A stretch of 64,000 nucleotides of DNA, taken from the NCBI GenBank assembly GCA_963791045.1, contig CAWBQK010000006.1:320001-384000 (forward strand), written 5' to 3'. The position numbers were made by a program, and so were the translations under genes. This stretch comes from Candidatus Latescibacterota bacterium (lineage in GTDB: Bacteria; Krumholzibacteriota; Krumholzibacteriia; WVZY01). The notes beneath the pieces were generated by a model. It was not told the origin of the DNA, made no database searches, and saw only the letters and a program-made list of their open reading frames with translations. This document shows, one piece after another, positions 1-64,000 of this stretch; the stretch's first letter is position 1, and the number at the start of each line of letters is the position of its first letter.

Positions 1-2
1 TC

Positions 3-425
3 GCAGTGGGGACGCACGGGACCATCCTCAAGACCACCGACGGCGGCGAAACGTGGGAGCCTCAAGATAGCGGGTCAGACAACCAGCTTATCGATGTAGA
101 ATTCTTCGATAAAAAAACAGGAATCGCGGTTGGCGATGCCGGTACGATCCTTCGCACTATCGATGGGGGAGGTTCGTGGAGCCGGCAGCCGTGCGACCTG
201 TTCGAGTTTCTTTTCGATGTGACACTGGTAGGCGATCAAACGGGTTTTGTAGTGGGGACAGGTGGGACGATTCTCAGATCGACCGATGGCGGGTTAACAT
301 GGCAACAACTCGATACGAGTACATCGGATACATTCCGTGGGTCGTGTGTCACCGAAGCCAATACTCTTGTTATTGTCGGCGACAACGGGACGATCCTCCA
401 GACCACCACTACCATAATCCGTTGA
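3..425 (+). CDS. YCF48/BNR (Asp-box) repeat beta-propeller protein, 5'-truncated by window edge
   Basis: Repeats GTILKTTDGGETW, GTILRTIDGGGSW, GTILRSTDGGLTW, GTILQTT; frame open to window start. Confidence 0.85.
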   Translation, partial: AVGTHGTILKTTDGGETWEPQDSGSDNQLIDVEFFDKKTGIAVGDAGTILRTIDGGGSWSRQPCDLFEFLFDVTLVGDQTGFVVGTGGTILRSTDGGLTWQQLDTSTSDTFRGSCVTEANTLVIVGDNGTILQTTTTIIR

Positions 426-540
426 GTGACGTGGGGGGCGAACCGGAACGCCGGATGGCAATTCCTTCCCTTGTGCGATTCACAACGTTTATGGGGTGAA
501 GTGGGCTGCTGTTTTTGAGTTTGAACGGAAAGGTCTCAAG

Positions 541-1626
541 TTGACCGTGCCAATCGTTCTTGTGGTTTTTGGGTTGGTTGCGCTGGTGGTTGGCGGTGAG
601 CTACTTGTGCGCGGAGCGTCGCGTATCGCGCTTTTCTGGGGTGTCTCGCCGATGGTTATCGGGTTGACGGTGGTAGCGTTCGGCACCAGCGCGCCCGAAG
701 CGGCGGTCAGCGTTTTCTCGGCGCTGCGGGGCCAGACAGACATAGCGCTCGGCAACGTGATCGGCAGCAATATTATTAATGTTCTTGTTGTGTTGGGGCT
801 TTCTGCGCTCATCGTTCCTCTGGTCGTGAATCAGAAGGTGGTTCGATTCGAAGTGCCCCTCGGTGTCGCCGTTACGCTGCTCCTGGTGGGTATGGCTTGG
901 GACGGGACCATTAGCAGGCTCGACGGTTCAATCCTTTTTTTCTGTATAGTTGCATACGTCGTGTGGGCGATCCGTAAGAGCCGGAGCGAGTCGGACGAGG
1001 TTCAGAAAGTATACGCCCGTCAATTTGAGACCCTGGCGCAAAAAAGCGGCCATGTTGCGAAGCAGGTGCTGGTTATCGCCGGAGGCGTCGGGCTGCTCGT
1101 ACTCGGATCGAAATTTCTGGTGGACGGTGCTTCCTCGATTGCGAGGCACTTTGGCATCAGCGATCTCGTTATTGGATTGACCATCGTTGCGGCCGGGACC
1201 TCGCTTCCCGAGGTCGCTACTTCCATTGTCGCCGGAGTCAAAGGGGAAAGGGATATCGCGGTCGGGAATGCGGTGGGCAGCAATCTGTTCAATATTCTGT
1301 TCGTGCTGGGGCTGTCCGGAATTGTATCTCCCAATGGTTTGCCGGTACACCCCGAGGTGCTGCGGTTCGATTTGTGGGTCATGCTTGGTGTTTCCGTTTT
1401 GATGTTGCCCGTTTTCTTTTCGGGATACCGCGTCGCGCGCTGGGAGGGTGGCGTGTTCGTCCTTTTTTACGGGCTCTATATTGGTTATCTCGTTCTGTCC
1501 GCATCCGAGTTCTCCGGTCTGCCGCGTTTCAGGTTTGGGGTGCTTCTATTCGTTATTCCCATGGTTGTCCTGATGAGCGGAACGGCCGTGTACCAGTTGA
1601 TCTTTCGGAGGCAAAAGCAGGTCTAA
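541..1626 (+). CDS. yrbG: Calcium/sodium antiporter (CaCA, YrbG family)
   Basis: Two alpha-repeats GTSAPE...GNVIGSN and GTSLPE...GNAVGSN; many TM helices; start TTG541 or GTG547 after GGAAAGG. Confidence 0.9.
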   Translation: MTVPIVLVVFGLVALVVGGELLVRGASRIALFWGVSPMVIGLTVVAFGTSAPEAAVSVFSALRGQTDIALGNVIGSNIINVLVVLGLSALIVPLVVNQKVVRFEVPLGVAVTLLLVGMAWDGTISRLDGSILFFCIVAYVVWAIRKSRSESDEVQKVYARQFETLAQKSGHVAKQVLVIAGGVGLLVLGSKFLVDGASSIARHFGISDLVIGLTIVAAGTSLPEVATSIVAGVKGERDIAVGNAVGSNLFNILFVLGLSGIVSPNGLPVHPEVLRFDLWVMLGVSVLMLPVFFSGYRVARWEGGVFVLFYGLYIGYLVLSASEFSGLPRFRFGVLLFVIPMVVLMSGTAVYQLIFRRQKQV

Positions 1627-1752
1627 GTTTGAGTCTGTCAGGAATCAGGCAATGAGGCCTCCAAACGAAAATGAATAATCAAGAAATTTGATGAGTTCCG
1701 CCCCGAAGCCTCGCCCCCGCAAGCCGCCCATGCACGCAAATCCCGAAACCCT

Positions 1753-1781
1753 TTGACTTTACTTGCATTTTCACGTAACCT
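1753..1781 (+). promoter_or_regulatory. Putative sigma70 promoter of the polysaccharide operon
   Basis: TTGACT-N17-TAACCT ending 32 nt before ATG1814. Confidence 0.5.
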
Positions 1782-1813
1782 TATGCGGTTCAAAAACGAC
1801 GAAAGGGTTGCAA

Positions 1814-2764
1814 ATGAAAGTTCTCATAACCGGAATCACCGGGTTTGCGGGGAGCCATCTCGCTGACTATTGCCTGGCACGCGGCGGGATGGACGTGTAC
1901 GGGATTGTCCGCTGGCGGAGCCGGACCGAAAATATCGAACATCTTTATAACGACGTGAAATTTGTCGAATGCGACCTGCGTGACGCGTCATCGACGCGTG
2001 ACGTTATCGACGATATCCGTCCCCACTATATCTTTCATCTGGCCGCTCAGAGTTTTGTCCCGACGAGTTGGCACGCGCCGACCGAGAGTCTGACGACAAA
2101 TGTGATCGGGCAGCTTAACATTTTTGAGGCGGTCCGCAAAATCGATCTCAAGGCACGAATTCAAATTGCATGTTCGAGTGAAGAATACGGGATGGTCGCG
2201 GAAGACGAACTTCCGATTACCGAAGATTCGCCGCTTCGCCCGTTGAGTCCGTATGGGGTGAGCAAGGTGGCGCAGGATCTCCTCGGATACCAGTATTACA
2301 TGAGCTACAAAATGGACATCGTCCGTACGCGGGGATTCAACCACACCGGGCCCCGCCGAGCGCCTGTATTTGTCGTTTCCGATTTTGCAAAGCAAATAGT
2401 AGAGGTGGAAAAGGGTCTGCGCGAACCGGTGCTTTCCGTGGGAAATCTCGACGCCGAGCGTGATTTCACCGATGTCCGCGACATGGTGCGGGCGTATTTC
2501 CTGGCCCTTGAGAAGGGCAAGAGCGGTGAGGTGTACAATATCTGTTCGGAGACGTCGTGGAAGATCCAGACGATGCTGGACAAGCTGATCTCGCTGACAA
2601 CGGTCAATATCGAAGTCAAAACCGATCCCGCCCGTCTTCGCCCGTCGGACGTCCCGCGGCTACGCGGTGACTGTTCGAGGTTCAAGAAGGACACCGGTTG
2701 GAAACCGGAGATTCCCTTCGACAAGACTCTTCAAGACATGCTCGATTACTGGAGAAATCGTTAG
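1814..2764 (+). CDS. GDP-mannose 4,6-dehydratase-like extended SDR
   Basis: LITGITGFAG Rossmann motif, HLAAQSFV, SSEEYG, YGVSK, RDFTDVRD. Confidence 0.85.
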   Translation: MKVLITGITGFAGSHLADYCLARGGMDVYGIVRWRSRTENIEHLYNDVKFVECDLRDASSTRDVIDDIRPHYIFHLAAQSFVPTSWHAPTESLTTNVIGQLNIFEAVRKIDLKARIQIACSSEEYGMVAEDELPITEDSPLRPLSPYGVSKVAQDLLGYQYYMSYKMDIVRTRGFNHTGPRRAPVFVVSDFAKQIVEVEKGLREPVLSVGNLDAERDFTDVRDMVRAYFLALEKGKSGEVYNICSETSWKIQTMLDKLISLTTVNIEVKTDPARLRPSDVPRLRGDCSRFKKDTGWKPEIPFDKTLQDMLDYWRNR

Positions 2765-2774
2765 GAGCGACACG

Positions 2775-3731
2775 GTGAGCCGGGTGCTGGTGACAGGTTG
2801 TGAAGGGTTTGTCGGACCTTACGTCGTCGACGCGCTTGCGCGCGGCGGCCACGAGGTTTGGGGAACCGACATCAAAGAGACGTCTCGACGTCTCGAAGAC
2901 GCTCGCTATGCGGTAGCCGATCTCTGCGACCAGCGCGCCGCGAAGGCTCTGCTCGAAGAAATAGAACCGGACGCGGTTGTTCATCTTGCCGCGCAGTCGA
3001 GTGCGGCAAGGTCGTTTGGAGAGCCGTTCGTCACCGTGACACAAAATTTGCTCCCCGTCCTCAGTCTTCTCGAGTATGCAAGAACTCGAGCCGGCGGGAT
3101 GCGTATCCTTGCCGTGGGGTCTGCGGATATATACGGGCCTGTGAATCCGTCGGATATTCCGCTCAAAGAGACACTCCCGCCCAACCCGGTAAACCCATAC
3201 GCGTTGAGCAAGGTGTTCCAGGAACGCTGCTGCGTTCAATACGCAAGTTTGTACGGGATCCAGGCGGTGATGACGAGGAGTTTCAACCACACGGGGAGCG
3301 GTCAGCGCGACATTTTCGTGCTCCCGAGTTTCGCCAGGCAGGTTATTGAAATCAAAAAGGGGCTGAGGGAGCCGGTGGTGACGGTCGGCAATGTGGATGT
3401 CAGGCGTGATTTCAGCGACGTTCGGGATGTAGTCGCCGCATATGCGCTGCTTCTCGAACGCGGTCGCCCGGGAGAGATGTATAATGTGTGCTCGGGCGAA
3501 TCGCACAGTCTGCGCGATCTTCTCGGGACGTTGTGCGCGCTCGCGGGAGTGGGTCCCGAGATCAGGGTTGACCCCGAGAGAATCAGGCCTGTTGACATGG
3601 AGGAACTTCGCGGAGACAAATCGAAGATTGTGTCGGATACGGGGTGGGAGGCAAAATTCACGATTGAGGATACCATGAAGTCGCTTCTTGATTTCTGGGA
3701 AGAAGAAATCGGGTCCGGCGGCGCGAACTAG
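2775..3731 (+). CDS. Second GDP-sugar extended SDR (GDP-mannose dehydratase / Rmd-like reductase)
   Basis: VTGCEGFVG, HLAAQS, YALSK, FNHTG, RRDFSDVRD; GTG2775 after AGGAG. Confidence 0.8.
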   Translation: MSRVLVTGCEGFVGPYVVDALARGGHEVWGTDIKETSRRLEDARYAVADLCDQRAAKALLEEIEPDAVVHLAAQSSAARSFGEPFVTVTQNLLPVLSLLEYARTRAGGMRILAVGSADIYGPVNPSDIPLKETLPPNPVNPYALSKVFQERCCVQYASLYGIQAVMTRSFNHTGSGQRDIFVLPSFARQVIEIKKGLREPVVTVGNVDVRRDFSDVRDVVAAYALLLERGRPGEMYNVCSGESHSLRDLLGTLCALAGVGPEIRVDPERIRPVDMEELRGDKSKIVSDTGWEAKFTIEDTMKSLLDFWEEEIGSGGAN

Positions 3732-3771
3732 AAATTTAACGGAGAAATAACACCACTACGGAGGAAACAGA

Positions 3772-5109
3772 GTGATACGAGTTTGTATGATCGGAACAGG
3801 GTACGTCGGGCTGGTTTCCGGTTCCTGTCTCGCCGACTTTGGAAACACGGTCAGATGCGTCGATATAGACGCCGCCCGGATAGATATGCTAAACGACGGC
3901 GGAATACCGATTTACGAGCCGGGGTTGAAAGAAATGGTCGCGAGAAATGTCGAGAGCGGAAGACTTACATTTGCGACTGACCTCGCCGACGCGGTCAAAA
4001 ACTCGGACGTGATTTTTGTCGCGGTGGGTACTCCGCCTCGGCCCGATGGTTCAAGCGACTTGTCATATGTATACAACGTCGCGGAATCCGTGGCGAAGTA
4101 CCTGGACGAGTACAAAGTCATCGTGTCCAAGAGCACCGTGCCTGTTGGGACGACACGCGAGGTTGCCGCCTATATCAAAGAACGCGCGCCGGAGGGCGCC
4201 GAGTTCGACGTGGTGGCGAACCCGGAATTTCTCCGCGAGGGATCGGCCGTCGAGGATTTCATGCGGCCAAACCGCGTGGTTATCGGCGTCGAATCGGACA
4301 GGGCGATGGAAATGATGAAGAAAGTCTACCGTCCGCTCTACCTGATCGAGACTCCGATCGTTTTCACCGACCTCGAAACAGCCGAGCTGGTCAAGTATGC
4401 GAGCAACGCGTTTCTTGCGACAAAGATCTCTTTTATTAACGAGATCGCGGCGATAAGCGAACTCGTCGGGGCGAATGTCGATGATGTTGCCAAGAGTATG
4501 GGCCTCGACCAGAGAATAGGTTCGAAATTTCTCCATGCCGGTGTGGGTTTTGGCGGGTCGTGCCTGCCCAAAGACATTTCATCGCTCTACCATCTGGCGG
4601 TGTCGAAGGGGTACGAACCCCGGATCGTCGGCGCGATTTCGGATCTTAACAAAGCGCTCCCCGCAAAAGCGGTCCAGAAGGTGAGAGACGAAATCGGTGG
4701 TCTCGAGAGCAAAACCATTGGAATCCTTGGGCTTGCATTCAAACCCAATACCGATGATTTGCGCGACGGCGCGGCGACGAGCATCATCACCGAGCTGCTC
4801 GAAGAGAAAGCGCATGTCCGTGTGTTTGATCCCGTGGCAATGGAGAACTTCGAGAAAACATATAAGTTTCCGATCGACTACTGTAAGAGTTCGTACGAGG
4901 TGGCGGAAGGATGCGACGCGCTCATGCTCGTGACCGAATGGAACGAATTCAGACAACTCGATCTGCCGAGGCTCAAAGAGCTGATGCGCCGGCCGATTTT
5001 TATCGATTGCCGCAATGTTTACAAACCGCAGAGAATGATTGATGCCGGATTCCGTTACCGCTCTTTTGGACGCGGAATTGAACGGCAGGGAAAAAAGGAG
5101 AACAAGTAA
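3772..5109 (+). CDS. ugd: UDP-glucose 6-dehydrogenase
   Basis: GTGYVG, KSTVPVGT, NPEFLREG, catalytic GFGGSCLPKD, FKPNTDD. Confidence 0.93.
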   Translation: MIRVCMIGTGYVGLVSGSCLADFGNTVRCVDIDAARIDMLNDGGIPIYEPGLKEMVARNVESGRLTFATDLADAVKNSDVIFVAVGTPPRPDGSSDLSYVYNVAESVAKYLDEYKVIVSKSTVPVGTTREVAAYIKERAPEGAEFDVVANPEFLREGSAVEDFMRPNRVVIGVESDRAMEMMKKVYRPLYLIETPIVFTDLETAELVKYASNAFLATKISFINEIAAISELVGANVDDVAKSMGLDQRIGSKFLHAGVGFGGSCLPKDISSLYHLAVSKGYEPRIVGAISDLNKALPAKAVQKVRDEIGGLESKTIGILGLAFKPNTDDLRDGAATSIITELLEEKAHVRVFDPVAMENFEKTYKFPIDYCKSSYEVAEGCDALMLVTEWNEFRQLDLPRLKELMRRPIFIDCRNVYKPQRMIDAGFRYRSFGRGIERQGKKENK

Positions 5110-5567
5110 TGATCGATGGCGTCATTGTCAAAAAGCTCAAACTCATTCCGGACGAGCGCGGTTACCTGATGGAGATGTTGCGGGCCGACGATCCGTTTTT
5201 TCAGAAGTTCGGGCAGGTATACCTCACCGTGGCCTATCCCGGCGTCGTAAAAGGGTGGCACTATCACAAAGTCCAAACGGACCATTTTGTCGCCGTGTCG
5301 GGGATGGTCAAGGTGGTTCTCTACGACAGCCGGAAGGAGTCAAAGCACATACGGAGAGGTGAACGAGTTTTTCATGGGTGAACATCAACCCGATGCTTCT
5401 TGTCATCCCGCCGATGGTGGCGCACGGGATGAAAGGCGTTGGCACGAAGCCGGGGATGATCATCAATTGTCCGACAGAAGTCTACAAATACGACGATCCC
5501 GACGAGCACAGGATCGACCCGCACAACAACGATATTCCGTACGACTGGGAACGGAAAGAGCAGATAG
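5109..5567 (+). CDS. rfbC: dTDP-4-dehydrorhamnose 3,5-epimerase family (frameshifted in assembly)
   Basis: DERGYL, GWHYH, TYGEVNEFFMGE, IPPMVAHG spread over successive frames; +1 shifts near 5346, 5386, 5560; inferred TAG 5565-5567. Confidence 0.8.
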
Positions 5568-5577
5568 GAGGGTGTCC

Positions 5578-6616
5578 GTGGCAGTCCTTTAAGAAGATTC
5601 TTGTGAGCGGCGGAGCAGGGTTTATCGGTTCCAACTTTATTCATTACATGCACGCACGTCACGGCGATTGCCGGATCGTCGTCCTCGACGCGCTTACCTA
5701 TGCGGGTAACCTCGAGAACCTCGCCGGTCTCCTCGACGGTGGGCGTGTCGAATTTGTAAAGGGATCGATATCGAACCCCGATATCGTCCTGAAGGCGATG
5801 GAGGGTTGCGACGCGGTGTTCAATTTCGCCGCGGAAACACACGTCGACCGTTCGATCCGCGAGGCGGCGACATTTATCGATACCGATGTTAACGGAACTT
5901 ACACGATGCTTCGCGCCGCCTCGGAATTGGGAGTCAAGCGGTTCATCCAGGTGTCGACCGACGAGGTCTACGGGAGTTCCGCGGGCGAGTATTTCACAGA
6001 ATCGTCGCCGCTCAAACCGGGCAATCCGTACTCGGCGAGCAAGTGCGGTGGCGACCTGATGTGCCAGGCCTTCTTCAACACCTTTGATGTTCCTGTGGTT
6101 ATCACCCGTAGTTCCAATAACTTCGGGCCGTTCCAGCATGTCGAGAAATTCATTCCCCTATTTATCACCAATACGATAGAAGGAAAGGAACTCCCGCTCT
6201 ACGGCGATGGGCGGCACGAGCGCGATTGGATCTTCGTCGAAGACAACTGCTCAGCGATAGAAGCGGTTGGGCTTCGCGGCGAGCCGGGCGAAATCTACAA
6301 CATCGCCGTCGGTCAGAGCCGTCCCAATATCGAGGTGGCGGAGATCATTCTCGATTTCCTGGGGGCGCCGAGATCGCGGATCGTTTTCATTGAAGACCGC
6401 AAGGGGCATGACCGCGCCTATCTCATGGACAGCTCGAAAACCGAAAGTCTTGGCTGGAAGCCGGAGTCTGATTTCAAAACCGCCCTCGAACGCACCGTTG
6501 CGTGGTACAAGGACAACGAGGAGTGGTGGCGGCGGGTCAAGTCCGGCGCGTTCCGCGAATACTACGACAGTCACTATTCGGACAAATTGAAAAAAGGCAA
6601 ATCGCATGGCGTATAA
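5578..6616 (+). CDS. rfbB: dTDP-glucose 4,6-dehydratase
   Basis: GGAGFIG, DALTYAGN, FAAETHVDRS, STDEVYG, YSASK; inferred GTG5578 after GGAGG with a +1 shift just downstream. Confidence 0.9.
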
Positions 6617-7695
6617 AGTTGTCGCCGTGGTGGGGGCCCGGCCGAACTACATGAAAGTCGCCCCCATCTGGCGTGAACTCGACAAGCACGATCACGTATC
6701 GAAACGTCTCGTCCACACGGGACAGCATTATGATCGCAACATGTCGAAGGTTTTCTTTGACGACCTCAAGCTGCCAAAGCCCGATGTGTTTCTGGGCGTC
6801 GGTTCGGGTTCGCACGGCGAACAGACCGGCAAGGTAATGACCCTGTTCGAAAAAACGCTTGTTCGTGATCGCCCCGACATCGTCATCGTCGTCGGGGATG
6901 TGAATTCGACAATGGCGGGGACACTCGTCGCGGTGAAAATGGGGATCCCGGTGGCCCACGTCGAGGCGGGCTTGCGGAGTTTTGACCGTGAGATGCCCGA
7001 AGAGATCAACCGGATGGTCACCGATATTCTCGCCGGGCTTTTGTTCACATCCGAGCGCGGAGCCGAGGAGAATCTTCTGCGCGAGGGCGTTGACAAGGAC
7101 AAGATCCACTTCGTCGGCAACGTGATGATCGACAGCCTCAACTTCTACCGGCCGATGGCGGAGAAATCGACGGTTCTCGAGGACCTCGCGCTGGAGCGGG
7201 GAGGTTACGGACTCGTTACCCTGCACCGTCCGTCCAATGTCGATCGACCCGGAAAGTCTCCGGGGCATCCTGGGGGCGCTCACCGAGCTCGGAGCCACAT
7301 GTCCGCTCGTTTTTCCCGCGCATCCGCGGACTCGTAAGATTATTGAAGACAATAAGATAGATATCCCTCCCCAAAATATCCAAATTTTAGATCCCATTGG
7401 GTACCTCGATTTTGCTAAGTTAATGATGTACTCGCGCATCGTTCTCACCGATTCAGGAGGTATTCAAGAAGAGACCACTGTGCTCGGCATTCCGTGTTTG
7501 ACGATTCGGGAAAACACAGAGAGGCCAGTCACCATCGAGATCGGTACCAACCGGCTCGTCGGTGTCTCTCCCAGGCGGATTCTCGAAGAGGGAATGGACG
7601 TTCTCTCTCGCGGTCCGAAGGAAGGGAGAGTTCCCGAATTATGGGACGGTAAGACCTCTCAACGAATTGTTCGCGTGATCAACGAGTATCTATGA
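6606..7695 (+). CDS. wecB: UDP-N-acetylglucosamine 2-epimerase (non-hydrolysing), frameshifted near 7251
   Basis: GARPNYMK, HTGQHY, HVEAGLRS, TLHRPSN in ORF 6606; DSGGIQEE, RENTERP in +1 frame ORF ending 7695. Confidence 0.9.
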
Positions 7696-9200
7696 ACGCA
7701 CCCAAAGCGAGCTGGTCTTTTCAGAATACGTCACTCGAGCGTAGCTTCATCTGGAGTCTTGCCATCACCGCACTGCCCGTAATCACGGGCTTCGTCGTGT
7801 CGTGGGTAATCGCGCGGTGGGCCGGTCCCTCGGTCGTTGGAACGGTGTCATGGGTGATGTCGTTCGCCACCACGCTTCTTATTCTCGCCAAGTTTGGTTT
7901 GGACCTGGCGACATCGAGATTGGCCAGTGAATACGGTGTGAAATCGCCCGGGAAGCTTCGCGCGCTTTTTCGCGCCGGGTTTGGCCTGCGGGCGGCGCTC
8001 ACATTTGTCGTGTCAATGAGCGCGCTTATATTCGCCCCGCAAATCGCGACGTTTTTCAACGACGCCGATCTTACCGCTCCGGTCCGCGTCGGCGCCGTCA
8101 TTGTAGTGTGCGCGAGTTTCTACGAATTCAAAGAAAACTTTCTGATCGGTCTCAACAGATTTAAAACCGTTTACAAGGTGCGGAGCCTCCATCTGTCACT
8201 TCGCATTGCTCTGACTATGCTGCTCGTTGTAACCGGCGCCGGCGCGACGAAGATTCTCGGCGGCTACTGTATCGCCTGGGTGATTGCGATCGTGGTGTAC
8301 GCCCTCCTGCTCTACAGGTTTTTGCCGCACGCCGATTCGCTGCCCGGGCCCGACGACCATTTCGGGCGTCTTGTCCGGATGAGCCTGGCGCTTGCGGTCA
8401 GCGGCGCGTCAGTGACGATTTATTCGCACATGGACAGGCTCATTCTCGGGTACTTCTCCGGCGTGGCGGAGGTGGGGCAGTACACAGTGGCGAGGAATAT
8501 CACCGAAGTGTCGCTTTTCCCCGTTTTCGCGGCGATGATGATGTTGCGGCCGGCGCTTGCATCGAGGTTCTCGACGGATGGGGTCGGGGAGTGCTCCAGG
8601 ATTATTCGCAACACCCTGAGGTTCGCGTTTGTGTCTGGAATCCTTTTCTGCTCGGTTTTTGTGGTTCTCGGCGCGCCCCTCGTCACGCTGGTTTTTTCGG
8701 AAGAGTTCGCTTACTCGGGGCAGCTGCTCGTCTTTTTTGTGGGAGTCATCGCTTTAAGGTCGCTGGGCGCGGTGATCCTCCCCGCGCTGATCGCGGCCGA
8801 ACGAACCCGATTGTACGCGTATTTGACTACCGCGTCGGCAATTACGTACTTCGCGCTGAGCCTTTATCTAGTGCCGCGTTTCGCGTCGAAGGGGGCTATC
8901 GTGGCGACGGTGATTTCGTACGGTTTGATTCTCGTTCTGGGACTCAGAGAGGTTTTCTCGATTTACCAGGTCAGGATTGGATGGCGTCCTTTATCACTTT
9001 TTTTTCGCACGATTCTTGCTGGAGCGATGGCGAGCGGCATTACGTGGCGGATTGTTGGACGATCGCCCGCCAACTGGACTGTGATCCCGTGGGCGCTGCT
9101 CATATCCGTTCTCTATCTAATTTTGATATTTGCACTTCGAGTTGGCAGTTTCAGCGAAGTTAAGGGTCTGCTGACTAACATGAAGCAAACAAATAAGTAA
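7692..9200 (+). CDS. wzx: Polysaccharide flippase (Wzx/MOP superfamily)
   Basis: 502 aa with roughly 12-14 TM helices, DRLILG...VGQY motif, position in sugar cluster. Confidence 0.85.
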   Translation: MNAPKASWSFQNTSLERSFIWSLAITALPVITGFVVSWVIARWAGPSVVGTVSWVMSFATTLLILAKFGLDLATSRLASEYGVKSPGKLRALFRAGFGLRAALTFVVSMSALIFAPQIATFFNDADLTAPVRVGAVIVVCASFYEFKENFLIGLNRFKTVYKVRSLHLSLRIALTMLLVVTGAGATKILGGYCIAWVIAIVVYALLLYRFLPHADSLPGPDDHFGRLVRMSLALAVSGASVTIYSHMDRLILGYFSGVAEVGQYTVARNITEVSLFPVFAAMMMLRPALASRFSTDGVGECSRIIRNTLRFAFVSGILFCSVFVVLGAPLVTLVFSEEFAYSGQLLVFFVGVIALRSLGAVILPALIAAERTRLYAYLTTASAITYFALSLYLVPRFASKGAIVATVISYGLILVLGLREVFSIYQVRIGWRPLSLFFRTILAGAMASGITWRIVGRSPANWTVIPWALLISVLYLILIFALRVGSFSEVKGLLTNMKQTNK

Positions 9201-9212
9201 CAGTTTTCCCGC

Positions 9213-9241
9213 TTGACAGGCCGCAAATGGCCAGATATCGT
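9213..9241 (+). promoter_or_regulatory. Putative sigma70 promoter
   Basis: TTGACA-N17-TATCGT upstream of wecA-like gene. Confidence 0.55.
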
Positions 9242-9286
9242 CCACCTTGAGCGGGAGGGATTGAACAAAAAGTGTTAGGAGGAGGC

Positions 9287-10372
9287 TTGGCTGGTCTTCA
9301 CGCATTGGTGGCGTTTTCGCTTTCGTTCGTCGTGGTTGCTGCGTCGACGCCAATCATCAGAAGATACGCGCTTCAGTGGAAACTCGGTGACAAGCCTAAC
9401 GGGCGGAAGATCCACACGAGCACTATTCCGCACCTTGGTGGTATCGGGATGGTCATCGGTGTATTCGGAAGCCTCGGTGTTGTGGCCGGCTTCCTGGCCG
9501 CGCCCGGCTCCGGCCTTTCCGGATTCCTCCTCAAGATTCTGATCCCCGTGCTGATGGTCGCCGCGCTGGGTGTCACCGATGACACCAAGAATCTGCGGGC
9601 GAGCCAGAAACTCGCCATCCAGACTCTGGCCTCGATAATCATTGCCGTGTCGGGCATCCATCTTCTCTCCGGTATCCCGGCATTGGATTCGCATCTGATG
9701 TTCGTGATTATTCTGACAACATTCTATCTCGTTGGTATTTCGAGCTCGGTAAACCTCATCGATGGCCACGACGGATTGGCCGCCGGTGTGACGTGCATCT
9801 CGGCGATCGCGTTTGGCTTGACGGCGTTTCTTCTCGACGCCCCGGTTCTCGTTTGTACGTCGCTTGCCGTCGCCGGGTCATGTTTGGGATTTCTTCTTTA
9901 TAATTTCCCCCCAGGCAAGATCTTCATGGGCGATACGGGCAGTCTTTTTCTTGGAATCATTCTCGGCATTCTCGCTTGTTCGGTTACGATGCTCGCCCCC
10001 AGCGTGAATACATTTTTCGGTGTTTGTTTTATCCTCTCGATCCCGATGCTCGATTCGTGGCTCGCGATCGCGAGACGCGTCGCGCTGCGACGACCGGTGT
10101 TTGAGGCGGACTGCATGCACATACATCATGTGTTGAGGTCTTTTGGTTTCTCTCCTCGCAAGACACTCGTGATTCTCTATTCGATGCAGGCCGTGATGGC
10201 CGTGTTTGGTGTTCTTGCCATCAAGGGGTTTGTTTTTCCGATCATCGCCGGGCTCGCGTTCCTGCTCCTCGTCTTCGTCGCTTTTTACAGGATGATGGTG
10301 GTGTCGAAAGGGACTCAGCCTGAGTTGTCTTCGGAATTTGTTCCCGGTTCGATCCCCTCTCTTGAGAAGTAG
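9287..10372 (+). CDS. wecA: Undecaprenyl-phosphate HexNAc-1-phosphate transferase (WecA/TagO, MraY family)
   Basis: RKIH..IPHLGG, GVTDD, NLIDGHDGL, YNFPPGKIFMGDTG, HIHH; TTG9287 after GGAGGAGG. Confidence 0.9.
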   Translation: MAGLHALVAFSLSFVVVAASTPIIRRYALQWKLGDKPNGRKIHTSTIPHLGGIGMVIGVFGSLGVVAGFLAAPGSGLSGFLLKILIPVLMVAALGVTDDTKNLRASQKLAIQTLASIIIAVSGIHLLSGIPALDSHLMFVIILTTFYLVGISSSVNLIDGHDGLAAGVTCISAIAFGLTAFLLDAPVLVCTSLAVAGSCLGFLLYNFPPGKIFMGDTGSLFLGIILGILACSVTMLAPSVNTFFGVCFILSIPMLDSWLAIARRVALRRPVFEADCMHIHHVLRSFGFSPRKTLVILYSMQAVMAVFGVLAIKGFVFPIIAGLAFLLLVFVAFYRMMVVSKGTQPELSSEFVPGSIPSLEK

Positions 10373-10411
10373 TTACAGCACTAGAATCCCTTCCGCGCGC
10401 GTTTTCCCCCG

Positions 10412-10440
10412 TTGACGATGACGGTCTTGTGTGGTATTTA
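10412..10440 (+). promoter_or_regulatory. Putative sigma70 promoter
   Basis: TTGACG-N17-TATTTA with TG at extended -10 position. Confidence 0.4.
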
Positions 10441-10453
10441 TTAGTCCACTCAG

Positions 10454-11416
10454 GTGTCGCGTTTTTTCCGCCCATACGTCGGGAGTTCGACCGTGCCCAC
10501 GATGACCCGCTGCCGGATCGCGAGTGACGTTGACTATCTCTCCAAGCTTGAGTTGGAAGAAGTAGCGCAACGGCTCAAGGAAGAGGCGCCAAAGCTTTCG
10601 GTCGAACAAGTTGTTTCGGAAGACGAAAAATCCGGCGCCGGCAGTCGCGACACACCGAATTCGCCGTCGCGTGTCGCCGGTTTGATGACGGGATTGCTCG
10701 AAGAACAATTCGATGCAATTGTTGTCAACGCCGCTTACCTGCCTTCGAGACTTCCAGCGGGTTTGACCCTCGGTGCGATCACCAACCGGCTCACACCTTT
10801 TGATGTTTTGATATCCGAATCCGAGCGTCTTCTCGACGAATTGGTTTCGAACGCCGTCGTCGTGGCGAACGACGCTCGCCGCGAAGCGCAGCTCTTGTAC
10901 TATCGGCCGGATCTCAAGATCGTTAAATCAAGAGGCAGCGTCGATTCGATCATCCAGAAGGTGAAAAACGAGAAGATCGATGGAGCCGTTCTGGCCGCCA
11001 GCGATGTAGAGCGGCTTCACAAACAGGATCATGTTGTCGAGTTTCTTACTTGTTCTATTTGTATTCCCGCGGCCGGCCAGGGTTCACTGGCTGTTCTCGT
11101 ACGGTCGGACGAGGACCTGGTCAAGAAAGCCATCCACGGGATCAATCACCCCGCTTCTTATGGTGAAATCATCGCCGAATGGGCCTTCCTCGATCATCTC
11201 AAAGTGACCGAGAACATGCCGGTGGGCGTCCTCGGAAGCATCGAGGGCAAGGCGCTCGAGCTCGAAGGGATGGTCGCGTCGGCGGATGGTCGCGAGAGAA
11301 TCCATTCGGTCGTCAAGGGGTCGGTTGGGCACGAGGTCGAATTGGGACAGAAACTTGCGCAAGAGGTTCTCGAAGCGGGTGGACAAGAGTTATTGCGCGA
11401 GATGAACCTCCATTGA
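10454..11416 (+). CDS. hemC: HemC (porphobilinogen deaminase)-fold protein lacking catalytic Asp and cofactor Cys
   Basis: LPAGLTLGAI, RREAQL, RGSV, PAAGQGSL, LEGMVASADG, LGQKLAQEVLEAGG follow HemC along its length; active-site motifs substituted. Confidence 0.8.
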   Translation: MSRFFRPYVGSSTVPTMTRCRIASDVDYLSKLELEEVAQRLKEEAPKLSVEQVVSEDEKSGAGSRDTPNSPSRVAGLMTGLLEEQFDAIVVNAAYLPSRLPAGLTLGAITNRLTPFDVLISESERLLDELVSNAVVVANDARREAQLLYYRPDLKIVKSRGSVDSIIQKVKNEKIDGAVLAASDVERLHKQDHVVEFLTCSICIPAAGQGSLAVLVRSDEDLVKKAIHGINHPASYGEIIAEWAFLDHLKVTENMPVGVLGSIEGKALELEGMVASADGRERIHSVVKGSVGHEVELGQKLAQEVLEAGGQELLREMNLH

Positions 11417-11447
11417 TTCCCCTTACATTCCCAGGAGAAAAATAAAA

Positions 11448-12716
11448 GTGTTGGACCGCCGTCTAATTCGCGATGCCCCGGAACGGGTTATCGAGGGAGT
11501 TAAGTCCAAAAACGTTGATGTGGATATCGACAAAGTGATTGCTCTCGACCGTCGGCTTCTCGACAACATGCGGGAGAGCGAAGAACTCAAACACGAGAGA
11601 AACGTGAAGAGCGAAGAGGTTGGGGCGAAGAAAAGGGCGGGGGAGAATGCAGATGAGCTTCACGCATACCTGAAGGAGCTTTCCCGGAAGATCAAGGATT
11701 TCGAGGCAAAAGACAAAGAGATTACCGCGGAACTGGAAGCCTTGCTTCTTACGATTCCCAATCTACCGCACGAGAGCGTGCCTGTTGGCATGGACGAGAC
11801 GGGCAATGTCGTCCGCCGCGAATGGGGGGAATTGAAAGAAGAGATTTTTGAAGTCAAACCGCACTGGGAGATCGGGGAACAGCTCGGTATTCTCGATCTC
11901 GAGGCCGGGCGAAAAATATCCGGGCGCGGCTTTATCGTTTTTCGGCGGGATGGTGCGCGGTTGTGCCGGGCGCTGATCAATTTGATGCTCGATGTTCATG
12001 GAAAGCAGGGGTACGACGAGGTGCTCGTGCCTTATCTCGTCAATCGCGATTCGATGATTGGAACCGGACAGCTTCCCAAAATGAAAGAGGACATGTACCA
12101 TTGCGAGATCGACGACCTCTTTCTGGTTCCCACGGCCGAGGTGCCCGTGACAAACATCGACCGTGACAATTCCTTTCCGGTGGATGATTTGCCGGCCAGG
12201 TATACGGCGTACAGTCCGTGTTTTCGCCGGGAGGCGGGGAGCCACGGTGCGGACACGCGAGGCCTTCTCCGTGTCCACCAGTTCGACAAGGTGGAGATGG
12301 TCAAGATCGTGTACCCCGATAGTTCGTACGATGAACTCGAGACGTTGACGAGAGATGCCTGCGAAATAATTGAGCTGCTCGGACTCCCGTACCGGGTTCT
12401 CGAGCTTTGCTCGGGGGATCTTAGCTTTGCGGCGGCGAAATGTTATGATCTCGAAGTGTACGCGCCGGGTGTGGCGAAGTGGCTCGAAGTGTCGTCGTGC
12501 AGCAACTTTGAGGATTTCCAGGCGCGGCGCACAAATATAAAAATCAAGAAAACAAAGGGTGAAAAACACCGGTTCGTCCATACGCTCAACGGGTCCGGTC
12601 TCGCTTTGCCGCGAATCGTTGCCGCCATTCTGGAACATCACCAAACACCAACCGGAAGAATACGGTTGCCCCAGGCGCTGATTCCATATATGGGCGGTCA
12701 GGAATTTCTGGGCTGA
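11448..12716 (+). CDS. serS: Serine--tRNA ligase
   Basis: N-terminal coiled coil, IPNLPH, GTGQLPK, PTAEVP, FRREAGSHG, RVHQF, EVSSCSN, TLNGSGLA. Confidence 0.97.
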   Translation: MLDRRLIRDAPERVIEGVKSKNVDVDIDKVIALDRRLLDNMRESEELKHERNVKSEEVGAKKRAGENADELHAYLKELSRKIKDFEAKDKEITAELEALLLTIPNLPHESVPVGMDETGNVVRREWGELKEEIFEVKPHWEIGEQLGILDLEAGRKISGRGFIVFRRDGARLCRALINLMLDVHGKQGYDEVLVPYLVNRDSMIGTGQLPKMKEDMYHCEIDDLFLVPTAEVPVTNIDRDNSFPVDDLPARYTAYSPCFRREAGSHGADTRGLLRVHQFDKVEMVKIVYPDSSYDELETLTRDACEIIELLGLPYRVLELCSGDLSFAAAKCYDLEVYAPGVAKWLEVSSCSNFEDFQARRTNIKIKKTKGEKHRFVHTLNGSGLALPRIVAAILEHHQTPTGRIRLPQALIPYMGGQEFLG

Positions 12717-12740
12717 TACGACCAATTCAGAATCGGTACA

Positions 12741-13997
12741 ATGGGTCTTTTTTCGGATTACCGGGGAAACATACGCTTCTGGCTCAAGAGCTACCTCTTC
12801 CTGGGCGTAGCGCTCTTGATCCTGCTAGTGCTGCTCTATACAAACCGGGTTATCCAGCGTATGGAAGAGCAGTCGCAGGCAACCACCCGCCTCTTTTCGC
12901 GATTTATTGCCGAGGTGGTTCTCCAGGTCGATGATACCGGCAAGGAAAACATCCTCCAGGATGTTCTCGCGGAAATCAAACTTCCTATCATACTCACCGA
13001 CGCCGAAGGTCGCCCGTTCGCGTGGCACCGCGTGGGAATTCCGGAGCCGGCCGATGACGAGTTCGAATCTCTCTTTTTGATAGACCCCGAGAATCCGCCA
13101 CCGGGAAATATAAGCGATCTTATCGAACTCACACACAAGTTCGATTCGGCGAACGAGCCGATCCCGGTTAGTTTTGGCCCCGAGGGCGCCGTACAGGCAT
13201 ACGTCCACTTTGGCCCGTCGCGGCTGCAGAATGAGCTTCGGTTGATGCCGTTCATTCAGCTGGCGCTCTTCCTTGTTTTTATGGCAGTTGGGCTCCAGGG
13301 ATTCCGGTACCTCAAGTTGAGCGAACAGCGTTCGATTTGGGTCGGCATGGCCAAAGAGACCGCCCACCAGCTCGGAACTCCGCTTTCGGCGCTTCTCGGA
13401 TGGACCCATCTGATAAAAGATCAGGTGAGTGAAAACCGCACCGATGCCATCGCGGCATCGGTCGAAGAGATGGAAGAGGATCTAAAACGGCTGAGCAAGG
13501 TCACCGAACGTTTTAGCAAGATCGGTTCGCGCCCCGAGCTCAACAACGTAAGTGTCTCCGAAGTTCTCGACCGCACGGCTGAGTATTTTCACCGGAGACT
13601 TCCAACGCTTAAAGCTGATTCCACCCTGTCATTGAATCTCGAAGAAACACCGTTGATTCGAGGAAATGCGGAGCTTCTCGAATGGGTCTTCGAGAATCTT
13701 ATAAAGAACGGGCTCGACGCGCTCGGAGACAAAGGCGGCGGAATCGAAATTAGCACCCGTTACGATCCCGATCGAAAAAAAGTCGACGTGTTCGTCAAGG
13801 ATTCCGGTAAAGGTGTTCCCGCCTCTCATCGGGAACGTATCTTCTCGCCCGGGTTTACAACAAAGAAGAGGGGGTGGGGTTTGGGGCTGGCGCTGACGCG
13901 CCGGATCGTCGAGGAATATCACGGTGGAGATCTGCGGCTTGCCGAGTCCCAGCCGGGGAAGGGAAGCACGTTTCTCGTCCGGTTCCCGATCGCGTAG
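12741..13997 (+). CDS. Membrane sensor histidine kinase
   Basis: Two TM helices; H-box KETAHQLGTPLS, N-box ENLIKNGLDA, DSGKG, FTTK, GWGLGL. Confidence 0.93.
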   Translation: MGLFSDYRGNIRFWLKSYLFLGVALLILLVLLYTNRVIQRMEEQSQATTRLFSRFIAEVVLQVDDTGKENILQDVLAEIKLPIILTDAEGRPFAWHRVGIPEPADDEFESLFLIDPENPPPGNISDLIELTHKFDSANEPIPVSFGPEGAVQAYVHFGPSRLQNELRLMPFIQLALFLVFMAVGLQGFRYLKLSEQRSIWVGMAKETAHQLGTPLSALLGWTHLIKDQVSENRTDAIAASVEEMEEDLKRLSKVTERFSKIGSRPELNNVSVSEVLDRTAEYFHRRLPTLKADSTLSLNLEETPLIRGNAELLEWVFENLIKNGLDALGDKGGGIEISTRYDPDRKKVDVFVKDSGKGVPASHRERIFSPGFTTKKRGWGLGLALTRRIVEEYHGGDLRLAESQPGKGSTFLVRFPIA

Positions 13998-14101
13998 CAA
14001 TACCCGGTTAAAATACGGTATCCTCCTTCCCCGCGGCACCTTATATTGTCATCAGTCAGAGTTGTCGTGCGGCTTCAGCACAAATACAAAAAGGAAACAA
14101 A

Positions 14102-15652
14102 TTGGCGCAACAGCATATATTGTGGGTCGACGACGAGATCGAACTCCTCAAATCACATATTCGCTATCTCGAGGGCAAGGGCTATCGGGTGAGCACAGCG
14201 GCCAACGGAGAGGATGCGATCCGGCTTGTTGGAAGCGAGAAGTTCGACATCCTCTTGCTCGACGAGTCCATGCCCGGCAAGGGCGGTCTGGAGACGCTAA
14301 CGGAGATCAAGGATCTCGACCCCGGTCTCCAGGTCGTGATGATTACCAAGAATGAAGCCGAACAACTGATGGATGACGCGATCGGCATGCAGATCGCGGA
14401 CTATCTTCTCAAGCCGGTCAACCCGATGCAGATCCATTCGGCGTGCAAGCGGATTCTCGACTCGCACCGGCTCCAGGAAGATCGGTTTTCACAAGACTAT
14501 GTCAAAGAGTTCACCAACATCCATTCGCTCATCGAAGACGATTCGTGGGAGAGCTGGGTGACGATCCATTCCAAATTGAGCCGGTGGGATCTCGAGTTCG
14601 ATAGATTTCGCGACAGCGGGCTCGAAGACACGCACGACGACCAGAAGCAACAGACGAGCATGCACTTCAGCCGGTTCATCGAGAAACACTACCGCGATTG
14701 GGTCGCCTCCGAGGATCGCCCGCCGCTGAGTGTGGATATTTTTAAGAATTTTGTCGCGCCACAGATGAAGCAGAACGACAACGTGATGTTTATCGTCATC
14801 GACTGCGTGCGGCTCGACCAGTGGTTTATTATCGAGGAGATCCTCAGGGACGAATTCGATATCCGCAGAGATTACTACGTTTCGATTCTTCCCACCGCAA
14901 CGCCCTATTCACGCAACGCAATATTCAGCGGGCTTTTCCCCGACGAAATCGCGCGAAAGTATCCGCAGAGGTGGCTCGAGCGGTCAAAGGATGAAATCAG
15001 CAAAAACCGTTTCGAAGAATACTTTCTCGGCGAACAGATGAAGCGCCACGGATTCGACGCCACCAAAATGAAGTATTCGAAGATCTACGCCGTTCAGGAA
15101 GCCAACGAGTTGAAAAAGAAGGTGGACGCGCTGGTGTCGCTTCCGTTCAACGCGATGGTTTTCAACGTTGTCGACATTCTCACTCACGGACGAAATCAGT
15201 CGGAAATCCTCCAGCAAATCGCGCCGGATGAATCGGCGTTCCGGTCCGTGGTTCGTTCGTGGTTTTCACATTCGGTCTTGCTCGAAATTCTCAGGGCGTG
15301 TGCCCGCAAAAAAGTCCCTGTTGTAATGACCACCGACCATGGGTCGATTCTTGGACGCCGTGCGAGTCTCGTCTACGGCCGTCGTGACACGTCGACCAAC
15401 CTCCGGTATAAATTCGGCGACAATCTCAAGTGCGACGAGAAACAGGCGATCGTGACCCGCAAACCGGGCGAGTATCGTTTGCCGGCCGAATCAAAAACAA
15501 AAACCTATCTCTTTGCCAAAGAGTATTTTTATTTTGTTTACCCGACGAATTTCCGCGATTATGAGAAGCATTATCAGGGCAGTTTTCAACACGGGGGTGT
15601 ATCCCTCGAAGAGATGATTCTCCCTTGTTTAACCCTGACGCCAAAATCCTGA
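14102..15652 (+). CDS. porX: PorX-like response regulator (REC + PglZ/alkaline-phosphatase domain)
   Basis: ILWVDDE, LLDESMPG, KP; IDCVRLDQW, LPTATPYSRNAIFSG, VDILTHG, TTDHG, FQHGGVSLEEM; followed by tsaE. Confidence 0.9.
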   Translation: MAQQHILWVDDEIELLKSHIRYLEGKGYRVSTAANGEDAIRLVGSEKFDILLLDESMPGKGGLETLTEIKDLDPGLQVVMITKNEAEQLMDDAIGMQIADYLLKPVNPMQIHSACKRILDSHRLQEDRFSQDYVKEFTNIHSLIEDDSWESWVTIHSKLSRWDLEFDRFRDSGLEDTHDDQKQQTSMHFSRFIEKHYRDWVASEDRPPLSVDIFKNFVAPQMKQNDNVMFIVIDCVRLDQWFIIEEILRDEFDIRRDYYVSILPTATPYSRNAIFSGLFPDEIARKYPQRWLERSKDEISKNRFEEYFLGEQMKRHGFDATKMKYSKIYAVQEANELKKKVDALVSLPFNAMVFNVVDILTHGRNQSEILQQIAPDESAFRSVVRSWFSHSVLLEILRACARKKVPVVMTTDHGSILGRRASLVYGRRDTSTNLRYKFGDNLKCDEKQAIVTRKPGEYRLPAESKTKTYLFAKEYFYFVYPTNFRDYEKHYQGSFQHGGVSLEEMILPCLTLTPKS

Positions 15653-15661
15653 CAGCAAAAA

Positions 15662-16126
15662 ATGCGAACCGAGAATATAGTCATCCAAACTACATCGGAA
15701 TCCGCGACCACGGATCTGGGCGCGGCGCTGGGCCGCCGGATCGAGGGGGGCGTGTGCATTTGTCTCGTCGGTTCTCTTGGCGTCGGCAAGTCCGTGTTCG
15801 TGCGCGGCCTGTGCAGGGGATTGGATGTGCGTGAAGATGTGCTCAGCCCGACGTTTATTTTGTTCGAGGAGTACGCGGGGAGACTGCCGGTCATCCACCT
15901 CGATTTGTACAGACTCGAGCACGAGAGCGACATCGAAGAGCTCGGTGTTTTTGACCGGATTGGTGACGGTTCGGTGGTGGTTGTGGAGTGGGGGGAGCGT
16001 TCGGAGTATATTTTTGATGTGTCCGATGTCGTTTTGACCCTGGAGATCACCGGCGAGAACGCTCGCAAGATAAGCGTCAGTTGCGGCAGCGAACACGCGT
16101 ATTTATTCGAAGGACTAAAGCCTTGA
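15662..16126 (+). CDS. tsaE: t6A biosynthesis ATPase TsaE
   Basis: GSLGVGKS, SPTF, HLDLYRL, VVEWGE. Confidence 0.95.
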   Translation: MRTENIVIQTTSESATTDLGAALGRRIEGGVCICLVGSLGVGKSVFVRGLCRGLDVREDVLSPTFILFEEYAGRLPVIHLDLYRLEHESDIEELGVFDRIGDGSVVVVEWGERSEYIFDVSDVVLTLEITGENARKISVSCGSEHAYLFEGLKP

Positions 16127-16851
16127 AGATTCTTGCCGTCGATACATCTCAACCCGTCGGAAGTGTCGCGCTTTCCAGCGACGGCGACCATGTCGGCAGT
16201 GTCCGGCTCGGGAGTTCCGAATCGCATCTCGTGGAACTCGGGCGATCGATAGATGGGCTCTTGAAAACGGGGGGCATCGCGATTACCTCCATCGACAGAG
16301 TGGCCGTCGTCACGGGGCCGGGGAGTTTTACCGGTCTTCGAATCGGAATGGCGTACGTCAAGGGGCTCCACGCGGCCCTGCGGATGGATCTGGTCGGGAT
16401 AACGAGCCTCGAACTGCTCGCCCGCCAGATGGGGTCGGTGGGGAAGTCCGTCGTGCCGATGATCGATGCCCGCAAAGATGAAGTGTACGTGTCGTATTAC
16501 GAGTCCCGCGAAGGCACGGGAGAGGCTGCCGACCGGGGATCCAGGCTCGAAGAAAAAATCCCGGCTCGCGCCGTCGCTCCCGCCGAGTTTATCGCGGGTC
16601 TCGATGTCCGCCCGACGGTATTTGTCGGCTCGGGTGCTGTGAGATACGCCGGGGAGATTGAAAAGGTTTTTGGCGAATTCGCCGCCGGGCCGGCGGATGG
16701 GAAGCACGAACCCGATACGGCTCTTTTGTGCTGTATCGCCGCGGAATTGGAACCGCTCGACCCCGATGCCATTGAAGCTCTGGAACCGTTCTACGTCCGG
16801 CCGACCGACGCTAAGCTAAAACCACTCAAAGGGTTACACGCGCATGACTAG
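16123..16851 (+). CDS. tsaB: t6A biosynthesis protein TsaB
   Basis: ILAVDTS, GPGSFTGLRIG, IDARKDEVY, LEPFYVR; TTG overlapping tsaE stop. Confidence 0.95.
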   Translation: MKILAVDTSQPVGSVALSSDGDHVGSVRLGSSESHLVELGRSIDGLLKTGGIAITSIDRVAVVTGPGSFTGLRIGMAYVKGLHAALRMDLVGITSLELLARQMGSVGKSVVPMIDARKDEVYVSYYESREGTGEAADRGSRLEEKIPARAVAPAEFIAGLDVRPTVFVGSGAVRYAGEIEKVFGEFAAGPADGKHEPDTALLCCIAAELEPLDPDAIEALEPFYVRPTDAKLKPLKGLHAHD

Positions 16852-17356
16852 GGTGGACATAATCCCGATGGAGATGGGACATCTCGACGAGATACTCACG
16901 ATCGAGGAGATCGTTTTTCCCACACCATGGACGCGGGGGATGTTCGAGCAGGAGATCATGCGGCGCGAAGTCCTCCAGGGCCCCGGTTCCTACGCCGTGG
17001 TTGCGATTCACGAGGGCGAGGTCATCGCCTACTCGATTGCTTGGATGCTTCTCGATGAAGCACACCTTGTCAATATCGCCGTCCGGCCGGATCACCAGGA
17101 ACACGGTGTCGGCACACTGCTCGTCAATCACTTGATCGACGAAGCATGCCGCACCGACAAAATCATCATTACACTCGAAGTCCGCGAGAGCAACCTCTCC
17201 GCCCAGGCGTTTTACCGAGGGTTTCTTTTTCGGGAGATCGGTGTCCGGAGGAGGTACTACTCGGACAACCGCGAAAACGCCGTTCTCATGATCCTCGATC
17301 TCAACCCCATAATTGAGCGGAGGCGACTTGGCACCGGCAGATCCGAAGAAGACTGA
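16844..17356 (+). CDS. rimI: Ribosomal-protein-alanine N-acetyltransferase
   Basis: FPTPW, EAHLVNIAV, LEVRESN, RRRYY..ENA. Confidence 0.92.
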   Translation: MTRVDIIPMEMGHLDEILTIEEIVFPTPWTRGMFEQEIMRREVLQGPGSYAVVAIHEGEVIAYSIAWMLLDEAHLVNIAVRPDHQEHGVGTLLVNHLIDEACRTDKIIITLEVRESNLSAQAFYRGFLFREIGVRRRYYSDNRENAVLMILDLNPIIERRRLGTGRSEED

Positions 17357-18167
17357 TCCATCGGTTTTCGATGGCGTCACAACGGGGATCGTTCTCGGAA
17401 GCGGACTTTTTGGCGTCGGCGAAACTTATCCCGCCCGCGTCGTAATTCCATTCGAGGACGTCGAAGGTCTTGACTCGCCCGGTGTTCCCGGTCACGCGGG
17501 GGAGTTCCGGTTGTGCGATGTGGCGGGCCGGCCATGCCTGTTTGTGTGTGGCCGAAAACACTACTATGAGGGCGGCGCCGACGCCATAGAATCGCTTCTC
17601 CGGTTCGTCCGCGATTGCGGTGTCAGGAGGCTGCTTCTCACATCCGCCGCGGGCAGCGTGATCAAATCGATCCGTCCTGGCGAGCTGGTTCTTGTCGATG
17701 ACATTCTCGATTTTCAGTTTCGCGTCCCCGTGCGCGCCGGAATCGGAAATGCCGTGTCTGCGGCGGCGAGACCCGGAACCCACCGGCCGCTGACGCCCGA
17801 CGCCAGACTCGGCGAGGAAGTCCGGAATGCGGCGTCCTCCGCGCGCGTCCGCCTGGCGCGTGGCAACGCGGTAACCTGCGCGGGGCCCATGTATGAGAGT
17901 CCGGTCGAGATACGGATGATTCAGCAGATGGGAGCGGCGTTGGTGACCATGTCCGGCGCGCCGGAGATTGCCCTGGCAAGTGAACTGGGGATTCGCGCGG
18001 TCATGATCGGGCTTGTGACCAATTGGGCGTCGGGGATATCGGGGGTTCGGCTTCACCATAAAGATGTGCTGGGGAAGGCGGAGGCGGCCGTGAGTGAACT
18101 CCGGCAACTTGTTGAAAAATTTGTCGCACAGGGGCCCCCGTCGGGGGTCCGGCCAGGGAGCGGGTAA
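17328..18167 (+). CDS. punA: Purine nucleoside phosphorylase (trimeric PNP/MTAP family)
   Basis: GIVLGSG, VPGHAG, GRKHYYEG, GPMYES, MSGAPE, VTNWA; start uncertain. Confidence 0.85.
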   Translation: MAPADPKKTDPSVFDGVTTGIVLGSGLFGVGETYPARVVIPFEDVEGLDSPGVPGHAGEFRLCDVAGRPCLFVCGRKHYYEGGADAIESLLRFVRDCGVRRLLLTSAAGSVIKSIRPGELVLVDDILDFQFRVPVRAGIGNAVSAAARPGTHRPLTPDARLGEEVRNAASSARVRLARGNAVTCAGPMYESPVEIRMIQQMGAALVTMSGAPEIALASELGIRAVMIGLVTNWASGISGVRLHHKDVLGKAEAAVSELRQLVEKFVAQGPPSGVRPGSG

Positions 18168-18252
18168 TTTGTAGTTGTGGGATAACCTCCCAGAGAGTAT
18201 AGTTTTCCCGAGTTGGGATGAACCCGTATTTTATTGCGAGGGGCTCTGCCAA

Positions 18253-19152
18253 ATGTCCTGGTTCAAACGCGCAAAAAAGAGTGTGAAGGTCGCGCAGAAG
18301 AAATCACTCCCGGATGGTCTGTGGCGTAAGTGTGATTTCTGTAGCGAGATTCTTTACACCAAGGAACTCGAGAAACGGCTGTGGGTGTGCTCGAAGTGCG
18401 GTTATCACTTCATGATAGACACCGATCAGTACATCGAGATCCTGTGTGATCCCGACTCGTTTGCCGAGACCCACATGGGACTGCTCTCCGGTGACCCCCT
18501 CAAATTCAAGGATATCAAGCGTTACGATCAGCGTCTCAAAGACGCGATCAAGAAAACGGGCCGCGAAGACGCGGTTATCACGGGCATGGCCCGGATCGAC
18601 GGTCGCACCGTGGCCATATCGATTATGGATTTCTCGTTCATGGGTGGAAGCATGGGGTCGGTGGTCGGCGAGAAAATCGCGCGGTCGATATTCGATGGTG
18701 TTGAACAGGGTTGCCCGGTCATTATTGTCTGTCGTTCCGGCGGCGCGAGAATGCAGGAGTCGATCCTCTCTCTCATGCAGATGGCAAAAACGTGCGCCGC
18801 TCTTTCGAGACTTGCAGAAGAACGGTTGCCCTTTATTTCGATCCTTACAAACCCGACCACGGGGGGCGTGACGGCGAGTTTTGCCAGCCTCGGCGATGTT
18901 ATCATCGCCGAACCCAAGGCTCTCGTCGGTTTTGCCGGCCCCCGGGTTATCGAGCAGACGATCAAACAGGAACTCCCGGAGGGTTTCCAGCGCAGCGAGT
19001 TCCTGCTGGACCATGGCATGGTCGACGTTGTCTGCTCCCGCGAGAATCTCCGGCAAACACTCGAAGTGCTTCTGCCATTCCTGGAGGTACGGATCGCGGA
19101 AACCACACACGAGGCGGAGAAAGATGAGGAGGACTCCTCCGCTGTATCTTGA
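18253..19152 (+). CDS. accD: Acetyl-CoA carboxylase carboxyltransferase beta subunit
   Basis: LWRKCDFC...CSKC Zn ribbon, FMGGSMGSVVGEK, SGGARMQE, PTTGGVTASFA. Confidence 0.97.
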   Translation: MSWFKRAKKSVKVAQKKSLPDGLWRKCDFCSEILYTKELEKRLWVCSKCGYHFMIDTDQYIEILCDPDSFAETHMGLLSGDPLKFKDIKRYDQRLKDAIKKTGREDAVITGMARIDGRTVAISIMDFSFMGGSMGSVVGEKIARSIFDGVEQGCPVIIVCRSGGARMQESILSLMQMAKTCAALSRLAEERLPFISILTNPTTGGVTASFASLGDVIIAEPKALVGFAGPRVIEQTIKQELPEGFQRSEFLLDHGMVDVVCSRENLRQTLEVLLPFLEVRIAETTHEAEKDEEDSSAVS

Positions 19153-20473
19153 ACCACGCCGCCCATTACCCCCCCATCTTTCCTTCGTGCTGGGGTTATC
19201 CCCGTCGGCCATGACCCTGGGGCTTGGGAACATGCTTCGGTTGCTCGAAGCTCTCGGTAATCCCGAAAAGAATTTCAAATCAATCATCATAGCCGGAACA
19301 AACGGCAAGGGATCGGTGTCGGCATACCTCGCCTCTATTCTCAAGGCTAATGGCGAACTAGTCGGCTGGTACAGCTCACCGCATGTTTATTCGGTGAACG
19401 AACGAATATCCATCGACGGCGCGCCCGCGGATCTCGATGACATGGAACGGGCGGCCGCCGCGATTGCCCCTCTTCACGATGAAATCGGATACAGCTATTT
19501 CGAGGCGTTGACTGCGATTGCTTATCAGCTTTTTGCCGAGAAAAATGTCGATATCGCGGTTCTGGAGACCGGTCTGGGCGGGCGCTTCGATGCGACGAAT
19601 GTTGTCGAACCGGAAGTGTCGGTGTTGACGGGGATCGCGCTCGATCATCGGAGGATCCTCGGGGATACCGTGGAAGAAATATTGATGGAGAAACTCGGGA
19701 TCACGCGGCCGGGCATCCCTCTGGTGTGCGGCAAACTTACTCCCGGCCTTCGCGAGATCGTCGAATCACGGGCGGAGCGCGATGGAATCCCGCTTCCGGA
19801 CGCCGGAGCGGTAACCCTCGGCGAGATGTCGATCGACGGGATGAGCGCGCGAATAGTCACGCCGGTTCGGGACTATGGGCAAGTCGAATTACCTTTTATC
19901 GGAAGTCACCAGCTGGGCAACGGACTCATCGCCGTTCGCGCGGCGGAAATCGTGCTCGGCGGGGCCGTCGAGCTTGGGGCTGCGGCGTCGCTTGTGAGAA
20001 TGCCAGGGCGGTTCGAAGTCCACAAAATCGGCGAAAAGAGGCTCGTGTTTGATGTCGCGCACAACGATCAATCCTTGATTGCCACAACCACCACACTTGC
20101 GTCATTGTCACCACGTGAAGAGAACGGTATTATTCTCGGGATTATGCGGCGCAAAGAGCTGAGGGAATTCCTCCCCGAGCTCCCGAAGGCCGCGCGGTAT
20201 CTCTGGCTCATCGACCCTCTTGCCGACGAGGCGGTCGAAGTGCGGGAGGCGAGAAGCGCCGCCGAACTCCTCGGCAAGATCGGGGTGGAAAAGGTGGTAA
20301 ACCGCCGTATGGATATCGTGCTCGACAACAGTTTGCTGGATTCGGATTCGTGGGCTCGTTTTATCGATCGGTTGTTGTCCCCCGGGCACCCCGCGCGGGT
20401 GCTGCTCGTGACCGGCTCGCACAAGACGGTCGAGGTGTTTGGACGAGAGCTTCATCGACTGGGGTTGTATTGA
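19124..20473 (+). CDS. folC: Folylpolyglutamate synthase / dihydrofolate synthase
   Basis: AGTNGKGS, YSSPH..NERI, ETGLGGRFDATN, LDH..ILG, PGRFE, DVAHN; follows accD. Confidence 0.92.
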   Translation: MRRTPPLYLEPRRPLPPHLSFVLGLSPSAMTLGLGNMLRLLEALGNPEKNFKSIIIAGTNGKGSVSAYLASILKANGELVGWYSSPHVYSVNERISIDGAPADLDDMERAAAAIAPLHDEIGYSYFEALTAIAYQLFAEKNVDIAVLETGLGGRFDATNVVEPEVSVLTGIALDHRRILGDTVEEILMEKLGITRPGIPLVCGKLTPGLREIVESRAERDGIPLPDAGAVTLGEMSIDGMSARIVTPVRDYGQVELPFIGSHQLGNGLIAVRAAEIVLGGAVELGAAASLVRMPGRFEVHKIGEKRLVFDVAHNDQSLIATTTTLASLSPREENGIILGIMRRKELREFLPELPKAARYLWLIDPLADEAVEVREARSAAELLGKIGVEKVVNRRMDIVLDNSLLDSDSWARFIDRLLSPGHPARVLLVTGSHKTVEVFGRELHRLGLY

Positions 20474-21441
20474 AAAAACGTGTATTTGTCGGAATCGACA
20501 TCGGCGGGACGAATATCAAAATCGCGGCTGCCGGAATCGACAAGCGGGTCTACGCGCGCGGTTCGATCCCGACTCTTGTGGCCGACGGCCCGGCCGCTGC
20601 CTTCGAACGAGTCGCCGACGCGCTTCCCGCCATCATCGGGAATAACACGGAGCTCCAGGCGGCCGGTGTTGGTTGCGCGGGCCTTGTGGATCACGAGCGC
20701 GGATGGCTCCACGTGTCGCCAAATCTTCCGACGTGGCGAAATACGCCGCTTGCGCGGATAGCAAGACGCCGGCTTGGTGTATATACCGTTGTGGACAATG
20801 ACGCGAACTTGGCCGCGTGGGCCGAGTACGTTCTTGGAACTCGTCGCGGCCGGGGGACGTTTGTGTGTTTGACACTGGGCACAGGGGTGGGGGGCGCCGT
20901 GATCATCGACGGCCGACCGCTGCGCGGTCAAAACAATTTCGCCGGCGAAATCGGCCACACCACCATCTGCGAAGACGGACCTCTGTGCAGTTGTGGGAAT
21001 CACGGTTGTCTCGAGGCTTACCTGGGCGCGTGGGCTCTGGCCCGCGACGCGCGTGAGAGGCTTCGATCGGGCAAGAGCCGTTATTTGAGCCGCTGGGTTG
21101 AGCGCGGAGACGCGGAATTGACCCCCAGGCTCATCGCCGAAGCGGCGGGAAAGGGAGATCGGATAGCAAAGGCCGTGTACGACGAAGCTGGCGCGCATCT
21201 TGGCACGGCGGTTGCGAATCTGATCCACATTTTCAATCCACACTCGATCGCAATTGCCGGCGCGGTTGCGAAGAGTTTGCATTTGATGAAACCCGCGATG
21301 ATTGCGGAAGTAAAAAAGAGAACGTTTGGCGAGGCGAGACGAAACGTGAAGGTCGGTAGGGCTGTTCTGGGGAAGAACGCGGCCGCCATCGGCGCGGCCC
21401 TCATGGCTTTGCGCCAGGGCGGACCCGACGCTTCATTTTGA
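20470..21441 (+). CDS. ROK family sugar kinase (glucokinase-like)
   Basis: GIDIGGT, DNDAN, TLGTGVGG, GEIGH, CSCGNHGCLE. Confidence 0.92.
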   Translation: MKKRVFVGIDIGGTNIKIAAAGIDKRVYARGSIPTLVADGPAAAFERVADALPAIIGNNTELQAAGVGCAGLVDHERGWLHVSPNLPTWRNTPLARIARRRLGVYTVVDNDANLAAWAEYVLGTRRGRGTFVCLTLGTGVGGAVIIDGRPLRGQNNFAGEIGHTTICEDGPLCSCGNHGCLEAYLGAWALARDARERLRSGKSRYLSRWVERGDAELTPRLIAEAAGKGDRIAKAVYDEAGAHLGTAVANLIHIFNPHSIAIAGAVAKSLHLMKPAMIAEVKKRTFGEARRNVKVGRAVLGKNAAAIGAALMALRQGGPDASF

Positions 21442-21453
21442 AAGGAACCCGCA

Positions 21454-24400
21454 TTGCGACATCGCCGCCCGGACAAGCTCTTTTCGCATCGCCCCCTCTT
21501 GTTCCTTGTTCTCGCTGTATTTGTTTATCTCCCCAGCGCCGTTCTTTCACAAAATGAATCCACGGACAGCAGTCCGCCGCCCCCAACCCGCCGCGACAGC
21601 GTATTTCGATACGATGCGGGAACGACTTCAATAAGAGAAATAAACGGGGAAACGGTTCTCGAGGGAAGGGAAGGCGTCAGAATCATCCACGGGGATGTAA
21701 CCATCACCGCGGACCGCGGGCTGCATTACAGGGGGCGCCAGCTCACCTATTTTATTGGCAACGTCAATATCGATCAGGACGAAATGCACATGCAGGGGGA
21801 TGAGGGTGAGTACCGGCGAGCCGATGACATCGCCATCCTCAGGAACCATGTGCAAATTCGCGACCGGGGGCTCGAGATTGATTGTGACGAGGCGACCTTC
21901 CACAGGACGACCGAACGCGCCTGGCTCAAAGGGAATGTAGTGGTCGTAGATTCGGCCACGACGCTTACCGCCGACAGCCTCTACTACGACAAGGCAAATC
22001 TCGTTTCCGAGGCGTTCGGCAACGTGGAGATCATCGATCGCAAAGAGGGAATCCGGCTGACGGGACGGCATGGTTTTTATTACCGGGAAACCGGCGTGGG
22101 AATCATGGACCAGCTCCCCCGGCTCACAGTGGATCCCGACAGCAAGGAACCCACGACGGTCGACAGCGATACGATGTTGTTTTACCCCGACAAGAGAATG
22201 GCCGTTGCCCACGGCCGAGTGAAGATCCTCAAAGGCGGGACGGTCACGCAGTGCGATTCCGCCGTCGTTCTCGATGACCTGCAGCGGGCGGAACTCTACG
22301 GGAACCCCCTCGCCAAACAGGGCAACGTGTCGATGCAGGGCGACAAGCTGGTTATGGGTTATGACGAAGATCAGGTCAACCAGATCGATATCATCGGCAA
22401 GGCGACAATAAAGGAGACGCCCAAGGACTCGCTGGTGATAGACAGGGACAGCTGGGTGCGCGGCGATTCCATGGTGCTATATATGCGTGAAAACAGACTC
22501 GATTCGATGAGCGTGTCCGGGTCTGCGGAAAGCGAGTACTACCCGGCGAGCGTCGACCGTGTCGAGGCGAACTACGCTCGCGGTGACAGTATGTTCTTCA
22601 CCTTCAAAAACGACTCGCTGGACCACGTGTGGATAATCGGTAAGGCCGACGGCGCCTATCGATATGTGAGACTCGCGCCGAACGAGACGGCCGATTCGCT
22701 CCGCGCCGCGCGGGACACGTCGTACACGTATATCCCATTTGTCGAGAATGCGGAGCGGGTTGTATATGCGGCGGATACCATTCAGTATTTTTCGAAGCAG
22801 CATGATCTGGTTTTGAACAGCAAGGCAAAGGTCGACTATCGTGGCAAGACGCTTCTCGGCGACAATATTACCTACTCGGCCGATCTCGAACTTCTCGACG
22901 CGACGGGGTCCCCGGTCCTGATAGAAGGTGTCGATAAGCTATACGGAGACCGGATGGACTATGACATGGATCTGGGGACGGGACTCGTCCAGGAAGGGGC
23001 GACCCAGTTCATGGACGGATTTTATGACGGCCGTCGAATCGCCAAAGTGGGGGACAATATTCTCAAAGTGTGGGATTCGAAATATACCACGTGCGATCTC
23101 AAGATTCCGCACTATCATTTTACAAGCAACAGGATGAAGGTGTATCTCGACGACAAGGTCGTTTCGGGTCCGATCGTTCTCTACATAGGCGAAACTCCGA
23201 TCATAGCTCTTCCGTTTTTTGCGCAGAACATCCGCCGCGGTCGGCGTTCGGGGATCTTGAGACCGACTTTTGAGTTCGGGGTGAACTCCAACAAGGACAG
23301 GTTTATTCGAAATATCGGTTATTACTGGGCCACTAACGACTATACCGATTTCACTTTCATCTCCGACTTCAATGAGAATCGCTCGGTGAGGTTCCGGATC
23401 GATAACCGCTACAAACTCAGATATGCCTTCAACGGCGGGTTTAATTTCTCGTGGTTCCGGGATCTCCAGGAGTATCGCAACGAGTGGACATTCCAGGGGC
23501 GGCACGATCAAACCCTCGGCGAGAAGGCGTCTTTTAACGCGAACTTGAGATTTGTCAGCAGCGACCGGGCGCCAAAGGATGTCAGCCGAATCGACGAGGT
23601 CGCCGATGTGATCGACCGCCGCATCGAATCAACGGCGAGTCTTCGCAAGACCTGGAGCGCATTTGGTTTCAGCGCGTCGGGCAGGCGAACCCAGCTTCTC
23701 GACGTTCCCGACACAACGACCGTTCGCGTGAGCACGACACTTCCGAGCATCGCGCTGTCCGTCCCCGCTATCACGCTCTACTGGGGAGAAAAGAGAAAAG
23801 CGGGATTCGAGACGATTTGGCAGAAGGTTTTCGACAAGGTCAGGATATCGCCGGGCATTTCGGGCAACCGCAAAGTTGACGAAAAAGCGTACGAATGGAG
23901 AGAGGTTATCACCGCGAACGCCTCGCTCGGCGCGACCGCGCCCTTCAAGCTGGGTTTCCTGAACCTGACACCCCGGATATCGGCGAGCGACGCGTACAAC
24001 CGCACAACGATCGATCGCTGGTCGCATGAAGTTGATGTCGATGATTCGACGGTGGTTATCGTCAAGGGTGATGGTCCCGTCACCGAGTCGGACAACGTGT
24101 TCAGCTGGAATGCGGGAGCCGGGGCCACCACCAATTTCTTCGGGACCTTCTATCCTCGTGTGGGGGCCCTGCGCGGTCTTCGCCATACGATGACGCCGTC
24201 GGTGAGCTATACCTACACTCCGCCGCGCGCAAGCCGGTCGGCGAATCAGAGGTTCAATGTGAGCCTCAAGAATGTCATCGATCTGAAAATACTAAGCAGC
24301 AAGCAGGTTGATGAAGGCGACTACGACCCCGAGGGAGGGAGTTCTTCGCTTGCCGAGAGGGCCGATCACAAGGAGCTGAGGAGGGGTGATGTGGAGACGG

Positions 24401-25131
24401 AAAGCGACGAGAATGCTCCTAAGTCCGCCGAGGAAGAACAGGAGGAAGCGGAGGAGCTCAAAAAGCTCTCAGGCGTCTTCATTTGGACGCTGAGTTCTTC
24501 CTACGACCCGGCGAAGGTATTCAACCAGGGATGGTCGAATATCAGCAGTTTGATGAATCTCAAAGTGCTGGGAACGAGTCTCTCGATAACCCAGTCGATA
24601 GATCCCTTCGATTTCAATATTCTGTCGACACGGTTGTCGACATCGTTCCAGTTCCGCGGGCACCACCCGTTCGGGTCGGCGGTGGCGACAAAGCGTGAAC
24701 TCAACATCGTCGCCGCGGACACGACGGAGGCCGTGGGGCTCGATGTGGGCGGCGAGCCCGAAGCGGAGGAAGAAGAGGACAAGGGGCTTCCGTGGAACGT
24801 CGGGCTCGGATTTAGCTATTCGAAAGCGGATGGGTTCGACGAACCGAGTTCGACGCTTAATCTCAACGGCGGAATCTCGCTGACACACGGGTGGCGGCTT
24901 TCGTACAGGACGAATTATGACGTCGTCGACCGCGACTTCCTTGGAGAGTATTTCAGTGTTGCGCGAAATTTGCATTGCTGGCAGATTTCGTTTTCCCGAC
25001 AGAAACTCGGTGACGAATGGGAATTTTATTTCAAGATCAGCATCACGTCGCTTCCCGAACTCTATGCCGAACAGGGCAGCCGCGGTTTGGGCAGCGGTAA
25101 TAGCACTTTTGGTTCTCCTTTGGATTATTGA
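21454..25131 (+). CDS. lptD: LPS-assembly protein LptD with a long N-terminal OstA/LptA-like repeat extension
   Basis: Signal peptide; repeated ADSL.Y / A.GNV beta-jellyroll-type units; YTTCDLKIPHY, RRSGIL, GYYWA, RNLHCWQ. Confidence 0.85.
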   Translation: MRHRRPDKLFSHRPLLFLVLAVFVYLPSAVLSQNESTDSSPPPPTRRDSVFRYDAGTTSIREINGETVLEGREGVRIIHGDVTITADRGLHYRGRQLTYFIGNVNIDQDEMHMQGDEGEYRRADDIAILRNHVQIRDRGLEIDCDEATFHRTTERAWLKGNVVVVDSATTLTADSLYYDKANLVSEAFGNVEIIDRKEGIRLTGRHGFYYRETGVGIMDQLPRLTVDPDSKEPTTVDSDTMLFYPDKRMAVAHGRVKILKGGTVTQCDSAVVLDDLQRAELYGNPLAKQGNVSMQGDKLVMGYDEDQVNQIDIIGKATIKETPKDSLVIDRDSWVRGDSMVLYMRENRLDSMSVSGSAESEYYPASVDRVEANYARGDSMFFTFKNDSLDHVWIIGKADGAYRYVRLAPNETADSLRAARDTSYTYIPFVENAERVVYAADTIQYFSKQHDLVLNSKAKVDYRGKTLLGDNITYSADLELLDATGSPVLIEGVDKLYGDRMDYDMDLGTGLVQEGATQFMDGFYDGRRIAKVGDNILKVWDSKYTTCDLKIPHYHFTSNRMKVYLDDKVVSGPIVLYIGETPIIALPFFAQNIRRGRRSGILRPTFEFGVNSNKDRFIRNIGYYWATNDYTDFTFISDFNENRSVRFRIDNRYKLRYAFNGGFNFSWFRDLQEYRNEWTFQGRHDQTLGEKASFNANLRFVSSDRAPKDVSRIDEVADVIDRRIESTASLRKTWSAFGFSASGRRTQLLDVPDTTTVRVSTTLPSIALSVPAITLYWGEKRKAGFETIWQKVFDKVRISPGISGNRKVDEKAYEWREVITANASLGATAPFKLGFLNLTPRISASDAYNRTTIDRWSHEVDVDDSTVVIVKGDGPVTESDNVFSWNAGAGATTNFFGTFYPRVGALRGLRHTMTPSVSYTYTPPRASRSANQRFNVSLKNVIDLKILSSKQVDEGDYDPEGGSSSLAERADHKELRRGDVETESDENAPKSAEEEQEEAEELKKLSGVFIWTLSSSYDPAKVFNQGWSNISSLMNLKVLGTSLSITQSIDPFDFNILSTRLSTSFQFRGHHPFGSAVATKRELNIVAADTTEAVGLDVGGEPEAEEEEDKGLPWNVGLGFSYSKADGFDEPSSTLNLNGGISLTHGWRLSYRTNYDVVDRDFLGEYFSVARNLHCWQISFSRQKLGDEWEFYFKISITSLPELYAEQGSRGLGSGNSTFGSPLDY

Positions 25132-25278
25132 TTTCCTCGACAACGCGCGTTCGCAGGCCCTCTGGGGTGAGTTCGATTTGGGTGGATGAGAATTCGTGCA
25201 TTCTAATGCGAAATATCTGTTGACAGGATTTTCGGGATACGGCTAAAGTGCCGATAATGAGAGGAAGGAGGTGTAAGC

Positions 25279-25572
25279 GTGAACAAAACTCAGCTAGTAG
25301 AGAAGGTCGCCAACAGAACTGGTATGACACTTAAGGACTCAAAAATCGTAGTCGATGCGATTTTCAGCACGGTCCCGAAGGAGGGTATTATAGCCTCTGA
25401 GTTGAATGCGGGTCGTAAGGTCCAGATTACGGGTTTTGGCACTTTCCAGATTCGGAAAAGGAAAAAGAGAGAAGGCAGAAATCCCCAGACGGGTGAGCCG
25501 ATCATGATTCCTGCATCTCGTTTTCCGTCTTTTTCGGCTGGTAGGGCTCTGAAAGATCGAATCCGCAAGTAA
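25279..25572 (+). CDS. hup: HU family DNA-binding protein
   Basis: MNKTQL, GFGTF, GRNPQTGE, PSFSAGRALK; RBS AAGGAGGT. Confidence 0.95.
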   Translation: MNKTQLVEKVANRTGMTLKDSKIVVDAIFSTVPKEGIIASELNAGRKVQITGFGTFQIRKRKKREGRNPQTGEPIMIPASRFPSFSAGRALKDRIRK

Positions 25573-25600
25573 GGATTTACTGCTTGCCGGATAGTTTACA

Positions 25601-25627
25601 AGCGGGGCTTCGAGCCCCGCTTTTTTT
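25601..25627 (+). terminator. Rho-independent terminator after hup
   Basis: GCGGGGC-TTCGA-GCCCCGC followed by T7. Confidence 0.85.
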
Positions 25628-25664
25628 GTGTCCGTTTGGATCGGAGTCCCACCTTGCAGCGGTC

Positions 25665-25693
25665 TTGCCTCTGTACGGGCCGTGTGGTATTTT
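25665..25693 (+). promoter_or_regulatory. Putative sigma70 promoter of the selenoprotein operon
   Basis: TTGCCT-N17-TATTTT with extended TG. Confidence 0.4.
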
Positions 25694-25741
25694 TACTGGA
25701 GACTCAATCAGACGAACGCCGCTGAATTCGAGGAGAGCGAT

Positions 25742-27145
25742 TTGAAAATCATCACGATCATCGTTCTGTGTGCAGCCGTGCTGGCCGGTATGTCCCCACC
25801 GTCCTCGTCCGAGGATGTGGGTATGAACACGATCCAGCTGGTCTACCACAGCGATACGCGCGGGTACTATCTGCCCTGTGGCTGAAACACCAGCGCGGCG
25901 GGCGGTCTGGCCCGCAGAGCAAGTCTCTTGGCCGAATACCGGTCGGGGGGGCTCCCGCTTCTCCTTGTGTCGGGCGGCGATGTTTATGGTGGAAACGACG
26001 CCTACAACAGGCCTAAGTGCAGTTTTCTGGCGCGCATGATGGCACGGTTGGGTTACGACGCGGTGGCGCTTGGAGAGAAAGATCTCAATTTCGGCCTGGA
26101 TGCCATCGTCGAAGACGATGAGACGTTCGGGCTCAACGTTATCTGCGCCAATCTTTTCCCAAAGAAGACGTCCGGGGATGGTGCCGCTGAAATGGCTGGG
26201 TCCGGCGTATCCCCCGTTTTTCCGGCGTATAAGATTGTCGAGCGTGGTGGGGTTCAATTTGGTGTGGTGGCCGTGCTTTCGCCGGCGGCAAAGAACGAAC
26301 GGATCGCGGCTGAAAAAGGCGAAGTCGAAACACTCAACTATATAATCAAAAACCCGATTCCCGTGTTGGCCGAAATCATTCCCGAAGTCGAGTCCCAGTC
26401 CGATGTCGTCGTGCTCGTCGCTCACATGAGAAAATCCGAACTCGATCAAATCTTTGAATCGGTGTCCGGGATCGACATGGTCATCCTCGGTCACAGCGCG
26501 AAGGCGCAGGTGACGCCCGAGCCGACTATCATCCGTGAGATTCCCGTTTATATGGCGAGCCACCAGGGCCAGTATATAGGTCGCGCGTTGTTGTCGTTCG
26601 ATTCAGCCAACCGGCTTGTTGAGACGGTCAACGAAGTCAAGCTTCTCGACAGCAGCGTTCCCGATGATCCCGAAATGAAAATTCTCCTGACCGAATTCGA
26701 AAAAGAAAACAGGAAAATCCAAAAGGAACTATTCGTTCGCGAGCAGCTACAGGCCAAAACAGGGAAGGCGGCGGTCCAGGATGTTTACCTCGGCATCGCC
26801 AACTGTCAGGAGTGTCACGCCGATGCCTTCGATTCTTACCTTGGTACGATGCACGCCAGGGCCTACTCGACGCTCTCCGAAGCGTTCATGCACAGAGACT
26901 CCGGGTGTGTGCCGTGTCATTCGACGGGCTATGGATTGAGGGGTGGGTTCGACGGCGTCCGCGTGCCGGGAAGCATGGTTGATCTGGTCGATGTTCAGTG
27001 TGAGGCCTGCCATGGGCCCGGCGCCGCACACTCGCGTGACGGTCGCTATCGAACCACTGCGCGGGAAAGTTGTATAAGATGTCACACGGAAGAACAAGAT
27101 CCTGACTTTGATTTCGAAAAGGCATGGGAAAAAATTGCTCACTAA
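25742..27145 (+). CDS. Exported UshA-like selenoprotein (CxU) fused to tetraheme cytochrome c (c554-like); TGA 25883-25885 read as Sec
   Basis: ORFs 25628-25885 and 25928-27145 share a frame; read-through gives signal peptide, HSDTRGYYLPCG-U-NTSAAGGLARRA, degenerate 5'-nucleotidase fold and CQECH, CVPCH, CEACH, CIRCH; RBS GAGGAG; selD in window. Confidence 0.85.
25898..25915 (+). promoter_or_regulatory. Putative bacterial SECIS element
   Basis: Stem GCGGGC/GCCCGC with GGTCTG loop at +13..+30 after TGA. Confidence 0.65.
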
Positions 27146-27926
27146 GGTTTGCCTAATTATTGTCTGCGTTCTCTCGGTGTTCGCACCGCCGGTTTTATCG
27201 CAGACAAGTGATTCATTTCTTATCCCCGGCGCGGACTTCTCGCAACTCGTCCTCGAAGCGGGTGGATGGTGTCGGTATCTTGTTGTCGATGAAGCACTTG
27301 GACAGGCTGACTCAACCGAGGTTTATATTGGAATCCCGGGGAGCGAAATCACCGAGCGGGGACGAGCGTATTGGGTCGAACTTGTGTCGACGCCGCTCCC
27401 GGCGGTTTCCGGTGGTGGCGAAGTTATCAAACTACTTGTCCTGGAGCAAATCACGGAATTTTCTGATGGAGATTCTCTTGGTCAATACGTGCTCAAACTC
27501 TATATTAAAAAAGGCGCCCAACCTATCGAAGAAAAGGATCCGGAAAGTTACGAGGACTTTTCTCTTATAGTGCCCACCGCTGAAGCGTTGTGGGAGTCCT
27601 CCCCGGGAACAGAAGTTTCCACGAAGGGAGGTGCTTTTAACTGTACGAAAAAAACGCGCAGCGCTCAGAGTAACCAGGAAATCCCCACCGGCAAAATCAA
27701 GCTGATCAAGAAATCACGGGATGATTACACCGTCTGGTTTTGCAACGACGTTCCAGTTTTCCGTTTGGTCAAATGCGTAATCGAGCGTTCCAGAGAGACC
27801 GATACGGTTCCACGAATTGCCGGGATCCCCGTTTCGGGGCCCAAATACTCGAGAACGGAAGCTGAGTTGACCGCGTTTGGCGATGACGCCACGCCAATCC
27901 TCGGAACCGGTGACTCGACCCGGTGA
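27135..27926 (+). CDS. Secreted hypothetical protein
   Basis: Signal-peptide-like N-terminus (LTKVCLIIVCVLSVFAPPVLS), 263 aa, overlaps upstream stop. Confidence 0.7.
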   Translation: MLTKVCLIIVCVLSVFAPPVLSQTSDSFLIPGADFSQLVLEAGGWCRYLVVDEALGQADSTEVYIGIPGSEITERGRAYWVELVSTPLPAVSGGGEVIKLLVLEQITEFSDGDSLGQYVLKLYIKKGAQPIEEKDPESYEDFSLIVPTAEALWESSPGTEVSTKGGAFNCTKKTRSAQSNQEIPTGKIKLIKKSRDDYTVWFCNDVPVFRLVKCVIERSRETDTVPRIAGIPVSGPKYSRTEAELTAFGDDATPILGTGDSTR

Positions 27927-27949
27927 TCCGCACAAAGGAGGATGGCCCG

Positions 27950-30307
27950 ATGAGATACCCCTGGGGATTCATAGCTGTCTGCCTGGTGACAATCGCAGTC
28001 CTGGCACCGACCACCCCCCTTTCCGCTTTTACCCATTCCGAGACTCCCTCTCTCGTTGCCGTCGGTGAGACACCGAGCATTTCGGCTGAACGTTATTACG
28101 TTAATGCGCAGGCGGTCGATGAGTTGGAGTTGATTGCACTTCGCAAAGCACTCATCGAAAACGGCGCGCAGAAGGTGAATCTTTTTCTCCCCCAGAAAAT
28201 AATTGTCTGTGACGTGCCTGAGACCATGGATTTGGGGCGTTTCATCACGGACCCGCGAGTTTCATTCTTCGAGGAAGCCCAGGTCGGTCCGCGGCTGATC
28301 GCGGACAACGGCGGCGGTCTGGATTTCGTGAAGATGTGCTACGACCGGTTGCAGCGGCAATCTGCGGCCGGTGTGAACCACGATTTCAACGATGTCGTGG
28401 TGAGGTCCAGGCCGGAGGATATCGAGGCGTCAAAACACAAAATGACGATGTCTCCCGTGTCAGGCATGGTCGAGGAAAGGACCATCGAACAAAACTCGGA
28501 GTTTCTGGTTGGAGATATACTTGTTCAGCTCGTTTTTCCCGAGAGTGCGGGCAGTGCGGAAAACTGGACGGACGAGGTCATTGCCGATGCCGCATCGGGG
28601 GCGTTTGCCGCCGTGATGGATTTCCAGGCGCAGTTCGGTTTTGCTCCGATTCATTATGTGCTGAGGAGTGAATCGAAGGTGCCCACGACCTACGAGCCGA
28701 TTCGTACGGAGATGGACGAGCATGTCGAGTGGATCTATGAAGTCATGACAAACCTCGGAATCACGGCCGGCAGGTCGGCTGAACTGATGGTGCATGATTT
28801 CAACAACTTCTTCAGGCGATACTACGCGACCGACTGGGCGTTCACCGCGTTTATCGCGAACAGCGAGAACGCTCCGAACCACAGGTTCGCCGATCAGTTT
28901 TACACCGCATACGCGACGCTCGGCGGTCCCTATCTTGTGATACCATTTCCCGCGGGCGAGAATCCAAACGATATCGATCCCTGGCTCGTTTACTCCACAG
29001 TTTTTCAGCACGAGATGGGTCACGTTTTTTGGGCGCTCGATGAGTATCCTGCGGAGATCAACTTGTCCACGTGCTCCTCCCGTACAGGGTATCTCAATTA
29101 CGCGAACGGCAACAAGGTCACGCAGCTTCTCGATGGCACTTACGGACACTGTCCGGGAGTGGAAACCGAAGTCTGCATTATGTGGCTTGCCAAGGAGGAC
29201 CACGGCCGACCGGTCTGCCCATTCACGGAGGGGCAGCTCGGGATCATTGATTTTAACAAGAACAATATCCCCGATGTGTTCGATGCGGCCCCAATGGTTG
29301 AGTTCGAAGGCGCGGCGGTTGAAACCGTCCAGGCTCCCGATCTGACGATCAATATGAAGGCGATTGCGGGCGCCGTGCAAAATATTAACCCGCTCCAGGA
29401 TCCCGATGCCCGGCGAAGCTACGCGCCGCCGCTCAAGGACGCCGTGCTCACAGTCGACGGGATCGGCAATGTTCGGCTCTCGCCACAGGATGGCAGGTGG
29501 GACGAGACGGAGGAGGATCTGTCGATCACAATCAAGGGGATTAAGGTTGGGTTGACGGAAGTTGGCCTGACTGTCAGGAACTCGTTCGGGAAATCGTCCG
29601 CCGAGATCATCAAGAAGATTTATTTCGCCGGAATTAATTTCGCGTTGTTCGATGCCAAACCGAGATCCGACGGCATCGAGGTGAAGTGGAGCACCGTGGG
29701 CGAGACTTTTGGCGCGCGTTTGGATCTCTACAGGATCGACACGTCTTTCGGCGCGCCCGATACCACACTTCTCGCGGGAGATGTCCAGCCCAATCCGCAC
29801 TCTGGCGGCGCTTTCAATCAGTATGCGTATATGGACAAGGATATCCGTCCCGGCTACGACTACAGGTATTTCGTCGAAGGTTACTTCGAATTTGTTTACA
29901 ACGATACGACGATCGAGTACAACCCGGTTTCCGGCACGTTCGGGGCGCAGAGCATGTTCCCGATACCGTCCGGACAGCTGTCGTCTTACGTGTCGCCGAA
30001 CCCGTTCAACCACGTTACGAAGATATCGGTTCGTGTCCCCAACACGTATGCGGCACCTGTCGGAGACAACCCGAACGCGACGAATGGAGTATCCCAACCG
30101 CAGCAGTCGGATGTGGAAGTCACCGTGTTCGATGTTCAAGGCAAAAGGGTCAAACGGATATTCAAGGGAAGCATGTATGGGGGAGTGAGGAACTTCGAAT
30201 GGGACGGAACAAATGAGAACAACATCGCGGTTACATCGGGTGTCTACTTTGTTAAGACTAACGCTGGGCCCGCCGCCGAGGTTAGAAAGATAGTTCTGGT
30301 TCGGTAA
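27950..30307 (+). CDS. Secreted zinc metallopeptidase with C-terminal FlgD-Ig/T9SS-type sorting domain
   Basis: Signal peptide, FQHEMGHVFWALDEY, CIM turn, PNPFN...WDGTNE...SGVYF...RKIVLVR; RBS AAAGGAGG. Confidence 0.85.
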   Translation: MRYPWGFIAVCLVTIAVLAPTTPLSAFTHSETPSLVAVGETPSISAERYYVNAQAVDELELIALRKALIENGAQKVNLFLPQKIIVCDVPETMDLGRFITDPRVSFFEEAQVGPRLIADNGGGLDFVKMCYDRLQRQSAAGVNHDFNDVVVRSRPEDIEASKHKMTMSPVSGMVEERTIEQNSEFLVGDILVQLVFPESAGSAENWTDEVIADAASGAFAAVMDFQAQFGFAPIHYVLRSESKVPTTYEPIRTEMDEHVEWIYEVMTNLGITAGRSAELMVHDFNNFFRRYYATDWAFTAFIANSENAPNHRFADQFYTAYATLGGPYLVIPFPAGENPNDIDPWLVYSTVFQHEMGHVFWALDEYPAEINLSTCSSRTGYLNYANGNKVTQLLDGTYGHCPGVETEVCIMWLAKEDHGRPVCPFTEGQLGIIDFNKNNIPDVFDAAPMVEFEGAAVETVQAPDLTINMKAIAGAVQNINPLQDPDARRSYAPPLKDAVLTVDGIGNVRLSPQDGRWDETEEDLSITIKGIKVGLTEVGLTVRNSFGKSSAEIIKKIYFAGINFALFDAKPRSDGIEVKWSTVGETFGARLDLYRIDTSFGAPDTTLLAGDVQPNPHSGGAFNQYAYMDKDIRPGYDYRYFVEGYFEFVYNDTTIEYNPVSGTFGAQSMFPIPSGQLSSYVSPNPFNHVTKISVRVPNTYAAPVGDNPNATNGVSQPQQSDVEVTVFDVQGKRVKRIFKGSMYGGVRNFEWDGTNENNIAVTSGVYFVKTNAGPAAEVRKIVLVR

Positions 30308-30612
30308 CTTGCCTGGTCCGCGGCGGTACAACCGTCAACCGAATCGACGCGGGATGTATTGATGTCGCGCGAGCGCGCTGGAGTTCGCGCGCGGATCAAC
30401 TGCGATCGCCGATACGTCGCCGCGTTTGATTGTTAGTGTCGACAACGTTGAAGAAATTCTTTCCGCACGTTGCTTTCCTACTGCAAGAGTTGATTTGTTG
30501 AAAGTAAAATCACTTTCACGCCGCGTACGCCTTGCACGCGCTCTCCCGTTGTGATATATTTCATCTGTTGCTGCTGTTTTACCGCTTTTTCGAATTGGCT
30601 TGCATTTTGTGC

Positions 30613-30641
30613 TTGACGGAATCCCCGAGATACTCTAATTT
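30613..30641 (+). promoter_or_regulatory. Putative sigma70 promoter
   Basis: TTGACG-N17-TAATTT. Confidence 0.55.
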
Positions 30642-30642
30642 T

Positions 30643-30689
30643 ACACAAGATATTGTGTAGCATCTTCATCCAAGCACAGCATCCTGTGG
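30643..30689. promoter_or_regulatory. Tandem NrdR-box-like operators
   Basis: ACACAAGATATTGTGT (30643-30658, 15/16 to acaCwAtATaTwGtgt) and GCACAGCATCCTGTGG (30674-30689, 10/16), starts 31 bp apart, directly after -10. Confidence 0.65.
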
Positions 30690-30744
30690 CTCCCCAATTG
30701 GTGTTTTTAGACCGTTTTGCGCCATTTACCATGAGGAGAGTGTC

Positions 30745-30927
30745 ATGGGTAAGCCCGAAAAAGCGAACTTGTTGACCAAAGATAAAGAATATGTAAAGTA
30801 CGTTCAGCTTTTGCGGCGAGCGGAGATGGATGGTCGTTTGGATGGGAAGTACACATGCAGACTCTGTGGAATGAAGTTCCACACGAGAGAACAGAGTGAA
30901 GCATGTTGCAAGATTCCGGTCGCTTAG
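30745..30927 (+). CDS. Small Zn-finger-like protein (60 aa)
   Basis: RBS GAGGAG; YTCRLCGMKFHTREQSEACC (C-x2-C-x12-C-C). Confidence 0.7.
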   Translation: MGKPEKANLLTKDKEYVKYVQLLRRAEMDGRLDGKYTCRLCGMKFHTREQSEACCKIPVA

Positions 30928-30943
30928 AATCGGGTGAGCATCG

Positions 30944-31348
30944 ATGCCAGGAACAAAGACGAATATAATCAACCAATACTGTTCCGTATGCAAAGACCAC
31001 TTCGATATGGAAGTGGTCAAGCAGGGAAGCAGTAAGGGTGTGATTTGGTTGAAATGTCCGGGATGCCAGGGCTTCTTGCCCTACATGTCGGACGAGAACG
31101 AGGAGCCCTCGGATCGCGACGGCCAGCAGGGTGCGGGTAACGAACTCGCGCTCGAAGATCTGGATATCGAAACTGCGAAAGAGTACTCGGAATCCCAGAT
31201 CTACGATGTTGGCGATATCATCCATCACCGCTCATGGAACGACTTTGGGAAGATAATTTCCAAAGAGACGTTGCCCGGGAATCGCAGGACGATTTGTGTT
31301 CAGTTTCTGAGACAGGGAAAAATTCAGCTTCTCGAAGGGGTGGCATAG
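30944..31348 (+). CDS. Zn-ribbon protein with acidic linker and C-terminal Tudor/KOW-like domain
   Basis: CSVC...CPGC; YDVGDIIHHRSWNDFGKI...VQF. Confidence 0.75.
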   Translation: MPGTKTNIINQYCSVCKDHFDMEVVKQGSSKGVIWLKCPGCQGFLPYMSDENEEPSDRDGQQGAGNELALEDLDIETAKEYSESQIYDVGDIIHHRSWNDFGKIISKETLPGNRRTICVQFLRQGKIQLLEGVA

Positions 31349-31385
31349 GAACAGTCTTCTATAGTCTTCTTTCGAAGCCCCGGTT

Positions 31386-32199
31386 TTGGCCCGGCGTAAG
31401 GAACAGGTTTCTCCTTGCGGCCGGGTTATTGTCTTTAATAACGGCTTCCCCTGCCTATGCGATCGGCCCGTTCGAAGACGTCGCGCGATTGTCGACATTT
31501 TTGAGGTCGCCGCAGCGAGGGACCATCTCGAGCTCGATAACGCGGGCGAACGCGCAGGGCGAAGCCTCCTCCTTTTTCTGGCTCGCCGGCCAGGTCCCCG
31601 TCCGATCCAACTTCTTTTTGCAGGTAGATGTTCCGTATATATCCGTTGCGCGTGGCGAAGACATTGAGGATGGTTTTGGTGACATCAATGTTCTGGCCAG
31701 GGTCCGGGCCTGGGAAGGAAACCGGAAGCGGCTTTTCCTCATGGGGACATTCAGGCTCGGTTCGGGGTCTGCGTCTCTTTTTCCGTATTCGACGGCGAGC
31801 TCGGATGTCGAAATCGGACTGGCTTTCGTCGATTCCGTGGGGACGGTGTCAGGGATGGGTGGTTTGGAACCCCTCCGTTCGATCTCCTATTGGATGAATT
31901 TGTCAGCTTCTTATATTGTTCGACTCAACGACAGGCTCGACGAGGCCGAGCTTCACGGCGACCATCTCGATTTTGGCGGAGGCGTCATTTATCCGCTGAC
32001 ACACCGGATAGAAATCGAAGCAGGAGGAATGGGCCTGTTTTTCAAGTCGGGAGCGGTGCGCGAAATCTACTATGGCCAGGTTGTGGGTCGATTCTCCCCG
32101 TCCATCGACTTGTTCTTAACCATTCAGGCCGAACGCGGTAAATGGCAGGATCGCGCCATCGACGGCTCTGTTTCCATCGGCATGTTGGTGTCTTTGTAA
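31386..32199 (+). CDS. Putative outer-membrane beta-barrel protein; start uncertain
   Basis: Signal peptide RNRFLLAAGLLSLITASPAYA, DVPY...GFGDI motif, amphipathic strands; TTG31386 is one base out of frame (possible +1 error). Confidence 0.6.
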
Positions 32200-32396
32200 C
32201 CGCCCTCCTTATTGGAATTCCCGCTCAAAGTTGATACAACCCGTTTGCAGTTTGCCGACGCCGAATCATTTTGCGGAGTTGCCGGAAAAACCGGCGCGTT
32301 CCCGACGGTTTCTTTTTGCGGTCTTTGAGGTGTTATTCAAGCCGGGTCTTTCTCGCGGTAAGCCTCGATTTCACCCGTAAATACGGGGTTTTTCCG

Positions 32397-32411
32397 TGGC
32401 ACGGAGATTGC
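32397..32411 (+). promoter_or_regulatory. Sigma54 (-24/-12) promoter
   Basis: TGGCACG-GAGA-TTGC, exact consensus and spacing. Confidence 0.75.
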
Positions 32412-32515
32412 CTTGAGATGTTTCAGCAAGCACCCTCTCGCTCGCAGGTATACAACATGATGGTCTTAGCAGCGGGTTCCCGGACCGGCAAAAGGGGAAT
32501 CGGCGCGGAGGGAAG

Positions 32516-33940
32516 ATGAGGACAGTTTTTGTGGTCGATGACGACCTTTTGATGCGCGAGACCCTGACTCGGCTCCTGCAACGAAATGAGTACCGGGTAC
32601 GGTCTTTTCCGTCGCCCTCTCACGCACTCCCCTTGATTGACCTGGGTTATCCAGACGCAATTGTAACGGATCATCAAATGCCCGGGATGACCGGGGTCGG
32701 GTTCGCCCGTTGTTTGAAAGAACGGAATCTCGCGATTCCGATGCTGATGGTTACGGGAAGCTCCAGCCTCGAATTCGAAGAAGAAGCCCGGTGCGCCGGT
32801 GTGGTCCAGGTTTTCAAAAAGCCATTGAAAGACACACGCGGTCTGGTCTTCTCGCTCGAGCGTGCCATAGCGGATCACGACGAAACGTCGAGAAACGCCG
32901 GGTTGGACCATCTGCGCATGAGTTTTTTGACGGGGCTTGCCCATGAACTTCGCACTCCTCTTACCGCGATAAAACTCGCGTTGGACAATCTGTTCACCAC
33001 GCATGCTTCGGATGTTCCGGCGCCCCAGGAAAAACTCGTCGCGATCGGACAGAGAAACATCGACAGGATAATCCAGCTGGTCGAGGGACAACTCGACCTG
33101 CTGCAGATCACACTAGGCGACGTGTCGGTGAGTCGCCGTTGTGTGGATCTGCGCGATGCGCTCGAACGTGCCGTCGGCGATACGCCGCCGGGTGTCAGGC
33201 GACTGGTCGAGATCGACGGCGAACGTATTTTTATGTTCACGGATCCGGATCGTCTGGGCGCCGCGGTGAGATACGTCCTTGAGAGGGGCTCGTTCAATCG
33301 TAACGAGCCGGTCCGAGTCCGTTTCGCAACGGACGACGATGGCTACGGTGTTGAGATCGAGTTCGAAAATACCAGCATCGCGGGGATTCTAGGCCCCGAC
33401 ACGACCGCGGGACTAACCTGTGGAACCGGAAACGCGCCCGCGGCGGCCCCGGATGAGTGTTTTGAAACCCGAGCGTTCCACCGCATCGTCGCGTCGCTTT
33501 CGGGCGAATTCCAGCTCGAAAGCGGCCGGACCGGTGAGCGTATCCGTCTCCGTTTTCCTCTGCGGCCCCGGTACGAGCACCGGGAAGACTTCTTGCTGCC
33601 CGTCAACGGGCTTCGCGAAGCGGCGATGCTCAGCGGAAAGACGATATCGTTGGTCGAGTGCGTCGTCGACTCCGGCGGCCAGGACGACCCGGTCTTTTCG
33701 CCCGCCGAGCGAGATCTGTTCGAGCGTTCGCGTTCGGTGCTTTCGGATGGTGATGTGCTGGTTCGAGGCCGCGCCGAGCAATCATACTGTCTGGCTCTCG
33801 TCGACCGGTGCGCCGATGATCTCGATCGCATTGCCGATTTTCTCTCCAATTGTTCACACGTTGAAATCATTACCGGCACGCCCGCCCCGGAGTCAATCGA
33901 GGGACGGCGCGCCGCCACAGACCTGGAGCCCGTAGCTTAA
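32516..33940 (+). CDS. REC-HisKA hybrid signalling protein with degenerate ATPase domain
   Basis: VVDDD, TDHQMPG, KKP; AHELRTPL; no recognisable N/G1/G2 boxes. Confidence 0.8.
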   Translation: MRTVFVVDDDLLMRETLTRLLQRNEYRVRSFPSPSHALPLIDLGYPDAIVTDHQMPGMTGVGFARCLKERNLAIPMLMVTGSSSLEFEEEARCAGVVQVFKKPLKDTRGLVFSLERAIADHDETSRNAGLDHLRMSFLTGLAHELRTPLTAIKLALDNLFTTHASDVPAPQEKLVAIGQRNIDRIIQLVEGQLDLLQITLGDVSVSRRCVDLRDALERAVGDTPPGVRRLVEIDGERIFMFTDPDRLGAAVRYVLERGSFNRNEPVRVRFATDDDGYGVEIEFENTSIAGILGPDTTAGLTCGTGNAPAAAPDECFETRAFHRIVASLSGEFQLESGRTGERIRLRFPLRPRYEHREDFLLPVNGLREAAMLSGKTISLVECVVDSGGQDDPVFSPAERDLFERSRSVLSDGDVLVRGRAEQSYCLALVDRCADDLDRIADFLSNCSHVEIITGTPAPESIEGRRAATDLEPVA

Positions 33941-33979
33941 AACCCAAGCTCGTTTTCATTTACGCTATAAATTGTTGGG

Positions 33980-35446
33980 CTACGCTTTGCTTTCAAGAAG
34001 AGCCTTCATCTTGGACTTCTTCTTGTGCGTGGATGTGGGAGGTGACTGGGGATTCGTTGGGTTTATGCTCTTCTCTCTCTCCTCGAGATCGACAAGGATA
34101 ATACTTAGCGGGGTTTCGATCGTCGTCGGAACCGAGCGCGGCGGCTTGGTGAAAACAAAGTGTCCGTCGGACGCCGTTTCGACAATTTTTCTCAAGGCGT
34201 CTGCGCCCTCGGTGTCGCCGCACGTGCAGTGATGCACCTCTCCGGATTCGAAGTACACACGGCCTTTGCCCGAATCGGCGTAAATTCTCAATACTCCAGT
34301 GCGGCCCTGGGAATTGATCATGGTCAAAACGTCGCGGATTTTGAACTGGTTGAGTCTGCCCGAAAGCGATTGATGTGGCTCGAACCCACGGACAATCATG
34401 TAAGTGAGTGGAGAACCGAAGATTACAAGAACGGCGAGTGCGAGAAGCAACACGTTGAGATGCCGCCGCAGAGTATGAACGACTCCGTCGGCGACGCCGG
34501 ATACGCGCGCCGCTCCCGCCTTGACGAAAGCAGTGAACCGGTTTGGATCATCGCCGCCCATCGCGGGAGCTCCTGGTTGAGCGCCGCCCTCGGTCAGCAT
34601 TAGAAACTGCTGCCTGGCCCAGTCGTGGTCGGGGTCGCGCGCAAGAATCTTGCTGAGCAAAGCGAGAACCTGGTTTCTGTCTCCTGTTGTTCCCGATTCC
34701 ATTAAGACTCTTGCCTCGCGGGCAAGTTTGCCGATTTCGCTCTTCTTCTTTATTGCGAGCGCGTCCGTCCGCAACGCAAAGTAACGATCTTCTTTTACAA
34801 GAACGAGCGCCTTTTCGATCTCCGCGACCGCACCGTCAGGGTCATCAAGCGCGAGGTGGCATCGAGCCTTGCGGTAATGAAGGTCCGCATTTTCGGGTTG
34901 GGTTGTCAGAAGAACGGATAGCTTGGGTAAAGCCTCGGTATAAGCGTTCCGGGCGAGGAGAGAGTCAATATCCGCTTCGAGGTATGCCGACAGTTTCTGC
35001 GCAACATCGTTGCTCCTGTCAATGATCTCCTGGTCGTACGGTTTGAGGATGAGTGCGCGTGTCAGAAGACCCCGCGCATATTGAAGCTTGTCCGTCGCCT
35101 CGTAGATGATCGCCAACTCGAGCATCGCCGAGAGATGGTTTGGCTCTCGGATGAGCGCCGCCTTGTAAAGCATCTCGGCCAGGGGATAATTGTCCGCCAG
35201 AAACATCTCCCGGGCGCTCTCTACCAATTCGTCCGCCGTCGCGGTCGTGTCGAATTCCAATGCGGAGAAAACCTTCACTGACGGCGATTCGGGTTTGGCG
35301 GTGATATACCCGTATACCGGCCCCATATCGGGGGGCACCTGTGCGCGGACGGTCCCCGACAACAGAGTAATCGCGAGACAAACCGCGAAGATGGCGTATG
35401 TGGACATGGAGGTTCTCATCGTGGGTGGATATGTCGCAACATCCAT
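33980..35446 (-). CDS. Membrane-anchored TPR protein with cytoplasmic DUF4388 domain
   Basis: Signal peptide, TPR-like repeats, one TM helix, LSGRLNQFKIRDVL..RTGVL..VYFESG..G.F.F; start may be 35419. Confidence 0.8.
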   Translation of the reverse strand: MDVATYPPTMRTSMSTYAIFAVCLAITLLSGTVRAQVPPDMGPVYGYITAKPESPSVKVFSALEFDTTATADELVESAREMFLADNYPLAEMLYKAALIREPNHLSAMLELAIIYEATDKLQYARGLLTRALILKPYDQEIIDRSNDVAQKLSAYLEADIDSLLARNAYTEALPKLSVLLTTQPENADLHYRKARCHLALDDPDGAVAEIEKALVLVKEDRYFALRTDALAIKKKSEIGKLAREARVLMESGTTGDRNQVLALLSKILARDPDHDWARQQFLMLTEGGAQPGAPAMGGDDPNRFTAFVKAGAARVSGVADGVVHTLRRHLNVLLLALAVLVIFGSPLTYMIVRGFEPHQSLSGRLNQFKIRDVLTMINSQGRTGVLRIYADSGKGRVYFESGEVHHCTCGDTEGADALRKIVETASDGHFVFTKPPRSVPTTIETPLSIILVDLEEREKSINPTNPQSPPTSTHKKKSKMKALLESKA

Positions 35447-35546
35447 ACCAGACCCACCGAAAAAGAAATCGATTATATGATTCTATTACAGTAGGTTATG
35501 GTCAGGGAGTTCGGTGAGTTTCTGATCCCGGCGTCAAAATGCGATT

Positions 35547-36119
35547 TTACAGCTCCAGATCGTCCGAGATTTCCTGCATCGCCGCGATCACATTCCCGAT
35601 GTGCGTGCTGAGCTCCACCCCAATGAGTTCGGCGCCCTCGTTGATTTCCTCCCGATTGACGGCTCGTGCGAAACTCTTGTCTTTGAGCTTTTTCTTGACC
35701 GATTTGACCGTCACATCAGCAATCTTTTTGGATGGCCGGACAAGCGTGACCGCCGTCACCATCCCGCAGAGTTCATCGACGGCGAAGAGGGTTTTTTCGA
35801 GCGTTGTGTCTCGCGAGACGTTGGTGTGGCTTGCGTGGGAAAGAACGGCCTTTATCAAAGATTCGTCATAGCCGCGCTCGCGGAGGATCTCAGCCCCCTT
35901 GAAGGGATGGTCCTCGAGCGTCGGGAATTTCTCGTAATCGAAGTCGTGGATGAGGCCGATGACGCCCCAGAGCTCCTCGTCCTCGGCGTTGAGCCTGGCG
36001 TAGTAACGCATCGCCGCCTCGACGGAGAGTCCGTGTTTGATGAGATTCTCATTCTTCGTGTATTCTCTGAGCAGGGCCATGGCCTCGCCGCGATCGGGGA
36101 TGTTCACGGTTCTCTCCAT
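35547..36119 (-). CDS. HDIG-domain metal-dependent phosphohydrolase
   Basis: LIKH..VEAAM, GLIHDFDYE, H..KGAEIL, VDELCG, LVRPSK, FARAVNRE. Confidence 0.9.
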   Translation of the reverse strand: MERTVNIPDRGEAMALLREYTKNENLIKHGLSVEAAMRYYARLNAEDEELWGVIGLIHDFDYEKFPTLEDHPFKGAEILRERGYDESLIKAVLSHASHTNVSRDTTLEKTLFAVDELCGMVTAVTLVRPSKKIADVTVKSVKKKLKDKSFARAVNREEINEGAELIGVELSTHIGNVIAAMQEISDDLEL

Positions 36120-36230
36120 TGAGGGGGTTCGAGTTTGCGTTGCAAAAGCGTATCTTCTATATTTTAAGCCTGTTTGAGCCCCAAGCGTCAATAGCCGATC
36201 GGCGAGAAAACTCGCGATAGAAATCAGATT

Positions 36231-38015
36231 ATGACCGACGACCCAAAGGCAAAAAGAAAACAAGCCATTCGCGTGGTGCGCGGGTATCTCATGCGATACC
36301 GGGCCCGGCTGGTGTCGGGAGCGCTTTGTCTTGTTTTGACGAACGCTCTGCTGCTCGCCAACCCATGGATACTCAAAATGGCGATCGATCAGCTCGAGGT
36401 GGGTATTCCGCGCGAGCGCCTCGCCCAGCTCGCCGGTATGTTCGTCGCCGTTACGGTTGTCAGCGGTCTTTTCCGCTTTCTGATGAGACGTGTAATCATC
36501 GGCGTGTCGCGAAAGATAGAGTACGACATGCGGGGTGATTTCTTCTCGCATCTCGAAAAGCTCAGCTCCTCTTTTTACAACAAAAATAGAACCGGCGATC
36601 TGATGGCGCTCGCGACAAACGATCTCAACGCTGTCCGCGCGCTCGTCGGTCCCGGTGTGATGTACTCGATGAATACCGTGGTTGTCGGTAGTCTCGCTCT
36701 GTCGCTGATGATCGTGTTGTCCTGGAAGCTCACGGTGGTCGCGCTCCTCCCGCTTGTGATCCTCGCCGTGGGGATGTATTACAGCATGAAACTTATTCAC
36801 CAGTACTTCGAGCGCGTCCAAAAAAGATTTGGCGATCTCAATTCCCGCGCCCAGGAGAATCTCTCGGGGATCCGGGTCATCCGGACCTATGCGAGGGAGG
36901 CCAACGAGATCCGGGAGTTCGAAGAGCAGAGCCAGGTGTATGTGAAAGCAAACATGAAGCTCTACAAGGTGCAGAGTCTTCTCTCTCCTCTTCTAACCAG
37001 CGTCGCCGGCCTCGGCGGGTTGTTTATTCTGGGGTACGGCGGCAAGCAGGTGATAGACGGGACGATTACACTGGGGACGTTCGTTGCTTTCAGCGGCTAT
37101 ATGACGATGTTAATTTGGCCGATGATAGCGCTGGGATGGGTGATGAATATCATGGAGAGGGGCCTGGCGTCGATGCAGCGGATAAACGTCGTCATGAACG
37201 CGGAACCTGATATCACGGATGCCGCCGTGGCCGAAGGAGACGCTCCCATCGAACCTCGTGACCGCTCGATCGTTTTCGACAATGTGTCGTTCGCCTACCA
37301 CACGGAATCAGGAAGGGCCCGTGTCCTCGAAAACCTCGACTTTAAAATCCAGGACGGGGAAACGGTCGCGGTTGTTGGGCCGACGGGATCGGGTAAATCG
37401 ACTCTTGTGTCGTTGATATTGAGGCTTTACGACCCTCAAGAGGGTCGTATTCTTGTCGGCGGCGTGCCCGTCACCGAAATTCCGCTCTCAAAGCTCCGGA
37501 CCCTGGTCGGCCTTATTCCGCAGGACATTTTCCTGTTCTCGGACACGATTGCAGAGAACATTTCGTTTGGCGTTGCATCGCTCGACAAGGGCGATCTCGA
37601 TCGTTTGAGCCGCGTTGCCGCGATGGACGGCGAGATAGAGGGTTTTCCGAAAAAGTTTGAGACGATGATCGGCGAGCGGGGCATCAATCTCTCGGGCGGG
37701 CAGAAACAAAGACTTGCCATTGCGCGCGCCGTAGCGAAGGACCCGGCGATCTTGATTCTTGACGATGCGCTTTCGAGCGTGGACACCGATACCGAGGAAA
37801 AGATCCTGTCATCGCTCCGCTCCGAAATGAAATCGAGAACGGCGATATTGATTTCACACCGGATATCGACGGTTCGCGAGGCGGACAGGATTCTTGTCCT
37901 GGACGAGGGTCGTCTGGTCGAGATGGGAACACACGAGGAGCTCATTGAGCGGCGCGGTCTCTACGCCGACATGTTTCACAAACAGCGGATAATGTACGAC
38001 CTCGAACACCAATAA
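36231..38015 (+). CDS. ABC exporter, fused TMD-NBD (heterodimer subunit 1)
   Basis: TMD plus GPTGSGKS, LSGGQKQR, ILDDALS. Confidence 0.93.
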   Translation: MTDDPKAKRKQAIRVVRGYLMRYRARLVSGALCLVLTNALLLANPWILKMAIDQLEVGIPRERLAQLAGMFVAVTVVSGLFRFLMRRVIIGVSRKIEYDMRGDFFSHLEKLSSSFYNKNRTGDLMALATNDLNAVRALVGPGVMYSMNTVVVGSLALSLMIVLSWKLTVVALLPLVILAVGMYYSMKLIHQYFERVQKRFGDLNSRAQENLSGIRVIRTYAREANEIREFEEQSQVYVKANMKLYKVQSLLSPLLTSVAGLGGLFILGYGGKQVIDGTITLGTFVAFSGYMTMLIWPMIALGWVMNIMERGLASMQRINVVMNAEPDITDAAVAEGDAPIEPRDRSIVFDNVSFAYHTESGRARVLENLDFKIQDGETVAVVGPTGSGKSTLVSLILRLYDPQEGRILVGGVPVTEIPLSKLRTLVGLIPQDIFLFSDTIAENISFGVASLDKGDLDRLSRVAAMDGEIEGFPKKFETMIGERGINLSGGQKQRLAIARAVAKDPAILILDDALSSVDTDTEEKILSSLRSEMKSRTAILISHRISTVREADRILVLDEGRLVEMGTHEELIERRGLYADMFHKQRIMYDLEHQ

Positions 38016-38033
38016 TAAAAAGGAACCTTCGGG

Positions 38034-39839
38034 TTGGATTTTTTTGACGAAGATGAAGTGCAGGCCAAGTCTTACGACGCGGCGCTGATGAGGCGAATCC
38101 TGGCGTATCTCAAGCCATACAAGAAGCTTGTGGCTGTGTGTATCGCTTTGCTCCTTCTCGTTTCGCTCTTTCAGCTCGCCCCGCCGTATCTCGTCAAGGT
38201 GGCGATTGACCGGTATATTTCGCCCATGTCCGAACTGGATGTGGGGGCGCGCTACGCGGGGCTGGCGAAAATCGTCGCGATCTTTTTTGGGATTCTGATG
38301 GTGGCATTTGTGTCCAGCTATCTCCAGATCTACGTCATGGCGTTTGTCGGCCAGCGCGTGATGTTTGATTTGAGGATGCAGATCTTCAAACATCTTCAGA
38401 AAAAAGAAGTCGCGTATTTCGACAAGAACCCGGTGGGACGTTTGATGACACGGCTTACGAGCGATGTCGAAGTTCTGAACGAGACATTTACGTCCGGTGT
38501 TGTGGCCATTTTCCTCGATGTGTTCACTTTGATCGGGATTATGGTCGTGTTGTGTTATCTCAATCTCAAGCTGGCGCTTATCACCTTTGTGGTTCTCCCG
38601 TTCCTGTTCGTCGCCGCGATGATTTTCAGACGCCGTGTCCGAACGAGTTACCGGTCGGTCCGCAAGCGAGTCGCGGCCATCAACGCGTTTCTCCAGGAGA
38701 ATATTACGGGGATGAGTGTGGTCCAGGTGTTCAACCGCGAGTCCGCGCAGTTCGACAAGTTCGGCGGACGCAACAAGGGGCTCTACCGTGCCCATATCGA
38801 CACCATCATGGCCTACGCGGTTTTCTTCCCCATGATCGAAATCTTGAGCTCCGTGGCGATCGCGTTGATCCTCTGGTACGGCGGGGGAGCCGTCTCTTCG
38901 GGTGCGATGACATTCGGCGCGTTGGTCGCCTTTATCCAGTACGCGCAGCGATTTTACAGGCCGATAAGCGATCTGAGCGAGAAGTACAACATCCTCCAGT
39001 CCGCGATGGCGTCATCAGAGCGGATTTTCGAACTCCTCGACACCGATCCAACGTTGCGGGATCCATCCGAACCCGCGACGATCCCGACATCACCCGCGCG
39101 GGTCGTATTTGACAACGTGAGTTTCTCCTACAACCCGGGAGAAGAGGTTCTGCACAATGTGAGCTTCACCGTCGAACCGGGCGAGAAGGTGGCAATCGTC
39201 GGATACACCGGATCGGGAAAAACCACGATCATAAATTTGCTCTCGCGACTCTACGATACCAGCGAGGGCCGAATACTGATCGACGACACGGATATTCGCG
39301 ATTTCGCCCAGCGGGATCTCCACAGGTACATCGCAACGGTGCTTCAGGATGTGTTTTTGTTTTCGGGTGACATCGCCTACAACATCCATCTCGGTGATTT
39401 GGAAATCAGCGACGAGCGCATCCGAGAGGTGTCGCGGTACATAAACGCGGAGAAGTTTATCGACAAATTGAGGGGAGGGTATGCCGAGAAAGTCGGCGAG
39501 CGCGGCCGCACCCTCTCGGTCGGGGAGAGACAGCTGCTATCCTTTGCCCGCGCCCTTGTTTACGAGCCTAAGATACTTGTCCTCGATGAGGCGACATCAA
39601 GTGTCGATACCGATACCGAATATCTTGTCCAGGACGCACTCAAGAAGTTCATGTCCGGTCGTACCTCGATCGTAATCGCACACCGCCTGTCGACAATCCG
39701 CCATGTCGACCGGATTATCGTTCTGCACAATGGGCAAATCGTCGAAGAGGGGAGCCATCGTGACCTGCTGGGCCGGGGTGGGCTCTATTCCAACCTCTAC
39801 GAACTCCAGTACAAGGATCAGGAGAAAAAGATTTCCTGA
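38034..39839 (+). CDS. ABC exporter, fused TMD-NBD (heterodimer subunit 2)
   Basis: TMD plus GYTGSGKT, LSVGERQ, VLDEATS, AHRLST. Confidence 0.93.
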   Translation: MDFFDEDEVQAKSYDAALMRRILAYLKPYKKLVAVCIALLLLVSLFQLAPPYLVKVAIDRYISPMSELDVGARYAGLAKIVAIFFGILMVAFVSSYLQIYVMAFVGQRVMFDLRMQIFKHLQKKEVAYFDKNPVGRLMTRLTSDVEVLNETFTSGVVAIFLDVFTLIGIMVVLCYLNLKLALITFVVLPFLFVAAMIFRRRVRTSYRSVRKRVAAINAFLQENITGMSVVQVFNRESAQFDKFGGRNKGLYRAHIDTIMAYAVFFPMIEILSSVAIALILWYGGGAVSSGAMTFGALVAFIQYAQRFYRPISDLSEKYNILQSAMASSERIFELLDTDPTLRDPSEPATIPTSPARVVFDNVSFSYNPGEEVLHNVSFTVEPGEKVAIVGYTGSGKTTIINLLSRLYDTSEGRILIDDTDIRDFAQRDLHRYIATVLQDVFLFSGDIAYNIHLGDLEISDERIREVSRYINAEKFIDKLRGGYAEKVGERGRTLSVGERQLLSFARALVYEPKILVLDEATSSVDTDTEYLVQDALKKFMSGRTSIVIAHRLSTIRHVDRIIVLHNGQIVEEGSHRDLLGRGGLYSNLYELQYKDQEKKIS

Positions 39840-39871
39840 CCTGTGGTGGCATTTGGTATCCTTACCCCCAA

Positions 39872-41053
39872 ATGCGCGCCATCGATGTAATCTTTGAGAC
39901 GTTGGCCCACTTTGTTAAGCGGGACGACAGCCCGCCGCCCGGTATCCCCGCGCGCGTGGGCCCCCAATTCGAACGCGAATTTGTTTCGTTGTGCGAGTGG
40001 CATTCTCTCTCTCCGATCGTCGTTGAATCGCTTGGCAAACTCGCCCTGGGCCCGGTTTTATCCGATTTTAGCTGCCGCCGGCTCAGGTCGAATGCCGCGT
40101 TTTTGCGGGCCCGAAACGAAACGACATTCGAGGATCTCCGAGAGCTTGTCGGGCGCTTAGCCGAAATGAACGTACCCTGTCTCGTTATGGACGACGTCTT
40201 GTCGGCGCTTTCTCTATGTTCCGATCCATCCGACCGCCCAGTCGAATCGATAAATCTCCTCGTACACGAAAGCGACTGGGAGTCGATTGTCACGCTGTGT
40301 GGCAAACTGGGGTACAAAAGGGACGTTCGGGATCCGGAGTTCGAGAGCGGGGATGATGCCCTCGATTATTATCAGTATTTCACTCCATGCCGTCTTCGAA
40401 ATGAAAAAGGAACCCAGTTGGGATTGAGCTTTCGTCTCTTCGATCTTGGCGACCCCGAACCCGAGGAAGCGGCCTGGCGTCATGCGCGGGAGTTCGACGC
40501 AGGTGGAGTGAAGTTGATGGGTATCGGGTTCGAAGATCATTTCCTGCGAACGTGTATGCGGCTCAATATGACACGGTTCGAAAGGCTCCTGTTTGCCGTG
40601 GACGCGGGACTGGTTTTGTCGGGACATGGGGATGGACTTGACTGGGCTTATATCGAGAAACGCGTCCGCGCCAGATCGTTCTACCCGGCTTTCTATTGTG
40701 CGTGCGACCGCGTCATGGATTCGCTCGCATTCCCCGCGGTGCGCCGAATGACACCGGCGCCGGGCAGAGCGCGCAAAAGGATGTTCGACATGATTTGGCG
40801 GCCGGGACGTTTGGGGCTGCTCGCGGGCAGACAGATTCGGTCCCACCGCTTCCGGTTTTATTTTCTTGAAAGCGGAACGCTTGCCGAGAAATTGCAACTC
40901 GTCGCGAAGCTAGCCGCGCCGCGGCCGGAATGGGTGTCTGCATTCTTCGGACGCCCCTACAAACCATGGCTGAAATACAAATTTGTCGTTCAAACGTTTA
41001 CAAGCCGGCACGGTATGCCGCTTGAACAGGGGAAGGACCTTCGCTACCAGTGA
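39872..41053 (+). CDS. Uncharacterised nucleotidyltransferase-family (NTP_transf_5-like) protein, degenerate active site
   Basis: W H.LSP, L.E..VP.LV, RPVESINLLV, LGY, D...LDW..I pattern; LKG and DxD replaced. Confidence 0.65.
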   Translation: MRAIDVIFETLAHFVKRDDSPPPGIPARVGPQFEREFVSLCEWHSLSPIVVESLGKLALGPVLSDFSCRRLRSNAAFLRARNETTFEDLRELVGRLAEMNVPCLVMDDVLSALSLCSDPSDRPVESINLLVHESDWESIVTLCGKLGYKRDVRDPEFESGDDALDYYQYFTPCRLRNEKGTQLGLSFRLFDLGDPEPEEAAWRHAREFDAGGVKLMGIGFEDHFLRTCMRLNMTRFERLLFAVDAGLVLSGHGDGLDWAYIEKRVRARSFYPAFYCACDRVMDSLAFPAVRRMTPAPGRARKRMFDMIWRPGRLGLLAGRQIRSHRFRFYFLESGTLAEKLQLVAKLAAPRPEWVSAFFGRPYKPWLKYKFVVQTFTSRHGMPLEQGKDLRYQ

Positions 41054-41283
41054 AACCCAGCATCGTCCTGGATACACGCGGATTGTTTTGTCCGCTGCCG
41101 ATCGTAAAGACGTCCGACGCGATCAAGAGTGTCGATCCCGGATCGATAGTCGAAGTCGTTTCGGATGATCCGGCGATCGAGTTCGATCTCCCCGCGTGGT
41201 GCCAGAGCCAGGGGCACGCTATACTGTCGGCGAAAAAAGAAGAGGGCATTTACCGCTACCTTGTCAAAAAACGCCGTGCCTAA
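41050..41283 (+). CDS. tusA: TusA/SirA/YedF family sulfur (selenium) carrier
   Basis: LDTRGLFCPLP, VSDDP, DLPAWC; GTGA overlap with upstream gene. Confidence 0.92.
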   Translation: MKPSIVLDTRGLFCPLPIVKTSDAIKSVDPGSIVEVVSDDPAIEFDLPAWCQSQGHAILSAKKEEGIYRYLVKKRRA

Positions 41284-41400
41284 GTTTGGGGACGGTGATG
41301 ACGCCCTCACCGCTCAGTATCGCGGCGTCGGACCACAAGCATGTAGCAGCATTGAGCCGCCGCTCAAATTCGGGTTCGAACGTCATCACCGTCCCTCAAC
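41284..41400. repeat. 117-bp element with terminal inverted repeats (MITE/REPIN-like or structured RNA)
   Basis: GGGACGGTGATGACG (41289-41303) and CGTCATCACCGTCCC (41381-41395) are perfectly complementary; 18/20 when extended. Confidence 0.7.
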
Positions 41401-41434
41401 ATATGGTGTGATCAGCTTGGAGTGATTTCTGAAA

Positions 41435-42481
41435 ATGACTGATGGAAAAAAGATAAGACTGACGCAGTACGCGTCGTGCGCCGGCTGAGCGGCCAAGTTC
41501 AGCGCGGCGGGTCTGCGCGATATACTCAAACACGTGCCGCCGTCGATCGACCCCAATCTTCTCGTGGGGTTTGGTGCGGCGGACGATGCAGGTGTGTACC
41601 GTCTCGACGATGATACGGCACTCGTGGTTACGGTCGACTTCTTTACCCCCATTGTTGATGACCCTTTTGATTTTGGCAGGATCGCCGCAGTGAACTCCTT
41701 GAGCGACGTCTACGCGATGGGTGGAGAGCCTCTCGTTGCGCTCAACGTCGCGGCTTTTCCCGAGGGGAAATTCCCTCCCACCGTTCTTGCCGATATTCTC
41801 AAAGGCGGCGCGGCCGGCGCGCTCGCGGCGGGGGTCGTGATTGCCGGGGGCCATACCGTGGCCGACGAGGAACTCAAATACGGTTTGTCGGTTGTCGGCA
41901 AGATTCACCCCGACCGCGTGATCCGCAACGACGGCGCTCGCCCCGGTGACGATCTCGTGCTGACGAAACCTCTGGGCACGGGTGTGCTTTCAACGCGTCA
42001 CAGGGCGGGGCAACTCGACGAGCCTGGATACGGCGTTCTCGTCAATTCAATGGCGATGCTCAATAAGCAGGCATCGGAACTAATGCGGGATTTCGACGCG
42101 CATGCGTCGACGGACATCACGGGGTACGGATTTCTGGGGCACACATTCGAGATGGCTGAAGGCAGTGGTGTCACGATCGAGATTCTTGCCGAAGCGATTC
42201 CCACACTGCCCGGCGCGATTGATGCCGCCAGGGATGGTTTCCTGACCGGTGGTGGGGGAACCAATCGAATTTTTGTGGCGGATCGTCTTAAATGGAAAAC
42301 CCCCTCGGATGAGATTCTGGAGCACATCCTCTTTGATCCCCAGACCTCCGGCGGACTGCTGATCGCAATCCCTCATGAAAAGAGCGCGCGCTTCTTGAAG
42401 GAACTCGAGCTCGTTTGTCCCCACGCCGCAATCGTTGGGCGTGTCACGAATCGCCAGGATACGCCGCTCGTGGTTGTTTGA
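41435..42481 (+). CDS. selD: Selenide, water dikinase SelD, Sec-containing (TGA 41486-41488)
   Basis: MTDGKKIRLTQYASCAG-U-AAK in frame with DDAGVY, TVDFFTP, NSLSDVYAMGG, GGHT, LTKPLGTG, DITGYG, DPQTSGGL. Confidence 0.96.
41502..41518 (+). promoter_or_regulatory. Putative bacterial SECIS element of selD
   Basis: GCGCGG/CTGCGC stem with CGGGT loop at +14..+30 after TGA; contains GGTCTG. Confidence 0.6.
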
Positions 42482-42517
42482 TTTTTCCCAGGTTGAAAAG
42501 AACGCCGGCCGGCGCGA

Positions 42518-43840
42518 TCAGAAGTTCAACGTCATGCGGCGCTGCTTGATGGGCGCTGGTTTGGAGACGAGTATCGTTTCGTCGGTCAGGCTGGGATCGA
42601 AGAGATCCACCAGATACGAATCGCGCACGATGTCGTAGAGAAGCCGTTCGTCCTTGGGTACGGGGCGTTTGGATGGAAGCTTGACCGTCCGCGGGTTGAC
42701 GAAGCGGTCACCGATCTTGATTCGGTAGTCGAGGTGTGGACCCGTGGAAATTCCCGTCGAGCCGACATAACCAATGACCTGCCCCTGTTGGACCCTCGCG
42801 CCTTTGCGCACGCCTTTGCCAAAGTTTCTTAGATGGAGATAGTAGGTCGTGTACCGGTTGTTGTGCCGGATCTTGACGTAGTTCCCGTTCGCGGAATGTC
42901 GTTCCGCCGCCACGACCGTCCCGCCCCCCGTCGCCCGCACCGGCGTTCCTATTGGCGCCGCGTAGTCGACCCCGAGATGCGGGGAGTAGTGTTTCTTGAC
43001 GGGGTGCATCCTGCGGTAGCTGAAGTTCGACGATACACGCGAATATTTCAAGGGGGCTCGGAGAAGCGATTTTTGCAGCGATTTTCCCTTTTCATCGAAA
43101 TAACTGGGTTCTCCGCTTGCAAGAATGTAGCGAAATGCGAAATGTTCCTCGCCCTGACAACAGATCCTTGCCGCGAGGACGTGCCCGATTAGTGAGCGTC
43201 CGTCGGGGAACACCTTTTTCTCGAAAAGGATCGAAAACGTGTCGTTGGCCCGGATATCCTTAAAGAAATCAATGTCCCACTGAAAAATAACCGCGAGATA
43301 AGAAGCGAGTTCCGGGTCGGCATCGATCCTCTGGAGTGTGACATATATCGACTGGTCGATGATTCCACTCGCGACAAAATGATCGACGCGGTAGGGAATC
43401 GTATCGATCCGGCTTTCGTACGATTCGCCAATCTTCTGGACATTGAGGATTTTCTCGTTATCCACGATGAACCTGAGACTGTCGAGATCGCCGTCGCCGT
43501 CCGAGTACACCGAAAACTTCTGTCCCGGCTGGACTTTCTTGAAATTGAAATTGTCACGCGTTGCGCTGACGATGTTCTGGATTTCAAGCGGTGAAATCCC
43601 CGCCCGCTGCATTTCTACAAAAAACGGTGTGCCCCGCGAGATCTCGCCATGGACGACGGACTCGGATTCGAGCTGTGTGGCGGCCATGCTGGCGGTGGTC
43701 TCGTTGTCGTTCAGGAGACCTTCGAGTGATTGCTTGGAATTGTCTTCCGCGCCCATGCGGAGCGGTGACAGTACCGAGTCCCGAGCCGCATAGAGTCCGA
43801 AGGCGGCGAGCATGATCAAGATGGGCAAGAATTTTCGCAT
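42518..43840 (-). CDS. M23 peptidoglycan DD-endopeptidase (MepM-like)
   Basis: N-terminal anchor, WDIDF, RMHPV, HLGVDYAAP, YLHL, STGPHLDY. Confidence 0.92.
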   Translation of the reverse strand: MRKFLPILIMLAAFGLYAARDSVLSPLRMGAEDNSKQSLEGLLNDNETTASMAATQLESESVVHGEISRGTPFFVEMQRAGISPLEIQNIVSATRDNFNFKKVQPGQKFSVYSDGDGDLDSLRFIVDNEKILNVQKIGESYESRIDTIPYRVDHFVASGIIDQSIYVTLQRIDADPELASYLAVIFQWDIDFFKDIRANDTFSILFEKKVFPDGRSLIGHVLAARICCQGEEHFAFRYILASGEPSYFDEKGKSLQKSLLRAPLKYSRVSSNFSYRRMHPVKKHYSPHLGVDYAAPIGTPVRATGGGTVVAAERHSANGNYVKIRHNNRYTTYYLHLRNFGKGVRKGARVQQGQVIGYVGSTGISTGPHLDYRIKIGDRFVNPRTVKLPSKRPVPKDERLLYDIVRDSYLVDLFDPSLTDETILVSKPAPIKQRRMTLNF

Positions 43841-43895
43841 GCGAGAATGAGGCCTTTGCTATTTTTGTATGTATACGTCAACCACGGTGCTTTGA

Positions 43896-43911
43896 TGCAA
43901 GCAAAGTACCA
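43896..43911 (-). promoter_or_regulatory. Putative sigma54 promoter of the M23 peptidase
   Basis: TGGTACT-TTGC-TTGCA on minus strand with correct GG/GC spacing, ~55 nt before ATG. Confidence 0.45.
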
Positions 43912-43974
43912 GAATCATCGGACAGAAGGCCCGAATATGGCAAGAGAAATTTTACGGCGGCGAATAGCCGTAAC

Positions 43975-46304
43975 TTATTTAAGGAGAACAAGTTTCCTTG
44001 TGAGGCTTTGTTCTCCCGCTATCACCAGCTGCGCGAAATAGATGCCACTTGGCAGCGGAGTGCCCGTGACGGATTTGCCGTTCCACGTGGCTTCGTACAC
44101 CCCGGGGGCAAGCTGTTTGTCGACCAGCGTCGCAACCGTCTGTCCTGCAACGTTATAGATTCGGAGGCTGACCGCTGTGGGCCCCACGCTCCCGTGGGTC
44201 TCGCCGACCGTGTACGGAATATTGGTGGTCGGGTTGAACGGGTTCGGGTAGTTGGCCCCGAGCCGGCTCGCCAATTGCGGCGGGTCGCCGATCGCCGTGA
44301 TGTCCGCAACCGCGATCGTTTCCGAGTAGCTCCACGGGCTCACCTGGTTTTGGGCGTCACGGGCGCGGACGCGGTATGTGTAGTCCCCCGTCTCGTGGGG
44401 TGTGATGGCGAGAAGCGTGTCGGTGAGACCGGTCGCGACGATATTCTTTGCTTCGTAGGTCGGGACGGGACCGGGAATATCGACGTAGATGCCTTCCTCC
44501 AGATATGCGTAGTCCGTTACATAGTTGACGCGGACTTCGAGCTCCTGCCCGAGAAACTGGGTGAGCGGAAAAATCGCTTCGACCCACCCGCCGCTCGCGC
44601 CGTTTATGCCGTTGCCGCGGTTGTTGCCGTTGCGGATCGCAGTTCGTCGTAATGTTGCCGGGAACGGTTTCCCATGTGGAGCTGCCATTGGTGCTTACTT
44701 CAAAATAGGCATAGTCGTAGTCGGACTCGATGTCGTACCAGGTCTGGAACGTGAATGTGTCCGTTTCAGCCGTGACCGTGTAGAACGTTTCCGTTCTCAA
44801 TGTGTGCGACGAGCCGTCTACCGCCCCCGAGTAGTAACTTCCCGAACCTTCGTACGAACGGGCCGAAGACGTGTAGAAGCCGTCATAAATCCACAGGGGA
44901 GACGTTGTGTTGGCCGGGTCCTCGGCAACCGATCCCAGGTTTTTGTATTCGAGGACGTCGTAGGACATGACCGGATTCGGATCCGCGGGGTCACCCGGGC
45001 TCCAGTTCACCGTATAATGCGGGTAGTACGAATCGTCAACTGCGTACATCGTTGGAACCCAGGGCGGCAGCACGCGATCGGGATTGTCGGCGAGCTGGAG
45101 GAGCAGCATGTTCATCGGGAGAAGGAGATCGAATGTAGGTTGTATCAGCGTGTCGGGTGGGGCAAAGCCACCCTGAGCGGATGAGTTCATTTCGGGCGTA
45201 AAGCAGAAAATGGCGTCTTTGTTGGTTGTGTCACCGTACGCCCAGTCATCCGAGTCACCGTTGACCGGGTAGATGGCGCCCATTGCCAGGTTGCCCGCGA
45301 AGTATCCGTTTGACGACGTCAGCGTATCGCCGAGTGCGAAAAAGAGATCGTGGTCGTCGGTGTAGATCGCGTCATACGCCCATGGGTAGAGGAGGAGTTC
45401 GCCATAGCTGTGATATGAAAAGGCGAGGATGAATTCATGATTCTCGCAGAAGTCCCGGACCGCCTGGGTCTCGGGTTCAGAAAATCCCGACGTGCCACGG
45501 TATGTAATGTTGCTCGGATCCGGGCGACGAACCAACGTCATCGAATCCCCACTGGTAACCATAGTTCCGGTTGAGATCGACGCCGAAGCTCGAGTCGAGA
45601 TTGTCCCGTCGGTTTTTCCGCCACCAATAGTCAGAGTCTCCCGTGTGATTCTGTTCGACGTATACGTGACCGTCGGGGTTGATCATCGGCGCGATATAGA
45701 TCTCGCGGCTGTCGACCATGTCGGTCACTTCGGGGATGATTCCATAATTGGTAAGGAGATATTCGGCAAATTTGAGTGGAACGTCGACACTCATGAGTTC
45801 GCGTGCGTGGTGGTTGCCCATGTACAACACTTCGGGTTCGCCTTCACTCCAGCGCCACGTTATCCGAGATTTTGAGAACGTAAATCGTTGCTGCCTTCGA
45901 TACTCGTCCCCATCGAACTGAGCTCGGCGATGTCGGAATAGGCCGTTGCGAGCGATGTGAGCGCTGTCTCCATCTCTGCATATGTCGAGTAGAGGCCGAG
46001 GTTGGCGTCGAGCTGGGCGGCGGCGCTCACCATATCGGGTGTTCTTACGACCGATATGGGAATCGCGAGTGAGTGGAGGTAAGCGAGTTGCTTGTCGTTG
46101 ACCAGGACGTCATAAAAACCGTCACGGCTGAAAGCGAGGATTTCTATGTCGTGCTCGATTATTGATTTGACCAGCGCTTGTCCTTTGTAGGGCACGCGTA
46201 CGAGGTAAGAGCTGTCGGACGCCGCCGCGGGTTCCGCGGTCAGCCCGAGGACAAAAGACAAAAATAAAAAAGCCGCGCAAAGATCCGGCTAAAAGAACCC
46301 GCAT
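43975..46304 (-). CDS. Secreted M14 zinc carboxypeptidase (carboxypeptidase T-like) with C-terminal FlgD-Ig/T9SS-type domain; five +1 frameshifts in assembly
   Basis: Consecutive fragments give signal peptide, GNHHARE, NPDG, WRKNR, GVDLNRN, SYHSYG, FTPE, WYDIESDYDY, NYPNPFNP...RKLVLLK. Confidence 0.85.
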
Positions 46305-46555
46305 CGTACCCTCCGTGATTGGTGTCGAAGCATTAATCTGTATAGTCGTGGTCGGGCGATTATTATGTAATTATACCGGAGTTTGTCGAAACAATCAATC
46401 GTAAACCCTTTATTCTTAGGTTGTTCTGCGTGTGGTTCTTGTTTGGCGGCCCGAACACTCCGTTGCGTGTTGGCGCTGCATCAATTACATTAACCACATG
46501 GTCATGACAACGCTTTCGACATAAAACTGAATTACTGCAGCTCAATTGGATTTCA

Positions 46556-47389
46556 TTGGAAAAATCTCTCAAAAAACGCCTCGAGATTCTCAAGAACCGC
46601 GCGAAGGAAATCCAGGCGCTTCGCAATGCGCGCCTCGGGATCAGCGATTCAGCAGATGGCGATACATCCTGCACGCTCGACGCCGCCGCGCCGGGTGAGG
46701 CGCGCGTGGTCGATGGGGCGCCGTTTTATCAGATATTGACTCACTGCGAAAATGTGGTCGATGATGCGGCGGATCTCTCGCGCCGATTTGGAGGGCTCGT
46801 GGAACGCGGGCGCTGGAGTGAGATAGCGGCGGAGGAATTCGGCGAGCGGTATACGGCGGGCGAGTTTTGTTTTTTCGATATTGAGACGACGGGGCTTTCG
46901 CCGAACACGTATGTATTTCTTTGCGGGATGATGTATGTCGAAGACGGACGCTTTATCATCGACCAGGCCTTTGCCCGCGACTACTCAGAGGAGATCGGGA
47001 TGCTCCGGTATGTCGAAGACGTCTACCGGCGGTATCCAGTGATGATTACCTACAACGGCGCGAGTTTTGACATTCCATTTGTCGGCACACGGATGGCGGT
47101 TGCGAGGATCGAAAGCGGCGGGCCGACCGCGCATATCGATTTGATCGCCCCGGCGAGACGTGCTTTCAAAAAGACACTTCCAAACTGCAAGCTTGAAACG
47201 ATAGAACGCAACCTTCGCGGTTCCGCTCGTGTCGGCGATATCCCCGGGGCCGAAATCCCGGTGGCGTATCATGATTTTGTCCGTACCGGCGACGCGGCGA
47301 AGATCAAAAAGATCCTGTACCACAACCGTATGGATCTGATTGCGATGGTGTCGCTCATCGACCATCTCATCCCACAAAAGCTCATGTGA
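46556..47389 (+). CDS. mrfB: YprB/MrfB-type RNase H-like DEDD exonuclease
   Basis: FFDIETTGL, TYNGASFDIP, HIDL, LETIE, HNRMD. Confidence 0.85.
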   Translation: MEKSLKKRLEILKNRAKEIQALRNARLGISDSADGDTSCTLDAAAPGEARVVDGAPFYQILTHCENVVDDAADLSRRFGGLVERGRWSEIAAEEFGERYTAGEFCFFDIETTGLSPNTYVFLCGMMYVEDGRFIIDQAFARDYSEEIGMLRYVEDVYRRYPVMITYNGASFDIPFVGTRMAVARIESGGPTAHIDLIAPARRAFKKTLPNCKLETIERNLRGSARVGDIPGAEIPVAYHDFVRTGDAAKIKKILYHNRMDLIAMVSLIDHLIPQKLM

Positions 47390-47486
47390 ACGGCCGGGCG
47401 ACGGCACAACCACCCCTTGTCTCGAATATCGAGTTTTGGAATAGTGCTTTGGATCGCCCCAAACCAGTGCTAAAATACCGCGCAAG

Positions 47487-49948
47487 ATGAAAGTCGAACA
47501 GTTTCTCACAAAACTTCGGTCGTCAAATTTTTACGGCGGCCAAATCGTTCACGCCGAGCGTCTCCCCGAACGCAAGGCGCGCTTTGCCGCGCTTTCGCCG
47601 CCGCCGCCCGATCGAATAGCTCGTATCCTCGACGGCGAAAAAATCAAAAAACTCTATACACACCAGACCGCGTCAATCAAGAACACACGCGCCGGTCGGC
47701 ACGTCGTCGTTGTTACGGGGACGGCGAGCGGAAAGACGATTTGTTACAACATCCCCGTTCTCGAGAAGATCGTTCAGGATCCTTCGGCGTGCGCGTTGTA
47801 TCTGTACCCGACCAAGGCGCTAGCGCAGGATCAGCTGAGGACACTTCACAGGTACCAGGCGGCGGATCCCGAGCTCCCGTTGAAAACGGGAACGTACGAC
47901 GGAGACACGCCCCCGACCACACGAAGAAAACTGAAGAACGAAGCCAATGTGCTTCTCACCAACCCCGACATGCTTCATTCCGGGATTCTGCCAAACCACG
48001 GCACATGGTCGCATTTTTTCAGTCGTCTCAAGTTTGTGGTGATCGATGAGATCCATACGTATCGGGGCGTGTTTGGATCGAATGTAAGCCACGTCCTCAA
48101 CCGTTTGAGCCGGATATGTGCGCACTATGGGGCGTCTCCGGTGTTTATTTGCTGTTCGGCAACCATCAAAAACCCGCTCGAACTTGCCGAGAGGCTGACG
48201 GGCAAATCGATGACGCTCGTCGATGCCGACGGGTCTCCACGCGGCGAAAAGACATTTGTTTTCTGGAACCCGCCTTATATCGGCGAAGATCGTATGGAAA
48301 GAAAAAGCGCCAACGCCGAAGCGGCGCGGGTTCTCGCCGAGCTCGTGGCCGAAGATCACCAGGTGATCACGTTCGTCCGTGCCAGGGTTGTGAGCGAAGT
48401 CATTGCGCGCTACGCGAAGGACATGCTCGACAAGATGTCTCCGTCGCGCGCGAAAACGGTTCATTCGTACCGGGGCGGTTATCTTCCCGAAGAACGCCGG
48501 CGCATCGAGCAGGCGCTTTTTTCGGGGGAACTGAAGGCTGTGGTGAGTACCAATGCGCTCGAACTTGGGATCGATGTGGGGAGTCTCGAGAGCGCGCTTC
48601 TCGTGGGGTATCCGGGGAGTATCGCGTCGACATGGCAGCAAGCGGGACGCGCGGGCCGAGGCAAGGAGCCGTCGCTCGTCATGCTCATTCCGCACGATTC
48701 GCCGATCGACCAGTACATGGTCAAGCATCCCGGCTACTTCTTCGGCCGGTCACCGGAAAACGCGGTGATCGATTCGAAGAATCCACATGTGGTTCTCTCC
48801 CAGGTGCGCTCGGCGGCATTCGAACTGCCGATCGCCAAGAAAGACTGGGATTTCTTTGGAGAATACTGCGGGGCGATCCTTCAGATTCTCGAGGAAGATC
48901 ACCAGCTAAAACGCAAAGCGGATAAGTACTACTGGTCGGGAGGAAGCTACCCGTCCGGCCGATGTATCGCTTAGAAACATCGGGGATCACGTCTACACGA
49001 TCATTGAAGAGGGTGATGAGAACAAGGTCATCGGCACGATCGACGAGATCAGCGCCTTTATGCAGGTTCACAAAGAAGCGGTTTATATGCACGCGGGAGA
49101 GACCTATTTTGTGAACTCGCTCGATCTCGTCAAAAAGATCGCGTTCATTGAAAAGGTCGACACGGACTACTACACACAGTCGATTACCGAGGTCAAAATA
49201 AAGATCGAAGAAGAGGAACTCGAGAAGACGTGGCGAAGGAGCGAGTGCCACTTCGGCGACCTGTCGGTGACGTCGGTCACATACATGTTCAAGAAGATCA
49301 AGTTCGGGAGCCGCGACTCGCTTGGATTTGGCGCGCTCGACCTGCCGCCGCAGACGCTTCTAACAAGCGGTATGTGGCTGATTCCACTCGAAGATGTGTA
49401 TATCCATGTGAAGAAAGCACGGCGTGTGCCCCGTGAAGGTCTGCTCGGGATTTCGAATGTGATCAAAGAGGTTATTCCGATATTTGCCATGTGCGACATT
49501 ATGGATATTGGCGCCGCCGTGGATTCATCGGCGGCGAACGCGCCCGCAATTTTTGTGTACGATCGCTTTCCCGGCGGTCTCGGTTTTGCCCACAAGGCGT
49601 ACGAAATGATAGAGGATGTCATGACGGCGTGCCTCGACCTCATCGACAGGTGTCCCTGTGAGAACGGGTGCCCGTCATGTGTCGGCTCGCCAATCCCGCC
49701 ATTTTCGCAGACCGATCCCGACGCAACGGCGCGCGGCCTTATTCCCGATAAGGAAGCGGCGAAATCAATTCTCCACGCCCTGCTCGAAATGGAAGCGTAT
49801 GTGCCGAGCCTGAGCGAAAGGGAAGACGAGGAAGCCGCCGCCGAAGTCGATCTCGCTCTGCTTAAACTCGAAGAAACTTCCGCAGCCCCTGGAAAAGAAA
49901 CTCCGCGAACGCGTCGATTCCCTCAAACGCCCCCGCGCCAAGAAATAA
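47487..49948 (+). CDS. mrfA: Hrq1/YprA/MrfA-type SF2 helicase with DUF1998 Zn domain; +1 frameshifts near 48956 and 49866
   Basis: LYTHQ, TASGKT, PTKALAQDQ, DEIH, SAT, YRGGY, ALELGID, QAGRAGR; CD...YDRFPGG...CPCENGCPSC; likely true stop TAA 49946-49948. Confidence 0.88.
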
Positions 49949-50138
49949 CCCCGACCAACGCCTTTGCGCCTCGGGACGATGCGGTCTTTCTCTGGCCCTC
50001 GCGTGAAGGCCCGGCACGGGTCCTGTCATCGGTCACCCCGCGCGTGCTCGCTTAAGCTTCGTGCGGATCGCTGATTCGCTGATAGCAGCGATTTGCACTC
50101 GGTTTACTCATCTGCCGACAACAATGCCGTGTTTGCCA

Positions 50139-50200
50139 CCCGCACTCCGCTACGCTCGACGTGCGCGGGGGCCCCACCGGCGAGCGAAGCGAAGTGCGGG
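50139..50200. repeat. REP-like long hairpin between convergent genes
   Basis: CCCGCACTCCGCTACGCTCGAC ... GGCGAGCGAAGCGAAGTGCGGG, 19/22 complementary. Confidence 0.6.
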
Positions 50201-50279
50201 GTATCATGCTCAGAGGCTTCAACAACCCAGAACGCGAGCAGCCACCCGTGCCTGCTCTCAAAGAGGAAGATCGCGCCGT

Positions 50280-50831
50280 CTACGCGAGTTTGTTGAGGGC
50301 GGTGGAGTAGGTTTCGTAGTCGGATTCGGAGAAGAGGACGAAGCGGATTTCGTCCAATTGGTTTTCGTGTGCGGCGGCAAAGTCGGCGACAGTTGTCACC
50401 GCGATCGACGCGGCACGGTCGATGGGGAAGCTGTAGGCGCCGGTGCTTATCGACGGGAATGAGATCGTTCGCAGCATGTTGAATAAAGCGATCCGGAGTG
50501 AATTCTTGTAGGCGGATGCGAGCAGCTCGGGTTCACGGCCGTCGCCGCCGCGCCATATCGGACCCACGGTGTGGATCACGTTTCGCGCTTTGAGGTTGCC
50601 GCCGGTTGTGATGACCGCCTCGCCCGTAGCCAGACGGCCGATTTTGGCGACGACCCCTTTGCATTCCTCCAGGATCGCGGGTCCGCCCGTTCTGTGTATC
50701 GCGCCGTCGACGCCACCGCCGCCGAGGAGGGTCGAATTGGCCGCGTTTACGATCGCATCCGTGTCTTGCTGTGTGATGTCACCCTGTATTGTGACCAGCC
50801 GCGTGGCTCCTATAGAGATTTCAGTCCGCAT
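50280..50831 (-). CDS. ymdB: Macrodomain O-acetyl-ADP-ribose deacetylase / ADP-ribosylhydrolase
   Basis: GDITQ, DAIVNAAN, GGGGVDGAIH, HTVGP, FPSISTGAY. Confidence 0.93.
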   Translation of the reverse strand: MRTEISIGATRLVTIQGDITQQDTDAIVNAANSTLLGGGGVDGAIHRTGGPAILEECKGVVAKIGRLATGEAVITTGGNLKARNVIHTVGPIWRGGDGREPELLASAYKNSLRIALFNMLRTISFPSISTGAYSFPIDRAASIAVTTVADFAAAHENQLDEIRFVLFSESDYETYSTALNKLA

Positions 50832-51312
50832 TCTTGTCTCCCGCGTCGCCGTCTCGTTCCGCGAGTCTGAACGCTTCGCGTAGCGCATGTTCCGGATCCT
50901 TGGCGACAATAACATCGGGTGAGGGCGTGTGACTCTTCAGGCTCACAACAGGGACCCCGAGCTGGAGGGCGTACGCGATTTCGGAAAGTGTTCCGGGTCC
51001 GCCGCAGATCGCGATCAGGACACGCGAAGATCGCACGATGATCACATTGCGCGCGATTCCGAGGCCCGTCGCGATCGGAACGCGCACGTAAGGGTTGGCT
51101 GATTCCATCGATTCGCCGGGGAGTATGCCGATCGTGAGTCCGCCTGTTTCGGATGCGCCGCGGCACGCCGCCTCCATCACACCGCCGAGCCCGCCGCAAA
51201 CGAGGGCGTATCCCGCCTGGGCGATACCGCGTCCGATTTCCTGCGCCATTTCGGCGACGGATTCGTCGCACGAACCCGATCCGATGACACCAATAATTTT
51301 CTCAGGACGCAT
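50821..51312 (-). CDS. TIGR00725-family SLOG/LOG-like nucleotide-binding protein
   Basis: IGVIG, VCGGLGGVMEA, IGILPG, ARN, GGPGTLSE. Confidence 0.88.
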   Translation of the reverse strand: MRPEKIIGVIGSGSCDESVAEMAQEIGRGIAQAGYALVCGGLGGVMEAACRGASETGGLTIGILPGESMESANPYVRVPIATGLGIARNVIIVRSSRVLIAICGGPGTLSEIAYALQLGVPVVSLKSHTPSPDVIVAKDPEHALREAFRLAERDGDAGDKNAD

Positions 51313-51335
51313 ATGACACCGCCGTGTTTGTGGGA

Positions 51336-51905
51336 TCAGTTCGGCGTGACCGAGAGATACCCTTCCGATATCGCGCGCGACCCGGCCGCGCTGCTTGTCG
51401 CCAGATCTTCGAGGTCGAGTTCCACCGTGCCGAAGGTCACGACGGCGACGCTTGGGTCGTTGAAGGTGACCGTGAAGGCGCCGCTGCAGGCCACGGATTC
51501 GTAACTGTAATTGCCGGGGTTGATTTCACGGTAAATAAACAAAATCGAACCCGGATCGGACTCGGCCAGAGCCCGGTTCGATGTTCCAAAAAGAGTCGCG
51601 GGTGTCTGATTTTGAACGAAGAAGCCCATCTCGACCTCGTAGATCATACCGCCGATCTCGTAGGTTGCGATGGAACTGTATCGGTCTCCGCCCCCTTGAG
51701 GGATATACACGGTAACCGTATTTTCATTGGATACACACATTTCAACCGGTTCGGGGGTCCCCGATATCTGGGCTGCAAAACCGGACTCTCCCCGGCAAAG
51801 CCTGTCGGCGGGGTCCGTCGGGTCATCCCCATTCCCGCACCCCAAGGCCAAAACTGTTGAAAATACAAGGGTTTGGAGCAAGATTTGCTTAAGATGTGTT
51901 CTCAT
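51336..51905 (-). CDS. Hypothetical lipoprotein
   Basis: Signal peptide ending in lipobox LALG-C; beta-rich mature domain. Confidence 0.7.
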   Translation of the reverse strand: MRTHLKQILLQTLVFSTVLALGCGNGDDPTDPADRLCRGESGFAAQISGTPEPVEMCVSNENTVTVYIPQGGGDRYSSIATYEIGGMIYEVEMGFFVQNQTPATLFGTSNRALAESDPGSILFIYREINPGNYSYESVACSGAFTVTFNDPSVAVVTFGTVELDLEDLATSSAAGSRAISEGYLSVTPN

Positions 51906-52061
51906 GGATTTCCTTTTTGAACAGTTGTAAGATCTTTTGTACAATATAGATTCCGGCTTGTGGGCGCGTCAAGTCGGGGCTTTCCCGCCCTGGCAGAAAT
52001 CGACGTCAGCACATCACAAAATTGACATAAATCAAGTTTTGCGACCGCGGAGGATTATGCG

Positions 52062-53756
52062 ATGCGAATTATGGGTGTCCACGACGGACATAATGCAGCG
52101 GCATGTATTTACGAAGACGGGCGTTTGACGGCGGCTATTCAGGAAGAGCGGCTGCTGCGGGTGAAGAACTGGGCGGGTGTTCCCGAAAAAGCGATCCAGT
52201 CGGTTCTGGAAATCGCGGGACTCACGATGGCGGATATCGATCATGTGGCGTTGAACGGAAATCATATGCCGTACCCGAAGGACCGCCAGGAAATCATGGC
52301 GGAATATCGGCGGTCCGGATCGATGTCGATGTCGGTCAAGAAGTTCCTCCGGCACACGTATCTCAGGACAGCCTACCAGGACAAGAGAAAGCGCGAACGC
52401 GCAGCGGCGCTCACCAAAACCGGAGTGCCGACGGAAAAACTGGTGTTCGTCGATCATCATCTCTGCCATGCGTCCGCGGCGTACTACGGTCTGGGAAATT
52501 ACGACGATGACATTCTCGTTTTGACAAACGACGGCGCGGGCGACGGTCTCTGCGCGACGGTCAATGTCGGCCGCAAGGGCAAGCTCGAACGCATCGCGTC
52601 GGTTCCCGAAGCGGAATCGATCGGTAATATCTATGCGATGGTGACCTTCATCCTCGGAATGGTTCCTCTCGAACACGAGTACAAACTGATGGGTATGGCG
52701 CCCTATGCGCACGTCGAACAGGCGCGGCCCGTATATGAGAGCCTTCGCGCCCTTATGGATTTCGACAAAAGCGATCCATACGTGTGGCACCGCGTCGGCG
52801 ATTGCCCGGAGACCTATTTCTCGTACGACTATCTCACCAAGCTCCTCGAGTTGAAACGCTTTGACGCCGTGTGTGCGGGCCTCCAGAAATTTACCGAAGA
52901 GATGCTCACAACCTGGGTGTCCAACTGTATCCGAGAGACGGGTATTAAGAAACTCGCGCTCGGCGGCGGTGTTTTTATGAACGTTAAGGTCAACCAGGCG
53001 ATAATGGAGCTTCCTGAAGTTGAGTCGATGTTCATCTATCCGTCGTGCGGCGACGAGACGAATACGATGGGCGCCGCTTACTGGACGTACGCCCAGCACG
53101 CCGACGTGAAGACGATGGCCCCGCTCGACAATCTCTATCTGGGATTGACATTTGATGACGACAGCGTCCTCAAGGCATTGAAAGAGACCGACGGCTGCGA
53201 ATGGGAATATTTCGAGGACGTCGAGTCTGAGGTGGCGCGACTTCTCGAAGACGGCCAGGTCGTCGCTCGATTCAAGGGACGCGGCGAGTTCGGCGCCCGC
53301 GCGCTGGGGAACCGGTCGATCGTCGGCGATCCGTGTCGTGACGGCGTCATCCGTGAAATCAATGACATGATCAAGAGCCGTGACTTCTGGATGCCGTTTG
53401 CGCCGTCGATGGTGCCGGAAGCGGCGGAGAAGTATCTGATAAACGACAAGAAGATCGAAGCTCCCTATATGATTCTCGCCTTCGACACGACCGAAGACCG
53501 GGGCGATATGCCCGCGGCGATTCATCCGTACGACTTTACGGCGCGACCCCAGGTCGTCACCAAGAAAATGAACCCGGATTACCACCGGCTGATTCAGGAA
53601 TTCAAAAAGAGAACGGGACGAGGTGTCATTCTCAACACATCGTTCAACCTGCACGGGTTCCCAATCGTCGATTCTCCCGAGGACGCCATCGGCGTGCTAA
53701 AGAACTCAGGACTGCGGTATCTGGCGCTGGGGAATTACATCGTTAGGAAGATCTGA
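52062..53756 (+). CDS. Carbamoyltransferase (NodU/CmcH family)
   Basis: HNAAA, QEERL, HHLCHA, DGAGDG, EYKLMGMAPY, GGVFMN, EFGARALGNRS, PFAP, LNTSFN. Confidence 0.95.
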   Translation: MRIMGVHDGHNAAACIYEDGRLTAAIQEERLLRVKNWAGVPEKAIQSVLEIAGLTMADIDHVALNGNHMPYPKDRQEIMAEYRRSGSMSMSVKKFLRHTYLRTAYQDKRKRERAAALTKTGVPTEKLVFVDHHLCHASAAYYGLGNYDDDILVLTNDGAGDGLCATVNVGRKGKLERIASVPEAESIGNIYAMVTFILGMVPLEHEYKLMGMAPYAHVEQARPVYESLRALMDFDKSDPYVWHRVGDCPETYFSYDYLTKLLELKRFDAVCAGLQKFTEEMLTTWVSNCIRETGIKKLALGGGVFMNVKVNQAIMELPEVESMFIYPSCGDETNTMGAAYWTYAQHADVKTMAPLDNLYLGLTFDDDSVLKALKETDGCEWEYFEDVESEVARLLEDGQVVARFKGRGEFGARALGNRSIVGDPCRDGVIREINDMIKSRDFWMPFAPSMVPEAAEKYLINDKKIEAPYMILAFDTTEDRGDMPAAIHPYDFTARPQVVTKKMNPDYHRLIQEFKKRTGRGVILNTSFNLHGFPIVDSPEDAIGVLKNSGLRYLALGNYIVRKI

Positions 53757-55633
53757 TGTGCGGAATACTCGGGGTCGCGAGCTCCGGGGGAGTCCCGATC
53801 ACGGCCGAGATAATCGAGAGCATGCGGGACACGATGGCACACCGTGGACCGGATGACGCGGGTCTTTACATCGATGGAAATATCGGGCTGGGCCACCGCC
53901 GGTTGAGCATTATCGACATCGAAGGCGGAATCCAGCCGATGGCCACTCCCGACGGCTCGATCCACGTAATCCACAACGGAGAGATCTATAATTTCATGTC
54001 CGTACGCCGCGATCTCGAAGAGAGCGGTGTCGAGTTCAGCACGCGTTCGGATACCGAGGTGGTGCTTCGGGCTTATGAAAAATGGGGCCCCTCGTGTGTT
54101 GAACGGCTTCACGGGATTTTCGCCTTTGGGATATGGGATTCGAGGAAAAAGCGTCTGTTTATAGCGCGCGACCGTTTGGGGATCAAGCCGCTTTACTACG
54201 CCACCGACCCCGATAGATTTATCTTCGCCTCCGAAATCAAAGCTTTTCTGAAACACCCGGACTTCGATCGCACGGTGGACCCGCGCGCCGTCGACCGCTA
54301 TTTTTCGTTTGGGTACATCCCGGCGCCCGACACGATATTCGCAACAGTCAAAAAACTCCTTCCCGCTCATTATCTCATCTGGGAAAACGGCACGATTCGA
54401 ACCGACCGTTACTGGCGGTTCGAGCCGCGCGGGCAGGAGAGCGATAAGACCAATGTTGAGTGGACCGACGAGTTCCGCGATGTATTTCAGAAAGCGGTAT
54501 CGAGGCAAATGATAAGCGATGTTCCCCTCGGCGCGTTTTTGAGCGGCGGCATCGATTCGAGCCTCATCGTATGGATGATGTCCCAGTCGACCGACGAGCC
54601 GGTGAGAACATTTACCATCGGGTTCGGACAAGATGGAATGAGCGAGGCGCCGTACGCGAAAATCGTCGCGGATCGGTTCTCGACGCGGCACGAGGAATTC
54701 GAAGTGACGCCCGAAGCCATCGATATTCTGCCAAAACTCGTATGGCATCTTGACGAACCGTTTGCCGACTCATCCGCTCTTCCCACATATTTTGTCAGCA
54801 AGATTACGCGGGAGCAAGTGACCGTCGCTCTGTCGGGGGACGGAGGGGACGAACTCTTCGCCGGATACACCCGGCACCAGGGTGAGCGGCTCACCCGTGG
54901 GTTCCAGGCGCTTCCGCCGTGGGCGCGGTCGGGGATTGTCGGCGCGTTGAAAAAAGGCGGTCCCCAAAAGCTCAAACGGCTGGAAAACGTGTTGGCCAAC
55001 GCCGAGCTGGATTTTGTGACGCGGTATCGGAACAAAGAGGCTCTCTCGCAGTCGATCGACAGGCTGGGTTTGTACTCCGACAATTTCAGGTCGGATGTTG
55101 GTGATGACGATTCGATCGAACAGCTTCTTGAACTCGCGCGAATTACATCGGATGCGGATTATATTGACCGGTTGACCCAGTTCGATCTCGAATTCTACCT
55201 GCCGAACGACATGTTGACAAAAGTCGACAAGATGAGCATGGCGTCTTCCCTCGAGGTGCGTGTTCCTTTTCTTGACGAAACTGTTCTTGAAATCGCGGCG
55301 AGGATTCCCACGAGATTAAAACTAAGAGGTTTTACGACAAAGTATCTTCTCAGACGTCTTGCCGCCGAAGTTCTCCCTCGTGAAATCACTCAACGGCGAA
55401 AGCAGGGGTTCGGGATTCCGCTCCAGGGGTGGTTCAGGGGCCAGCTGACGAGCTACGCGCGTGAAATGCTCCTCGATACGCGCACACTTTCGCGCGGCTA
55501 TTTTGACCGCCCGGCGCTCGAGACCGTTCTCGATGATCACGAAAACGGCCGATTCGACCACGGGCACCTGATTTACGCGCTTATCTCTTTCGAGTTGTGG
55601 AACCGGGTGTTCATCGATAACGAAGGAGCCTGA
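53756..55633 (+). CDS. asnB: Asparagine synthase-family glutamine amidotransferase
   Basis: MCGI, HRGPDD, RRLSIID, NGEIYN, LSGGIDSS, GDGGDELFAGY. Confidence 0.93.
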   Translation: MCGILGVASSGGVPITAEIIESMRDTMAHRGPDDAGLYIDGNIGLGHRRLSIIDIEGGIQPMATPDGSIHVIHNGEIYNFMSVRRDLEESGVEFSTRSDTEVVLRAYEKWGPSCVERLHGIFAFGIWDSRKKRLFIARDRLGIKPLYYATDPDRFIFASEIKAFLKHPDFDRTVDPRAVDRYFSFGYIPAPDTIFATVKKLLPAHYLIWENGTIRTDRYWRFEPRGQESDKTNVEWTDEFRDVFQKAVSRQMISDVPLGAFLSGGIDSSLIVWMMSQSTDEPVRTFTIGFGQDGMSEAPYAKIVADRFSTRHEEFEVTPEAIDILPKLVWHLDEPFADSSALPTYFVSKITREQVTVALSGDGGDELFAGYTRHQGERLTRGFQALPPWARSGIVGALKKGGPQKLKRLENVLANAELDFVTRYRNKEALSQSIDRLGLYSDNFRSDVGDDDSIEQLLELARITSDADYIDRLTQFDLEFYLPNDMLTKVDKMSMASSLEVRVPFLDETVLEIAARIPTRLKLRGFTTKYLLRRLAAEVLPREITQRRKQGFGIPLQGWFRGQLTSYAREMLLDTRTLSRGYFDRPALETVLDDHENGRFDHGHLIYALISFELWNRVFIDNEGA

Positions 55634-55635
55634 GG

Positions 55636-56622
55636 TTGATCGTCTGCATGGTCACCAACATGTACCCCACCGATGACAATCCCGGCTTCGGCGCATTTGT
55701 CAAATCGCAGATCGATTCGATTGTTGCCGAGGGTCACGAGGTGAGCGTCTTGAAGATCGACGGCCGCTCGTCGGGTTGGAATTATGCGATGGCCGTTGGG
55801 CGGCTCAACCGCATGCTGGCGCGGAACCGGTTCGAGATCGTGCATGCCCACTACGGGCTGAGCGGCGTTGTCGCCGCAATGCAGTACAAGTGTCCCTTCG
55901 TTATTTCGTACTGCGGAGATGACCTTCTCGGAACATCGGACGGCGCGGGCGGGATCACAAAAAAGAGCCGCATGGTTGTCCGGTCGAGCCAATATGTCGC
56001 CCGGCGCGCCGGCGGTATAATCGTGAAGAGCAAACACATGATCGAGAAGATCGAGTCACCCGCGGCGAGAGAGAGAACCGTCGTTATCCCCAACGGTGTT
56101 GATTTCGAGTTGTTTTGTCCGAGGGACATGTTATCGGCGAGAAAAGAACTCGGGTTCGCCGAGGACAAAGGTTACATCCTCTTTCCGGGTATTCCCGATG
56201 AGCCGGTGAAGCGAGTCGATCTGGCGAAGGAAGCCATTGCCATGCTTCGCGAAGACTGCCCCGACGTTGAACTCGTCGCGATGCATCATCAACCGCAGGA
56301 AACGGTTCCGGTGTACATGAACGCATGCGACGCGATGGTTCTCACTTCCGACTCGGAGGGTTCGCCGAACGTAATTAAGGAGGCCATGGCGTGCAACACG
56401 CCGATCGTCACGGTCGACGCGGGGGACGCATGGGACGTTATCGAAGGCACAGACCAGTGTTTCCGCGCGGAGAGGACGCCCGTCGATATTGCGGAAAAAC
56501 TCGATGCGGCGATCAAGGCGGGGACGAGAAGTAACGGACGGGAGCGGATCGGGCATCTCGAACTCTCACAAGTGGCAAAACGGGTAGTGGATGTCTACCA
56601 GACTGTTCTGGACAGGGCATGA
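55636..56622 (+). CDS. GT4 family glycosyltransferase
   Basis: VHAHY, VIPNGVD, K R motif, SEGSPNVIKEAMAC. Confidence 0.9.
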   Translation: MIVCMVTNMYPTDDNPGFGAFVKSQIDSIVAEGHEVSVLKIDGRSSGWNYAMAVGRLNRMLARNRFEIVHAHYGLSGVVAAMQYKCPFVISYCGDDLLGTSDGAGGITKKSRMVVRSSQYVARRAGGIIVKSKHMIEKIESPAARERTVVIPNGVDFELFCPRDMLSARKELGFAEDKGYILFPGIPDEPVKRVDLAKEAIAMLREDCPDVELVAMHHQPQETVPVYMNACDAMVLTSDSEGSPNVIKEAMACNTPIVTVDAGDAWDVIEGTDQCFRAERTPVDIAEKLDAAIKAGTRSNGRERIGHLELSQVAKRVVDVYQTVLDRA

Positions 56623-56642
56623 AGTAACGGAGTTGCTTTCCA

Positions 56643-58511
56643 ATGTGCGGGATTTGCGGACAATACAATTTCGGGTCGGGTGAGCCCGTCGATCGCGAGA
56701 TCATCGAAAAGATGACCGCGAAGCTGGTCCATCGCGGGCCGGATGACGAGGGATTTCACCTGTCGGGATCGCTCGGACTCGGTTTTCGAAGACTTTCGAT
56801 AATCGATCTCGAGGCGGGGCACCAACCCATGTCGGACGAAGAAGGCAACATCTGGGTTGTCCTCAACGGCGAGATCTACAATTTTCCCGAGATCCGGCGT
56901 ATTCTCGAAAATCTCGGATACGTCTTTCGCACACGCGCGGACACCGAGGTTCTCGTCCATGGTTACAAAGAATGGGGGCTCGATGTCCTCGACCGGCTGA
57001 ACGGGATGTTTGGCTTGGCCATATGGGATGAGCGGAAAAGGCTTCTCATGGTCGCCCGCGATCGGATGGGCATCAAGCCCCTGTATTATTCTATCGACAA
57101 CGACACGCTTCTCTTCGGTTCCGAAATCCGCGCAATCCTCGCCGCAAAAATCGGCAAGCCCTCCCCCGACGCCAAAGCGCTCAACATGTTTCTTCAGTAC
57201 AGGTACACGCCATCACCGCTCACCGTTTTCGACGGCATTCGCAAGCTCGCGCCCGGTACGCGGCTGGTTGTCAGAGACGGATCGCCGTCGGTCGAGCGCT
57301 GGTGGAATTTCAAGCCGGAACCGTTTGACCCCATGCCCACCCCTCTGCGCGCGATCGGAGAGTTAGAAGACCTCTACAAGCGAGCCATCGAGAGACAACT
57401 GATAAGCGACGTTCCCGTTGGAGTCCTGCTCAGCGGCGGACTCGATTCGGGTCTCTTGCTTGCGCTCATGAATCTTTACGGGCGGGCCTGGAAGACGTTT
57501 TCGATCGGGTACGGCGCTGATTTCCAGGACGACGAACTCGCGCTCGCCGCCCGGACGGCCGAGATCATGAATGCGCCAAACTACTCGGTTCGCCTCGACA
57601 GGGAGATGTTCGAGGAGAGTATGGCGGCCATTGTCGAATCGCTCGAGGAACCGGTCGCGGCGACATCCGTGATTCCGATGTACCACCTGTGCCGCAAGGC
57701 GCGCGAAGAAGTGAAGGTGGTTCTCGTCGGACAGGGGCCCGATGAGCTATTCGGCGGTTATCTGCGGCATGTGGGCGTTCGATACGGCGCGTACTGGAGG
57801 GCGGTTCCCGCCTGGCTTCGCGGTCCGATCGGCGGCGCGCTCGGCCGGTTGCCCCGGAATGAAACCATCAAACGCGCGCTTTACTCTCTCGATGTTGAAT
57901 CGCGGATGAAGCGATACCAGCAGGTCTTCTCCATTGTCCCGGGCGACTCGATGGAGCGCCTGTTCAAACAAGGCGTGCTCCCGGAAGGGGCGAGCGACGA
58001 GATTCTCGATTGTTGGAGGGATCTCGAACCGCTGATGGAGGATACGGACGAACTTGGCGGGCTTCAGTTCATTGAGATCCGGTCCTCTCTGCCCGACGAG
58101 CTTCTCATGTACGGGGACAAGCTCTCCATGGCGCACGGCCTGGAGGCGCGGGTTCCGTATCTCGACCAGGAGATCGTCCAATATGTGGAGAGACTCTCGG
58201 CCTCGTTCAAGGTTCGGGGCGGTTCGCGGAAGTGGCTCCACCGTGAAGTCGGGAAACGGTTCATGCCCCCCGAAGTTACGGGACGGAGAAAGCTCGGTTT
58301 TGCCTCGCCCGTCGATGACTGGCTTCGCGACTCGGTGGACAGTCAAATGTTGACGTCGCTTTCGGCAAACGGATCGATGATATACGACTATTTACGGCAC
58401 GATGAAGTTCAGCGGCTAATTGCGGATCACCGCGCCGGCCGTTCGAATAATTTCAAGATTCTCTTCAGTATCGTTGTCCTCGAAGAGTGGCTGCGGAAGT
58501 TCGTTGGATAA
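56643..58511 (+). CDS. asnB: Asparagine synthase-family glutamine amidotransferase (second copy)
   Basis: MCGICG, HRGPDD, NGEIYN, LSGGLDS, GQGPDELFGGY. Confidence 0.93.
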   Translation: MCGICGQYNFGSGEPVDREIIEKMTAKLVHRGPDDEGFHLSGSLGLGFRRLSIIDLEAGHQPMSDEEGNIWVVLNGEIYNFPEIRRILENLGYVFRTRADTEVLVHGYKEWGLDVLDRLNGMFGLAIWDERKRLLMVARDRMGIKPLYYSIDNDTLLFGSEIRAILAAKIGKPSPDAKALNMFLQYRYTPSPLTVFDGIRKLAPGTRLVVRDGSPSVERWWNFKPEPFDPMPTPLRAIGELEDLYKRAIERQLISDVPVGVLLSGGLDSGLLLALMNLYGRAWKTFSIGYGADFQDDELALAARTAEIMNAPNYSVRLDREMFEESMAAIVESLEEPVAATSVIPMYHLCRKAREEVKVVLVGQGPDELFGGYLRHVGVRYGAYWRAVPAWLRGPIGGALGRLPRNETIKRALYSLDVESRMKRYQQVFSIVPGDSMERLFKQGVLPEGASDEILDCWRDLEPLMEDTDELGGLQFIEIRSSLPDELLMYGDKLSMAHGLEARVPYLDQEIVQYVERLSASFKVRGGSRKWLHREVGKRFMPPEVTGRRKLGFASPVDDWLRDSVDSQMLTSLSANGSMIYDYLRHDEVQRLIADHRAGRSNNFKILFSIVVLEEWLRKFVG

Positions 58512-58565
58512 CGAGTGGGAAGTTACGGTTGACCGTTACGATTTTGACGGAGTAGTGTACCCGGC

Positions 58566-59618
58566 ATGTATTCAATCTGGATAGATCTCGAGAACGCGCC
58601 GCACGTGCCGTTTTTCAAGCCGTTGATTGTCGGTTTGCAGGAACGCGGGCATAAGACGTATGTCACAGTGCGCGATTTTGGGTACACGCGCGACCTGATC
58701 GAGGCAACGGGCATTCCGTACGATATGATTGGCAAGCACGCTGGAAAAAACTTCGGACGCAAGGTCTTCAGCATCCTGGGGCGTGTGGGTGGTTTGATGC
58801 GTTGGGCGGGCGGCAAGGGGATCGATGTGGCGGTGAGTCACGGATCGCGTTCGCTTGTTCTTGCGGGTGCGGCGCTCCGAATTCCTACCGTCACGATGTA
58901 CGACTACGAGTTCGTGTCGACCTCTATCTTCAATCGGCTTTCTTCCAAAGTCCTTCTGCCCGACATTCTTCCTGACGATCTTCTTGGCAAATTGGGGCTC
59001 GAACCCGGTCGGCTCGCGAAATACCCGGGCTTGAAAGAAGAGGTGTACCTGGGCGATTTCACACCTGACCCCACCGTGTTGAAGGACCTCAATGTTGGAG
59101 CCGACCAGATCGTGGTTGTGGTGCGCCCGCCGGCGACCGTCGCGCACTATCACAACCCGTTGAGCGAAGAGATTGTCCAGAGAATCCTCGATCGCCTTGA
59201 CGGCGTGGAGAACGCCGTCGGGATAATCACACCGAGGACGAAAGAACAGGCCGCGTCGATAAAAGCATCGTTAAAAACCCCGTCGAAATTCAGGGTCCTC
59301 GAAAAACCGGTCAACGGGTTGAATCTCATCGCCCACGCGGACCTGGTGGTCGGCGGCGGGGGAACGATGAACCGCGAAGCGGCGATGCTCGGCGTGCCGG
59401 TTTACAGCGTTTTCACAGGCAGGGTGGGAACCATCGACAAGGCGCTCTCCGAACAAGGAAAGCTCACTCTCGTCCGTTCCCTCGATGATGTTGGCCTGGT
59501 GACATTCGAGAAGCGTGACGTTTCCGACTATGCCGCGCAGGCCTCCGCGCGAAAACAACGAAGCGACGAGCTCGTCGCTTCGATTTGCGCGGAAATCCTC
59601 GAGACGGCGGGGCGCTGA
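58566..59618 (+). CDS. DUF354 family GT-B-fold protein
   Basis: IWIDLENAPHVPFF, IGKHAG, SHGS, DYE, YPGLKE, GGGTMNREAA. Confidence 0.85.
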   Translation: MYSIWIDLENAPHVPFFKPLIVGLQERGHKTYVTVRDFGYTRDLIEATGIPYDMIGKHAGKNFGRKVFSILGRVGGLMRWAGGKGIDVAVSHGSRSLVLAGAALRIPTVTMYDYEFVSTSIFNRLSSKVLLPDILPDDLLGKLGLEPGRLAKYPGLKEEVYLGDFTPDPTVLKDLNVGADQIVVVVRPPATVAHYHNPLSEEIVQRILDRLDGVENAVGIITPRTKEQAASIKASLKTPSKFRVLEKPVNGLNLIAHADLVVGGGGTMNREAAMLGVPVYSVFTGRVGTIDKALSEQGKLTLVRSLDDVGLVTFEKRDVSDYAAQASARKQRSDELVASICAEILETAGR

Positions 59619-59630
59619 GCGCTTCTCCGG

Positions 59631-60704
59631 CTATTTCACAGTCTTTCTGAAATCCCGGAATATAATCAACAAGATCGACCAAAGCGTGTCAAAGGTTCCG
59701 TTGCAGCTGCGAAGCCATCTATCCGCCTGCTCGGCGAACATCGCGTTGTCCGTAAGCTCGTGGAGCTTGCGGAGCATGCGGATGTGGGCCCGGTGATAAA
59801 AGGGGTTGGCAATATTGAAGTGATTCTTGAGCCCCGGGTTGGGGGCGAGGCTGTACAAACTGTACCCGCGCCAATCGAACTTCGGCAGCATGTCGGCGGC
59901 CGCGGTGACCCCCATCTCGAACAGGCGCCCGGCCTCGGACAGACCGGTGTATTTCCAGAAATAATAAATATTGATCAGCGTATGAAAGTGGCCGTTCAAA
60001 ATGTGATGCGGCGGCGACGATACTACCTCTTCAAAAAACAAGCCGCCGCTCGTCGTTCGTGAACCCAATCCGTCTTCTTCCAGCGGTCTGGCAAGAGGGA
60101 CAAATCCTTTTTCGGCGATATCCAGGAAGCGCGCGTCTCCGAATAACCAGTGTGCCCAAAGAAGCGCGTTCATGCAGTAGATCTGAAAGTACGCCGACGA
60201 CCACGGCGCCGTGACCTTGTACTGATAGCCGAGGTCAAAATCGGCGCGCCACAAAACGGCCGTCCGGCCTTCTATGTTCACCTCGGCGGCGGTGGCGGCA
60301 ATATATTCGAACTGCCGGGCGCAGAGGAGCAGATCGTCGCGATTCCCTGTTTCCACATATTTTTTTGCGTGTTTGATGGCAAAGTGAGCGATATTCGCGG
60401 GGATGCGCCGTTTGCCCGCGACACCGCGTTGGCCCACTGCGTCGTAGTCGATAAAATGAATCCCTTCGTCGTCCACATGGGGTGACAGTTTGGTCCAGTC
60501 GACCGTATCGAACGACGGAAATGGATCGTTACGGGCTGGTTCATCCGTTGGCGGCGTCCACGACGAAAACGGGGCGTTCATATCCTCGGCGCACCGCGCA
60601 GTCCATTTCCTGGCGCGCGGAAATGCGGAAATGACCCATGCCAATCCGCCGACGACAACAACTCCGGCGATGACGAGTATCCAATTGAAGATTATGGAAA
60701 TCAT
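59631..60704 (-). CDS. D-glucuronyl C5-epimerase family protein with N-terminal membrane anchor
   Basis: WSSAYFQ, FFEE, HILNGH, YSLYSL, YHRAHI..L..L, W pattern of the C5-epimerase C-terminal domain. Confidence 0.7.
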   Translation of the reverse strand: MISIIFNWILVIAGVVVVGGLAWVISAFPRARKWTARCAEDMNAPFSSWTPPTDEPARNDPFPSFDTVDWTKLSPHVDDEGIHFIDYDAVGQRGVAGKRRIPANIAHFAIKHAKKYVETGNRDDLLLCARQFEYIAATAAEVNIEGRTAVLWRADFDLGYQYKVTAPWSSAYFQIYCMNALLWAHWLFGDARFLDIAEKGFVPLARPLEEDGLGSRTTSGGLFFEEVVSSPPHHILNGHFHTLINIYYFWKYTGLSEAGRLFEMGVTAAADMLPKFDWRGYSLYSLAPNPGLKNHFNIANPFYHRAHIRMLRKLHELTDNAMFAEQADRWLRSCNGTFDTLWSILLIIFRDFRKTVK

Positions 60705-60705
60705 T

Positions 60706-61548
60706 TTACAGGGCCGCTCCTCGATCGGACGCTTTTCGCGGTTTCGATACCGCAAGGGCCGCGCCGCACGCAAACATGACGGAGAGAATCAGAGATACAA
60801 TAACAAATAAGGTCCGGGGTTTGTCGTACAAGCTTGGTGTCACTGCGTTATTGTATCTGTTTTCTCCCATAAATACCCGGAATAGCCGGGATACGGGCCG
60901 GGGAAGCTTCTCCCAACGAATATTTTTGTAATTATCGAACAGGTATGGATACCCGGGATCTTGGTCGTAAATTTGCGCGAATAACTCATCGTTATCATGG
61001 ATTTCTTTGGCCGTTGCGATTCGGTCGTCATCCGTTCGCCACACAAACGAGGCGTCCGATGGTGAAATGACGAGCCAGCGATCGCCGGAGCGGAACTCGA
61101 TCATCGTATGGCCGCCGCCGCGTCCGTCTTCGTTGTCGAGTAATTGCAATTTCCTCGCCGGAATGTCCAGTTTCCAAAGCGCGTTGAGAAGCGTGCGCGA
61201 CATCGTCCCACACGCCCCGTATGTCGAGTGGCCCTCGACGCCAAACCCACCGTATCGGAGGCAGACCGCCGATGTTACATTGAACGGCGATGTGCTCTCC
61301 CATTGGGAGTATCGATCCATGTCTTGTTTTAACAATGGGTTGCGAGTCTTTTGATAGATTTCTTTTGAGAGTTTGAGGGCGATCTCCTCGTTGCTCTCCG
61401 TGCCCTCATTGGAAAGCGCGGTGTCGATGAGCCGATCGAGGAAACGTTCGCGTTCGCGGATTTTAATCGAGAAAAAGAGAGCGCCGATGAGTGAGACGGT
61501 CAGCCCAACGGCACACACAATGAAGAGTATCGATCGGAATTTACGCAT
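60706..61548 (-). CDS. Membrane protein with transglutaminase-like domain
   Basis: TM helices at both ends; GACGTMS, IPAR, GGHTMIE, W..ISP. Confidence 0.65.
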   Translation of the reverse strand: MRKFRSILFIVCAVGLTVSLIGALFFSIKIRERERFLDRLIDTALSNEGTESNEEIALKLSKEIYQKTRNPLLKQDMDRYSQWESTSPFNVTSAVCLRYGGFGVEGHSTYGACGTMSRTLLNALWKLDIPARKLQLLDNEDGRGGGHTMIEFRSGDRWLVISPSDASFVWRTDDDRIATAKEIHDNDELFAQIYDQDPGYPYLFDNYKNIRWEKLPRPVSRLFRVFMGENRYNNAVTPSLYDKPRTLFVIVSLILSVMFACGAALAVSKPRKASDRGAAL

Positions 61549-61556
61549 CGCCCACT

Positions 61557-62297
61557 TCAGGCCTTTTCCATCTCGAGTCGGAATGTGCTCTTGAGAAAGT
61601 AAGCGGCCGCTGCGTTTCCGAGAAGAAACTTTCCGATTGTTCCGAAACGGTAGAGGGGCTCCCATCGGATTTGCGGATTCTCAAAGCCCGCCTCCTCGAG
61701 AAGTCGCGCCCACACATCGGGATTTTGGTGCTTGAACCATTCGATGGTTGGACAAAACGGATTCTTCAAGCCAATAGTGTCAAAGAAATTGTGCCGGGAA
61801 CAGTCGACCACAATGATCTTCGCCCCTTCGTTTCCCAAACCGCCGATAGCGGTGAGAATTGTTTTGTATGAGTTCCAGGATTCATTTTTGTAGAGAAGCG
61901 TGACACACGCGTCTTCATCCAGGTGGTTTATCGACGCGTGTGAGAATATGATGTCGAACTTTTCGCCGTCGGTTGGGTATTCCTGGATGGTGCGTGGATC
62001 GAGCGTCACATTTGCGTCGGGTAGTTGTGCGCGGATCTTCTCGAAAGTGCTCGTGACGCCGGACATGCTTCCCGCCGCTTCGGGCTCGAGGCAGATGACC
62101 TCGCGCGCCCCCGCACAGGCGGCGTAGAAACTATAAATACCGCTGCCGCCGCCAATGTCGAGTATGCGTTTGTCGGCGATCTCGACCCCGTCGAAAAGGT
62201 CCTCGAGTTGTCTTTGGGCCCAGACTTTCGAAGTTACGAAGCCCATGTCGACAATCGTCGAAAAGTAGTCGTCAACAGATGATGTCAGCGCTGCCAT
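61557..62297 (-). CDS. Class I SAM-dependent methyltransferase
   Basis: ILDIGGGSG, CLEP, FDIIFS..SINHL. Confidence 0.85.
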   Translation of the reverse strand: MAALTSSVDDYFSTIVDMGFVTSKVWAQRQLEDLFDGVEIADKRILDIGGGSGIYSFYAACAGAREVICLEPEAAGSMSGVTSTFEKIRAQLPDANVTLDPRTIQEYPTDGEKFDIIFSHASINHLDEDACVTLLYKNESWNSYKTILTAIGGLGNEGAKIIVVDCSRHNFFDTIGLKNPFCPTIEWFKHQNPDVWARLLEEAGFENPQIRWEPLYRFGTIGKFLLGNAAAAYFLKSTFRLEMEKA

Positions 62298-62371
62298 CGA
62301 TGGTGTCCTCCAGGATTGTCCAGCCTGCCGCCGTCAAACAAGACCGGCTGATTGGATTTGCCGCCATAGTA

Positions 62372-64000
62372 TCACAACTCAAGGCTACCCGCGTCCTCAT
62401 TCATCATCCGGTGCATCCGGCAGATGATGAACGCTCGGAACGCGAGGACATTTGCGTCGAGGGTCGGCTTCTTGAAGCGATCGCGATACAGCCCCCGTGG
62501 ACGCCGGGTGATCGCGCCAAGTGTTTCGCGAATCCGCGTGGGCAGAAGATACTTCGGGTGTGTTTCCGGCCGGCTCGGCCCACCCGATTTTTGAATTTGT
62601 GTGTTGTTTTCGAGGAATCCCAAAAGGCTCGAAGGGAGCAATCCGCCGCCCTCCGTGGCGCCAATCTCACGCTTCATCAATTTGACGAGTTCAGGTGACC
62701 GGAAAATATTCGTCGGTGTGTCTATCGCCGAGCGGACGGCGTAAGGGATGTCCGGCCCCATACGCGTTGCGACGTCCATAAACGGTTTGCGCCCGAGACG
62801 AAGCGAGTCGGGGATCGTGCGGACATAATCGACGATCCCTCGTGACAGAAACGGGTTTATGAGTTCAACGTACGAGCACTTGAGATCGTTCAGGGCGGCC
62901 ATGACATAAGGCATCCTGAAATTGTAATAGAGGCGGTCCCGCCATCTTAATAGAGGCTCGCCTTCGCGTTTTAAGAGGTGTGCGGGGAGTTCCTGTTGGG
63001 GGAGATCGTCGACAACCCCGGGCGGAAGATTGGCGTAATCGGAGAGGAGCAGACAATTGACATACCGTCTGACACCAAAATCCGTATAAGCGGGCATCCG
63101 CATCCCGAAGCACTCGTCGCCTCTGATCACGCCGTCCGCGCCGCTTTCAAAAATGTCTTTCCATATTTTGAATCCATCCATGTATCCCGCCACCGCGTCC
63201 ACGCGCCCCTCGCCCGCCACAAAATATCTGTCAAAAAGTGTGTCGATGGGTTCGTTCGACATGTCGGTCTCAAAAAAACGGTGGTTGAGCCCGAGGTGTG
63301 CGGCGAGTTGAGAGGCGATGTAAGCGTCGTTACCCTTGTCTTCGAGCGCGGTTCTTAGTCCCCACGTCACGCATCTTAGCCCATCCCTGTTCTTGAGCCA
63401 CATCAAGATCGCCCGGCTGTCGACGCCGCCCGAAAGCGGGAGAACCCACCGGGCCGTGTCGATGTCGAGCGCGTCGAATGTGTGCGTAATCGCCTCGCCG
63501 AGCCCTTCCGCGTGGTCTTTCCTCGCGCGCCGGACCGGTTCTATTTCGTTGCTCGTTTGATGCGTGTCGAGCCGCCAGCTTCGGCGATCGAGGACGATCC
63601 GCGAACTCGAACGCATCACCGAAATCCGGCGGTCCCATGAATTGTCCGGCCCGAGCTGTCCGCTCGAGAGCATCCAGGGATACGCGGCGGGGTTGGGTTC
63701 GAACGAACCGAGAAATGCCACGATGGCCCGTTGGGATGTGGACGCGAGGAAGAGTTCGTCCGTTTTAGCGTACCAGACGGTTCGCGAGCCCACGGGGTCG
63801 TTAATGATTTCAATAGAGTCATCGCCACACCGGACGAGCGCATACGTCCCGTCGGGAACCGGCGCTCCTGGACGCCACCAATCCGTACCCGGATCGATCA
63901 AGATTCCGAGGCAGACACTGGCGCCGTGGCGTGGAATCGACGCCGTTGGGTTGAGTAGGACGGTCGTGACACCCGTCTCATTCGCCGTCGCGGGGGCGGG
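62372..64000 (-). CDS. Asparagine synthase-related protein, 5'-truncated by window edge
   Basis: DPVGSRTVWY, LPLSGGVDSR PP-loop, IRGD, NPFL; frame open to window end. Confidence 0.8.
   Translation of the reverse strand, partial: PAPATANETGVTTVLLNPTASIPRHGASVCLGILIDPGTDWWRPGAPVPDGTYALVRCGDDSIEIINDPVGSRTVWYAKTDELFLASTSQRAIVAFLGSFEPNPAAYPWMLSSGQLGPDNSWDRRISVMRSSSRIVLDRRSWRLDTHQTSNEIEPVRRARKDHAEGLGEAITHTFDALDIDTARWVLPLSGGVDSRAILMWLKNRDGLRCVTWGLRTALEDKGNDAYIASQLAAHLGLNHRFFETDMSNEPIDTLFDRYFVAGEGRVDAVAGYMDGFKIWKDIFESGADGVIRGDECFGMRMPAYTDFGVRRYVNCLLLSDYANLPPGVVDDLPQQELPAHLLKREGEPLLRWRDRLYYNFRMPYVMAALNDLKCSYVELINPFLSRGIVDYVRTIPDSLRLGRKPFMDVATRMGPDIPYAVRSAIDTPTNIFRSPELVKLMKREIGATEGGGLLPSSLLGFLENNTQIQKSGGPSRPETHPKYLLPTRIRETLGAITRRPRGLYRDRFKKPTLDANVLAFRAFIICRMHRMMNEDAGSLEL

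Follow-up and report, generated by a model that had tools for sequence, protein, structure and literature searches.

The UshA-like gene considered here lies on the + strand of the window (the whole stretch of DNA that was analyzed, 64,000 nt), in a run of genes ordered LptD (21454-25131), HU (25279-25572, PF00216), the probable selenoprotein, an exported protein and a 794-aa protein. The hup (HU) gene is followed by a strong intrinsic terminator (25600-25632, +), with a 10-pair stem at 25600-25622, seven of its pairs G-C, and then a T run; this lies just upstream of the UshA-like gene, which therefore opens a new transcription unit. Its frame extends over 25742-27145 (+), from a TTG start to a TAA stop, and direct reading of the sequence finds a Shine-Dalgarno-like GAGGAGAG (25730-25737, +) 4 nt ahead of the TTG. 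When the one in-frame TGA is read as U the frame gives 467 residues, with U48 as the lone read-through codon in the context ...HSDTRGYYLPCG-U-NTSAAGGLARRA. Under translation table 11 the same frame is two ORFs, a short one that stops at 25885 and one of 405 aa that starts at TTG 25928.

The read-through protein begins with a putative signal peptide region (residues 1-27, 25742-25822, +), hydrophobic from I3 to G16; AlphaFold models residues 2-15 as a helix at low confidence, and relatives likewise begin with a hydrophobic stretch. A 5'-nucleotidase-type metallophosphatase-fold domain with a decayed two-metal site follows (residues about 29-330, 25826-26731, +), and near its start the motif reads L-P45-C46-G47-U48, then NTSAAGGLARRA; the C46-G47-U48 codons occupy 25877-25885 (+), the TGA at 25883-25885 being the presumed Sec codon. 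The C-terminal part is a cytochrome c554-like tetrahaem domain (residues about 340-467, 26759-27142, +; PF13435, PDB 1bvb), whose four CxxCH motifs are C355/C358/H359, C389/C392/H393, C420/C423/H424 and C444/C447/H448, encoded on the + strand at 26804-26818, 26906-26920, 26999-27013 and 27071-27085. The first-pass annotation had described an exported read-through protein of 467 aa with C46-G-U48 and four CxxCH motifs, and this is what the frame holds. We consider it highly probable that 25742-27145 (+) is one gene, and that its product is a selenoprotein of the UshA-like CxU ('PCGU') family that is exported.

The position of the TGA is one at which relatives carry Sec or Cys. Cys stands at the U48 column in 15/15 full-length database relatives, with C46 kept in at least 90%. 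Within the same order, 28 ortholog-level matches from other genomes (44-61% identity) comprise 24 with exactly one in-frame TGA and four without, and among 19 orthologous loci fetched from that order TGA occupies the U48 column in 18 and TGC in the remaining one (L075). Of 30 loci fetched across the phylum with the NF041198 model, 17 have TGA and 13 a Cys codon at this column; it is also spanned by 20 metagenome loci, several of them duplicate contigs, with TGA in 15 and TGC in 5. The residues that flank U48 are conserved (PCG-U-...GGLARRA). Conservation was scored in an alignment of 35 haem-bearing relatives, in which the U48 column has U in 33 and C in two: P45 is identical in 32 of them, and C46, G47 and U/C48 are each 35/35. 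Thus homologues do carry Cys or Sec where the initial reading of the locus had said they should, and because the in-frame TGA recurs at the same column in 18/19 orthologous loci, it is not there by chance.

In public databases, the gene calls for this protein and for those nearest to it begin after the TGA and so lack both signal peptide and Cys/Sec motif: none of the best 33 database matches covers more than 87% of the query, and the identical public record (P0002, 369 aa) holds only the downstream part. Shortened calls of this kind are the usual fate of unrecognised selenoprotein genes. From these comparisons, together with the Sec machinery and the hairpin described next, we conclude that TGA 25883-25885 is very likely a selenocysteine codon and the product a selenoprotein.

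The genome examined (3.66 Mb in 21 contigs, about 81% complete) has genes for selenocysteine insertion and for cytochrome c assembly. The presence of selA, selB and selC had been proposed as a check on the selenoprotein, and all were found by genome profile search or as RNA: selA at 460.5 bits, selB at 373.7 bits, and tRNA-Sec (selC, anticodon tca) at 66.1 bits, the last on a contig other than that of the window, in which ARAGORN found no tRNA. The selD gene (selenide, water dikinase) lies inside the window, as had been noted, at 41435-42481 (+); it scores 373 bits in the genome search, and 379 bits for TIGR00476 with TGA read through, and is itself in the Sec form, with TGA 41486-41488 in SCAG-U-AAK. 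For cytochrome c assembly, the genome has genes with PF01578, which is found twice.

A SECIS-like hairpin had been reported to follow the TGA, and a candidate of bacterial type is found at 25893-25920 (+), with a core stem 25898-25903/25910-25915, the loop GGUCUG at 25904-25909, and two outer pairs. The core, GCGGGC-GGUCUG-GCCCGC (25898-25915), is part of the lowest-energy structure computed for the 63 nt that begin at the TGA, a fold of ordinary energy for so G+C-rich a sequence (z = -1.1; 23 of 200 shuffles fold as well). Its apical loop starts 21 nt after the U of UGA, and both the register and the sequence of the loop match what we take to be those of the E. coli fdhF SECIS. The same hairpin recurs in the three closest orthologues (L060-L062), one G-C pair having become G-U in L060. 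The remaining orthologues have another hairpin, CUCGCCC-GGN-GGGCGAG, with compensated variants, which lies about 10 nt further downstream over the Ala-Arg-Arg-Ala codons. Because these designs differ, the alifold consensus over all Sec orthologues selects the downstream hairpin and not that of 25898-25915. The use of two distinct predicted SECIS hairpin designs among orthologues is a new detail. The whole 64,000-nt window gave no match to a curated SECIS or other RNA family in Rfam at gathering thresholds. On inspection, the GC-rich Ala-Arg-Arg-Ala codons give a small palindrome even in Cys-form L075, an observation that counts against a SECIS role.

The N-terminal domain belongs by sequence and by model to the 5'-nucleotidase fold. 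A profile of 53 relatives, compared with PDB sequences, matched 5'-nucleotidases at E 3e-32, UshA at 8e-22 and SoxB at 1.1e-17. The AlphaFold model (mean pLDDT 84.3, pTM 0.78) exceeds 90 over most of residues about 30-330 and is less confident in the CGU loop (79 for the block 41-50) and in the haem domain (52-81), which was built without haems; its best Foldseek matches are 3ive, CD73 and UshA (1ush, 2ush), with E about 1e-20 over about 320 aligned columns. A HMMER alignment to human CD73 sets DAGD against S77-G-G-D80, GNHE against G111-E-K-D114 and GHS against G250-H-S-A, and the central His corresponds to A-H228-M. The stretch D38-T-R40 precedes the start of that alignment and is equated with DxH by motif order. 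The altered nucleotidase metal motifs described at first sight (SGGD, GEKD and GHSA, and DTR on the footing just given) are therefore real features of the protein.

Among the 35 haem-bearing relatives, N137 is kept in all 35 and D114 in 34, followed by H228 (31), D38 and E112 (30 each), H251 (29) and D80 (27); R40 occurs in 20, and His at that position in just two. The only invariant residues of the N-domain in the wider family are C48, G54, G55, G79 and G118. The intact set of an active phosphatase (DxH, GD, GNH(E/D), H, GHxH) is absent, the D80 of GD and H228 being retained. Since the ligand positions are only partly kept while C-x-U/C is invariant, the two-metal site appears decayed and the Cys-x-Sec/Cys pair is the conserved feature. 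D38, D80, H228 and H251 are each kept in 77-89% of Sec-clade sequences. With these four ligand positions largely kept, and E112 a possible substitute for the Asn ligand, a residual metal site could persist.

The Pfam match is confined to the haem part of the protein (PF13435, E 3.4e-13, 50.8 bits against a threshold of 20.8), and in the PDB the relatives' profile matches cytochrome c554 (1bvb, E 4e-19). All four CxxCH motifs are invariant among the aligned haem-bearing relatives, as are three His beyond these motifs, H371, H430 and H467. Cytochrome c554 has three bis-His haems and one five-coordinate haem; by analogy, the three extra His would fit the same arrangement here. The fusion of a UshA-like CxU domain to four haems, as first proposed, is thus upheld from both ends of the protein, by the 5'-nucleotidase fold and by the four CxxCH motifs with PF13435.

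The start of the next gene overlaps the end of the selenoprotein gene. This partner (27135-27926, +; 263 aa if it starts at TTG 27135, 272 aa if at TTG 27108) is an exported protein of no known family: neither Pfam nor NCBIfam gives a match to it, and every one of its 64 homologues is labeled 'hypothetical'. After it comes the gene for the 794-aa protein (27923-30307, +), which ends in a sorting domain for type IX secretion (TIGR04183 at 26.3 bits, the cut-off being 23) and whose homologues sit downstream in relatives, forming the third gene of a conserved block. The partner directly follows in 18/19 of the order-level loci, the exception being a truncated locus. Its profile matches the next ORF in 14/14 class-level loci (E 1.6e-14 to 1.5e-3) and in 17/17 Sec-form phylum loci, ten of which share genomes with the class-level set; it matches in none of the 13 Cys-form phylum loci, 12 of which are without any CxxCH. 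When metagenomes were approached from the partner, 37 loci were found, and an UshA-like gene precedes it in 31 of the 33 with at least 275 nt upstream. One metagenome locus, L105, reads LptD-HU-partner-794aa without an UshA-like gene, and L106 is uninformative. We considered an obligatory coupling of selenoprotein and partner and set it aside, as L105 keeps the partner without the UshA-like gene. The linkage is strong but may be inherited synteny.

The partner is modeled with pLDDT 86.2 as an antiparallel beta structure. Compared with the LolA/RseB/MucB/YmcC-like group, it reaches a Foldseek TM of at most 0.39 and a best VIA-align Z of 9.8, where the usual background best is 7-8. From these model comparisons a LolA-like fold is a weak suggestion, to be taken as a lead only.

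The probable selenocysteine reading must be set against one in which the TGA really ends translation or is a defect, so that the locus is a pseudogene, or encodes a short exported peptide and, from TTG 25928, a separate 405-aa protein. Table 11 yields exactly these two ORFs, and the public calls annotate the downstream part only, as in the 369-aa P0002. Contigs from four sequencing runs, chosen among runs that each share 0.18 or less and include none of RNA, leave 25883-25885 uncovered. However, a stop or defect would have to recur as the same TGA in 18/19 orthologous loci (44-61% identity), the nineteenth having TGC, and conservation extends over both flanks of the codon, in a genome that holds the complete Sec machinery. 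The separate product would also be cut off from its cofactor: c-type cytochromes need a signal peptide to reach the periplasm for haem attachment, and a cytochrome without the upstream signal peptide would never arrive there. We regard the stop or defect as exceedingly improbable, and retain the selenocysteine codon in what follows.

Following the established bacterial Sec pathway, SelB with Sec-tRNA would bind the hairpin at 25898-25915 and insert Sec at U48; the signal peptide would then export the chain, and the haems would be attached in the periplasm. The old two-metal phosphoesterase site would no longer work. C46-G-U48 would lie in a loop right after the first metal motif, at the mouth of that old site, where Cys46 and Sec48 could serve as a selenenylsulfide/selenol centre, passing electrons to or from the four-haem chain. 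We find this mechanism, with a lost metal site and a C46/U48 selenenylsulfide/selenol couple wired to the haems, plausible but hold it tentatively. In the literature searched, we found no published activity or function for UshA-like CxU/NF041198 selenoproteins, and to judge by title and abstract none of the selenoprotein papers on Latescibacter is on the UshA-like family. Our best guess for the substrate is a sulfur or selenium species, because of the kinship with SoxB and the chemistry of Sec.

A metal could still take part. A single metal might be held by D80, E112, H228 and H251, which we take from 5'-nucleotidase structures to form one site (the old second site), with C46 and U48 replacing the lost His ligands; the haems would then feed a redox metal ligated by Cys/Sec. 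The CD73 alignment does put these residues at metal-ligand motifs, and of 35 relatives D80 is kept in 27, E112 in 30, H228 in 31 and H251 in 29, with D114 in 34 and N137 in 35. But true metal ligands are normally invariant, and each of these is swapped for Ala, Gly, Ser, Asn or Gln in 4-8 of the 35; distant Cys-form members lack the motifs altogether, yet retain C-x-C. Such a metal-selenolate enzyme seems to us unlikely, although worth keeping in mind. Far less probable is a phosphoesterase or SoxB-like hydrolase that is still active (a nucleotidase or thiosulfohydrolase), with an accessory haem domain and a structural role for Cys/Sec. The homology to 5'-nucleotidases is clear (E 3e-32), and that to SoxB weaker (E 1.1e-17; TIGR04486, E 1.9e-16). 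Yet in GNHE the catalytic His has become K113 and the Asn ligand E112, the position equated with the His of DxH is R40, with His in just 2/35, and where UshA has its C-terminal nucleotide-binding domain this protein has the cytochrome. An invariant site that uses Sec generally points to redox chemistry, which also argues against hydrolysis.

If the partner is included, one may envision, for this phylum, a conserved envelope module of a new kind for handling chalcogens: the tetrahaem Sec/Cys protein would perform the redox step, the co-translated LolA-like partner would perhaps be a carrier, its ligand being hydrophobic or insoluble (for instance elemental sulfur, elemental selenium or polysulfide), and the type IX-sorted protein would act at the surface. 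We think this extended scheme quite improbable as it stands. Whatever its substrate, the family joins a decayed phosphoesterase fold bearing an invariant Cys-x-Sec to a four-haem wire, and the substrate, once found, would add a new periplasmic redox enzyme.

The class to which the protein belongs is not new. The first-pass annotation had placed UshA-like CxU proteins in selenoproteome surveys, and such entries do exist: 'COG0737, UshA-like', with CxU, was a major selenoprotein family of the Global Ocean Sampling data, with 76 Sec sequences, and was mentioned in the discussion of that paper as a family lacking a classical redox motif (PMC2398784, 2008); 'UshA-like protein', CxU, appears in the table of a 2022 review (PMC9312934), and a table in a 2026 review equates UshA-like CxU with NF041198 (PMC13188914). 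The best NCBIfam match of our protein, with U read as C, is this same model, NF041198 UshA_like_PCGU, at 238.8 bits (E 1.1e-70), which is below the cut-off of 275 bits; in the genome search the two frame pieces score 104.3 and 124.7 bits. The PCGU/PCGC motif that we use as a family mark is taken from the model's name. Sec-form relatives of the same phylum, also situated behind LptD-HU, pass the cut-off (for example, 295.3 bits for that of genome G027). The locus is thus a somewhat divergent addition to a selenoprotein family catalogued since 2008. Since it scores below the NF041198 cut-off, automatic pipelines will keep miscalling the gene. The UshA-like family is widespread, and its haem-bearing Sec form occurs in many genomes of the phylum. 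What this study adds is the conserved exported partner downstream, the two predicted hairpin designs, and the partial retention of the former metal ligands.

Among known systems, NF041198 (an equivalog of 519 positions) is nearest: it shares P-C-G-U and spans N-domain and haem part alike, and differs in that the protein here has 467 aa and a score below its cut-off. Its positions 356-519 align to residues 301-459, in the haem part, which means that the fusion to haems is already a feature of the curated family. The COG0737 UshA-like CxU family has in common the 5'-nucleotidase homology and a CxU motif with Cys homologues at the Sec column; the survey passages on it mention neither a haem domain nor a function. 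NF049981, 'UshA-like (seleno)protein family 2', matches only residues 32-116 (E 6.8e-12, 45 bits against a cut-off of 140), and its motif is given in the review table as CxxU, not CxU (PMC13188914). E. coli UshA and CD73 share the fold and the GG(L/V)AR motif after the first strand; here, in contrast, the metal and catalytic motifs are altered, C-G-U is added, and the C-terminal substrate-binding domain has given way to a tetrahaem cytochrome. SoxB (TIGR04486; PDB 2wdc, 4uwq) is a distant metallophosphatase homolog (E 1.9e-16, 59 bits against a cut-off of 550), a periplasmic sulfur-cycle enzyme with an intact two-manganese site and without the CxU motif or haems. Cytochrome c554 of Nitrosomonas (1bvb) resembles the C-terminal domain in its four CxxCH motifs, and the three further invariant His found here would fit its haem ligation; it is a free electron carrier, whereas in the present protein the domain is fused to an enzyme-like module.

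Directly after the gene for the UshA-like tetrahaem selenoprotein, almost every relative examined within the phylum has the gene for an exported partner protein, encoded in the window at 27135-27926 (+). The partner matched no Pfam or NCBIfam family, and its predicted fold weakly resembles LolA/RseB; W45-C46-R47-Y48 and C214 are invariant across the window protein and its homologues (L060-L129). The end of the partner gene is overlapped by the start of the gene for a 794-aa protein (27923-30307, +), whose C-terminus bears a sorting domain for type IX secretion (TIGR04183, scoring barely above its cut-off), and in relatives the partner is likewise followed by homologues of this protein. One metagenome contig (L105, 1-5024) retains the block of LptD, HU, partner and 794-aa protein, with the UshA-like gene absent from the interval between HU and the partner.

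Cys forms of the UshA-like protein were also found. The best matches to NF041198, the NCBIfam model for UshA-like (seleno)proteins, in two further families of the phylum are Cys forms with S-C-G-C, in open frames of 329 to 790 aa, and none of these (L026, L028, L030, L032, L035, L037-L039, L043, L048, L051, L052) has a CxxCH motif; thus the Cys-x-Cys domain occurs without the cytochrome too. Many genomes of the order (contigs G177:C43, G196:C71 and others) encode a second, Cys-form tetrahaem paralogue with 30-36% identity, which exceeds the NF041198 cut-off and, in the one locus checked (L049), is not adjacent to the LolA-like partner; a search of the incomplete genome to which the window belongs did not recover this paralogue.

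The window also carries the Sec form of selD (41435-42481, +), in which reading through an in-frame TGA (41486-41488) gives SCAG-U-AAK; the table-11 ORF list holds only the portion from 41534 onward. Elsewhere in the genome, about 700 nt downstream of the adjoining tRNA-Sec gene (C18:158792-158887), an ORF (L015, G000:C18:159590-160189) contains one in-frame TGA and shows weak similarity (66 bits) to the GTPase part of the selB model; it may be a further selenoprotein or an unrelated GTPase.

Two distinct SECIS hairpin designs serve the one Sec codon of the UshA-like gene among the orthologous loci L060-L078, 15-45 nt past the TGA. The window and its three closest orthologues share a hairpin with an fdhF-like 6-nt loop, GGUCUG. 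In all the remaining orthologues a CUCGCCC/GGGCGAG stem is capped by a GGN loop of 3 nt, and this hairpin is positioned ~10 nt further downstream.
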